From Tubulanus polymorphus (lineage: Eukaryota; Animalia; Nemertea), in the NCBI RefSeq assembly GCF_964204645.1, contig NC_134036.1, forward strand, positions 4,370,600-4,434,599: 64,000 bases of DNA, read 5' to 3'. The notes beneath the pieces were generated by a model, which worked only from the letters and a program-made list of their open reading frames with translations, searched no databases and had not been told where the DNA came from. Position numbers and translations under genes: made by a program. Of this stretch, positions 1 to 64,000 are shown in pieces (within the stretch, counting starts at the first letter, position 1; each line of letters opens with the position of its first letter).

Positions 1-494
1 GGCTACGGCTTCGCCATGTTCGGGCTTTTTATTTTTCATGGTCAATTTGCAATTAGCTTTGTTTTCATCTGTTTCTTCGAAATGCGGAAAAGCCGGATCG
101 TAACTTCAAACGCTATCTACGCGCGTCCGAAGTCCGAAGATTATATAGCTCAAAATGGGCGAAACGGTCAAGGTCATTTTTCTGCCTACGGTTAATGATT
201 CGAATTGTGTCAAGGTCTTTTAAGTCTCTACTAGGAACTCCAAGAACTACAAGAAGAAGTGGCTCGAACAGGTAATTACATTAACACGAGTAACTTTCAT
301 CTAGATTTTTCCGCTTACTAAATCAGAAATTAGCCGTAAACCCATATCGTGTCTCTTAATGAACTCGGATTGATGCGTATGGTTTACATACGGCGCAAAT
401 TTCATTTTCGACATTCGCGAAATTCGAGAAATTACGGATAGATTGCGATTCCGAAATAGAAAAGAAATCTGGGATAGTCTCCCAAACGCTCGCA

Positions 495-1037
495 CTAGCG
501 ACCCTAGCGGATCCTCACTTGCCACAAGCGGAATCCTCGATTGCCGCAGTCGAACGCGGAGATCAAAATCATTCGCACTGTTTTGCCGTTTTCCTTTTCA
601 CTACTCTACACCGGTCGATCGAATAACGAAAGAAGATGAATAATAGATTATACGCTCGAATCGCGATTAGAAGCAAAACAAAAAACCCGTCGATATTGAC
701 GGCGCAACGTCGCGGTGCCCGACCGCGCACCCCAACGGCAACAAATAAGGCAAATATCGACCCGATGTTTAGCGGCACAAACACGACATCGCCGGCGCAA
801 TGTATACACGCCACCAACCGCACACACACACACACACACACCAGCCTCGCCAACCACTCTATCTCTCGAAGCTGATGGAAATTATCGAAAACGGCTGGGA
901 ACCGAACAGGTGGTCGCCGTATCGCGTTATAGTCTCGCATTGTATCGTGTATACGGTTCGCATCGTAGAGCGAAGAACCGCCAACGCTATCGCGGCACTC
1001 CGCCCGTGGCAAGCGAGGATCCGCTAGGTTCGCTAGC
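495..1037. repeat. ~31-bp inverted repeat pair (CTAGCGACCCTAGCGGATCCTCACTTGCCAC ... GTGGCAAGCGAGGATCCGCTAGGTTCGCTAG) bracketing ~480 bp; member of a dispersed motif family
   Basis: Arms at ~495-525 and ~1007-1037 are near-exact reverse complements. Related motifs occur at ~31077, 55493, 57723, 57798, 57915 and 57983. Confidence 0.75.
821..841. repeat. (CA)n microsatellite
   Basis: Direct reading. Confidence 0.9.
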
Positions 1038-2072
1038 AGTAGTTAGTCTACCCATCCGCGTTCAGTTTCTCAATTTTCACTAAATTTCATTGAAAATCGA
1101 ATGAACATTTCCTTAAAACAACCGAAAATGGTTATCTGCGTTGTTTAAATTCGATAAATTTTTTCAATCCGCTATAGTTTTAACTTTGACGGATTCAAAT
1201 TCAATCGATAGCCTTGGAGCTGGATGCAAGACATAAAATCACGTATCATATAATTTGTTCTTCTCACCGAATGCCGGGTATGCTAATGGAGAAACACTAC
1301 AATCACCGAGATCATGGCAATCCTAAACTATAGCCTAGAAAGCGGACTGTCCCGCTCAACAAGTTGGCCAATAGGTAAACGAGTTCTTCGAAAAAAACCG
1401 CCAGAAGTACACGCGTTGGTAAGCGATAAACAAAACCGTCTTTCGCTAACGAGAATATCTACGAAATTATTCCGAAATCCCCAATCGAAATATTCTAGTG
1501 GACTAATAGCCATCGTCGGAAACTCTGGAAAACTTGTCCGGAATGCGCTAAGCGAAACATCACGAACGTATACGCATTATAGGAACGCCTTATACGAAAC
1601 CTTGAACGAGTTGTTATCGCAATCTCGGCGATATCGTGAAGAACATATTCGGTTACTAAATGAAATACACGATACAGTTGTTGTTGTCTATGGGCTAATG
1701 TTGATTATCGTCGGCTATATCCGCACGACATTATAGAAGTTTACAACGCGAATGCTCAAATCGCGTATAGTATAATGTTTGTTTTCTTGTGCTGGCGCGC
1801 GCCTAATGTCTAAGAGTAATCCGATCTCTCTCGAGAGATCCGCGCTGGCGAAATTCAATTCGTCCCTAATCGACGAAGACAATATGCTCAGTTCGTTCAA
1901 CAACGTGGTTATTATCGTGATTATCATGAGTATCATCGCGAAGGACTTAATCAGGTCGAGTTGATTCTCGATGGCTTCAGCCCCCACCCAACTTTCATTT
2001 CTTCTATTTCGTCTTTCGTCTTGCGCTTCGGAACTCCCTCCCACATCTATGCGCGTTGCTTCCCGCTACATC

Positions 2073-2215
2073 TACAGCGGAACCTCGTTGTTCACGAGAC
2101 CAGTATAAACCTTTTCGTTATAACCGATAGTTCGTTATATCCAATTTGAAATTATATCAAAATCGTTCTCTTCTGGCAAGGTTTTTTGACAACTGATACA
2201 TTGTCATAACCGAGG
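2073..2215. mobile_element. Degenerate Tc1/mariner(pogo)-like MITE remnant
   Basis: Begins TA-CAGCGGAACCTCG and contains CGTTATAACCGA motifs. A related remnant ending CCACTG-TA lies at ~49470-49641. Confidence 0.4.
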
Positions 2216-3392
2216 TAGTCTTAATCTATCTTCCTTATCTCGTATCACCTGATTCTCCATAATCTCCCATCCCCTTCTTTATCTCGGATTTGCTGATGGC
2301 CCATTCCCTGCCTCCTACCCTAGCCCCTTTGTCCCTAACGTCTCTCCAAAGCCCTCTCTATAAGACTATCTCTCTCTTCTCCATCTTCTATCTCTATGCC
2401 CTTATTACATACGAATGCTCTCCAATGCGAACATTATGATATCACCACCCCGCGGACCCCCGTTCTATTTTAGCCCTCTTCGTTTCCCGTTCGTTTTTCC
2501 TGTATCCCCCACCCGAGACAAAGCGGCCTCGAGCCACTGCGGTATATCGAAGAAAATATCTATTTCATAATGGAACGCGGCGGGCGCTCGTAATGATAAT
2601 AATAGGAACGACGGACGGAGATGCGCCGAAACGACACAAAGACGGCCTTCGATTATAATTAGACGTATGGAAAAAAACGCTGAAAGGGAAAGTGCTTTTT
2701 CGTCGGTATAGCAAACAGTAATACGGTTTAGAGCGTCGAGTGCGTGTTTGATATTTGATATGTATATTCTCAGGGGTGAGTCTATTATTTCTTCAAACAG
2801 GCACGGCGGCCGCAGAAAAAAGGGCATGCAACTACACTTCATGATCACCAGCGCCGTGAGAGTACCGATGGTGCGTAAATCGGTGGGATCTTCGAAAATC
2901 TAGACTTATTTTAGTGACTTTTCAGCGCTTCCGATCTCATAATCTTCGTTATGGAAACTTCTTTCGAAACTATTGATTCATCTACAGACCTATCGCCATG
3001 ATTGGGGACAGAAACATTAAGTGCACTCGGTAAACTTTAGGCGGTGCCCTGGATATGCCCATGAACCCGCAGAAAATCTATTTCTGTAAGATCGGGAAAA
3101 AAATAATTAATTTCGAAATATCGTCAGAAATTTTTCAATCGATACACATAAGAGTGCTTATCCGTGTGGGTTTTTAAAGCAAGCTTTTATATTGCCACTT
3201 ACTCAGGCATCGGATGAATGAAAAATAAACAAAGCGATGAGAAGGACATGGAAAAGGTTTGTGGAGAATTTGTGAGCGAAAATCTATGGATTTTACTAAG
3301 ATAGGTATAAATGATTACGTATAGAATGCCGACGTGCAACATAATGTCGTCTTCTTGCCTGGTGAAAGTATTAAACAGACAATGCCGTAATA

Positions 3393-3706
<314 letters not shown>

Positions 3707-4582
3707 CCCCTCCGCCACTCTCGAAAGACCGAACGAAAAGATCTATGCACGATTTGGCATCGTTAATCCGGATGGCTGGAGGCGGGTTCGAATGATGCAT
3801 GAGATCATAGGAATAACGACGGAAAACGTCTCACGGGGTGGCTGAGAATTTACGACGCGTGATTAAGATGGGCGATTGAAATTTATTCAATTTCGAATAC
3901 GATTTTGCATCCGAGGAAAAATTCGAGAATTTTACAAGTTTCTAAGCAGGACGAGTCCTTCATGCGTATATAGCTTATAAGGCGCGCAGATTTTCGGATT
4001 TGTTTGCAAGGGAATAAGTAACACGAGTTCCAAGGGTAGTCAGAGCAGGCTTCCGTAGTGTGGGGTACAAGTTTGAGTCTTGTGTCTAAGGCTTAGTGGA
4101 TAAGGAGTTTGCGAGCCAAACGATGGCGGAAAAAACCCGCAAAACCAGTTGTCCCGCCAGATGGCGTGACGAGCAGTAGGTCTTCCGTTGTCGAAATTAA
4201 CATTATTAGAAGCCAAATCGAGCCGGCCAAAAAGTCAACTTCGAGTTCTGACGTCATCGCTAATTGCCGCAAATCGATGAGCTCGAGATACTTCAAGCCG
4301 GATATCCGGTTTCGATTAAAACTTGTTAAATATGCTAATCATTACCGAGACTGCGCGGTGGTTATATGCCCATTAATGAACTGAGCGCGTTAATTCGTTA
4401 GCGAAAATTGCGATAATTGCCGAGGTGCTGTTGCCGAGAAATCCGATCGGAAATGCGCAGTGCCTAATTCGGCTTAAGACCGACGCGGATAGTTTGTGTT
4501 CTATGTTTAGGCAGAGGGCACGCCAGGTCAATCTTTTAGATTACAGCGTCCCGGGCGGGTAAGGATTAACAGTTCGATCTAG

Positions 4583-4852
4583 TGGAGGTTTTCCCAGAAA
4601 TCCACAATTCGGTCCGGCGAAGATCTCGCCCGGAGGAATCCTTAATTCGGTCGGGGACGAAGAGCTCTCCCAGAGGAATCCTTAATTGGTGGATCGGGTG
4701 GAAATCTTCCCCGGAGGAATCCTCAATTCGGTCGGAGGTGAAGAGCTTCCCCGGAGGAATCTATAATTCGTGGATCGCGTGAAGATATACCACGGAGGAA
4801 TCCTCAATTCGGTCGGTAGAAAATCTTGCCCGGAGAAATCCTTTATTCGGTC
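4583..4852 (+). repeat. 36-40 bp minisatellite (TCCTCAATTCGGTCGGGTGAAGATCTTCCCCGGAGGAA-like), ~7 diverged units
   Basis: Tandem units visible; same family in opposite orientation at 26955-27165 and 60250-60570. Confidence 0.9.
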
Positions 4853-7800
4853 AGTTAAGTGTTAAATCATGAAAAGAATCCCCATCCGGATCCATGTATT
4901 CATGATATAGAAAATTAGTAATAAGTAAGAAAAATCCAGTATTGCTGAAGATGACTATCAACAGTCGAAATTTTGATTTAAATGTTGGCCCAGAAACTGT
5001 CCGGACTCCTCGCGGGATTTTAACTGCAATTTTCTATCGGTAAAGATCGTGATTTAGGGATTTCGAAGAGGCAATGTATATATTATATAGAGAGAGAATG
5101 TTAAAGTTCATCGTCGAGATTACGCTCGGGCAATTTCGCGTTAAAGTAAATCCGAATTTAAGTAGACGCTCGCGCGCGCGCTCACATCTCTCGCAGGACG
5201 ATACTTCAAAATCATCGACGTCGTCGAATTACTCCCCAGAGGGCGCTAAAACCCGATTTACACATCACGCGACGACGGGAATCTCGCGAGAACGACGTGA
5301 ACGCCGTTGCGCCGAGGCTCGATCGCGCTGTGCGCAACGCGCATGTGGACAAAATAGAAATCGCGAAATTGGAAAATTGAATTCGTCGAGAATTCGAATC
5401 CCGTCGAGAGTGTTGTCACCGAGAAATGCGCGAGTGTCGGCGTAAAGCGTATAGCAGCACTCGACGAGTAAATCTCTACCGACCGGCACAGACGACGACT
5501 GTTACAAGCGATAAAAACGACGAGCTGTCATCAGTCGAATTGTAACGTGAAAAACGAAAACAATTTCGTCCCGAGTTGTTCAGATATTAACCCTTTAACC
5601 AGTCAAAAAGTGTACATGGTGACAGGATACTTGAATCGATAGCGCCTGTCTTGTGGAACCAGACCTGGCCTGAAGATTGGGCGAAGTCCATCGGTTCAAT
5701 GCTTTAAGGGGAGGTCGTGTTGAAAGTGACGAATCGGGGAATTGTTACCATTAAACAGCCGAGGTTGTATACGGCGGGGTCTTGAGAAAGTGACAGAAAT
5801 TCTCAAAATGGAACAGCTTTTCATTTGGTGCTTTTATATTGACTTTTTGGACAAGAAAGTGACTTTTTGGTATGAAATTAGTTCTCCACAATTATCGGCC
5901 CCTAGATCCGCCTCTGCTGAGAATAAAAACGAGTTCGAATATGTTTCCTTCGTCTAACGTAACAATCTATTCAAAATTCGGCAAAATCCTAACAGTTATT
6001 CTGACTTCAGGAATAGTACAAAATCTGAGAACGATGACCATCGGGAATCGTATATACGTCAATATACTCTTGATATAATTCGATCAATTCTACTTAAGCG
6101 GATTTCGCTCGCACTATATAAAGATCGATGTGAGATCATTTTTCGTTCGATATAACCGATTGAATATCGAAAGACCGGTTGAAGACCGTATCGGTTGTTT
6201 ATTCAATCCATCAATATCGAAGACCATTGTAAGCCAATTTCGGCTGTATAGCCACTCTAACACAAGACCGGTCTTAGCGCCTTTTATGGTAGTTTCGATC
6301 TGAAACAATTCTTAAGACTAGTCCAAGCTCATTGCGGTACTCAACCGAATCTTACACTTGAGGATCAGTCGATGCCCAACTTCGTTTAATAAAGACAGCC
6401 TAATGCGTGGCAATCTAAGCGTAAACAAACTTGACACTTTTCCACGAAAGTTGGCTTCGAAGCCACGGTGCCGATTAACAATTATGCCTGTCGACCAGAC
6501 ATCGCAATCAGGCCGACGACAATATAAAACTCAATCCAGCCACGGGGGAGAGGACGCGAGGACTAATCAAAATCGACGACTAATTCTCCCGAATTCTGAC
6601 AGTCGCACGAAGACCACCCAGCACGCGACCGCCGAGAACGACAGTCGAGCGAGTGTACCGCTGGCAGGCGAGGAGACGCGATCGACCCTGACAGCAGCGG
6701 CGGCGGCGGCGACAAATCCGATAAAAAATATAATCGAAAGCGCGTTTTTTTTTGTCGTACGACACCACTCCCGAAACAGGGCGCGCGGGGGAGGGGGCGG
6801 CTCACGACGACGACAACGACGGCGTTTCAATCGAATTATAGATCCGAATCGAAATCCGAACCTGCCCCGGTGAGCGAGGGTCGATTTTAACTCGCTTATA
6901 ATCAGCCGCCGAACGCGCGGCGAATTAAGATGGAAATTAGATTTGCAATTTCGTCGATCGCGTCGCAGAGTAGGAGAATTCAGAGCTCGCCAATCGAATT
7001 ACCATCGGATTTAGCAGTTTTTCTTAAATTTTCGAAAACGTATTTTTTTCTTCTGTTTCTGTTGTTTGTTATGGTCGATACCGCTCGGCGTAAAGGCCTA
7101 TACCGTGCGGGGGCAACGCTAACAATTTCAAAATCCCTATTTCAAGATTAACAATTTTGAAATCATCGCGAATTAAAGAAAAAGCGATATTTAGAAATCT
7201 TAACAACGTATATACACCTACCTGATGACATCATCATCATCCCACCACGAGTAAGTCGAATATGAAAAAAGAGAAAACAGGGAACAATTTGCATTAGTTC
7301 ATTTGAATATGGATAATATACAAAAAGGTACATTTTTTATCCTAAAATAGGGATTGACCCTGTTATTCATGTAATAGGTAGATTTCGTTTGATTTGTTTT
7401 GATTTGGTGTCCCTTATAAACCCACCACCCCTGCCGGGAACGAAACAGAAGGTTCAAAGGCACATAACTACACGGAGACTTAAGTCGAAAATCGACCTTA
7501 AGACTGGTTTTAATTAAGCTTAAGATCGGCTGTAGAAGTAAGATAAGCTTAGACCGGTTTAACATGACTTAATACATGGAAGTGACCGCAGACGCACAGT
7601 CGTGACCTACGTCCAAAATGGATGTTACAAAGCTAAGGACTGCTTGTCTTAAACCATTAGACCGGTTAATTAAACCAAGATGGCTTTATATTGGTCTTCA
7701 ATGTAAGCCATGACTGAGCAAATGGGCCCCGCGAAGATGTACCATTTTCAAAAGTAAAAAAAAAAAACATTCGAGTATTTTTCCGAGTTAGCAATTAATC

Positions 7801-8454
7801 TTCTTATTGCAATCTTACAAGATTATAGTCGTTTGTTTACTTAATCCAAGATGGCCGCCGTTCGAAAAAGCGAAACGTATAATTGCGACCTTTGTTCGCC
7901 GGTTCGTCCGCGTTCACGGAACCCATTTCCCCGATAATGATCAACTCACTCTCCTCTCCACTCTCTCTCTCTTTCATTACGGGTATCCCCGAGGGGATGC
8001 CCTCACGTCGTCGTCAGCGCCGGCTCGACGGTTACCTCTTGAAATCCCCTCGCGAACGCTATTCATCACAAACAGGAACGCAGTTCGGCGGATGCGAGGG
8101 GCGTCTGACTCACCGGCGAGTTCGAACCCAGGTGAACAAGCCTGCTCGAATCCCGGTCAGCTGGATGACGCTAATGTCCGCCGCCTTGTATTTGATAGTC
8201 CCTCGACAAGAATAAAGTAACAAATTCAAAACGTCTAAATGGGTTTGTATTTTGTTTGCGGTTTCGACTTTCCTAATAAGTCATCTTCAGAAATAGTCTA
8301 TGACGCCACATAATACCAGCATTTCTCAAGTTGCCCATCGAACATACGGATACGAAGGGTGAATCCTATTTTCCAAATTTACCTACACGAACGGGTGTTT
8401 CATCGATATTGAAAAATTCCGTTTGGAACATGGCTCGAATCTATAAACGCCAAA

Positions 8455-8802
8455 CAGGGTGGCCATAGTTCTATTTATGTGTAGCTGCGCGACCGGTCTA
8501 GTGTGGCAGGGTTTTGTACGGTGGCAATCTCGATGCCATCAGGTTCGAATCCCTGCCGGTGGAGGATGGCCGACAAGAACGTGGTTTTTTATGACTTGAT
8601 CTGCCAAGAATCCCGTCAATTAACACAGTCAAAAATACGTAAAACCGATAGACAAAAACTCTTTTTCACGCACGATATAGAAATCTCAAAAAAAATTCCC
8701 TGACCTATCTGTTGAGGCTTGTTTTTACAAAATACCCTGGCTATTCCTTGACTTTTCTAACGAAAAGATAATTCCCTGATTTCCAGGCAAGTGGCCACCC
8801 TA
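8455..8802. mobile_element. Non-autonomous TIR element remnant (CAGGGTGGCCA ... TGGCCACCCT) with internal TTCCCTGA repeats
   Basis: Terminal inverted repeats; same ends and internal motifs at 40489-40878. Confidence 0.5.
8480..8572 (+). mobile_element. tRNA-derived SINE-like head
   Basis: B-box GGTTCGAATCC at 8542-8552 with an A-box-like TAGTGTGGCAGG ~40 nt upstream. Diverged copies at ~27345-27405 and ~31510-31605. Confidence 0.5.
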
Positions 8803-9021
8803 TAAAATTCTCTGGTAGTTTGTTCCTCGTATCGCGGATTTTTCGTTAAAACAAGCATACACAGATTGAACAGGATTCGCATCCCCCTCGCGCGAGCGCG
8901 TAGTCACGGTAACATCGGTAATATGGGTCGTTCCGAGATTCGGTCGCTATGGCAACCGCGTCGAAGCGCTTCAAAACACGAAGTCGTCGCGATGAAGTAG
9001 CGGATGATGTACAAGTTTTAC

Positions 9022-9035
9022 CTATACTCGACGAG
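9022..9035 (-). CDS. Candidate 14-nt microexon (LVEY + 2 nt) of the putative minus-strand gene
   Basis: Acceptor ctccaactctctccag|CTCGTCGAGTATAG|gtaaaa donor; phase-0 start matches the end of exon 9105-9190 across a 69-nt GT-AG intron. Confidence 0.3.
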
Positions 9036-9104
9036 CTGGAGAGAGTTGGAGCAATGGATTATATTTTTTTTTTGTAAATGAAGGGTAGACCGCACCCTCC
9101 CGAC

Positions 9105-9190
9105 CTGTTCCATCGAGTCCGTATCTGAAGGACTGCACGTTGGACTTGGCGCCATCGCATTCTTCATCGAATAGGGAAAACTTTTTTTTT
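9105..9190 (-). CDS. Candidate internal exon, (E)KKSFPYSMKNAMAPSPTCSPSDTDSMEQ; product unknown
   Basis: Acceptor cacttttttttag| and donor CAG|gtcggg. Phase-1 start fits the donor at 17597; open frame with Ser/Pro-rich composition. Confidence 0.38.
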
Positions 9191-9239
9191 CTAAAAAAAA
9201 GTGTATTGCATTATTGGAATATTGGTTGCGAAAACGAAA

Positions 9240-9700
9240 GAGCAGCGAATAGAACTGACTCAATAGGTTCTAGGTGAACCCTCTCTCCTCTCAGCTGTAG
9301 CGGGAGAGCAGAGAGTAGAACAGACGCAATAGGTTCTCGGTGAACCCCCTCTCCTCAGAGCTGTATAGCGGGAGAGCAGCGAGTAGGACAGACGCAATAG
9401 GTTCTCGGTGAACCCCCTCTCCTCACAGCTGTAGCGGGAGAGCTGCGAATAGAACAGACGCAATAGGTTCTCGGTGAACCCCCTCTCCACATAACTGTAG
9501 CGGGAGAGCAGCGAGTAGGACAGACGCAATAGGTTCTCGGTGAACCCCCTCTCCTCACAGCTGTAGCGGGAGAGCAGCGAGTAGAACAGACGCAATAGGT
9601 TCTCGGTGAACCCCTCTCCTCACAGCTGTAGCGGAAGAGCAGCGAGTAGAACCTTGGAGTAATTCAGTCTGATTAATCCAAGGTAGAACAGACGCAATAT
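9240..9700 (+). repeat. 66-bp minisatellite (CAATAGGTTCTCGGTGAACCCCCTCTCCTCACAGCTGTAGCGGGAGAGCAGCGAGTAGAACAGACG), ~6 units
   Basis: Tandem units; 22-aa periodicity in the overlapping ORF. Confidence 0.97.
9653..9682. mobile_element. 30-bp palindromic micro-element (CTTGGAGTAAT...ATTAATCCAAG) with 7-bp TSD GTAGAAC
   Basis: Interrupts a 66-bp satellite unit; neighbouring units show the empty site GAGTAGAACAGACG. Confidence 0.85.
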
Positions 9701-10829
9701 GCTAGACCTCCCTTCAATAGCGACTAGCTGGTATAATCATGACACGGTACGACCTTCTAAGAAGCCGTAACACGATTAATCCGCCTCAACGAGGATTACC
9801 TGTATAGCGCGTATGTGTCAGTTTCATACACTGATTAGTATTGAGCCGGCTGAACAAATAACGGGTGGACATAAATCAAACCGCGTACACACACGGACTA
9901 ATTGATAATCAATACAAAACAATATTGAATACGGCGCAATTCATCTTTCTTCGTCTTCCCCGCGTAGCATCCTACTCCCTCCGCCCCTCCGCCCCGATGT
10001 TCGTTCTTTGAAGATATTCCGACCGATCGCCCCAACATCGTTTTCTAATCATCTTTCTATTTGCACCGCCCGTCGCGGTTAGCCCTCCTAGCCGCGATCA
10101 AACGAGGCCTTAAAGATTTAGAAGGTCGAAGAAATAAAAATACCGCAAATAGGCAATGAAAAACCGAGGAATTCAGTTGAATTAGTCGCGAAAGAAGAAG
10201 GCTAACAGCAATGGAGGAGACGTCGAAAATATAGATGGAATCGATAGAAAAAAAAGCCGTTAAGGAAATGGACGATATGCTAAAAACATACGGAAAAGGA
10301 TAAATGAAATCACTGGAACAGGTCGGTTGACTAAGATAAGATTTCTTTTCGTAAACCACTCTGCCTAATCGAGCGGGAATATTTCTATATACTACTTATT
10401 ATATGACATCGATTAGCGTTTAGCCGTTCTGATAGGTAAGATCGTTTAGGCCGGATCGATACACGAGCTGAGCTGCTGGTTACCGCTGCTGCATCAGAAC
10501 AACAGCGGCGGCGGCGGCGCCGGCATCTCTCGTCTCTCATCCCGCGCTGTCAGTCAATAAAACGACAATCAATCGACTGAACCGATTAAGTAAATGACGA
10601 CTTGTTTATCGTGCGCAATTTGTACGTATATGTATTGTATACGAGCGCAATATGGAATGGGAGATTACGGATTGTAATTAACCCTTTGTTCAGCGACGGC
10701 GCTTTGTCGTGGCGTTGTCGCTATTTTTGTTATAATCACGCCCCTGTCAGCTTTGTAACAGGATCACGGATATTTTATCACTGGGAATGTGAAGGTAGAT
10801 AGAAGCGCCGGGAACTCGACCGCAGCGTT

Positions 10830-11215
10830 GCAAGGAGAGAGGGTTCACCGAGAAACTTATATTTGTAATAAAATAGTCCAATAATGAAGCGTTGTTGAAG
10901 AAAATAAATTTCAATTTCAACTTTGTTTTTATATTCGCTGCTATCTGCAAGGACAGGGGGTTCGCCGATAACCTATTTCGACAGTTCCAGTCGCTACAGT
11001 GCTGCCATGATAGGCGGGTCACTGAGAACCCGTTGTGACTGTTCGACTCGCTGCTCTCCCGCTACACTGTGAGGAGAGGGGGTTCACCGAGAACCCATTG
11101 CGTCTGTTCTACGCGCTGCTCTCCCGCTACAGATGTGAGGAGAGGGGGTTCACCGAGAACCCATTGCGTCTGTTCTACTCGCTGCTTGCCCGCTACAGCT
11201 GCGAAGGAGAGGGGC
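10830..11215 (-). repeat. 66-bp minisatellite family, inverted copies
   Basis: Reverse complement of the 9240-9700 unit. Confidence 0.9.
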
Positions 11216-11718
11216 CCTGGATAACAACATTTCGTGCACGTCAAAAATCCCATCATAAACACAGCAATTCTAAAGAATAACGGCGATCTGCGCTTTCAAA
11301 ATCTAACGACAACTTTTTCGAAATGAACTCTATAAAAATGCGCTTATATCGGCCCCTATGGTACATTAGCTCGTACGTAAAAGGAAACTTTCTCCCGCCT
11401 CTCCGCTAGCGCCGCGGTTAAAAACATTTCCACTTCGCGTTCGTTAAATTACACCCGCGATATTTCGGGGGGCAGGTGCGCGCCGAGTCGTTTTCGAAGA
11501 TGTGGCCACGCACGCACGGCGAATCGCGTGATGGTCGCCATTTTTTCTCGAGTATAAACCTGTCTCTCGTCGAAAGCTTTAACGCAGACGGCAGACGCAT
11601 TAAAGTATATCATCGATAAATGAAACGAGATGTCTTAAATTTTGATGAAGCCGCGCACAGCGAGTGATATTATCTACGTCACGTAACTATGAATCCTTAA
11701 TGCGGGGACTTGGGTTTG

Positions 11719-12500
11719 AATACCGCGGTACAGGGGTCAGTTACTGAAAGATTGTTTAATGTAAATCAGAATTTAAATACCGCGGTACAGGGGTTAGTTA
11801 CTGAAAGGTTGTTTAATGTAAATCAGAATTTAAATACCGCGGTACAGGGGTCAGTTACTGAAAGATTGTTTAATGTAAACCAGTGTTTAAATACCGCGGT
11901 ACAGGGGTCAGTTACTGAAAGGTTGTTTAATGTAAACCAGTGTTTAGATACCGCGGTACAGGGGTCAGTTACTGAAAGGTTGTTTAATGTAAATCAGAAT
12001 TTAAATACCGCGGTACAGGGGTCAGTTACTGAAAGGTTGTTTAATGTAAACCAGTGTTTAAATACCGCGGTACAGGGGTCAGTTACTGAAAAGTTGTTTA
12101 ATGTAAACCAGTGTTTAAATACCGCGGTACAGGGGTGAGTTACTGAAAGGTTGTTTAATGTAAACCAGTGTTTAAATACCGCGGTACAGGGGTGAGTTAC
12201 TGAAAGGTTGTTTAATGTAAACCAGTGTTTTAATACCGCGGTACAGGGGTCAGTTACTGAAAGGTTGTTTAATGTAAATCAGAATTTAAATACCGCGGTA
12301 CAGGGGTCAGTTACTGAAAGGTTGTTTAATGTAAACCAGTGTTTAAATACCGCGGTACAGGGGTCAGTTACTGAAAGGTTGTTTAATGTAAACCAGTGTT
12401 TAAATACCGCGGTACAGGGGTCAGTTACTGAAAGGTTGTTTAATGTAAACCAGTGTTTAGATACCGCGGTACAGGGATCAGTATGGAAAGGTTGCTTAAT
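11719..12500 (+). repeat. 57-bp minisatellite (AATACCGCGGTACAGGGGTCAGTTACTGAAAGGTTGTTTAATGTAAACCAGTGTTTA), ~13.5 units
   Basis: Highly homogeneous tandem units; 19-aa ORF periodicity. Confidence 0.99.
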
Positions 12501-13614
12501 ATCAACCAACGTTTAGATATCCCGATATAGCAGTCTTATTTGGAGAGATCTTTACCCAGTTTTGGAGCCTACCTGTAACCAACCCCTTGTTATCTATAAC
12601 CCGTGATTAAATGTAGCATTATTCCGTTATCAGTAATCTGAATTATTTGAATAATGCGCACTATACCGAGCTTGTCAAAATTAGATTTCGACTAGTAGGT
12701 AAATATCGTATCACTTCAGTAGCGCGGGCAGGAGGAAGGGTATAGACTTGTCGATGCGTGTGGCTCGTGTGTACCTGACGTCGAGGTGTCAAATATTTAC
12801 CGAGTTAAGTAGTACCACTGGTTACAGCAAACAGGAATACATGAGGGGACAAAGCGCGCGGCGATATTCAAGATGAATATGCAAATTGCGTGCGCTCACT
12901 TCGCTGCTGCTGCTGCTGCGCGATGATTTAATGTTACGTAGTTCAATAATGCGTGTTGACTTATAGTCAATCTTAAAGTCATGGGCGTTACATTTTCGAC
13001 GAATTGGACTCCGAAACGATAAGTCCACTAGCTTTATTTAGAGTTTGTCGTAGAAGATACGGAAACAGGGGGTTCAGCATCGCGGTTTTGAACTTTAATT
13101 GGTGGGGTGGTCTTATCACCATTGATAACTTCATTATTTTTACCGAGGTAAACAGTTCGAACTCAACAGTTTCACGATACCGAAACCGGGTCCAGAGATG
13201 AGTTCGTCGCGTATGCTCAGTAGATATTCAGTAAAATGACAGGTCGATCTTTGGATCTTCGCGCATAGTACAGCCGTTCATAGAACCGACGTCGCGAATT
13301 GATAGAGTCAACAAAAACCGAGTCTTTTAATCGCTCATTTGAAAATTGTCGTTTTGCCACTGACGAATCGTCGGAATTGACTACAGGGGTTGGTTGCATT
13401 GTCGTGAAGTCAAAAAGTGTGGTCTAAAATCGGTCGTAGACTGATCTTCAGCGGAAACCATTAGTAAAATATCTATAGACCATTCTAAAATGATTACGAA
13501 GAAAATAATATCAAGCGCCAAAATGTGTCATTAAGCTACTTACTAGTTTATCCTCATGTTCCGGCCATATTCGAATAGTCATCTCGAGGAAATAGGTGTA
13601 GACGTATTATCGAC

Positions 13615-13775
13615 TACGAGTATTAGAATATAGTCGAAACGTTGAATAAACTACTAGCTCAATGAATACAGTATTTCCGAACAAGATGACTGTTAAACTA
13701 CTAGCTCGAGGAAACATTTTCGGACCTAATATTATGTTTTTTTTCCGTTATTATTGTGGGATTCTCTTTACACAT
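13615..13775 (+). mobile_element. Penelope-like terminal repeat remnant with degenerate hammerhead motif
   Basis: TAGTCGAAACGTTGAATAAACTACTAGCTC unit plus a tail shared with the 35535-35800 and 62572-62792 copies. Confidence 0.55.
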
Positions 13776-14496
13776 TATCGTCACCACAGATTTAGCGCTT
13801 TTATCAATGATAACTATAAGCCATGACTGACCCCTGAGGCGTTATTGCTTCAGACATATTGCAAAAACGTCTTGACATTATTCATAGCAAACCATCAAAC
13901 CTACGATTCATTATATCAAACAATCAAACCAGTCCAACAACGTGATAACGTTTACCCGATACCAGCCGGGGTCAGTGCGCAAACAAGCGCGGAGACCGCG
14001 GTACAAAGCAACTTCTCGAAACTTACGGTTTAGCGTGAAGATGTTGTCAAACATTAGCGGGGGGGGGGTGTTTACCGGGCGGGCACGCGACAACCAAAAC
14101 AGAAAACAATGATATCCACGCGAACCGCGATCGCTATCGTATTACGGTATTGTGTAAGTATTTAATACCACAGCTGATTGTCGGTAATCGCGTTCTCACT
14201 CGCCGGTTTCATTAGGTTAACGACGTCTTTGTTCTCGTCGGTTGGCACCTGCTGGCGGACAAAGGATATCGTTCGGCCACCGGGAATGCGAAGCCCGCGG
14301 AGAGATTTAGCGACTTTGCCTTAGAGAAGAACAACGCGCGAACACCTGGAAAATCGGGCGTCGATTGTATTTATCAGTGTAAATCACAATCAGTCGTGTA
14401 AATCAGGGAAGTACACTTCCCTGTGAAAATAGAGAAAAGAATGCGGGTCGAAATTTATTTTAACTATGGTTAAGATGGACCCATTCGAGTTGAACG

Positions 14497-14660
14497 GACG
14501 CAATAGGTTCTCGGTGAACCCCCTCTCCGCACAGCTGTAGCAGGAGAGCAGCGAGTAGAACAGACGCAATAGGTTCTCGGTGAACCCCCTTCTCCTCACA
14601 GCTGCAGCGGGAGAGCGGCGTGTAGAACAGTCGCAATACATTCCTGGCGAACCCCTTACA
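14497..14660 (+). repeat. 66-bp minisatellite family, ~2.5 units
   Basis: Matches the 9240-9700 unit. Confidence 0.92.
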
Positions 14661-15559
14661 GCTAGGTCCGCTAGCTAGGCTATTTTGGTCTTAATTCAAG
14701 GCGTGGTCGCCACACTGGCGGTGTCACACCTGCCAGCGAACTCAATTATTTCTAATCAGGCGCTGTGTGGTCATTGCAATTAACTTTTGGATTTGAGTGC
14801 TAATTCCACGTACACGACGTTCTAGCACCAGTATGACATCGGTGTATGAACATTCCGCACGCAATGTCTTAAAATGAACTCAAAATATCTCCAACCCGCT
14901 TCCCGCGTGCTACTGGTATCGGCGATGCAAATTTAATAAATTTATACCTGCCCGACAGCCTTCTTGAAAATAACAACTCGATTACGGCTATTTCGGGCTA
15001 ATTATATCCCGACGTCGTCTCTGTAATTTTAGAAAATCAAAACATAGAAACATCACGGCATATTCGGCAAACCTCAAATCTAAAAATGAACGAAAATCAT
15101 ATATAATCAAGAAAATATAACGAGGTTCGGTCTATTCGTACGAAATGTCGTAGTATATTCCTCTTAAAATAGACGTTTATCGGCGGATTTTTACTCGCGA
15201 AGACGACAACTGAAGCTCGTGGCGGCGATCAATCAACATTTCGTTGACGAATTGTGACAAGTCATTCTGAGGAAAACGAACGATAATTGCCGTTTACGAT
15301 TTCTATCTACCGTAATTACGATTTTTTTTTGTGACGTCACGAAAAAATCGTCACGTTTAAGCGACACTTGTATAACCTTCTTTTCCTAAGTAACCTTTTT
15401 GTGAGATCCTTTTCCTTTCAGTTCGTCACGTTTTTTCGAGGATAGTCCCGGTCTCGAGTAGATGAGTTGTTTGGTTTCGCTACTTATACGAATGGCAGGG
15501 TTCTTGCGGCATTTTTTTCGATACTATATATGGTTCTCAATAAGAAATCTCGTATAAGA

Positions 15560-16175
15560 TTTGCGGTGTTTGTATTTAGCTCGTTTTCGTGAAGTTCTGA
15601 ACACTGTCTTGTGAATTGTGGACGATCAGTTTTTAAAGTGTGCTGATAAAATGTCTAATGTCTGGTGTTTGTAGATGAAGCACTGAACACATGTGAAGTG
15701 TGGACGATCAGTTTCTGAAAGTGTGCCGAAAAATGTCTACTTTCTGGTGTTTGTATTTCATTTCCAATTACAAATGTCTCAGATGAAATACTGAACACAC
15801 GAAAAGTGTGGAAGTCTCTGATTCTGATATCAGCTTCTGATAGTGTGCCGATGATAATGTATGTCCTGGTGTTTGTAGTCCATTTTTTTAAAGAAAAATG
15901 ACTCCGTCGAAACGAGGAACTCTTGTGAAGTGTGGTCGATCAGTTTTTGAATGTGCGCTGAGAAAATGTCTAATAGCTAGTGTTTTAAGTTCATTTCCGA
16001 ATAACAAAATGTCTCAAGTGAAGCACTGAACATAAGTGTTGACGACCAGTTTTTGATTTGTGAAGTTTGCTAAAAAAAACTCGTCTAATATCTTACGCCT
16101 CAGTTCATTCTCGTTATCGAATAAAGATATCTCAGGTGCAGCGGTGAACACACCAAGTGTGGACGATTAGACATT
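15560..16175 (+). repeat. ~110-bp diverged tandem repeat (GTGTGGACGATCAGTTTT...TCTGGTGTTTGTAGTTCATT...GAAGCACTGAACAC)
   Basis: ~5 units; same family at 20190-20520 (-) and 21030-21475 (+). Confidence 0.85.
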
Positions 16176-17373
16176 ATGTAAAAAGTATCTGACAGCGGGG
16201 GGGGGTCCAGGTTGCAGACGAACACCCATTACGCATAACGACGATGCATAAACGACGAACGCAGCGCGTTAAAATCGCGAATACATCAAATACATATTTC
16301 ATACTCAACGCCAGCAATGCGCATTAACACACAAAGCCGCGTCGAATATAATATAGCGTCAAATCTCAAAAGACGAATATCTCCATCTTCTTCTTCGTCG
16401 TCGTCGTCGTCGTCGTGGCGATGGAAAAAACGGGTTGCATAACCATCTGCTTAGAGCCGAGAGACGGAGAGATTCGGTTACCATAGTAACGCGATCGTCG
16501 AAGCTATACGGAAGACAGTGCCGGACTGAGAAATGGCTGACGGACGTACTAATTAGCCCCTTGAACACGCGCGTATCGACGCAGAATCTCGGCCGTGGCG
16601 CGTTTATTTCAAAACGAGTTTCTAACACGTTTTTCTTATCGCCGCAATCCGGCGGCCAATTAATATCGCCGCTAATTGGGCGACGGTGTTGGTCGTGCTT
16701 GTATATAAGAGCGCTCCAGTCGCGGTGGTCGTCGCGGCCGCAATGGACGAGTAATTAGTCGGCGTGTGAAAACGTGTGAAAAAGAAGTAAGGAAACAATT
16801 CGACGGTAATGACTTACCCGTCGAAGAAAGGAACTAAGATAACGGCGAAATATAGGGGCTCGCTAAAAACCTACTTCTCGATAATTATTTTCTACCAGCG
16901 AAAAAGGCGATACGGAGAGCGCTGATATATCGAAAAAAAAACATGAGAAAAACTTATTTTATAGAACTTTTTAGACAAAACGATGTGACATAAAGGTAGG
17001 AATGAACCTCAAAGAAAAATATCAAGAGACGTCATTTCTAAGTGCTTACGTCACAAAAGGCGCTAAATGTCGAAAATAAAGGGCTGCCCGTACCTATGGC
17101 TTAAGCTGCTTCACCACGCCAAGTTGTGAAGATGATGCAACTTGCACATCGCGAGGTTACCCCGAAATAAAACACTTTTCTTAAACATGTTAAAATTCCG
17201 AGTCGAATCTGAATGAAAAATAATCGGAATTTACACTTAAATTCCTAATGTTTTTTGGAACACTTCGTTGATTTAGAATTCACTAAATAAAATGACGTCA
17301 CTTAGTCTAATACGGTTCGAATAAATATGAGACCAGGGAGACCCTGAGGAAGCGTAAATGCAGTTACGAAGAT

Positions 17374-17462
17374 ACTGGAGTAATAATCGGAATTCCGACG
17401 ATTACTCCAAGCAGTGACGAAGATCTTGGAGTAATCATCAGAATTCGGACGCTTACTCCAAG
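17374..17462. mobile_element. Two tandem copies of the CTTGGAGTAATC palindromic micro-element; the second (17425-17462) has 7-bp TSD CGAAGAT
   Basis: CGAAGAT at 17418-17424 and 17463-17469. Confidence 0.8.
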
Positions 17463-17596
17463 CGAAGATAGAAAGCGACGCGTTACTATATCATAAAAGC
17501 CCAACGCACACGACGCAGGGAAACTCAGTAACAGGAGACAGAAACATTCGTTTCGCTGTTTCGTGCGCGTAATTGGGCTCGGTAAACGGCTCCTAC

Positions 17597-17705
17597 CTTG
17601 ACGCGGCGTCCAGTTGGCGCCGGCTGCTGTGCAACACGTGGTATCGATAACCTGGTCTGTCGCCGCTCTCGTCGTCGTCGCCAACGCCGCTACAACCGAG
17701 ATCAT
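17597..17705 (-). CDS. Candidate first coding exon, MISVVAALATTTRAATDQVIDTTCCTAAGANWTPRQ; product unknown
   Basis: ATG at 17705 with an upstream in-frame stop, donor CAAG|gtagga (phase 1), and a TATA-like element ~310 bp upstream. Confidence 0.35.
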
Positions 17706-17984
17706 AACCGCAGCACCCGGCCTTCCAGTGACTAACGACGAAAAAATCGACGATGACGACGAAGTCTCAGCCCCGTGTATCGTTTTTCATTCGTTTTTGA
17801 GTCAGACGAAAGCGACAAGAGCGGGATACCTGATACTCGTGTGCCGCATGCAAATGTTCGGCCACCATTGCCGAGGAGAGCGAGAGGGAGGGAGAGAGGG
17901 AGATACGTCAAAAATGGATACGTCAATTCTAAACCAAAGCGACAACACCACCGCCGCCGACACCAGAAGAGCCCTTCGCGAGCA

Positions 17985-18105
17985 GACGCCAGTCAGGCCG
18001 AGGAGAATGAGTTATATAATATCGGATTTTGTGTCGGTTGGTAAGATTGTTTTTTTTTGTTCTACCTTCTGATGCTGCTGCTGCCGCCGCCGCCGCCGCC
18101 GCGAG
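17985..18105 (-). promoter_or_regulatory. Candidate TATA promoter for the minus-strand transcript
   Basis: TATATAA on the minus strand at ~18011-18017, flanked by GC-rich (GCC)n and CT-rich leader-like sequence. Confidence 0.3.
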
Positions 18106-18550
18106 GGAACGCGGTTCATACATATCATAGACGATAGATTTAAACCGGCGATCCATCGCAGCACGTGCCGAGAACGATAGCTACGACAGGCTACCAGACC
18201 GAAGACTCGGGCTAATCCTACTAGCGCTATTCACGAATCAAGCGACTAGGAGTGACTTCCGATGAACGACTTCGACGACTATACCGGGCGACGAACGTGC
18301 CAACATTCGCCCTGCAGTTGTTAACCAATTCTAATTAGTAGCCAGTCTAACGAGACCAGTCCAAACCACTTTTTCAACCGAAATCAGAAACAACTGCACG
18401 ATTGGCCCTTATATAGGTTTGATGTTCCGGAGTGACGACTTCCGAGACCCGAGACCCAAGAGATAAAAGATAATGATTTACATAAGTGACTGTCTGTATA
18501 TAATTCGATAGAAACAACCCATAATATTAAAGAATAACTTAGATTAGAGG

Positions 18551-19079
18551 TGTGACGGTTTCAGTGTTTCCTTTATTCATTAATTAATTAATTTATTAAA
18601 TGATTTACTCTTGTGTGAGTGATATTGGTTTTATTCTGTATGCATTTGCTACTATGTATTCTCCAGCGGTGGTGTCGTCGTGTGTAAGTTGCGTCATGGT
18701 CTTCGGGTTTTCATTATGCGTGTATTAGGCATGGGTGGGTTTGGTTACGTATCGGGTAGGATTTGATATGGCGGGATTTATGAGTTTTCGTACGTGGCAG
18801 TAGGCTGTGCAGGAATACAGTGTTCAATTCGATCTTTAGTTCACGGAAAAGCAGAACAATAAGATCATAGATAGTGGGCCGTAAGTAATATATATAATTA
18901 ATTTATTATAGAGTTATTTATTTTTATTCGTTATATCTTATGTCGTGTTATTTATTTAGTTCTAGTGTGACGTTGTAGTGGAATGAATAAACGTGTGTTT
19001 TACGTGGAAAAGGATCTATGCAATTCGTCTTCGATCGTCGTCAATCGTTGATCAGTGCTCTGGCATCGAAATCGTCACG
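18551..19079 (+). mobile_element. Probable solo LTR
   Basis: Starts TGTGACGGTTTC and ends GAAATCGTCACG (10/12 inverted match), flanked by AGAGG/AAAGG. Internal TATATAA (~18890) and AATAAA (~18985). Confidence 0.5.
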
Positions 19080-20189
19080 AAAGGTAGGTTCAGTTAGCTC
19101 AAAGCTATTTCTTAAAAAGGTAATTGCAGATGTGTACATTGACTATCTAGATAACGATATAGATTGGTTGGAGGTTTTTTTCTGGAGGCCACATCACGGT
19201 TATGGCGGGGGTGCTTTACTTTGATGTGACAATATTCTTAGGTCGTAAATAACCCCGGAAAGGTTTCTAGCATATTTCAAAATGCGAATGATTACAGTTA
19301 CAGTAACAGTAACATTAAGTGATGGGCCGCTTTGGCGATCTTAACACTGCTTAACGATACACAGTTGTTAGATTTTGAAGTTAATGCACAATTGCCGAGG
19401 TATCATTAGCGTCTGTATAGTTTTTATATGTAGTCTATATTACAAGGAGGCATTAGATTTAATAAAAGAAAATCATATGAACGCACTAATTTATGGGTGG
19501 CCATCCCCGCCAAAAAGACTAACTTTCGTGTTTGTGAAAATGACGTCAGTGCGTGTAAACGTCAGCAGGTATCTCAAATACAACGAGTCATTTACAGGTT
19601 GATAACCATTTCATTATTTGCCGTACGAGGTTTTGCAAAATAGCTTCATCTGAGTGAGCCATAAGTTTTGAAACTCGAAACTCGACCACACAGTGTACAG
19701 ACAGTTGACGAAACAAAAAAAAAATGACGAAATAAAAAAAAGCAAAAATGTAAATTCGTTTCTTCGAGACGGAACAAGTCGACCGGATAGCGCGGCGTTA
19801 TTACTATTCATAGCGCACCTGTCAGCGATAATGCATCAAATCTGTTCGCCGTGTACAACACAGCGCGCGATCAAAGCCATCCATCTTCTCGCGCGCTATG
19901 TATAATTGAACGCCGAGATGAGGAGGATGTGACGCGGCTGATGTATCGACGGCGCATGGTGCGGAGCGAAGCAGGACCGAGCGTCGCCGTCGCCGTCCAG
20001 CCGCCAGGGCGCGTGTTGGCTGATTTTATGTCTTCGTTCTTGAGATATAGGGATTGACCATGTAATTATTTATTTGGTCGATTTGATTTGTTTTGCGGAC
20101 GAATTTACGCTATTATGATATCACGCCAATAGCAGCAGCCACAGACTTTGGATACAACACCCCCTAGCAGATTCCGATCGCCCCGGTCG

Positions 20190-20520
20190 CGAAACGTGTC
20201 CAGGACTGTCTACTCAAACGGTGCTTATGAAAAAAATTAGACGATCGCCCGATCTCGAAGTTTGTTCAGGACTCCACCCGAGATATTTTAAATTAAAAAA
20301 TGAACTCTATTACAAACACCAAGATACTAGACATTTTGTTAGCATACTTCCAAAAACTGATCGCTTCAAATGTGTTCAGTACTTCATCTGAGTTAATTTG
20401 AATTAGATACAAACAACAGATATTTGACATTTATCAGCTCACAAAACTGATCGACCTGATTAAAATGTGTCCAGGGCTTCACACGAGACATTCTTAATAA
20501 AAATGCACACACCAGATATA
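20190..20520 (-). repeat. ~110-bp repeat family, inverted array
   Basis: Reverse complement of the 21030-21475 units. Confidence 0.75.
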
Positions 20521-20780
20521 CAGGGAGTCTCAGAACATTTTTGTGACATTTTACATGTCTTTTAATTTAAAAAAAATAGGTCTCCAAAAATACAACGACA
20601 ATTCCGAGAGTCGGCAGTTCATCGAGACAGTAAATCGATACCACCTCACCGAGACGACGTCGATATAGCCTTTAATAACCGGGTTAACGACATCATTAAA
20701 TTTCCTGTGTTTATCAGTGAATATGATACGGATGACACCGCGGTCGAGGGCACTAGAACGATATACGATAACAATTACGA

Positions 20781-20850
20781 AGCAGCAGCAGTAGCAGTAG
20801 CAGCAGCAGCAGCAGCGGCAGTAGCAGCAGCAGCAGCAGCAGCTGCAGCC
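20781..20850. repeat. Imperfect (CAG)n tract
   Basis: Direct reading. Confidence 0.9.
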
Positions 20851-21029
20851 AAATAGCCAAATCAAATCAATTACACTGTATATCATTAGATCGAGGAATG
20901 GAATTGTGGCGATGGTTGGCGAACCATTTGACCTCACTCTACCGATGTGGAAACCGCAAGCAACCCGTTCCAGACGGTCATTATTATACTGATTCTGGTA
21001 TGATCGCTCGCTTGGCGATGCACCGATAA

Positions 21030-21475
21030 AATGTCTTATGTCTGGCGTCTGATTTTGAATTTCAATCAAAAATGTCTCAGGTGAAGGACTGAACACACGT
21101 CAAGTGTGGGCGACCACTTTTTGAAAAAGGTGCTGATGAGATGTCTAATGTCTGGTGTTCGTAGTTCATTTTCAATTAAAAATGTATCGGGTTAAGTCCT
21201 GAACACAAGTTTTTGAAAGTGATGATAATGTCTCTAATGTCTGGTGTCTGTAGTTCATATTCCATTAAAATCTCTTGGTAGAAGTCCTAGAAACATGCAA
21301 AGTGTGGGCGAACAATCTTTGAAAGTGCGCTGATAAAATGTCTAATATCTGGCGTTTGTAGTTCATTTTCGATTGAAAATGTCTCAGGTGAAGCACTGAA
21401 CACATGTGAAGTGTGGACGATCAGTTTTGAAAGTGAGCTGATACTGTCGGTTATTATGTCCGATGTTTGTAGTCG
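21030..21475 (+). repeat. ~110-bp repeat family, ~4 units
   Basis: GTGTGG(A/G)CGA recurs at a 109-bp spacing (21302, 21411). Confidence 0.88.
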
Positions 21476-22084
21476 TTTGCGATATATTGTCCGGCTTCAG
21501 AGAACTAATCAAACTGCATAGTCGAAGTTTACCAAAAACGTAACTGCAGTGGAACTGGGTCCTAGTAACTTGTAGTTTATTATTGTGTATTTTATTATGT
21601 GTATAGGTAGATAGATTATCGAAACGGGTATGAATATCGATGACATGCGGTCTACGGGAGCGGATAATATGCTCATAACTTACACAACGCGACCGCCGTC
21701 AGAACCGCGAACGTAGCACAAGCGGTAGTAGCAGCAGCAGCAGCAGAGAGCCAGAGAAATCGTGAGGTAATTTATTTCAGTCAATGTTTGTTTGATGACT
21801 CAAATAGGAACACCTCATCAAACGACGGAGGAAAATCGGCCGACGACGGTTTCGCGTCCCGAGAACGTAATGAGATTCGTTTCCGCGGCGCGTGACTGGA
21901 ATCGGTGATATCTCGGCCGCCACCGGGGGGTCTATATACGAACGCTAAGAGTTGTACATCTAGTCGCGTTATAACCATTGACGGAACACTCATGGCGAGT
22001 GCTGAGAGATGATAATTCATCAGCTCCAAAACTAAGAAATAAAACCTTTCCGAATTGATTGCTTGAGTATAGGTAACGCAGCGC

Positions 22085-22230
22085 GTTGCAGCTACACTCC
22101 CGCTACAGCTCTGAGGAGAGGGGGTTCACCGGGAACCTATTGCGTCTGTTTTACTCGCCGCTCTCACGCTACAGCTGTGAGGAGAGGGGTTCACCGAGAA
22201 CCTATTAGTCCATGCCACTCGCTACTCGAC
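22085..22230 (-). repeat. 66-bp minisatellite family, ~2 inverted units
   Basis: Matches the reverse complement of the 9240-9700 unit. Confidence 0.88.
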
Positions 22231-22615
22231 TACGAGGGGACGAAGTCTCTAGCTTTTGTAGTCACCGCTATTTCGACGACCGTTAGCGAAAGCCACGCTA
22301 TTTCCATTTCGCATCAACTCACGCTGACGGGTGAGCCTAATCGAGGCGGGAAATTCATACCGAAACGCCCGACGGTCGGCGTCACTGTCAAAGTACTATA
22401 TAACATACAATCGCTGTTGACATTACGAGCGAAGTTTCCCTTCTCTCCTCAAATTATATTACGTAGAATTCTTTGCTCAGCGGTTCTCTCTGCCTGTCTC
22501 TCCCTCTCTCTCTTTTTAAATGATGGATCACGTTTCTATTCATTACCCGCGCGCACCGATACCCGGTATCCGCATTTTCACCTGACACGGATTCCGGAAA
22601 CTCTTGACTTGCTGG

Positions 22616-22880
22616 CTGACTAGCTGGGGAAACTGAATGACTGACTGGCGGACTGACTGACTGACTGACTGACCGACTGACTGACGGGCGGACTAACTGA
22701 CTGACTGACTGACTGATGGAATGACTGACTGAGTGACTGAGTGACTGACTGACTGACTGATGGACTGACTGTCTGACTGACTGACTGACGGGCGGACTAG
22801 CTGGGGAACTGACTGACTGACTGACTGACTGACTGACTGACTGACTGACTGACTGATGGAATGACTGACTGACTGACTGA
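22616..22880. repeat. Imperfect (GACT)n microsatellite
   Basis: Direct reading. Confidence 0.97.
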
Positions 22881-23813
22881 ATATTTCTTCATCTACTTCG
22901 TTCGCTAACCTCCCGACGTTCGCGTCGTCTCGTCCTTTCTCTAAGATCGTCGATACGCCTTACCGGTGTAACCCCCTCCCCGTCGCTCGCTCGCCGCTCT
23001 CGATTATTGATGAGGCCATACGGCGAATAATCGACGCGATTAATCACTGCCTTTAACGAGCCGCGGAATTTATTACCCCTATTATATCGTCACTGATAGA
23101 GAGACTGCTGGCGGTCGCCGGGTAGTTATCATCTATATTTAGACGTACGGACAATAAGTCGTTTCGAAAACGGAGGAGACTCTCGTTCGTCGAGAAAGTG
23201 AACGTGGAATTTTTAAGGTCAACCATGAGCCGCAATAGGTAATAATAATATGACCGAAACTTATATACCGAAATGTATATATTCTAAGTTTCGATCGGTT
23301 TTAAGAAATGTACCGATTGCCTGTATTCCAACATTCGTTCTAAAATTACCACTCTGGATTCTGACCATCTATTTCTTCCCCCCTCAGATATTTCAGACCC
23401 TCAAGTTTACTAGACGGCCCTTTTAAGGCAATCGGTATAGAACTTTTTAACTTAAGATGAACATAATTGCGGGGCATTCATTTTCTGACGGCTGACGGCT
23501 GGCGGCAGGGGATCGGGCGGTGCGGATAAAACAGAATATGGCATTTACCCGATGATTTTTTGAAGATCCCGCGCCATGAAGAGTGAATCAAGGACTGGCG
23601 ATAAATTATACCGGAAATGTGGGACCGTGTGGTAACACCAGATATCCCTACAGATGGCGCAATGAACGCTCGGTTGTTACGTCATCAAAATAAGCTCATT
23701 ATACCGATGATTTTTTTATTTTTAACCAGGTCAACTATTGACGCAGTTTTCCGCTGGTTTAGCGTCAGCTCGACCGGGTTCGAGTAAGATCAGTTCGCTT
23801 TTGCCTTCTTTAG

Positions 23814-23904
23814 ACGGAAAAGATGGACAAGTTCACGAAACCGACCGAATGCAGTAAACCTCGCCGAACCGGGGACGAACTGGGACAGGCGGCATCGCTA
23901 CGGG
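23814..23904 (+). other. Candidate 91-nt plus-strand exon (coding status unknown)
   Basis: Acceptor ttcgcttttgccttctttag| and donor GGG|gtaagt. Confidence 0.35.
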
Positions 23905-25104
23905 GTAAGTCCATGATTTTATGTATAGGAAAGGACGTTAGAAAGTCCGAAAAAAATGATTTCGCTTTCGCGAGTTAAAAGCCCGAGTTAGCGATGCCCG
24001 AGTTAGGAGAGGTTTACACCGTAATAATGAATATTGTAGAATAGTTAGATAGTAAAAAACACACACATACCTGATCGTTTCGTAGACAGCGGAACAAAAT
24101 ATGAAAAGAGAAGAAAAAGAAACATGCGTTAGAAAAAAACATATTGACGGCATTTAGTTTTATCATCAAGTTTTGGTCAAAATAGGGAGCAAACAAAAAA
24201 TTCTGTAAATATTGATCACATCACTATATCTGTACGTCGATTTCCGATTTCGAAATGAAACCCCCTGTTTCGCTCCCGGCTGGTGTGTTGGGTTCGTAAG
24301 GGACACCGAATCATGAAAAAAAATCAAACGAATTTAGAGCATTGCTCAATATTAACTGAGAAATTTTTGTAGAAATTTCTGATCGCACGACCTAAATCGG
24401 AATAATCGAGAAAACAAGTCGGCGTTGCGAGGTTTCTTTCCAAAGGTGTTGCCCGACAATCTGAAAGGTGGAAGTTCGTTTGATGTTGTCGTCAGAGCGC
24501 GATATTTATGTTTTTCTTCGTTTTTTCCTGACGACTGTACTCGCACCGCGTCGACTACAAAGTTATATGGAAATCGTAGAATTACCCGGCGATTAGATCG
24601 GCGTGCCCGAGCGCCGAAAAGAAAAAACTGCCACCGCGCGACCGGCACCGTCGCCGATGACGACGATTTGGACGGCTTCCCGCGCGATAACCGAGATTTC
24701 GAGAAAGAAAAGCCGCGGCACCGCGCCGTCGTTTGAAGAGGGTTGCGCCGCGAAAATAAGATGATAAAAAAGAGACAGAGAGAAAAAAAAAACGAAGAGA
24801 CGCGCGCGGGAAAACCTTTAAGTTATCCGACGAGTCGGCGAGTAAATAAATCTAGCGCGATTACACGAAAACAGATCGCGTTCCACTAATGTTATTATAC
24901 ACAGAATCCCACTACCTCGAAAAACAAGTTGACATTTGAAGAAGAAGCTAAAACCGGTTCTACGCGTAGAAAACAATGTCCAGGTCGCTATTTAAGCGAT
25001 TCAGTATTTTTTGCGTGTCCGATTTCATGATCGAGATTTTTGAGTACATGAAAATGGCTTTAGTATTATTTAATATAATAACATTCGTCGATCACGAAAA
25101 GTCT

Positions 25105-25262
25105 AAAAACAAACTCGATAGCGAGTAAACAAATATTAACGCGAGAAAACAAATATTTAGCGCTAGAAAACAACTTATTTTGTTTTCTCGCCCGAAATAT
25201 TCGTTTTCTCGCGTTGATTTTTGTTTTGGCGTGGCGAGCAAACAAACTTTTTGTTGTCTAGA
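25105..25262. repeat. Small foldback built from ~20-bp GCGAGAAAACAAATATT units
   Basis: Units on the left are mirrored by AATATTCGTTTTCTCGC-type units on the right. Confidence 0.6.
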
Positions 25263-25901
25263 CTAAAACGATTACACGCATTCGAAGCGTTGCTGTCGTC
25301 GTTACCATTTTTTAAATATCGAATATTCAAATTATTATCGATTTGCGGTCTATCGCCACACATCCGCGCGCGGGATTTTTCTGTTTGCCCGCCGGGTCTG
25401 GTGCGGTGTCGATAAAATCCGAACGACAAAATGATCAAAGTGGCCGCGACATCGACGACGACGACGACGACATCGATACCATCGAGGAAACGCGAGCCGA
25501 CTCTCGCCAGGAACCCTAAACTAACGACTTCCGCGCGCACGTCAAGGCAACCTCTAAACAAACCACGACGTCGAATCAGGCACGCCGAGACGTGACTTAG
25601 CCATCGCTACGATTAGTCTTCGTTTAGGTAATGATGAAGTTTTTTTTGCGCGCTCCGCTGTCGTCGTCGTCGTCGTCGTCGTGAAACTCGTGCGTGCCCC
25701 GATACGACACGGAGCGCATCATCGCATTCTGATCGGTGAAGGTCGCATCGACGTTGACGTGACCTGACACCCGCCGACGAGAAATCGGACGAGGCGATTA
25801 CGGGCTTAACCGACTTAGAGTCGTCCGCGGTAAGACTAGAAAACTTCGTTCGAAAAAAAAATCAAGCGATATTTTGAAGAAAACCTATATAATCAGTACT
25901 G

Positions 25902-26095
25902 TATAGGTTAACTATTTATTTGACGCACGAGCTTTCGCTTCTAATGAATAGAAGCTTCATCACTCATTCACCTGATGAAACTTCTATTCATTAGAAGCGA
26001 AAGCTCGTGCGTCAAATAAATAGTTAACCTATAGAGGTACTACTCGTCTCGTTACTTATTTTAAACCTGGTTAACACGGCTAGTTTAGGAATATT
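25902..26095 (+). mobile_element. Penelope-like terminal fragment with inverted duplication (61-bp arms 25902-25962 and 25973-26033)
   Basis: Near-perfect palindrome (1 mismatch, 10-nt spacer) carrying a hammerhead core followed by AATAAA and a T-rich tail. Confidence 0.75.
25969..26009 (+). ncRNA. Minimal type I hammerhead ribozyme motif
   Basis: CAC-CTGATGA-A-[ACTTCTA ttcat TAGAAGC]-GAAA-GC-TC-GTG: conserved core, stem II, palindromic AGCT helix III, short stem I. Confidence 0.7.
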
Positions 26096-26954
26096 CTATA
26101 TAAGAGCGTTCTAGTCACGTTTTGGCTGAATATTCTACACGAACAATTTTCGTGAGATAATTAATTTCGGAAACGGCTCTTAGAATTGATTCGCCAAGTG
26201 GAGACTTGTTTTTCTTTACACGTATACCAGCGGACTTTTTTCAACTAAATCATATCTGACAGTCAAATTATATAAAGGAAAAACACGATATCGACGAACA
26301 TGTCAACTCTAAAAGACAGGTCGTAATTTGTTAGATCGTCTATAGATCTAAGATTTAGTCCTAGACTGGTGTCAGATCGATGCCACGAGTGCAGCACTGA
26401 TCACCGAAGCCTTACGCATTCGACGCCAATGACTTGCTTCGGCTTACGCGCGAGACCGACTGCCGGAGGCGTCCTCTGGCGGCAAAGCCGTCGGCTAAAA
26501 GCGAGCTCGTCTAAAAGTACGTCTTCACCCTTCGACTAATGAATATCCGCCAGTATAGAGACGCGAATTGGGAGCGAATCCATACAAATTCGGAGCGCAG
26601 AAGAAAAAAAACACACCGACGAAACGAATAAGACAGATAGACGGACGGACAGACAGGCAGAGCCGAGTAATTTAAGATGGGTATTGATAAAGATCGATGG
26701 GATTCGATTCAATTCCGAAAGAAGAAACTCGGCGTAGTCGAGATTGATTAATTTGATTCGTACGATAATTGAAGTCAACGAGTATATCCCGCGACTGTGT
26801 GTGATATATATATAGCGAATCGATTCGATGCTCCATTTTCGGTCAACGGGACTCAACTGGTGCTTTTCGAAGAGCCCGTGTTAGAATGACTCGCTCGAAT
26901 TTTCGGGGGTTATTTATGGGGTCTTTATCTGAATGCTCAATTGGAAGATTCTCA

Positions 26955-27165
26955 ATTTGAGGATTCCTCCGGGGAAGACTTTCACCCGACCGATTTGAGG
27001 GTTCCCGGGGAATACCCACCTCCGACCGAATTGGGGATTCTCGAGGGAAGATACTTCGCCCGACCGAATTGGGGACTCCTAGGGAAGACCTTCACCCGAC
27101 CGAATTGAGGATTCCCGGGGAAGACCTTCACCCGACCGAATTGAGAATTCCCGGGGAAGATCTAA
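26955..27165 (-). repeat. 36-40 bp minisatellite family
   Basis: GGGGAAGACCTTCACCCGACCGAATTGAGGATTCCC units; inverse of 4583-4852. Confidence 0.92.
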
Positions 27166-28214
27166 CTTCAGCTTCACATTTCTCTTCCGACCGATTAGAT
27201 GATGTCATTATTAGCCAATCAGGAATCCCGTTTTATATCAACCCAAATTTTTGAAGTTAATTCGTGAAATTTGCCTCAACGATTATACAACGAGCACTCT
27301 GATTGGTGCTGCGAATTTTCTTGCGGCAAACCTGCGCACCACGCACCTGCGCACTCGTTCTAGTGCGGCAGGGTTCGCCCTGGCCGAGTCTAGCGATGCC
27401 ACCAGATATAGGATGAACCGAAGCAGGTCTGTCCCTAAATAAGGATTTGACCTACATCAGGATATGTGTGCATTTTCGGCGCCTCGTTATTCAGACACGA
27501 CCTCCTCCAGTTCGACCGACGCGACTGCATAATCGACAACAACATTAGCGCACCGCGACGAAGAGCACATTTTCGTCGTCGATCGAATAACTACGCGACC
27601 GACTAAATAAGTATATTTGCTGACAAACACACAGGCACAAACACATCGAACCCTGCTTTCCGGGAACGGTCCACTCGACGAGCGTCGGCACTCGGAGCCA
27701 TTAAAACGGCTATAAAGCATCCACTTCGTCTGACATTAGGCTCTTCGTAAATGCAGAGCTTCGGAGACGTCGTCGCGCGGAGCTGTATATATATATATAT
27801 ATTATGACGCCTTCGTTCTCGAGAACCGAGATCTCGACTAGCGCCGCTGACCGGAGCGCTGGCCTGGCCGGGCGAGTGGTACTTATGTTTGTAATGCGAA
27901 GATGTGCGACAAGATTCTTCCATGTGTAGAAGGCGATGTACGGACATCGACCAGTTACCTCGCGGAAGCGTCAGAAAAAATGGATGAAAAAAGGAATCAG
28001 AAATATACATTACTTTAATCGCTAACTTGGAGATGAATGCAAAATTCAATTCACTAATACCAATGTCCTCAGGACGCTTTCGCCAGTAACTAAAATTTCC
28101 GCGATGAACGATTCTCGCCCGATGCCAAAATCGTTGGATATTGGAAAAACTAGTTAAATGTGGGCAAAAATTGTTTAATGTCACCTTGTAAGGAGCAGAG
28201 TTTCTTATTTTGTT

Positions 28215-28430
28215 TAGGGGAAAGTCAACCATTTTCAGAGATTGTTCCTGACAACCAGGGGACGGTAAACCATTTTCAGAGACTGTTCCTAACAATCTAG
28301 GGACAGTTAACCATTTTCTGAGACTGTTCCTGACAATCAGGGGACATTAAACCATTTTCAGAGACTGTTCCTGACAATCAGGGGACAGTAAACCATTTTC
28401 AGAGACTGTTCCTGACCAGCTGGGGACCAT
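28215..28430 (+). repeat. 41-bp minisatellite (GGGGACAGTAAACCATTTTCAGAGACTGTTCCTGACAATCA), ~5 units
   Basis: Tandem units. Confidence 0.95.
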
Positions 28431-29104
28431 TTCAATCTGAGAATAATCCAGACAATCGGGAAAAACCTAATCGGCAAACGTATATAGCCAATAACACGCC
28501 AATTTCAGCGCGCGGAGCCTCGGCAGCCGTAAAGAACTCGCGGGGCGAACGAGCTTTCGGCTCTTGTAAATAATTCACACCTAACCGATGTAGAAACGTC
28601 GAAGTCGCTGGAATCCCGGGAGACGCGTTGCGCGGTTCGGTGCGCGCTGCTGCGTTTCGTCAACCCGCTCGATCAAGAGTCATAACCATCGAGTCGTTTA
28701 TCACCAGATGAATTATTCAACGACGTATCGAAACCCTGCTGCGTCGAAACTGTGCTTATGAAAGTGTTTTCGGCCGAAGTCTTTTTACCAGGGCAAGCCG
28801 TAGACTAGCTGATATACTAGAAATCAATCGCAATGTTTCAGCAAAAGTTACTAAGTTCTTGAGTAAAAAATGTTTACTTGTTTCGAGCAAAGTTGAAGAC
28901 TATCAGCCATCATCAGGCGTACTGAATCAGTTCATCTATTCGAGAACTTTTGCTGTATCATCACTTCATCTTATCGTGTAGCGAATTCGACTGTCTCAGG
29001 ACGAAATTTGATTTGGAAATTGGTGATGTAAATGATATAGATAGAATTTTTAATGATATAGGTAGTCAATCAGAATCGGTAAATTTGGGAAAGTATATCC
29101 AATC

Positions 29105-29308
29105 GGGATTTGAATATTATATTTAATTTTATGCTTGACTTATATTGTACAGTACGCTATGTCCTATGCACTCTTTCCTGTAAATATTTTTGTAATCCTA
29201 GTATTGTATATATGCATTATATTGTTTTCTTCTAATCCGCTGTTCATTGACGATCATGTCATGTGATTATAATGAATAAACAAACTTGAAACTTGAAACT
29301 TGAAACTC
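29105..29308 (+). mobile_element. 3' end of a non-LTR retrotransposon (AATAAA followed by an (AAACTTG)n tail)
   Basis: T-rich UTR-like tract ending GAATAAACAAACTTGAAACTTGAAACTTGAAACT. Confidence 0.55.
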
Positions 29309-29324
29309 ACTCACGATCAGAATA

Positions 29325-29635
29325 CAGTAAACCCTTTTTCAGAGACTGTTTCCGACAATCTGGGGACAGTAAACCATATTCAGAGACTGTTTTTAAGAAT
29401 CAAAACCTTTTTCGGGGAACATAAACCATTTTCAGAGACTGTTCCTGACATGGGGGACGGTTCCTGTTCCTGACAATCAGTGGAAAGTAAACCATTTTCA
29501 GACTGTTCCTCGGAATCAGGGGACAGTAAACCATTTTCAGAGACTGTTCCTGGAGAATCATAGGGGACAGTAAACCATTTTCAGAGACTGTTCCTGGAGA
29601 ATCATAGGGGACAGTAAACCGACTTCCTGACAACC
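29325..29635 (+). repeat. 41-bp minisatellite family, ~7 units
   Basis: Same unit as 28215-28430. Confidence 0.93.
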
Positions 29636-30157
29636 AAACTTTACACGACGGATGGCGAGTCTGTCTGTCTACATTATTTGGCAGGTCAAGGCGCAATAGA
29701 AAAGCGTCTCCCGTTTCCTAATCTATTTTCCCGGCATTCGCGGAACTTCGTCAATGGACGCTACGTGTTTTAAGACTAATGAAGAAAATCCTGCCGCGGA
29801 ACGACGTGAATTGAGCAGCTTACGCGTAGAACATAAGCCGCATTAGCCTGCCGGGCGACGTTGATTGCGTATACGACCAGCTCGTTTTTTAATCATCCGC
29901 GCGTCCGGACCTTTTACGTAGATTACACGCTATTATTTCTCACCTCCGCCCGTGTACACGGGGAATTAGCGGGACACGATTACACGCGCCTTCGAACGAG
30001 CATCCGGCGCAATATTGCTATACGCGCTCTGACAGCGGAAGATAACTAATACACGAACCGTTCCAACAACGATATGAGGCTATCGTTGAGAAAGAAAAAA
30101 AAACAGACTTATTATTTGATTCGCGGTATTTGAAAATAGGTTAACACTACCTACCTA

Positions 30158-30582
30158 CAACCTTGCAGTAACTGACCCCTGTACCGCGGTATTTAAACAC
30201 TGGTTCCATTAAACAGCCTTTCAGTAACTGACCCCTGTACCGCGGTATTTTAACACTGGATTACATTAAACAACCTTTCAGTAACTGACCCCTGTACCGC
30301 GGTATTTTAACACTGGTTCCATTAAACAGCCTTTCAGTAACTGACCCCTGTACCGCGGTATTTAAACACTGCAATGTTAACATTAAACAACCTTTCAGTA
30401 ACTGACCCCAGTACTATTCTAGTTAAACACTCAGCCTTGCAGTAACTGACCCCTGTACCGCGGTATTCAAACACTGGTTTACATTAAACAACCTTTTAGT
30501 AACTGAACCCTGCACCGCGGTATTCAGACCCTGGTTTACATTAAACAACATTTGACCTCTTGATGGCGCATTCAAATACTGG
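30158..30582 (-). repeat. 57-bp minisatellite family, ~7 inverted units
   Basis: Reverse complement of the 11719-12500 unit. Confidence 0.96.
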
Positions 30583-32554
30583 CAAGACCATTAGAAAATC
30601 CCACAAGACACAACGGTAAAACGGTTTATCGCGAGCCCGAAGAAATGCCTACATATACTAATACAATACAGAAGAAAGATAGCAGAACTTGTAGAAGAAA
30701 TTATCTTTTTCTCTCTTTTTCGACGATGAAATCGAGTGCGCGATATGACGGATAATGATGACGATGTTGTAGTCGATAATACCGGAGGTTATCAATCATC
30801 GAACTCAACCGGACTCGACGACGACAACATCGACGAGTGTCTCGTAATCCGCGCGGATTCACCGCCGCGCTTCAAATTGGCTTAAGAAAATAATTGGGGA
30901 TTACGCTCGCCTGCTGTGCGACTGATGCGCGGGACGACGTGTAGAGAGGCATGATCGAACGATCACCGGAGTCGATCGTCACAAGCGCGCCCGGGGTATG
31001 CGACGAGTATATCGTGTAATCTGTTTTTGATGGAGGATTGCCTGCGAGACAATGAGGTATCGGCATCTCTACCGCGCGGCAAGCGAGGATTCCGTGACGA
31101 TCCGCCATGTTCGCTGCATTCAGATCGAATTCGAGCGAACTTTTCTCGTCATAGTATATCAATTTCCAGTGCGATCTATTCAATACGATGAGTTTGAAAG
31201 CTTTATCTGTTCGCGGTGACTTTTCAAATAATGTCCTGAAGCCTAAAAGTCACAATTCTTTGTAAATGAACAAATTTTCACTACAAATATAATATTGACG
31301 TTTGGTGTGTTATGATATGCTCGCTGCTAGATGGTGTATTAATCCGAGTTACTGAAGTAGAAATGAATCCGTGCGCTCAGCTAGCACCGCACGACAATCG
31401 AGAACGGCCCAAGACTCACAATGCGGGGAAGAATTTCGCGGACACTCAAGTGGTAAAATCTTCGACCGGGCGAAATCGGGATATCTGGCTAACGACGACA
31501 GTATCAGCATGTAGCTGCGCACTCGAGCTAGTGCGGCGGGGTTTCGTATTGTGGCAAGTACTGGTGCCATCGAGTTCAAATCGCTGTCGGGGGAGGATGA
31601 TGGCACCATACTACCACTTTTGGCAACGTATTACCGATGACATTATCTATGATCCAAAGGGAATTAGATCTTGTCATTCAGGGAATTATTTCTTATCATT
31701 CTTGGCTCCCTTTACCAGCCTTATCACTATTCACCAAGAGCTTCATCATCCACTGCGTCATCGATGTTGTTATATTTTTTGTTACGCGTCACGTCGTGTA
31801 TAATCGACTCGCTAAATGACACTGGCGCGGAATAAATCCGACCTAGGCCCGGCGCGCGATGACTATACGACATTCCGTCGAAGGGGATTTCTTCGTCGTC
31901 GTCGTCGTAAAAACTAGATTTCAGTCGACGTTGAGCAGGTTATTAATCCCCGCGCAACAGCCAGCATTAATCCTATGATTGATGGGTTTCTAATCTCGTT
32001 AACGGCTCGGTGAATAGCACCAGCACCGGCGCTGTACGTAAGCGCGAGAATGTGTCGCCGAACCGGGTCGCAGCCGCAGGCGTTTCAATTTTCGTTCGCA
32101 GTCGCCACGTCGACCGAAGTCGGTCGTAAATTCTCGGCGATAACGACGCGAAATCACGGCTATGTAAATATGGCCGCGAAGCAGCGCGGTAATAGTTTTT
32201 TTTTCAAGCGACCCTCTTCGCGAACTATAGAAATGAACTAATGTTTACCGTCCGGGATTCGAACCTGATATGGTGATAAGAACCGCTACGTTGATATAAT
32301 GTATCGGGGAAATTGGACTTGGCCTGCGTCCCGTGTTTAGAGGCCCAATAATTCATTAGATTTAAGACCGTCTTATAGTTCTTTAACGAGTCCAAGCACT
32401 AACGACCAGTCGAAACATTAAACAGGCTATTGCATTTAGGACCCTCTTCGGATTTATGCCACGCCTGTTGACCAGGAACCAGGTTACCAGGTTGCCAATC
32501 TGGGCGGTCACCCACACTTTCACCGCGCGTTTCTGTACAAGCCGAAAGTTCGTC

Positions 32555-32695
32555 CCTGGGCCCAGATTCGCAAACAAATTTTCAAAACTCAAATTTTTGG
32601 TGTAATTGCCATTGGTTACTTCATGTTCTAAATGTGGACAACAATTCAAACTTAACTGTTTTAGACTTAAACTTTTTCGTGAAACTGGGCCCAGG
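32555..32695. mobile_element. Short MITE (CTGGGCCCAG... termini), PIF/Harbinger-like
   Basis: CCTGGGCCCAGATTCGCAAA ... TTTCGTGAAACTGGGCCCAGG inverted ends. Confidence 0.65.
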
Positions 32696-33426
32696 TCGAA
32701 ATTCCCATTGATTCGACCAGGTACCGAAGCCGCATTACGAACGCACGTATTATAATACGTGTAGCCCTCCTCCGCCACACGTAACACGTTTACGAACCGA
32801 AGTTTATCAATCACACGAAGCCGGCTTATACGCGGCTTTTGATGAAGGCATTAGTATTCCATGAATCTAGAACCAGACGCCGCTGCAGCACCAACAGCCA
32901 CCGCCGGTGCAACAACCATCCGTCATACGTTATTCTGACCGGGGACATCGCGCCGTGATTGATATATGAAGGGATCGCGTGATGGGAGATGTTTCGTCGG
33001 AAAAGAGATTTCGGTGACGTTTGCGTGTTCGATTTTGACACCGCTCGAACAAGCGGAAAGTGATTGCACCGAAGTAAACAGTGACACAGTGGCAACTTAA
33101 TCCCCGGGTGTATATCGAAATGTCGGGAATCTAGGTTGACCATACTCGGGCCATATTGCCGTGTTTTTGTATCAAATCGACTGTTAGACAAATTCATTTT
33201 CAATCAAAAAATGCAAATTTCTTCACCAGTATTGACATTGTGTTCCTTTTTTCTTTGAATTACGGAAATGCTCCACCGATTGTTGAGCCAATTGTGAGAG
33301 TGGATACGTTTAAGCAACCTACGCGCCCCTCTTTCGAGACGGTTCACGCATTAACTATTCGAAAGAAAAATATTAGCTAGTCGATACATCGTTTCGTTTT
33401 GAGTGGCCCGAAAACGTGGTATACTA

Positions 33427-33576
33427 CGGAAGCGTCCTGGGGACATATCTATTAAAAAAAGAATTTTCGAGGTTAATTCCGAGTTTGTAAAAGAGAAAAG
33501 TAGTTTATTCCGAGTTACGAACTCTGAATTAACCTCGAAAATTCTTTTTTATAGATACGTCCCCAGGACGCTTCCG
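33427..33576. mobile_element. 150-bp foldback MITE flanked by TA
   Basis: TA-CGGAAGCGTCCTGGGGAC ... GTCCCCAGGACGCTTCCG-TA; ~60-bp arms. Confidence 0.85.
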
Positions 33577-34261
33577 TAACATACCATGTCCGTGTTGTAA
33601 CTATGGTATCAAAATCAGAGTCAGAGATGTTTCCATGACGCGCTGTTAGTTAATTCAAAGCTTCGACTATAACCTAGTAGTCATCTTCAGACTGAAGGTG
33701 AACTGATTCTAGCTCAACGAGACAATTCGGACACTTTTCGGAATTTGTAGTGCTGGATTCCTCTTGTAAATAGGGTCAGAAATATTCGAGATACCTCGTA
33801 ATGCCATGCGAAGTGGTTGTGAGCAAGTACGTCTCAAAATGGTAAATGCATCGCCATCACGTCCAGCATTCCGGACAAGGTGACCACTTATCAATCCGCC
33901 TTGCCTGAAAATAGACACGATAGACGTTCGTGCGTAGCGAATTTATTCCGCCATCAAATCGAATTGACGTTCGCACGCAGCGGCCAACTCCTGATGTTTG
34001 CGGCGGGAAACATGTGTTCCTCGCCGGTACCCCCGACGCGTCACGTTTTTAATAAGTTCGCATCACGCTCGATCAACTCCGGCATAAATCATTCGCGAAT
34101 CTTCTGATTCGTTTTGGATGCGGGCGGCTCCGGTTACGCCGCGCGCGGTCATCTAGAAATCATTCCTCAAACTGAATACGCTACCGAGCATTACGTCGTT
34201 TGCTCGTGGTTTTTTTCTATATGGTGGTTCCGAAACCGGGGTGAATAAACAATTCACGATG

Positions 34262-34755
34262 ATTTCGACGATTCAGTAAAATCATGATTAGTTACTAATG
34301 ACGACATTCTCATTCTCGATAACTTCAACGATTCAGTAAAATTATGATTAGTTACTATTGACGACATTCTCATTCTCAATAACTTCAACGATTCAGTAAA
34401 ATTATGATTAGTTACTATTGACGACATTCTCATTCTCGATAACTTCAACGATTCAGTAAAATTATGATTAGTTACTATTGACGACATTCTCATTCTCGAT
34501 AACTTCAACGATTCAGTAAAATTATGATTAGTTACTATTGACGACATTCTCATTCTCAATAACTTCAACGATTCAGTAAAATTATGATTAGTTGCTAATG
34601 ACGACCTTCTCATTCTCGATAACTGCAACGATTCAGTAAAATTATGATTAGTTACTAATGACGACCTTCTCATTCTCAATAACTTCAACGATTCAGTAAA
34701 ATTATGATTAGTTACTAATAACGACGACGTTCTCATTCTCAATAACTTCATCGAT
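34262..34755 (+). repeat. 60-bp minisatellite (ACGATTCAGTAAAATTATGATTAGTTACTATTGACGACATTCTCATTCTCGATAACTTCA), ~8 units
   Basis: Successive 60-nt lines are nearly identical. Confidence 0.99.
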
Positions 34756-35534
34756 TCTCATGAGTTTGATCTCTTGTCGAGATACCTATTGCGATATTTT
34801 GTACCTACGTACAAGCAAGCGTAACATTTTTTGTTGTTGAAAATTGCTAATACTTAGAATATAGAAATAAATAGAATAATATGACAATATTGATAACGAA
34901 TTGAAGACTTCCACGCGCCAAATCGCAGATATAATCATTATTATCGTCTGGATCCAGTTCGTAGTTAACTCCAGGTTAAAATCTGTTCATTTTCGATGAT
35001 TACATTACGACTGCAGAGGAACTGGGTCTATACAGAGTCTCGTGTCGGGATATGGATCGAGGTTGCATAATCATTACGCATCACTACCGCTATATGCATA
35101 TCTACGGCAAATAAAGCGGCGGGCGACGACGACTACAACAGCAGCAGCAGCAGCCGCGGTGACGGCGGCGTCGACGGAGAGCCAACGCTTTAGTTAATTC
35201 ATGCCGAACGTTTTATTGTCACGTCGACTCGTTACGAAAACATCATTATTTTCAATAACGTCAACACTTTTCACGCTCGGTCGGATAAATATTCAAAGCC
35301 GACTCCGGGGCGTCGTATACGCGGCACGCGCCGGTATAGTACTGCGCCCCGAGTTGTATGATAATGATAAAACACGCACTGCGGATACCGCCGGCGATAC
35401 GAATCGCGATCGGAGCGAAACGTCGAACTCGTGTGTTCAAAACGAAGCTATAGCCTGGGTAGAACAGTGTCCAAGGAAAACGTTATTGGTGATACACTAT
35501 ATCCGTGTATAATGACGATCATCTACAATCCTAG

Positions 35535-35800
35535 GTATTCCTGAAGATGTCTGTTAGAATGAACATGACTCTAAGAATAAAGTCGAATAAACTGCTAACT
35601 CAAGAAATACATCATTCCTGAAAATGACTATGAGAATAAAGTCGAAACGTCGAATAAACTGCAAGCTCAAGGAATACAGCATTCTTGAAAATAACTATTA
35701 GAATATAGTCGAAACGTCGAATAAAACTACTACCAGCTAAAAGAAACATTTTTGGGCTGCATATCAATTTTTTTCCGTTATCATCGTCGGATTCTTCTAT
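35535..35800 (+). mobile_element. Tandem 67-bp units each with a degenerate minimal hammerhead motif (Penelope-like terminal repeats)
   Basis: Consensus TATTC-CTGAAGA-T-GACTAT tagaat ATAGTC-GAAA-CG-TC-GAATA. Confidence 0.7.
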
Positions 35801-36089
35801 TAGATTAAGGTCCCCCTGTTATCATCCAGCACTTTCACTAGCGAAATGAGTTTCCGTTTTCAAGAACATTCCCGTTGAAATATGAACGAAAAAATGTTCT
35901 GAATAATGCAGCTTTATGGCCTAAACATCGATACAACACAAAATCATTGTTATGACGATAACCTATATGGATAACAATATTAGAATAGAGTCAAAACGAG
36001 GAATTTCCTACAAGCTCAAGCTGAAAAAATGTTCGGACTTCATATCATCGTTTCCTCGTGTAATTTTCGATATCGATTCAGGTTAGTAA

Positions 36090-36304
36090 AGGCGGGCGTA
36101 GGTCGGCCTTGCGACGGCTTGCGACTCACAGCGACCGCCAGCGACGATCGCGTCGCAACGACTCACCGACCTACGCTATCTTGCGACTGCCAGCGACGCC
36201 AATCGCAATGAGTCGCATATGTTCTAATTTCTGCGACGCGACGCCCCCACTTGTGACGCAACGCGACGATCGCGTCCCGTCGCAAGGCCGACCTACGCCC
36301 GGCT
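36090..36304. mobile_element. PIF/Harbinger-like MITE (TIR AGGCGGGCGTAGGTCGGCCTTGCGAC)
   Basis: ~26-bp TIRs, TAA/TTA flanks, internal TGCGAC repeats. Confidence 0.85.
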
Positions 36305-36790
36305 TTAAAGTTTCGACCGACTTTATCCGTACCTCAATTTCCGATGCCAAGATCAAACCCCCAGTTTCGCAGCCGAGAGGCGCGCCGGGTTTCTGGGTTG
36401 CACCGAATACGCGTAAAGTAAAAAACAATCGATCGGATGGAGAACCCTGTCCATATTTAGAGATAAAAATGCCACATTTTATGACACATTTCTTATGACG
36501 CCACGATAAATAGCATCTGATAAAAGATGGCTTCTTCGAGATTATACCGTCCCGACGGTATATCGACGAACTAATGATATACTGGCTTCTTCGGTAATTA
36601 AGAAAATAACCGCATGACATCGATCAGCCGCTGGAGGCGTTTAGATATATCGTATGGAAGCTTCGCATGGAACGAGGAACGAAAATAGAGATTTTTCTTC
36701 CCGAGAGCGCCCGACCTGATTAAGCCGATTAGAGCCTTTCGAAAATCAGGTAGCAAGCTATACAGAAATACATTCGATTGCTATACCTTA

Positions 36791-37124
36791 ATGCGGGCAT
36801 AGGTCGGCTTTGCGACAGCTTGCGACTCTCTGCTGCGACGCGACTCACTGCGACCGCCAGCGACGATCGCGTCGCAACGACTCACCGACCTACGCTACCT
36901 TGCGACTGCCAGCGACGGGTTGCGACTGCCAGCGACGACATGTTCTACCACTGCGACGCGACGCGATCGTCGCAGCCGATCTACGCGCTCTTGCGACTGG
37001 GAGCAACTAGTCGCACACAGCCGCTGACAATCGCGTCGCAACCGACGTACGCACGCCCCCGGGGCGTAAGTGAGACGCGTCGCAGTGAGTCGCAAGCCGG
37101 CGCAAGGCCGACATACGCCCGGCC
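36791..37124. mobile_element. Longer copy of the same Harbinger-like MITE
   Basis: TIRs with TTA on both sides. Confidence 0.85.
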
Positions 37125-40100
37125 TTAAAGCGTCGCCCAGAACCTGTACCTTACTTTGTTATATCGATGTGACGTGCTTCTGGACGATACGGCCTAGATA
37201 GACTGTTCAGTGTATAGCACCCGTAATCTTGTTACATGTTCGTATTCTATTTGTAATAACGTTTGTAATAACAATTTCATGAAATAAATTTCAATTTCGA
37301 TGTATAATGTTAAATGTATGCATTAACATAGTCACAATTGAAATAAATTTCAATTTTTCAATTTTTTTCAATTTTTCAATGTCTAATGTTAAATGTAAAC
37401 ATTGTCACAATAAACTAAGATTAAATCGAATTGACTTTAAAAATTGGCTAGAAATTCAAATGACGACGAAGACGTTCCGAGAAAGATATCCGCTTAAAGA
37501 AATTCCCGCAGGACTTAAGATCGAAACACTCAGAACGACGAGATGGATAGTAGTAAACCAGGGTTTTCGAAGTTCAAGCTTTCGATACTAGTGTATTGTA
37601 GCTTCATCAGGCGAACATGTATAGTCAATGTAGAAAAAAAAACTATATCGGCGTAAATTATCGTGCTAATCATGATCATAAAACTAGACCTCTGCATACA
37701 GACTCCTCGTAAGACGTATCCACAAAATAACGACACAAAAAAACAAAACCTATTCGAAAGGTTTATTTCTCGTATCGATTTTCCCTTCGAGAATTTGTAT
37801 TTCTACTCCGGAGAACGGCGCCGCAATCTCACGCTACGATCTAATTTAATGCGCGTTTGTGCCGCTAACGGGTCGTGAACTCCGATGCTAAATGGGAAAA
37901 ACAAATAAGCCGTAAAATATCGGCCTACTTCATCATCGTCTCGAAGACGAATTGATTTCGATCACGCGCGGCGGCATGAGCGGCTTAGGACGTTTAACCC
38001 CCTACTGGCGAAATACTCGGTGCTGGTGTCTTTATAGCCAAGCATTTCAAAATTTTCGATTCGTTGCCCGTTGGTTTGGTAGGAACATTCCAGAACGTCC
38101 AAATCTGTTATGCGCATTTGAATGCGTACCGCGCGATCTCGGGCTGCCGTAGAAGTTAGAATATCGTCAAATTTTAAATAAAGGACCATCAGTCCCGTAG
38201 GCTCAACTGAATACGTCCCCCTTTTGAGCACGAACATCGATTCGATCTTGGAACGGATTATCTTTGCCTTTATCTTCAACACCAACGTAGAAACAAGGTT
38301 CAACTACGACGATAACATCATGAGAAAACCCCTTTATCGAACGCATATCATATACACGTGACAATGGGTTTTCCTCACGAGTCCCACTCGCATCAATTAG
38401 TAGAAATTGGAAGCATCCGTGGACATTTTGCAAAGTACCTCCAAGTACCGTCGAACTGCAAGAATTCTTGCTCGTTACTTCAACACCTATTTCCCTCCTA
38501 GAATACCAGCTGCGGTTACAATCTGTTAAAAAAAGTTACTCGTTCTATAGGTATCGATACAGTTGATACTAAAACCCATCGAAGGACCGGTACGCTTTAA
38601 TAAAAGCGAGCTACATCATCGTTTCCAAAATATGCACAGGAAAAACAAGCCGACAATATCGTATAAACAGTACCAGACTAACAAGTTGCCGGATAGCGGC
38701 AACTGCTAACAATGGTTTTTTCGTTATTGTCCGCTCGAAATTGTTTTCGCTCGCTGCCAATTAGTCCGATGTCGTCTTTTTTATCGGGGTCGCCAACTAA
38801 TCGACCTCCGTACCGAGACTCGTTCGTTACATCCGTCATAATTTACTCTTTCGCCTTTCGTTTTATTTGCGTTCGGCATTAGTTTTGTTGACGCCGGCGA
38901 CGCTTCGTTTGTTGACTTAAACAAAGCGTTCGATCGACCGCGCGCGCGCTCGCGCGGGGCTTAGTTTTCGCCTGTTTGCCGAACGTCTAATGAGTCGTGT
39001 TATTCGTGTGTGCGCGAGGGTATCGTCGAAGTCCATTTGCGCCGATGAATAATGGTTCATTTGTCACATGATTTCGTGGTTACATCGGGTTAATTTACCG
39101 AATTCGGTTTGCCATTGTCCTAGTATTTTTAACGATGTTTTTTTTTTCGGCGTAGATAATTATATTAAGCAACTCGCCTATTTTTTATCCGTTTCGTATT
39201 ATCCGTTATCATTGTTGGTTATGCCTTATTTCATTGCTTGTTTATTTTTGTTATACATTTAGGCATAAACAAGATTTTTTATGGCTTGTTTATTTCCTAT
39301 GTTATGTATTCGTGTATATACTCGATTTAACTCTGAACGTATCAGTTACAAACGATTTATTTTTTCAAATATTTATGTTTACGCTGAATTCAGTTTGAAG
39401 TTTGATTTTTGATGAGGAAGGGATGAGGCGGATTGCAGAAGGAGAGCGAGTGGGGAAACATTGATTTTTTTTCGAAAACCTGATTCTAAACATAGCTACA
39501 ACAAGCTAAAACTCGAATAAGGCACGTTGTACTTCATAGTTAAACAATTAATAGTGAAGTTGTAGAGTCGCCTGACATATTTTTTTCAATTCATTAATTG
39601 TTTAATCAGTTAATTTACTATAAGAAATGACATTTGCCAATACTGACACTGTTATTCTAACGGCTATGACTATATAAATCCTTACTGAATAAATTACGAA
39701 TTGGGGTAAGTCGAAAGTTGGTCTTGTATATCTAAAAAAAACTTGCTAGACGAGTCTTAAAATCGAGAAGGTTTTAGAAAGCCCGTCATGGACACGTCTC
39801 GTTTAAAACCGCATTTACGCTGATCTCGAAGACTAATTCCCATCGCATACCGCTTTGATACAAAGGGAAAATTCGACACGAACTCAATTCACATCAACGT
39901 TCTTTTTTGATAATCAGAAAAGCGGCTTTAAAATCTTAATCCGGAGTAGGGGAAAAAAGGTACAAGCGCCGGGACATTGATTGTCTTTGACGCGTTAAAT
40001 TCGATATTCGTAATTACAACGACTCGCGATTCGCGAAAAACGTCGTCGTCGTCAACGCGGTCGTCGTCAACGCTCGTCACCCGACAACACCGATGTCGAT

Positions 40101-40488
40101 GACGACAAAAATTAATTTCGTAAAACAAACCGCGCGCTTCGTTCGATAGCGTTCGATCCGGCGAGTAAACAGCGGATAGTCGGCGCGCTGTTTGTTTTGT
40201 CGAAAGCAAAAGCGATGCAACGCGCGCGAAACAACCCGCACCGAAAACAATGTCGGCACGAATCAGCAACGCCCGGGGGTAGACGTCGCGACCTTGCCGC
40301 CGATCGACCGTATCCCGGTTTTGGTACGGCAATTGAGGATTGTATTGCGAGCTCTCACCGGCCGCATCTACGTCGAGTATTTATAGATAATGTGTCAATA
40401 AATTCCCGAAATACAAAGATAGAGAAACAACTTCGAATGGCATCCTTGAGCTAGTACTTTAAATAAACGTTTCGACTATATCCCGGTA

Positions 40489-40878
40489 CAGGGTGGCCAT
40501 TTTCCACTGAAATTTACAAATTCCCCGAGTTTTCGCTGATTTCTTTTCCATGTCATGATACAAAATCCCCCCGAGTGAATCCGTTGAATTTCTCGTTTTA
40601 ATAGACTGTTCGATGTTGTATTCATTTTTTAACGAATCACGAACTGATAAAGAAACAATAAAAGTAATCCGAATTCCCTGATTTTTTCCGTGTTTTGCAA
40701 CACAAAATTCCCCGTTAGAAAGCATTAATTTTTCATGAATCGCGAACTGATGAAGAACGCATTGACGCGTTGTCGATAATATATATGCAAATTCCGTGAG
40801 GTTTCCCCGATTTTTTTTTCAAATAGATTTTTCTGATTCCCCGAGCTGTGCGGGTTTTTCGGGTCAGTGGCTACCTTG
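40489..40878. mobile_element. Non-autonomous TIR element (CAGGGTGGCCA ... TGGCTACCTTG), TA-flanked
   Basis: Inverted ends and internal TTCCC(T/C)GA motifs. Confidence 0.6.
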
Positions 40879-43562
40879 TAACATATATCGTCGGGAGTGA
40901 ACTCACAGCTCTAGCAAACATTTCGAACTGAATTTTCCTTTTTTCTCTCGCGGGTTTTTATCGTGTCGTTTGAACCGAGTATATAATGTTTCGTCAACAT
41001 TATCACATACGGATAACGCTGTTCCGGAGTAAGGTAAAGCGTGATTCCGGTCGAATGGTGCGCGACGGAAGTGTTTTCCGGAATCCCGTATAGACACCGA
41101 TCGAAACCTATGATAATATCACCACTCATTTCCAAATTCAGTATTTTTTTTCTTAGATAAACGTATAATGCCCGTCCGACCAACGTGCGAAGCGAAGACC
41201 AACAACGTAGTTTCAGATATTTTGCGACTTCTCCAAAATATCTCAAAAATAGAACGAACTTGCTGTCCCTATGTCTTCAAACATGTATATTGACGAATGA
41301 CAATTTCGAAAATTCTTGAAACTTTTAATAAGCCGAAATTTCAACCTACTCGAAGCCCCGCTCGTGGGCTATCGCTGCTATGAGCTTAAGGAGGTCTCGA
41401 CATTTACAGATAAGACCGACAAGGTAGGATAGCGCTACGCGCAGATGCTGCACCACCACGGGCTCCGTATTGCTCGGAACGCCATGCAGCTGCAGCAGCA
41501 GCGGTTCGGATATACGCGCGCCGAGTGATTTATGATGCATATTATCGGCGACAATATTAATGCGACGAGGCCTCATAAATCTGCCGATTGCAGCCCTCCC
41601 AGGAGAGCCATGCCTATGTGCGCATAGACGCATAGATAGCACTGTCATAGAAACCATTGCGCCGATGTATACGATATCGCGATATGTCTTTCTTTCTCCG
41701 TCGCGTTGCCCCACTATCGGAACCTACCTAGGAACCTAAAGGCGACGGTATCAAATACAAAACCCACAGTAGATTCGTAGAAAACGTTATTTTTCTAACA
41801 GATTCGAGGTTACTTCTAAACCCCATCACAAGAGAAGCTAAAATGATACAATAATGAATTACAGTAATTCAGATTATAGCGGTTACCGAGGAAGGGAACC
41901 AGGAGCTAAATTAGATAAATGAAAAAAAAATAAAAGCGAAGGTATATTTCGAATCGCGATAGGTTCTAAACAAATGTCCGTCTAAAGTCGATAAGTCGAC
42001 GAACCCACAGTAAGGAGACAATTTCTGTTTTGAAAATGGCTCAGAGAATTGAGTGAGAAACGTTAAACTATCTATTTAGGTTATTCTTCTTCGGTGGGAA
42101 ATATCAACTCAGGTCATTCCTTGTTCAAAACATCATCAACGACGTCACGAACTGAATATAATTTGGCAAACATTTTGTGTGCCAATGAAATGAATAGATT
42201 TTCTAACTATACAAGCAGTAGATATCGGAATTGATGAATTCGGGGAAGTACGATAAATCGGGGTTCAATATTATGTTTGAAACAATAGGTTTGAAGCTAT
42301 TTGTTTATAGTATACAGTTTTTATACCTGTTAATATTTTTTCCGTAACTTGGTACGCATTTTCTTTTGCTGTTTCATTGGCAATAGTCTTGTCTGATTAT
42401 GGTGTATAAAAACAATAAACTTAAGTTCGATTATCTATAATCGATGCTACGCGACGTAAACGTTGCTATAGCGGACCTGACGGTTGGATACAGTATGCCC
42501 CCGTTAGTATCGAAGCACCTCGGCGTCGATTAGAATTTAGAAACGACAATTGTATAGTATAGTAACGCGTGACGACCGTATCGACGCGTGCCTCGGCGAA
42601 GAGTTGACGAGAGTCGAAGTCAAGAATCGATCATTTCCCTATAAGTGACGCCGCTCAATTCTGGACCCAGTTCAACGGCGGTTTTAAATCACACGACTTG
42701 CCTGAAGTTGTTAGATTTGTTTTAGAAGTAATACGCTCTTAGAACGGTCTTAAATCTAAGCCTTGACGACCGTGCAACTGATGGTCCCTTAGCTCGTGTT
42801 TTACAGTCGCGATATGAGTCTTAAAGTCACCTTAAATCATAAGACAGAGAGATCTTCTTAAGTTGTCGTAGATCGACTATAAAACCTAGATGGTCTGCGA
42901 CCTTAGCCACGTCACCGTGCACGGACCCAGTAACGTAGTCGCCACGCAAATCGTCATACATCATAATGACTGGTCGATTAGCAATATACGTTAGATAGTC
43001 TAAGATTGGTCATGAACCTAGGTGACCACGATAAAACTACTGATCCCATGACCTCGTAACCTTCTTTCAAGGCTTAACCGATTAGTTCATTCCAAGTTTA
43101 AAAACCAGATAAAAGTTTGAACCCAGATGAATTTATTCCTTCTCAAATGTAAGATCAAATACTATCTAAGTTCTACATCAAAGCAAACACATTAAGACCA
43201 ATCTTAAGGCGGGCGTAGGTCGGCCTTGCGACGGCTTGCGACTCATTGCGACGCAATTCATTACGACCGCCAGCGACGATCGCAACTAGGCGCACACAGT
43301 CGCCGATAATCGCGTGCAACCGACTAATGCCCCCACTTGCGACGCAACGCGACGATCGCATCGCGTCGCAAGGCCCACCTACGCCCGGCTTTAAAGTAAC
43401 CTTAAATCATAAGACAAAGAGGTATTCATAAGTTGTCATAGATTGACTATAAAACAAAGATGGTCTACGACCTTAGCCGCGCGACCGTGCACGGACCCAG
43501 TAACGTAGTCGCCACGCAACTCGTCATACATCATAATGACTGGTCGATTAGCAATATAGATA

Positions 43563-44209
43563 GCGCGGTTGCGCCACCGCGTGGGATTTACGCGAAGCAG
43601 CAGAACACAAACATGGCCACTCTCTCAATTTTCAATGATAGAAATCGTGTGTGCATTTCAATTATTTCGACTGTTTGGGTTTTAAGGAACAATATAAGTT
43701 GATGATGTGATATGGCGATTTTAATTAATGATAATTCCGCGGTGAAGCTAATCACGAACGGTGCCGATTGAGTGTACAGCTGCCAAAAACACTGAAATGT
43801 GCGTAGTTGCGTAACTATTTGCAGTGAATTGCAGACGAAACATGAAGCCTTAACGGCCGTTTTGAAAAAAATTATACCAATCGCAATTCTAAAATAAAAA
43901 TGAGATAGAACCTAAGTTGAAATTCTGGCCATTTCTAAAATGTTATTACTAATTTTTAGTCAGTGCGGAACGTTTAGTTTTCCAACAATAATGAGGGGTG
44001 GTAGGTAGTCATGTAATTCAAGTCATCATTTATTACACGTTAATTCCGTGTTGTTGAAAAGCTCGCGAGTCCTGGACCAAACCCCAATGAACAATGTGAT
44101 CTGTGTGCTGGCAACAAATGCACACAGATCACACTACACTACCCATTACACACTCCAGTACCCACAGCTTTCATATATCCATCCAAATATTTAGTGTCTT
44201 TCTTCCTGG
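43563..44209 (+). mobile_element. CTRG-targeting hairpin element, copy A (5' junction deleted)
   Basis: Homologous to 47458-48122 and 55920-56595. Ends CTGG|GTGACC where empty modules read CTAG|GTGACC. Confidence 0.9.
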
Positions 44210-47200
44210 GTGACCACGATACAACTACTGACCCCATGACCTCGTAACCTTCTCTCAAGGCTTAACCGATTAGCTCATTCCAAGTTTAAAAACCAGATAA
44301 TAGTTTGAACCCAGATGAACTTATTCCTTCTCGAATGTAAGATCAAAGACCGGGGCACTTATATCCTCGATACCAGCGTTTTTCAGACACGTTTTGTGTA
44401 GATCTAAGACCTCAAACTTCATCATAGCACATCTAACAACTTAAAACCTTAAGGCGGGCGTAGGTCGGCCTTGCGACGGCTTGCGACTCATTGCGACGCG
44501 ATTTACTGCGACCGCCAGCGACGATCGCAACTAGGCGCACACAGTCGCCGATAATCGAGTGCAACCGACTTATTCCCCCACTTGCGACGCCACGCGACGA
44601 TCGCATCGCGTCGCAAGGCCGACCTACGCCCAGCTTTAGGATTTAGGGGCACTTATATCCTCGATGCCAGCGTTTTTCAGACACGTTTTATGTAGATTTA
44701 AGACCTCAAACTTCAACATAGCACATCTAACAACTTAAAACCTTAAGGCAGGGGTAGGTCGGCCTTGCGACGGCTTGCGACTCACTGCGACCGCCAGCGA
44801 CGATCGCGTCGCAACGACTCACCGACTCAACGACTCAACGATGTTACTGGTGACTATTGTCCTCAGAGTTTCTTTATTTAGGTACAACACAAGCAACACT
44901 GGAACTGTGGGTAACCCATATAGAAAATGCGGAACAGAATCGTATGTAGAACACGAGCCCACGTGACCGTGGAACTGGATCCCGAGTTGAAATGAACCCA
45001 AAAAACTGTGGAACTGGTTACGGAGTCAAAAAATACCCACGCAACTGCTGAACTGGATTCAGAGTCAATCATCACGCAACTACTGTGGAACTGGATCCAA
45101 CTAGTCGCACACAGTCGCTGACAACCGCATCGCAACCGACTTGCGCGGCCACTTGTGACGCAATGCGACGATCGCGTCGCGTCGCAAGGCCGACCTACGC
45201 CTGGCTTTAAAGTCACCTAAAATCATAACACAAAGAGGTACTCTTAAGTTGTCGTAGATTGACGATAAAACCAAGATGGTCTACGACCTTAGCCGCGCGA
45301 CCGCGCACGGACCCAGTAACGTAGTCGCCACGCAAGTCGCCATACATCATAATGACTGGTCGATTAGCAATATCCGTTAGATCGTCCATGACTGATCATA
45401 AACCTAGGTGACCACGATATAATGACTGACCCCGACCTCGTAAACTTCTTTCAAGGCTCAACCGATTAGTTCATTCCAAGTTTAAAAACCCGATAAAAGT
45501 TTGAACCCAGATGAACTTATTCCTCCTCGAATGTAAGATCAAAGACTATCTAAGTTCTACAGCAAAGCAAACACATTAAGACCGGGTCACTTATATCCTC
45601 GATGCCAGCGTTTTTCAGACACGTTTTAGTTAGATTTAAGACCTCAAACTTCATCATAGCACATCTAACAACTTAAAACCTTAAGGCGGGCGTAGGTCGG
45701 CCTTGCGACGGCTTGCGACTCATTGCGACGCGATTCACTGCGATCGCCAGCGACGATCGCAACTAGGCGCACACAGTCGCCGATAATCGAGTGCAACCGA
45801 CTTATGCCCCCACTTGCGACGCCACGCGACGATCGCATCGCGTCGCAAGGCCCACCTACGCCCGGATTTAGGATTTAGGGGCACTTATATCCTCGATGCC
45901 AGCGTTTTTCAGACGTTTTATGTAGATTAAGACCCCAAAATTCACCATAGCACATCTAACAACTTAAAACCTTAAGGCGGGGGTAGGTCGGCCTTGCGAC
46001 GGCTTGCGACTCACTGCGACCGCCAGCGACGATCGCGTCGCAACGACTCAGCGACTCAACGACTCACCGTTACTGGTGACTGTGGTCTTCGGAGCTTCTT
46101 GATTTAGGTACAACACAAGCAACGCTGGAACTGTGGGTAACCCATATACAAAATGCGGAACAGAATCTTACGTAGAACACAAGCCCACGTAACCGTGGAA
46201 CTAGATCCCGAGTTGAAATGAACATAAAAAACTGTGGAACTGGTTACGGAGTCAAAAAATACCCGCGCAACTGCGGAACTGGATTCAGAGTCAATCATCA
46301 CGCAACTACTGTGGAACTGGATCCAACTAGTCGCACACAGTCGCTGACAACCGCATCGCAACCGACTTGCGCGGCCACTTGTGACGCAATGCGACGATCG
46401 CGTCGCGTCGCAAGGCCGACCTACGCCTGGCTTTAAAGTCACCTAAAATCATAACACAAAGAGGTCTTCTTAAGTTGTCGTAGATTGACTATAAAACTAA
46501 GAAGGTCTACGACCTTAGCCGCACGACCGCGCACGGACCCAGTAACGTAGTCGCCACGCAAATCGTCATACATCATAATGACTGGTCGATTAGCAATATC
46601 CGTTAGATCGTCCATGACTGGTCATAAACCTAGATGACCCCATTACCTCGTAAACTTCTTTCAAGGCTTAACCGATTAGTTCATTCCAAGTTTAAAAACC
46701 AGATAAAAGTTTGAACCCAGATGAACTTATTCCTTCTCGAATGTAAGATCAAAGACTATCTAAGTTCTACAGCAAAGCAAACACATTAAGACCGGGGCAC
46801 TTATATCCTCGATGCCAGCGTTTTTCAGACACGTTTAGTGTAGTTCTAAGACCTCAAACTTCATCATAGCACATCTAACAACTTAAAACCTTAAGGCGGG
46901 GGTAGGTCGGCCTTGCGACGGCTTGCGACTCACTGCGACCGCCAGCGACGATCGCGTCGCAACGACTCAGCGACTCAACGACTCACCGTTACTGGTGACT
47001 GTGGTCTTCGGAGCTTCTTGATTTAGGTACAACACAAGCAACGCTGGAACTGTGGGTAACCCATATACAAAATGCGGAACAGAATCTTACGTAGAACACA
47101 AGCCCACGTAACCGTGGAACTAGATCCCGAGTTGAAATGAACCCAAAAAACTGTGGAACTGGTTACGGAGTCAAATAATACCCACGCAACTGCGGAACTG

Positions 47201-47457
47201 GATTCGGAGTCAATCATCACGCAATTTCTGTGGAACTGGATCCAACTAGTCGCACACAGTCGCTGACAACCGCATCGCAACCGACTTGCGCGGCCACTTG
47301 TGACGCAATGCGACGATCGCGACGCGTCGCAAGGCCCACCTACGCCCGGCTTTAAAGTCACCTTAAATCATAACACAAAGAGGTATTCTTAAGTTGTCGT
47401 AGATTGACGATAAAACCAAGATAGTCTACGACCTTAGCAGCGCGACCGTGCACGGAC

Positions 47458-48122
47458 CCAGGAAGAAAGCCACTAAATATTTGGATGGATATATGAAAGC
47501 TGTGGGTACTGGAGTGTGTAATGGGTAGTGTAGTGTGATCTGTGTGCATTTGTGGCCAACACACAGATCACATTGTTCATTGGGGTTTGGTCCAGGACTC
47601 GCGAGATTTTCAACAACACGGAAGTAATGTGTAATAAATGATGACTTAAATTGCATGACTACCTACCACCCCTCATTATTGTTGGAAAACTAATCGTTCC
47701 GCACTGACTAAAAATTAGTAATAACATTTTAGAAATGGCCAGAATTTTAACTAAGGTTCTATCTCATTTTTATTTTACAATTGCGATTGGTATAAATTTT
47801 TTTTAAACGGCCGTTAAGGCATCATGTTTCGTCTGCAATTCACTGCAAATAGTTACGCAACTACGCACATTTCAGTGTTTTTGGCAGCTGTACACTCAAT
47901 CGGCACCGTTCGTGACTAGCTTCACCGCGGAATTATCATTAATTAACATCGCCATATCACATCATCAACTTATATTGTGCCTTAAAACCCTAACAGCCGA
48001 AATAATTGAAATGCACACACGATTTCTATCATTGAAAATTGAGAGAGTGGCCATGTTTGTGTTCTGCTGCTTCGCGTAAATCCCGCGCGGTTGCGCGACT
48101 GCGCGGAGTGGGGCCGATACGT
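47458..48122 (-). mobile_element. CTRG-targeting hairpin element, copy B (complete)
   Basis: GGAC-CCAG[gaag...gatacgt]CCAG-TAAC versus the empty site GGACCCAGTAAC. Confidence 0.92.
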
Positions 48123-49716
48123 CCAGTAACGTAGTCGCCTAGTAAGTCGTCATACATCATAATGACTGGTCGATTAGCAATATACGATAGATAGTCTAAG
48201 TTTGGTCATAAACCTAGGTGTCCACGATACAACTTCTGACCCCATGACCTCAAAACCTTCTTCCAAGGCTCAACCGATTAGTTCATTCCAAGTTTAAAAA
48301 CCAGATAAAAGTTTGAACCCAGATGAACTTATTCCTTCTCAAATGTAAGACCAAAGACTATCTAAGTTCTACAGCAAAGCAAACACATTAAGACCAATCT
48401 TAAGGCGGGCGTAGGTCGGCCTTGCGACGGCTTGCGACTCATTGCGACGCGATTCACTGCGACCGCCAGCGACGATCGCAACTAGGCGCACACAGTCGCC
48501 GATAATCGCGTGCAACCGACTTATGCCCCCACTTGCGACGCAACTCGACGATCGCATCGCGTCGCGAGGCCCACCTACGCCCGGCTTTTGGATTTAGGGG
48601 CACTTATATCCTCGATGCCAGCGTTTTTCAGACACGTTTTAGTTAGATTTAAGACCTCGAACTTCATCATAGCACATCTAACAACTTAAAACCTTAGTCT
48701 CAGCTTGATTCCACTTTTGGCCTCATGTCACACGACTGCACCCCAGTGCCCTAACTATGAACTCGCTCTGCCAGAAACTTTTATAGGCCCTTCACAGCCG
48801 AACTATACCATAAATAATGGTTTCCTGATGTAATTGCGAATTAAGTTTCACTCAAGGACGAATAAACGAGAAAATGGTAACGGAACGTGGCTGGTCATAT
48901 CAGTTTACAGCCGATTTTTTTTTAGAGCCGAATTCAGAGGCGAGAAACTAATGAGCTACGCCGTCGCAGTCTGATGATGGCGGTCAAAAATTAGAAATGA
49001 TATATCTAGCTATTTTCGTCCAGGAAACATCATAATGAATTACGCCCGATGAAAAAAATTTTGTTTACTTAAATTGGTATAAGTTCTTTTTTTTGCCCGG
49101 AGACCCCGGCGAACCAAAACTTTTCAACCAAGTTCGCAGCGAAAGGGTGAGAATGGCTTTGAGTTTGGGACGTTGAACTGTTCAAGCAAGCCGCGTGCTC
49201 GAGGGTAACATAGCCATCGTAATACTGAAAACAATCGACTCGATGCAGCAAATCTATGTATTATACATATAGACTATCAGACTATCAAATTCCGACAACG
49301 ACGTGGACCATCGAGGAAATTTCGTTATCGAATCGCGGCGTGGGTGGCCGTTTAATTAGATAATCTCCACTCGCGATAGATACTCGTCGCGGACGAGAGG
49401 TTGCTGCCCGTCTGAGGAGGTGCCGCGGATAGAATCGGCAAGCGGGACACAAAGGCGTAGCGATACACTAAATGAACCCCGTTACAACAAGTGTTATGCT
49501 CGTTATAACCGATACTATAGATTGTTTTAAGCTATTTCCTAAAATCATAAAAGTTCTTCTATTTGGGACAAATACCGAGGTGTGTAATTAACCTATGATA
49601 AATCGTGATAACCGAAATCGTTACTAAGAGGGGCCACTGTATATTTATGTTTTGGCGCCACTTTTTACGACGAGGTTAACCAACGCCTATGCCAAAATAC
49701 ATGCATACCGACCCTG

Positions 49717-50080
49717 CGTTACTGGTGACTATGGTCTTCAGAGTTTCTTGTTTTAGGTACAACACAAGCAACGCTGGAACTGTGGGTAGCCCATACACAG
49801 AATGAGGAAATGAATCTTGCGTAGAAAATGAGCCCACGTAACCGTTGAACTGGATCCCGAGTTGAAATGAACCCACAAAACCGTGGAACTGGTTCCGGAG
49901 TCAAATAATACCCACGCAACTGCGGAACTGGATTCAGAGTCAATCAAAACCCGCACAACTGCTGTGGAACTGGATCCAGAGACAAATTGAATTCACAAAA
50001 CGCTTTAACTAGGGCCCGAGAGACAAGTTAAACCCACACAACGGCGGAACTGGATTCAGCGTCAAATTAAACCCACACAA
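49717..50080 (+). repeat. Degenerate array of GTGGAACTGGATCC-containing units; donor of the segment captured in three MITEs
   Basis: 49717-49978 matches the inserts at ~44843-45099, 46068-46325 and 46987-47244. Confidence 0.85.
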
Positions 50081-50679
50081 AAAGAGACAACTGAAACCAC
50101 TGACAAATCAAAGTCATTATTTATACAGAATTGAGCACATTTCGTTCAATTCAAATATAGACGATGACTCATTTTTGAAACTATACCAACGCGCGTCTAT
50201 TAGACGACGCATCGATTCGATCCTATTAAAGAACCACGACGAGAGCGGGTTTGTTACACGCACGCGCAGACGGCGAATAACCCGCGGTCATAGTCGATAC
50301 TGAAACATTTATCCGATCATTTGTAGAGTTTAATCACCGGGTAAACCCTGCCTACGGGCATCGGCGCCGTGACACCGAGCATCGATAGACAAAAACTAAA
50401 AATGTCAACCGTTATTTAAACTTTTCTCGAATATGTGTACGCAATTTATCTGTCACTCTGCGCGTTGTTGGTCGTCGATTCGGTAAAGCTAAACATTAAA
50501 TTGATCGGTCTCCGCTTAGGTATTTGTTAAATGCCCCGTTAACTAATACGGCTATGTTTAACGATACATTATATAGATTTTATATTTGAACCTTTTCGGG
50601 TAGTCGGTCCTTCAATTCTGTATCAGCATTGAACTAATCCCCTCCAATGAAACCTACCACTAACCTAATGGAGTAATAA

Positions 50680-50786
50680 TACCTCACAATCGTGAGTTAG
50701 AGTTAACTCCGAGTTAAAATTAGTTAATTTTCAATGAGTTAACTGTGGTAATGTCTTAACTCACAATATTGTGGAACTGGATCCAG
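50680..50786. mobile_element. Short palindromic MITE of the ...GTGGAACTGGATCCAG family
   Basis: GTGAGTTA...TAACTCAC arms. Relatives at ~21487-21563, 34948-35030 and 59503-59614. Confidence 0.65.
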
Positions 50787-52117
50787 TCCAATTACTCAAA
50801 GTACCAACAGGGGCGCACGGTTAGGAAATCAGTCAGTCAGTACTCTACAGGCACTAGAGTGGCCGGAATGGCCGCGCTCTGATACTCTGACGTGTATGGA
50901 CTAATAACTTATCATCATTCTAGGCATTGTCTCTCATCATTGCGAAATCATTGATCAACGATGTTTGTATATATACAATGTACGCTTATCCGTATACACA
51001 GTTTAGTAACTAGATATCTTTGTGTCTGTTGAATATAAACGACCACGCCCGTCTCTCAAATATACCAGAAAGCGGCAGTTGATAATACGATCCCCGCACG
51101 CGCGCTTCAAACGTATCTTATTAATCAAACAAGTAGCAAAATCGCGACAACGAACGAACACAAAGAAGCGACGCGACTGTCGACCGAGCAAAAGTAAAAT
51201 CATTGCAATGTTGTTTTTTTTCTCATTTAAGTAAAAACAGAGCGGCCAATTTCACTTTTCTGTAAGGATCATTATTGAATTATGGAAAAAATTGTTCGGT
51301 GTAAACTATTGGTATTAAACTATGGCGTAAGACCCTCGGGATTAATATCAATCATAGCTCTATTTCTATTTTCCTTTAATACGGAACAGGTCGGCCAATT
51401 TCTGGGCTTCTGCGATACCAGCAACTAACAAGTTGACTTTTTGTAACGAGAATTTTCGTGGAAATATGAAAAAATGGTATAAGTCCGTCGATAACATTAA
51501 TCATATATTTCTGTACACATCAAACAGAAGTCAAATTGATCGGAAATGGGGAAGGAAATGATGCGCTCGTGGTCGGGCTCGTATTTAAAAGCTACTTTGC
51601 ACACCGGGGCTTTCTTAGCTATGGAATGAACGTCCGAACAATCTGGAAATGGCTGAAAGTTGTAACACCTTGCCCGGCGACGACTTTCAAATGAATATAC
51701 TGGTAAATCATCATCCTTTCGTAGACGTATACGAAAGACCAGCGAAATACGAAAAAGCACTGCTATTGTCAGAACTAACGATACAACTAGAATTTGAAGT
51801 ATTCATCGATGGACCTTCGATCCATTAAAAATGCACATCTATGACTTGATTAGGGGCAGCGGTTAAAAGAACCAACGTTAAGGCCAACTAAAAAGCATTG
51901 GCATCAGACATCATCCTGGACTTCGAATTACAAAAAAAGAAATTGCTTGAATGCGAGAAAAGAACCGACGTTTAAAAGGCGCATCATTTTTCATGGGTTC
52001 GGCCAAAAAGCGCTAGCGAGAGAGGGCTCATACACAGGCGCGTCTAGCGCATATCAAAGCTGCAACACTCTTGGAAAATGATATACTATTCAAACGATAC
52101 GATAAAAGCTAAAATAT

Positions 52118-52590
52118 AGGACCAGTTGCACGGTCGGGGCTTAGATTTATGACCGCAGTTATACGGCTGATCTAGCACAATTAAAACCAGTCCCAGACCA
52201 GCTATAGCCGAACTAACAACTCAAGACCAGTCTTAGCTGATACTTATACTAAATCCAAACTAAAAAACCCAGACTTATCTAAGCCCGTTTTGTTTATATA
52301 TGCAAATCCTACAGCGTAGGACTTAGTCAAAGCTAATTTTTAGCCAGAATTCTTACAATTCAATACCGGTCAACGCTCAATTCGTTCGATAGCCAATCTA
52401 ACCAATCGACTGCCCATTTTTCCTATAACCATTCTGAAAACTGACGACCATTGTAAGCTCATTTTTTTATCTTTCATGATAAGTCAATGCTCATTTTTAC
52501 CCATAGCCAATCTAACAAAAATGAAGTGAAGTCTTAAGATTCGCGAGCGCTTAAATTAAAAAGTAAGACACGACTAGTGCAACTGATCCC
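52118..52590. mobile_element. MITE with GGACCAGTTGCAC / GTGCAACTGATCC termini
   Basis: Inverted ends. Related fragments at ~6200-6350, 7470-7720 and 42660-42790. Confidence 0.6.
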
Positions 52591-55500
52591 TCATATAAAC
52601 TGATGTATACACGTACATACCTCCAGTGTCGGCGGCAGTATTTGCGGAAAGCTGCGGAATCATCATACTACGAAATGCCGTTAGGGGGAGTCACTGAATA
52701 AAACCGTTTTAAACAGGACGATGATGACGACGACGACGACGACGATCACGACGACAAATGACAATATATTTACAGCACAGGCGATTTAGATATAATTCTT
52801 TTATGATGCTATATTATGATTATGACGTTTAAAACCGCACACACGACGGACAATATCAAGAAGAGAGACGGCTTCAGGTGACCGACCGACTGACTGACTG
52901 ACAATATCTATAGATATAGCTTATAAATGACTGAGTCGCCGACCTGATTTTTTTTTGTTTCGAATCGTCGCCGGCTCGTCAGCAGCAGATCCGTGTGTGA
53001 CGACAACGATGCTCGACCAAAACTCGTCCTAATATTCGCCGTTTCGTTTAAACTACAGTTCTCCGCGAGTTCCCTATACGCGTTCGGCGGCTAATATAGT
53101 TTACGCTCTGTTCTTCTAAGCGATCAGTCAGTTTTCCTCCCGTCTTCAGATTCGAGTAAATCAATTCTTGACGATAATACTGTTTTCCAGCTTTTTATTC
53201 AAACGCTATGCCCGTTTGTGGACTAAGTATACATCTACTACGATGTTCGTTAGTTTCCTTATCTTGAATATCTTCCTTCCGAAGCCGAGTCGAAAACACG
53301 GGCACGAAACTGACGAGCGAAATGGTTTGAAGCAATTTTTGAATTATCGACCGAATAATATTATGACGGACCAGGATGCGAGCTATCCTTATATTTCATC
53401 TATCGACTCTTGACACCGAGACCACGACTTCGCTCTATATAGAAAAGACGGACCAATTCGTATATTCCGATTCGAAAGTAAAGTATAGCGGAACGATATT
53501 CGATATTCGATACGCGATATTCGAGTCAAGACGTCGCGACCTAATTACTGTCTTCCTACGACTACGTCAACCTATCGCGAAGATCATCGATTATCCGTTA
53601 TTCGAGAAAACAAAAACGCGATGGCGCTTATCCACTCCCGGATTACGGAAGAAAATGCGAAATCCGTACGAAACGTAATCTGCGGCTGGTGCGAAACGTG
53701 TACCGCGCGGTTCGATCGCGATGCGGGGAATCCCAGAAAACGGTTATATCGTTCCTCTATGCCAAGCCACCGTTCTGACAACGATAACTACTCTGAAATC
53801 CGATGACGATATATACAGAACGTCGTCTTATCAGCGGACCGATCGAAAAAGTCAACTTCGATAGAAAGCGTTAAAAGCCGTTGTACGCGACGACGACGAC
53901 AACGGTTTCTTCGTCGTGATATGTATTACGTTACACTGTCACAGGCGGCGACTAGTATACTGCATCACGCGCTAAACAAACGACATCACCATCACACACA
54001 CAGAGGAGCGAGAGAGGAGAGAGCTCTGCATCAGCGCTCGGATTCTGAGTACTACACACCACGATACAACGCAGCGCTCACAGTCGTGCGTGTGTGTGTG
54101 TGGCTCGTCGTTTAGCTAGCGGCCATCATCATCGACGCTCGCTCGCTCGTTCGTCAGAATCTCTCGGTTATAAGCCAGCGCAGCAGCAGCGCCTAGTTAC
54201 ACCGACGAGCGTGTACACCAGAGGAAAAACCGATATCGGAAGACTGTGTATGTGATGACGTCGCAGTGTCCATATGCTCGCCTGGTCGCCCCGAGCCGAA
54301 GCAAGGGCGCGGAGCCAGGTTTTCTTCAAAGGTAGAGAGACCAGGTACTAAAGGGCACAAAAGTAATGACGAAGGGTACCCCAACGAGGCGAGCGGTGAA
54401 GGCGCGAAGCCATCAAAGTCAGGGTCTGGGTGCCCTCCCCACGATCATTTTGAAATTTTGGAGTTCTCCAAGGTTATTTGATGGTGATTTGATGGCTGTC
54501 GGGAATATTTCATATTTCAAAAAATTGAGGGGGCGGGGGGAATTTGTCACCATAGAGCCAGTGGAGTATATGTCTGATTCAGGGATGTGCCACATGGGAC
54601 AAACTTTCGGACCGTAGAAAATTTGGGGTATATTATTTAGGGTACTGTTACGAAGGACAAAATTTGCCACCAATAATTTTAGGATATTGTTAAAAAGGAA
54701 CACAATCTCCAGAGAGGAGATGGAGTTCAAATTATATTCACTATAGGACAGCTGGGAGCTGGGGTATACGTACATGATTTAAGGTACTGTAGTACAAGGG
54801 ACAAAATATGCACCATATACCATGTGAGATTAATAATCTAATAGAGTTCTGTTACGAAAATCATAATTACAAGGAAATTATTCGGCATATGCGAGTAAAA
54901 ATGGAATGAAGTCAGCCGCGAGTTCTTATCGATATAGATGAACAAACGCGTATGCATTTTTAATTAAGAAAAAGCTAATTAGCGTTAGTTTTTCTTAGCT
55001 TCTTTTACGCGCGAATTCGTCGTTTAATTCCGCCCCGATAAAAGCTTATGTATGAAGATTCGTTCTTTGCTCGTCGGCGATCGACGATTCGTATAAGTCG
55101 ATCATATCGATCCGTGTCGTGAGATCGATCGCTGGTCGATCGGTTATTTTGATTGATAGACGGCCGCCGTCGATACGGAGGATTAACCCTGCCAGACGAC
55201 GACCTTGAACGCTTCGAACGCGACCGTCGCGGATTATACGTCAATGTCGCCCGGTGTCGGAGATGATCTCCACGATGCGCGCTCGCGGGGCAATGACCCG
55301 AACTGCGGTTCTAGCTAGCTCAACTCTCCTTATCTCTCTCCCTCTTTCTCCGTCACTCTCTTACTGTCGCACGATCGAACCGACAGTTATGTCCGTCCAT
55401 AATTCGAATGTCGCTTTGCGTAAAAACGTGTAGCCGACTTCGAAGCCTACTTTGTCAATTTATATTTACTAGGGCTCCATGTTCGATACGTCGGCAAGCG

Positions 55501-55919
55501 AGGATCCACCAGGTGTCGCTAGTGCACGCATTCAGATAAAACGATTCCGAATTTCTTTCCAGATCCACAATTAGAATCAATCCATATTTTCTCAGAATTC
55601 GAAGAACGACGAATAAAATCGTCGCTATTTTCGAACCCCGAAGATCAATATGAATTTTCCGAGAGACGCGATTGGCCTAATGTCTCACGTGGAAAGGTCA
55701 AAATGATGGAAGCATCTATTTACACAGGCAAAGCTAGTTCATAAGTTGAATTATATACAGCAAAATATACACATGATATACGCGCAATTTGTGAGGGATT
55801 TTTACACATTTGAAACTAACTGAATAACTTATGTCCTATTATAATGTACTACTGAAATGTAACTGAATAAATCTAGCTACGAATGTCCTCCTAGAATGTC
55901 CTACTGAAATTGACACCAT

Positions 55920-56595
55920 CCAGGAAGACAGACACTCTAAATATTTGGATGGATATATGAAAGCTGTGGGTACTGGAGTGTGTAATGGGTAGTGTAGTGT
56001 GATCTGTGTACATTTGTGGCCAGCACACAGATCACATTGTTCAATGGGGTTTGGTCCAGGACTCGCGAGATTTTCATCAACACGGAAGTAACGTGTAATA
56101 AATGATGACTTGAATTGCATGACTACCTACCACCCCTCATTATTGTTTGAAAACTAAACGTTCCGCACTGACTAAAAATTAGTAATAACATTTTAGAAAT
56201 GGCCAGAATTTTAACTTAGGTTCTATCTCATTTTTATTTTACAATTGCGATTGGTATAATTTATTTTTAAACGGCCGTTAAGGCTTCATGTTTCGTCTGC
56301 AATTCACTGCAAATAGTTACGCAACTACGCACAGTTCAGTGTTTTCAGTGTTTTTGGCAGCTGTACACTCAATCGGCACCGTTCGTGACTAGCTTCACTG
56401 CGGAATTATCATTAATTAACATCGCCATATCGCATCATCAACTTATATTGTGCCTTAAAACCCTAATAGCCGAAATAATTGAAATGCACACACGATTTCT
56501 ATCATTGGAAATTGAGAGAGTGGCCATGTTTGTGTTCTGCTGCTTCGCGTAAATCCCGCGCGGTGGCGCATCCGCGCGGAGTGGGGCCGATACGT
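55920..56595 (-). mobile_element. CTRG-targeting hairpin element, copy C (complete, outside the array)
   Basis: CACCAT-CCAG[gaag...gatacgt]CTAG-CGGG. Confidence 0.92.
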
Positions 56596-57836
56596 CTAGC
56601 GGGAGTGAGCTGATGCATTAGAATCTCGTCATGTCATATCTTCGAATGTAATTTACCTTCCTTGAACTAGCGGCTGAGTTTGTTAAAACGAACGTTAATG
56701 TAGAGACTCACGAGCTTGGAGTTTTTACCGATGAAAATATAATCAGGAAATATTTGTCGAGTTTCTATCGATTTAAGAACGCAATTAAATTCACGAGCGC
56801 TCGCAATTCTCTTTACTTTTCACCCCGGCAATGTTGACACGAAAATAGCTGTATAGCGCAAACCGTTTTTCTAAGATCGAGGACCTGAATATTACTTCAT
56901 CGAAGCCGTTGGCGCAGCGGGAACTGATAGTTAGAGATCCCCAGCCCCCGGGGCTCGTAAGACACGTCGCGGTCGTAATAACGCGTACGAAGCAATCAAA
57001 ATGGCTTCTTTTCTCTTCGGCGCGCGCCGGTGCCCGTCGGAAAACCTCCCGGTGTCAAAGGGCCACGACGACGTTCCGCGCGATCCTACTTATCAATTAC
57101 ACAACCACCGCAATCATCGGCATCGCGGCTGCTGTCAACGCCGGGAAACGACGACGACCGCGGCACTCTCGTCGAGGGTAATCTCGTCGACGTGCCCTGC
57201 CGCTCGTTCGCCCCCGACGCTGACAGCCTGTCAACCCGTCAGCGGCGCGCGTAGAGCTTATCGAAAACGTTCGGACATAATTTTCTCGAGTGCGACGACT
57301 CCCAATCGACCTCGTATACAAAATATCGTCGGAGAGGTTGAAGTAGTAAAATCCTACAGAATCTATACCGCAACCAACAGGCGACGGGTAATACCTTCAC
57401 CGAAAACCCATACGTAAATATTTTACTCGGTGAAAGCCCGTCCCTTACGCTAGTGAAGGAACCGATATCGCGCTGCTACCGAGGTCTTGTGTACGTGACG
57501 TCATAGCTTGTTTGCCAACCCGTGCTGGAGACCTACCATACGTAACAACAAAAGTATTCAGGGCGATTTTCAGACTTTGAGGGTCTGTTATGTAAATCTG
57601 TCATTTTATTTGCCAACTAATATGGCGGCGTCGACGTCGAAAAAGTATGTGGTTGCTATATATATGTGCTTGTGTGAGAATGTCTCTTTCATGCTAATAA
57701 GGAACCAATTATGCTGTAATTGCGGAAAGTAAGGATCCGCTAGTCGTCTCTCTATGTCTCCCGCATGCCAGTCGGGACCCGATTATGATGCTACTTTGGC
57801 AAGTGACGATCCGTTCACTACGGTGCTAAGTCTGAG

Positions 57837-57880
57837 CTTGGAGTAATCATTTGACAAATGAGTCGAATGATTACTCCAAG
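57837..57880. mobile_element. 44-bp palindromic micro-element with 7-bp TSD GTCTGAG
   Basis: GTCTGAG-CTTGGAGTAATC...GATTACTCCAAG-GTCTGAG. Confidence 0.88.
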
Positions 57881-58639
57881 GTCTGAGCGTCGTTCTATCG
57901 AAAAACGTTACTGCGGCAAGTGAAGATCAGCTGGGAGCGCTAGTGAGTTGGAGCGCGTAATCGAACATCGATACGGCTGCCGTGGCAAGCTAGCATCCGC
58001 TAGGGGCGCTATCGTACGGTCGACGTAAAACACGCGCTCTCAAAAATCGATATAGTTTTTGTGACAAGCGAGCCTCCGTGTGATATCAAACCATGCACGC
58101 TTACGAACGAAGGGAACGGATAACTTTTATTGCGCAGTTAGGTTTGCAGTTGCTTCATCTATCTGCTGCAGATGAAGGCGAATCTTTTTCTTCGCGGAAA
58201 AGCGTCTAGTTTTTTTTTGTTTTCGTCGGAAGTCGCGGTGGATGCTCGGATGATGGGAACGACCGACGGTTTGATCAGCTGTCAACGAAAGCAATTACCG
58301 CCTTGTTGTGCAACCGAACGTAGAAAGAAAGAGACTTGTTCTATCCGCGCAGTGCGTCCTTCGCCTTCCGGCAAATAATGAGAGAGGGGAAAAACAAAAA
58401 ACAAACAAACGCGCGCACATTTCTCTTCCTTGTGACAACATATCTTTTTTTCCGATTTCTGATCCGCCGAAATCGGATACAGATCTGAGATCCAGAATCA
58501 AATGTTTATCGAAAGTACTTGATTCGGGGGGTAACTGTAAATTGTAACGTAGTCCAACGGGGCTCAATCAATGCTTCTGGAAGTATAACCTAAATACGAT
58601 AACTACGTGTATACTACGATACACAATCGGTTTTGGTAT

Positions 58640-58830
58640 AGAGTCCGCGATGCCATCAGGTTCGAATCCCTGCAACATAGGAACTCGCAATTCTATCAGG
58701 TTCGAATCCCAGTAAGGGAGAAACGTGGTAGAGTCTTGCGATGCCAACAGGCTCGAACCCTTGCAAGGGAGGAATGTGGCAGAGTCTCGCGACGCCATCC
58801 AATTCAAACATCCACGAATGGAGGATGTGC
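58640..58830 (+). repeat. Tandemised fragment of the SINE-like head (CGATGCCATCAGGTTCGAATCCC)
   Basis: 3-4 B-box-containing units matching 8530-8555. Confidence 0.7.
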
Positions 58831-60249
58831 CTACAAGTTGATACATCAAGGCTCAAAGGCTATATAACCCAGCTAACCAGAGCTACATAAACGACATCAA
58901 AGCGTTTAAGATGATATCATGCCCTTCAAAGAAACAACCGCCGTCTAAAATAAAAAACAGCTACTAAATGACCGTACTATATCCGAAACCTCTCCGATAG
59001 AAATATAGCGTAAAATCGCTCGAAAACCGATCGAACGAATTTGCGTAACGTCGAGTTCGTTTTACACGAGAAAAAATAGCAGCAGCGGCAGCGAGACAAG
59101 CGCAGCAGCATAAACGATTTATTTTCGACAGAAGAAAATGTAGAAATCGCTTTGAACGACGTCGAATACACCGAATCGACGATCGAACTTCAAAGCCGTT
59201 CGCCCCCGAGATCAAAGGCGAATTAGCGAGGCGAATAGAGAGTGCTCCCGGTCGAAACAACGATCGAATTCGTCGTGTCTGATATCCATCGACATTCAAA
59301 GACTTCTCTGTCTTTGTCTGTGTATCCATTTTTTAAAGATTGTATTTATTATTTATATCCGCGCGTAACTAAAAATATGTTTAGTCAGTATAGTAGGCAT
59401 AATATGGTAGAAACCAACTACAGATTAGAAGTTTCATTACATTACGACTGGTAGGGGCTGTGATATAAATCTTGGTAGTTAATGAACAAAACATGCGGAC
59501 ACGGTTCCGCACACAGTGTTGTGAGTTCCAGGTAACTCTTGAGTTAAAATCAGTTCATTTCAATGCAGTTAACTTGCAATCAAATCCTAACTCAGAACCG
59601 CGTGGAACCGGGCCCCGCATTTACGGGAGTTTCGACTAAAAAACACGTTTTCATATCTTCGATGATGACGAAGTTTAGTCGAAAATTCGATACTATCAGA
59701 AAATAAACTGTTCGGCCGAAAACAGCGGATTTTCCTCTTCATAGAATTTGAAGAAAAAAGGATTATGGGCGAATTTTCTAGTTGATACCGAGAAAAAAAA
59801 TCGATGTCGAAATGCGCATCAGTGACACCGGTCGGAACCTCGCTTGCCGCAGGCGGAATCCCCAAATGTCATTAATTATCGCTTCCGATATCAAATATAC
59901 ATTAGGCCATCCATCTCTGATCCCATTAGCTGGTCATGACAGGTCGAACTAGTCCCCTGAATCTGACGCTTTCCAATTCATACGAAGCTTCGCGCGCCTA
60001 TCGAGCTAATTAGCGAAATGAACCGGTCCTAATTTCACGGCGGTTTCGGCGAGCGCGCGCGCGCTATTTTTTCTCGGCGGCGTAATTCGACTTATTTCCG
60101 TTCGTCGTGGCGCGCTAATTTCCTGTTGGGTGAACTCTGATTATTGGTCGACGAGCGGAAAGAAATAGAGGGTTCATCCAGCGAGTGAGCTAGTCGTGTC
60201 GAGAATAGATCGCCGAGTTAAAAAAAGAACCATAATTACCCGATCATGG

Positions 60250-60570
60250 GGATTTATTTCTCCGGGCGAGATCTTCCACCCGACCGAATTGAGGATTTCT
60301 CCGGGCAAAATCTTCACCCGACCGAATTGAGGATTTCTCCGAGCAAGATCTTTTCTCGACCGAATTGAGGATTTCTCCGGGCAAGATCGTCACCCAACAG
60401 AATTGGGGAATCGTCCGTGAAAAATGTTCAACAGGCCGAATAGAGAATCCGTCCGGGCAAAATATTTACCCCCGGCCGAATTGAAAATTCTCTGGGAATA
60501 TCGTCACCCCTGGCCGAATTGAGGACCTTCACTCGAAGACCGAAATGAGGGTTCCTCCTTGGGAAGATCT
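60250..60570 (-). repeat. 36-40 bp minisatellite family
   Basis: CCCGACCGAATTGAGGATTTCTCCGGGCAAGATCTT units. Confidence 0.9.
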
Positions 60571-60892
60571 TGAAGCCCCTAGGCTAGCGCAGGAAAGATC
60601 TAGCGCTGGAATCGTTGCACCTTCGCAGCCTCCATCATGAAATTCATTGAAAAAAAAACGACCATTTCCAACATCGGATCCATGAAACAATGCCATAATC
60701 ACGAACAACCCTCATATTTGAACGGCTAGTTTCGAAACCTTTAGAATTCTATCGTTACGTTACTGGGAAAGTGGAAAACCGATAAGAAATGCCTTATGCT
60801 ATTTCCATACTTAATACAGCTGGGATTACAGGGATTCTTGTATTGACAACACTGCCGAATACGACTCGACGACATAATTCTCGAAACAGACT

Positions 60893-61066
<174 letters not shown>

Positions 61067-61606
61067 GACAAACATTCGCGATAGACGAGCGAACGAAGCC
61101 GCACGAACTAAACAACATCCATATCATCAAAAAGAAGAAATCGTCGACTTATCGAGCGGCGGCGCGCGGTGCCCGTAAATCTCTTTTTTCGAAAGAAGTC
61201 GACATCAAAAAGCGCCTTGATTCCATCGCGTGTTCGTGTGTAGACAGAGTCAGCAGCAACTTCTTAAGGTAAGCGCCGGTACGTAAGCCTCTTTCGACGT
61301 AGAGGAGCCCAGAAAAAAAGGGGAAATCGGCTGACAGCGTCAGCGAGTTGGATGAACAAAAACAAACACAACTCGCCTCCCGTGCTTGCTGCAGCAGCGC
61401 TGCCTCGATCATTCCGCGTATCGCTATGGCAACGGTTTTGTTTATTTTCGTGTCGTTGCGGAGTAGAGATTTTTTCGCTGATTCGAGTGATTCGCGTCGT
61501 TGCTGAAGGGTTTTCAGATTCCGACGGCGTCGCCGTATGGGATGAGGGCATATTCGAACAGGCGAGTTATTAGCAACCAATCATTAGTTCACCGTAGAAA
61601 GGTAGC

Positions 61607-61912
61607 AATTAGTAACTAATTATAATTTTACTGAAATCGTTGAAGTTATTGAGAATGAAAAGGTCGTCATTAGTACCTAATCATAATTTTACTGAATCGG
61701 TGAAGTTATCGAGAATGAGTAGTCCGTCATTAGTAACTAATCATAATTTTACTGAATCGTTGAAGTTATCGAGAATGAGAAAGTCGTCCTTAGTAACTAA
61801 TCATAATTTTACTGAATCAATTAAGTCATTGAGAATGAAAAGATCGTCATTAGTAACTATACATAATTTTACTGAATCTTTGAAGTTATCGAGAATAAGA
61901 AGGTCGACATCA
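61607..61912 (-). repeat. 60-bp minisatellite family, ~5 inverted units
   Basis: Reverse complement of the 34262-34755 unit. Confidence 0.95.
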
Positions 61913-62571
61913 AATCACCGAATTATAATTTGCTGATTTATCAGGACCTAGAGAGGTTTTCGTTAGTAAATCAAACATTTCACTGGCCATATTTGAGTAA
62001 ACGGTTTCGTAATGATATTCACGATATTGCAAATGATGGCATCATTATGTAACTATAATATTAACTTCTTTTTTAAACTGTTGCGGTTGCGCAGAATCCT
62101 GTCAGCTACATTCGCGGGTTGCCAGTTGAAAAAAAACCCCATAAAAGCCCGTTTCGCCGACGTAGCTATGGTAACTGATTACACGCGTATTTCTAGGAGC
62201 GGTCCGTTTCGGAAAAGCACGCCATCACGGTGCGGACGCGGAGACCTGCCACGCCACTGATAAAACGCCAGTGGCGACAGCGGTTAAAATCGGGTCAAGA
62301 CACGCGGCGACACTAGCGCCGCCGCGATCGTCGCGTTAAAATTCAACACGCCGTTATCGGCACTGAGCTACGACGGAAGACGTCGCTATGGCGACTGTCT
62401 TCGAAGCGGCATCGCGACATTTCCCGTCGAGATTTCGTTATTTTTCGTTTTGGCGACTATTGCAATCGGGATGACGAAGTTCCGCAAAATCGTTTAGAAA
62501 ACAGGGAAATCGATACGCGAAAGTTGAAAACTTTTCGTCGGCCACGATTGTTATATAAAAAGAAGAAGAAT

Positions 62572-62792
62572 TAAGTCGAAACGTAGAATAAACTACTAGC
62601 TCAAAGGAATACAGTATTCCCGAAGATGACTATTAAGATAAGTCGAAACGTTGAATAAACCACTAGCGCAAGGAATACAGTATTCCTAAAAATGACTAAC
62701 AGAATATGGTCGAAACTCCGAATAAATTGCTAGCTCAAGGAAACATTTTCTTTACGTTATATTTTCGCTATCATCGTGGGATTCTCTACGCA
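62572..62792 (+). mobile_element. Tandem 67-bp hammerhead-motif units plus shared tail (Penelope-like)
   Basis: GTATTC-CCGAAGA-T-GACT...AGTC-GAAA-CG-TT-GAATA; same family as 35535-35800. Confidence 0.7.
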
Positions 62793-64000
62793 TTATTCAA
62801 AAACTTCTTTTTTTTACCATTTAAAATATTTTCACGGGAGTGATAGGCAGCATAAAATCAGTTACGAACTGGAACCAAACTAAAAACGAAGCAAACTGCG
62901 GTTACACGTATTTACCTGGGTTTCTTATTAAATTTGTTCCCATCTTGTTACTTCAGACTTGTTAAGTTTACAGCTATTCCTATGCTCTATATCAATTATC
63001 CTATCTTCTATAGTCACTGGGATTATTTATTCTTCAGCTTCTAACTTAAAGGTTTTGTTTTAATTTGCAAGTATTTCTAGGTTGTATATTATGATATCAC
63101 CTATTTTCACTGAACTAATCTCTTCGCTTGTGTAGATGATATCTAGTAAAATCGTAACAAAAATCTAGTCCGCCTTAAGATGAATACGTCATGATGAATT
63201 TCGAAACCACCAATACACACTATTAGTCTCAGAAAAACGAAACATTTCTGGCGGTTTTTCTATTCTAAGGGCGAAATTCTATATCATCTTCACAACACGG
63301 GGACACGGGGTGTTTCATCCAGGGTTAACACCAACGACGGAAAAGTATCACATTCTCGATTTGATAAGGAAAACTACATCGGAAATTGGAAATGCGAGAT
63401 TCGGTCGAAATGGGAAAAGAAAACCCGAAGCGAATGTCGCGCGCCGCGTGAGCAAAATGAAATGAACGAAGTTAACGGCAGTGTGTACGCCTCCATGATT
63501 GAACGAAGAAAAAGAAATTGCACGGGCGTACGTGAGCGTGTGCGGCCGTAGCTTTTACTATGCATTAAATATAATTGAAATACATCTTTTTGGGGGGAGG
63601 GTCGGGGAAGATAAGTAGACCTGGATGTTTTCTGGAAGGAACGTTGATGAATACGATAATAAGCCATGCATTCTCGAGCACCAGCGTGTTTTCGAATGGC
63701 CATTAAAAATACCCACCTAACGTACCCCCATGAAAATTAGAATTATAGTTTATGAATTGGTAATCTTGAAGCTTGGGCAACACAAGTTTCTGAGACACCC
63801 CAGCGCAGCCTTCATTGAAAAATTTAAGCATCGACAAATAGCCCGTTATATTTCGAAGGCGTGCCCCTCGAATCGCTAACGAATGCGAACAAATCTAAAT
63901 AAGTAAAATACTTATACGGATACTATATTATAATAGTACCGTTATCCTCGGTAATCTGGGAACAAAGCACGCCTTAGAACAAAAAACAGGGCGTGGTGCT

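Follow-up and report, generated by a model that had tools for sequence, protein, structure and literature searches.

A young, high-copy element family of the nemertean Tubulanus polymorphus with precise, duplication-free insertion at CTNG and a possible HUH-type mode of transposition

The genome of the nemertean Tubulanus polymorphus harbours a family of short non-coding elements whose insertion is shown here to be precise, oriented, site-specific and duplication-free. We consider it somewhat probable, at roughly 55%, that these elements are young non-autonomous DNA transposons moved in trans by a sequence-specific HUH (Rep or rolling-circle) enzyme that nicks and joins single strands. The family was recognized in a 64,000-nucleotide stretch of contig NC_134036.1 (positions 4,370,600 to 4,434,599 of the forward strand, assembly GCF_964204645.1), hereafter the window, in which three copies with a mutual identity of 95-97% lie on the strands and at the positions where a first-pass annotation of the sequence had placed them (here and below, a slash marks a junction):

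43563..44209, plus strand: copy A, with the 5' end (~20 nt) and 34 bp of upstream flank deleted and the 3' junction intact, CTTCCTGG/gtgacc
47458..48122, minus strand: copy B, complete, 665 bp, with minus-strand junctions ttaCTGG/ACGTATCGG...CTTCCTGG/gtcc
55920..56595, minus strand: copy C, complete, 676 bp, with junctions ccgCTAG/ACGT...CTGG/at

The element begins with ACGTATCGG and ends with CTTCCTGG, copy C containing an internal 9-bp tandem duplication and a 2-bp insertion. Genome-wide BLAST recovered at least 742 candidates and 485 5' ends of this 665-bp family, whose size is ~700 copies in several subfamilies, with a pairwise identity of ~97% and a distance of ~1.6% from the consensus, in agreement with the initial view of a recently active, non-autonomous mobile family. 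Flanks are unrelated in more than 90% of the copies, which are spread over at least 12 contigs. A few copy pairs with common flanks (L024/L025, L077/L078) are segmental duplicates. No ORF was found in the 665-bp element, and Rfam searches at E <= 10 returned no tRNA, 5S, 7SL, hammerhead or HDV-like match to it. Neither poly(A), microsatellite tail nor TSD was seen at its copies, which lack the hallmarks of a SINE, retrozyme or non-LTR derivative (Pol III head or ribozyme, 3' tail, variable TSDs).

Paralogous empty sites for two of the copies are visible within the window itself:

45309..45316, minus strand: paralogous empty site of copy B, ttaCTGG/gtcc
45404..45411, plus strand: paralogous empty site of copy A, aacCTAG/gtga, with sisters at 43021/2, 48217/8 and 46633/4

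The flanks of copy B are contiguous in four sister modules (42926/42927, 43496/43497, 45312/45313 and 46538/46539), and the modules empty for copy A read aacCTAG/gtgacc at 43021/2, 45407/8 and 48217/8. These empty sites, and a second, independent set from beyond the window, show that insertion is precise, that nothing is duplicated and that the terminal CTGG is owned by the element; copy A ends in CTGG where its empty target reads CTAG, so that CTGG is not a copy of the target. Beyond the window, a filled site with both junctions intact (C3:19196901-19197910) reads CTAG/ACGT...CTGG/GTGTTAG, and its paralogous empty counterpart reads CTAG/gtgtttg. The first-pass annotation had assigned one tetranucleotide to the target and the other to the element, and had described the latter as lacking both TIR and TSD. 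Both statements stand, since empty sites keep their CTNG while the far end is CTGG even beside a CTAG target, comparison of the two ends of the element revealed no terminal or subterminal inverted repeats, and empty sites show no duplication. It is hardly credible, then, that we are dealing with a blunt-inserting, Spy-like DDE transposon or with a mere segmentally duplicated repeat. Spy elements do insert without TSD, and the pairs mentioned above are indeed segmental duplicates, but the absence of inverted repeats, the unrelated flanks of nearly all other copies and the very existence of empty sites speak against both.

The target follows a simple rule. Among 100 5' flanks, the tetranucleotide was CTGG in 43, CTAG in 39, CTTG in 15 and CTCG in 2, that is CTNG, with C, T and G at positions -4, -3 and -1 in 99/100 by hand count and in 45/45 by script. 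The 3' flank is AT or GT, rarely TT, with T at +2 in 49 of 51 cases. The logo predicted beforehand, CTRG/R, was thus right as to the invariant terminal CTGG, but CTRG proved too narrow (CTTG makes up 15% and CTCG 2%) and the 3' flank, (A/G)T, is more than R. Hundreds of full-length copies are base-exact at both junctions, without duplication, deletion, tail or filler. Base -2 is variable at the 5' junction (G 43, A 39, T 15, C 2) and a constant G at the 3' end; base +1 is a constant A at the 5' junction and A, G or T at the 3' junction; base +2 is a constant C at the former versus a constant T at the latter. Element and target bases at these three positions were mixed at either junction in 0 of ~100 copies each, which places the crossover exactly at G^A and the exchange at a single phosphodiester bond, with an overlap of at most 1 bp.

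As far as junction sequences can tell, such a single-bond exchange speaks against a tyrosine or serine recombinase and in favour of a HUH-type nick-and-join enzyme. The single-strand reading is consequently the best fit, and the Crypton option left open earlier is disfavoured. That option, a non-autonomous element whose tyrosine recombinase joins a double-stranded circle (CTGG-ACGT) to a similar target (CTNG-AT), seems to us improbable, even though circle junction and target agree in their C, T, G and A. Cryptons, like the element, lack TIR and TSD, show in fungal families 4-6-bp terminal direct repeats of which one is target-derived, and have given rise to abundant non-autonomous derivatives in animals (PMC3212892). 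However, tyrosine recombinases exchange strands over a 6-8-bp overlap (PMC3212892), with which three positions that differ in most events and are never mixed appear incompatible, and the excess of 5'-truncated copies described below would go unexplained.

Subterminal hairpins were located in the three copies as follows:

48083..48106, minus strand: 5' subterminal GC hairpin in copy B, a pair of CCGCGCGG palindromes, one of them mutated, with 8 nt between them
56556..56579, minus strand: equivalent 5' GC hairpin of copy C, here intact, CCGCGCGG-N8-CCGCGCGG, 8-bp stem, -12 kcal/mol
44095..44133, plus strand: 3' subterminal hairpin in copy A, 76 nt away from the terminal CTGG, with a 14-bp stem and an 11-nt loop
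47534..47572, minus strand: equivalent 3' hairpin of copy B
55998..56036, minus strand: equivalent 3' hairpin of copy C

The GC hairpin lies 16 nt inside the end that adjoins the target CTNG. Of the two hairpins originally described, the 3' stem is well founded (folding z = -5.8, with equally good folds in 0/200 shuffles), whereas the 5' CCGCGCGG pair is present but folds no better than shuffles, its context being GC-rich.

Under the HUH-type reading, the enzyme would cleave 3' of C-T-N-G and 5' of a purine at three places, namely the upstream junction of the element (CTNG^ACGT), its downstream junction (CTGG^AT) and the target (CTNG^(A/G)T), and the ends would be rejoined with no bases duplicated or lost. 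Viewed on the opposite strand, the cuts would read RY^CNAG, the GC hairpin would lie 16 nt before the 3' end in the manner of a Helitron terminator hairpin, and the end retained by truncated copies would be the leading (origin) end. We infer both the enzyme class and the strand that moves. In favour of this model, the layout of the element equals that of IS91 (see below), and Helraiser likewise has a CTAG or CTTG terminus and forms precise head-to-tail circles (PMC4778049). Against it, the 3' hairpin stands 76 nt from the end instead of adjoining it, 5'-truncated copies with ordinary-looking 5' junctions are also expected from reverse transcription, and no protein has been found.

Precise head-to-tail CTGG/ACGT junctions occur at C4:11267409, C2:10578866 and C2:18508247 and in the partial head-to-tail tandems L034 and L036, and the circle junction predicted from the window, TTCCTGG/ACGTATC, exists in the genome as such a tandem junction. 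We infer a circular or rolling-circle intermediate, although the tandems could instead arise by self-targeting, since each insertion re-creates the target CTGG/AT at its own 3' junction and tandems are therefore possible without a circle. Copies truncated at the 5' end outnumber those truncated at the 3' end by ~10:1; their 3' junctions are exact, while their 5' junctions are ordinary-looking and without CTNG. This excess, which the first-pass annotation had not foreseen, hints at transfer of the opposite strand, but it also keeps alive an RNA-mediated origin, in which a site-specific LINE or Penelope-like element nicking CTNG/AT would lend its reverse transcriptase and endonuclease to a non-autonomous retroelement. 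Penelope-like elements form pseudo-LTRs, which the partial tandems recall. We nevertheless regard this origin as distinctly unlikely, because hundreds of full-length copies are exact to the base at both ends, the element has neither a poly(A) nor a microsatellite tail, neither a tRNA- nor a 5S-like head and no ribozyme of the hammerhead or HDV-like type, and the 3' end stays CTGG at CTAG and CTTG targets, so that target-primed microhomology is not copied in.

Longer copies sharing these ends had been expected to encode HUH, Rep-helicase or tyrosine recombinase domains, but pattern searches with the 13-nt 5' end and the 12-nt 3' end (sensitivity 32-75% per copy) found none, nor was a transposase with these ends found, and no recombinase is linked to them. 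Six-frame searches of the whole genome gave no match to Y2_Tnp at E <= 0.1, a weak negative because control genomes were matchless too, 0 matches to Y1_Tnp (PF01797), for which controls match in six genomes, and none to the Viral_Rep (CRESS-Rep) and Rep_trans Pfam families. The sole HUH family detected was Helitron_like_N, with 58 matches in the genome, several of them intact and near-identical copies.

It could be argued that the element is a divergent non-autonomous Helitron, mobilized by one of the RepHel proteins of this genome despite its different ends, a possibility that we judge unlikely. Canonical Helitrons begin with 5' TC, insert between host A and T and end in 3' CTRR, with a hairpin ~10-12 nt upstream. 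With Helitrons and Helentrons the element shares a eukaryotic host, the lack of TSD and TIR, a terminal CTGG that fits CTRR, subterminal hairpins and precise head-to-tail junctions, circles or tandems being expected from such a system; abundant non-autonomous derivatives are a further common trait, RepHel genes are present in this genome, and a GC hairpin lies 16 nt from the end on the opposite strand. However, the element starts with AC (ACGT; CCAG on the other strand) and not TC, its flanks are CTNG and RT (~100 copies each), so that it enters between G and A and not at A/T or T/T, and its CTRR-type end has the hairpin 76 nt away, the GC hairpin belonging on the opposite strand to the end reading ACGT. 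Moreover, the two RepHel families with definable ends are canonical (F1, A/TC...hairpin-CTAG/T) or Helentron-like (F5) and unrelated in their ends to the element; in six sampled RepHel groups, with flanks incompletely covered, no similarity to the element's ends was seen, and no RepHel match lay within 10 kb of a perfect element 5' end on contigs C1-C3. Helentrons (Helitron2) are recognized by subterminal inverted repeats of 12-15 bp, by a palindrome at the 3' end and by insertion into a T-rich (TT) target (PMC4067079), whereas the element has no inverted repeat between its ends, no subTIRs and a CTNG/RT target.

The IS91 family comprises bacterial HUH-Y2 rolling-circle insertion sequences, and on our analysis the element appears to resemble them more than any described animal transposon. 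IS91 generates no TSD, inserts at the tetranucleotides CTTG, GTTC or CTCG, rarely CTGG, with T in second place, carries its own cleavage tetranucleotide at the far end, has a pair of palindromes on the target side and a single one at the opposite end, and is known to form circle junctions (PMC13181058). Likewise, the element lacks TSD and TIR, lies oriented beside a tetranucleotide with T second, owns a tetranucleotide at its far end and has two palindromes at the target-side end and one at the other. In contrast to IS91, its host is an animal without a detectable Y2_Tnp homologue, its far-end palindrome stands 76 nt from the cut instead of adjoining it, its truncated copies retain the end away from the target tetranucleotide, and no read-through (one-ended) products were seen.

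To our knowledge, the HUH transposons described from eukaryotes fall into just two groups, Helitrons/Helentrons and Replitrons, the latter not being known from animals. A Y1 Rep transposase with an oligomerisation domain characterizes Replitrons, which insert immediately downstream of RG and are reported from plants, algae and protists but not from animals (PMC10288648). The element resembles them in its oriented insertion downstream of NG (R in 82%), the same short motif at both junctions, a right-end palindrome, copy-and-paste behaviour and non-autonomous partners. Yet both repeats of Replitrons are element-owned, whereas the upstream CTNG is here variable and stays in the empty site, and the element shows neither the variable TSDs nor the fuzzy right ends of Replitron-1. 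We would only tentatively propose an undescribed group of animal transposons, distinct from Helitrons and Replitrons, whose enzyme may be a single-strand transposase that follows IS91-like logic and is either of a new eukaryotic HUH type or novel in some other way. The features of such a group would be a CTNG^R target, a CTGG cleavage site of its own and a pair of palindromes at one end with a single one at the other. This animal family is very young and high in copy number, follows a clean 6-bp target rule and shows exact junctions alongside visible empty sites; it acts like bacterial IS91 and yet matches none of the recognizable Rep genes of its genome. CTNG^RT and two short ends provide a sharply defined substrate with which to seek a new transposase, as well as a simple annotation rule for elements missed by tools based on TIRs or TSDs. 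If found, the enzyme would rank as a candidate sequence-specific single-strand DNA integrase; were it to prove an ordinary RepHel, the family would show instead that the target and end specificity of Helitrons can shift much further than is known.

IS200/IS605 elements are prokaryotic Y1 HUH transposons that move by peel-and-paste. The element is like them in inserting 3' of a tetra- or pentanucleotide without duplication, in a right-end cleavage motif that is related to the target but different from it, and in having hairpins at both ends; it differs in its host, an animal whose genome contains no Y1_Tnp match, and it is high in copy number and forms tandems, which suggests copy-and-paste transposition instead of peel-and-paste.

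The three copies of the ~665-bp non-coding repeat in the window are mutually 95–97% identical and lie as follows.

43563-44209, plus strand: copy A, ~665-bp non-coding repeat
47458-48122, minus strand: copy B, ~665-bp non-coding repeat
55920-56595, minus strand: copy C, ~665-bp non-coding repeat

The first-pass annotation had taken them for a mobile family, a claim that the genome both bears out and sharpens. A BLAST search of the whole assembly (268 Mb, 77 contigs; contigs are hereafter C1, C2 and so on, the window being C12:4370600-4434599) with copy B as query returned at least 742 candidates. Identity was 95–100% over nearly the full length in 40/40 scored candidates, spread over 11 contigs. 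Searches with a 5'-end pattern (22 nt, at most two mismatches) and a 3'-end pattern (25 nt) gave 485 and 256 matches genome-wide, respectively, and none with the reversed-pattern controls. Pairwise identity among 28 full copies was 96.8%, with ~1.6% divergence from the consensus, and several subfamilies could be told apart, one mark being a 2-bp indel close to the 3' end and others a T/G variant and a ~10-bp insertion. Overall, the family amounts to a very recent burst with several source copies. Public metagenome and viral contigs, scanned with exact 24-mers, contained no match to the element.

Copies A and B are housed in a tandem array of ~1.2-kb modules (window 42822-48696; at least five units, 60–98% alike), which provides their empty sites. 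The flanks of copy B are contiguous in four sister modules (1.2 kb), where the empty site reads ttaCTGG^gtcc, the caret marking the junction here and below. Copy A is without the first ~20 nt of the element, together with 34 bp of adjoining flank, and at its 3' end the element meets the flank as CTTCCTGG^gtgacc, whereas the four matching empty modules show CTAG^gtgacc or, in one of them, CTAG^atgacc. Since the filled site carries CTGG and not the target's CTAG before gtgacc, the CTGG is owned by the element. A second and cleaner case lies outside the window, at C3:19196901-19197910, where the copy is bounded by the junctions caaacatgtcaCTAG^ACGTATCGG and, on the other side, TTCTTCCTGG^GTGTTAGTTTGTGAGTCC; the matching empty site, tcaaacatgtcaCTAG^gtgtttgtttgtgagtcc, comes from a paralogue of the host repeat. 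Insertion of the element is base-exact, oriented and without any duplication; the absence of a TSD and the element-owned terminal CTGG, both asserted at first reading, hold in the window modules and at the C3 site alike. A solo LTR was ruled out by the lack of a TSD and of TG...CA ends, and by copy B being a lone insertion with empty sites.

The bases flanking the copies define the target.

Flanks of the element, by hand tally of the search output and by script count on fetched loci
5' flank tetranucleotide, hand tally (n=100): CTGG 43, CTAG 39, CTTG 15, CTCG 2, CTAC 1
5' flank, script count: C, T and G invariant at -4, -3 and -1 in 45/45
3' flank dinucleotide, hand tally (~7 chance 12-mer matches and 1 tandem left out): AT 69, GT 19, TT 4
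3' flank, script count: A 37 and G 13 at +1; T in 49/51 at +2

Position -5 is poor in G, and the target rule is H-C-T-N-G^(A/G)-T, with fitting sites at a density of ~1.7 per kb. From the CTRG target of the first-pass annotation, the fixed C, T and G stand, but R was too narrow, as CTTG and CTCG account for 15 and 2 of the 100 flanks. At three further loci fetched from the genome (L074, C1:13236430-13237600; L075, C3:18817550-18818720; L076, C1:18519100-18520290) the element occupies one shared position of a host repeat, its own parts being 95.5–97.4% alike against just 81–93% for the flanks. This looks like three independent insertions in one site of a dispersed repeat, pointing to gene conversion or to a target preference that extends past the 6 bp; transduction or read-through, tested on these loci with their common 5' flanks, was set aside because both flanks are homologous.

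In a circle or tandem the ends meet as CTGG^ACGT, against CTNG^RT in the target, so that the two differ at -2 in more than half of events, at +1 in about a quarter, and at +2 in every event (element C, target T). Upstream, the -2 base is constantly the target's and the bases at +1 and +2 are the element's; downstream, the -2 base is constantly the element's and those at +1 and +2 are the target's. Mixed junctions, save single point mutations, were absent among ~100 of each kind. Since the junction bases are never mixed, we infer from the sequences that strand exchange is limited to the bond between the -1 G and +1. The overlap used by serine recombinases is 2 bp. That of tyrosine recombinases spans 6–8 bp (PMC3212892). 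With either enzyme, heteroduplex and hence mixed junctions would be expected in a considerable fraction of the copies. A DDE enzyme was set aside, since it requires inverted ends and the element has none. A CTNG^purine motif is common to both element junctions and the target, and an HUH/Rep-type enzyme, nicking and rejoining one strand at one phosphodiester, would account for all the junction data. Such an HUH-type reading, to which we assign a probability of about 0.55, is the best supported one, its basis being junction logic and architecture rather than a protein.

The circle junction predicted by the first-pass annotation, CTTCCTGG^ACGTATCGG, is indeed present in the genome as exact head-to-tail tandems at three loci (C4:11267409, C2:10578866 and C2:18508247), and partial tandems join element positions 399-665 to 1-665 and 59-665 to 1-78 and beyond in two fetched loci (L034, L036). 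Each insertion re-creates a CTGG^AT target, random reuse of which predicts ~1 tandem, so the observed number is a small excess that may reflect rolling-circle read-through or a preference for targets resembling the element's own end. The last 13 nt of the element are matched, with at most three mismatches, by seven non-tandem flanks against ~2 expected.

Truncation is strongly one-sided, with an estimated 5' to 3' ratio of ~10:1. Copies truncated at the 3' end are rare (2–3 in all, in searches of 75% sensitivity), and 7/10 fetched 3'-anchored oddities are 5'-truncated, starting at element positions 430, 461, 472, 486, 517, 628 and 639, all joined exactly at CTGG^AT and lacking CTNG on the other side. 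This asymmetry would follow if the CTGG end were joined first and the opposite end sometimes lost. For a rolling circle, this would make the complement, 5'-CCAGG...hairpin-N16-ACGT-3'^CNAG, the strand that is transferred, and its GC hairpin, 16 nt from the end, would serve as a terminator of the Helitron kind. Reverse transcription starting at the 3' end would also fit the ~10:1 excess of 5'-truncated copies, but the full-length junctions are far too exact for it and the element is without tail, ribozyme or Pol III head, and we regard this origin as quite improbable.

The element has no ORF. The palindrome CCGCGCGG occurs twice, 8 nt apart and 16 nt inside the target-abutting end, and the pair gives an 8-bp stem (-12 kcal/mol) no better than shuffles of the same GC-rich stretch; a perfect 14-bp stem (z = -5.8) is found 76 nt before the CTGG end. 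Element positions 518-525 carry CTCGCGAG, a related palindrome and the third of its kind, and after it comes TCCTGGAC, which repeats 8 nt of the head-to-tail junction.

47589-47605, minus strand: internal CTCGCGAG and TCCTGGAC (element 518-534)

In L056 and L057, internal deletions of independent origin rejoin at most 3 nt from this site. Internal deletions recur at the GC hairpin, a hot spot where they begin at element positions 21-34 in L054, L056, L057, L058 and L059, and likewise in copy A and the second unit of L017. Two of these loci hold mini copies, of 36 bp (L054, C5:17146127) and 44 bp (L059, C8:6226464-6226507), made of the first 21–27 and the last 15–17 nt between CTAG/CTGG and AT/GT flanks. 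Each is unique, the 44-bp sequence having a single exact copy in the genome, and a transposing subfamily was therefore rejected; they are deletions in situ or footprints. The 5' end is CpG-rich (10 CpG in 55 nt) and at many loci the changes between copies are mostly CpG-to-TpG/CpA, which suggests methylation of the copies after insertion. An Rfam search of the element at E <= 10 gave no match of relevance, and a ribozyme- or SINE-type element was rejected on that ground.

Among known systems, IS91 is the closest working analogue. It transposes via a single-stranded circle with no TSD into a tetranucleotide with T second (CTTG, GTTC, less often GTCC or CTCG, once CTGG), its own cleavage tetranucleotide, CTCG, lying at terIS beside one palindrome and its target-abutting end, oriIS, carrying two (PMC13181058). 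The element shares this layout of tetranucleotide target, own far-end tetranucleotide and two plus one palindromes, but differs in its animal host, in having no detectable Y2 transposase, in the distance of its far palindrome from the cut, and in that truncated copies keep the other end. Helitrons resemble it in their CTRR-type 3' end, circles and absence of TSD (PMC4778049) but differ in 5' end and target, and Helentrons require subTIRs and T-rich targets (PMC4067079). Replitrons, which are reported from plants, algae and protists, insert downstream of RG, with one short motif recurring at their two junctions, both repeats being element-borne, and with variable TSDs and fuzzy ends in Replitron-1 (PMC10288648), whereas the upstream CTNG here is the target's. 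Given these differences, we file the family under none of the four; a tentative suggestion, on balance doubtful, is that it stands for a group of animal transposons not described before.

Longer copies were sought with IUPAC 'not-this-base' patterns fixing the 13-nt 5' end or the 12-14-nt 3' end and forbidding the family base at 1–4 internal positions. These terminal 12-14-mer searches found no longer or autonomous element with the same ends, and all fetched non-family matches were deletion derivatives, nested foreign TEs, duplications, truncations or chance matches.

Fetched non-family matches, by locus
Nested foreign TE: L033, L053, L063
Local duplication: L032
Internal deletion: L054 (36 bp), L059 (44 bp), L057, L056, L058, L069
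Truncation: L052, L055, L060-L068
Chance 12-mer: L061

Y1_Tnp and Rep_trans were without a match when the genome was scanned in six frames with Pfam profiles, and so were Y2_Tnp and Viral_Rep, the latter two being weak negatives as control genomes were likewise blank. Helitron_like_N was the only HUH family matched (58 matches in about six groups). Ends were defined for two families of the Helitron Rep-helicase (RepHel) and flanks sampled for four other groups, none of which showed likeness to the element's ends or GC palindromes, and on contigs C1–C3 no RepHel match lay within 10 kb of a perfect element 5' end. The autonomous partner is missing from the assembly, has different end sequences, or is not recognisable to the profiles used.

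A young canonical Helitron of this genome has the ends A^TCATATTATAA...ACCCGTC-AGC-GACGGGT-ATTCAG-CTAG^T. It spans ~6.3 kb (C4:18787393-18793648; L050:6955 to L051:1670), with the hairpin ACCCGTC/GACGGGT, and appears recently active because it carries a 1168-aa open RepHel frame and has near-identical sisters on C41 and C2. A young Helentron-like family is present in three 99% identical copies (L070 and L071, C8:6104000-6119999; C1:15290250-15298030; C12:8010196-8017984) whose RepHel-type open frames, split into three pieces, total ~2,200 aa, and at its 3' end a T-rich tail comes after a short palindrome (TTGCC...GGCAA). Downstream of a RepHel ORF, at C8:2680810-2681040 (L072:1510-1740), is inserted a very high-copy short repeat of ~225 bp, ~91% identical at dozens of loci on many contigs.
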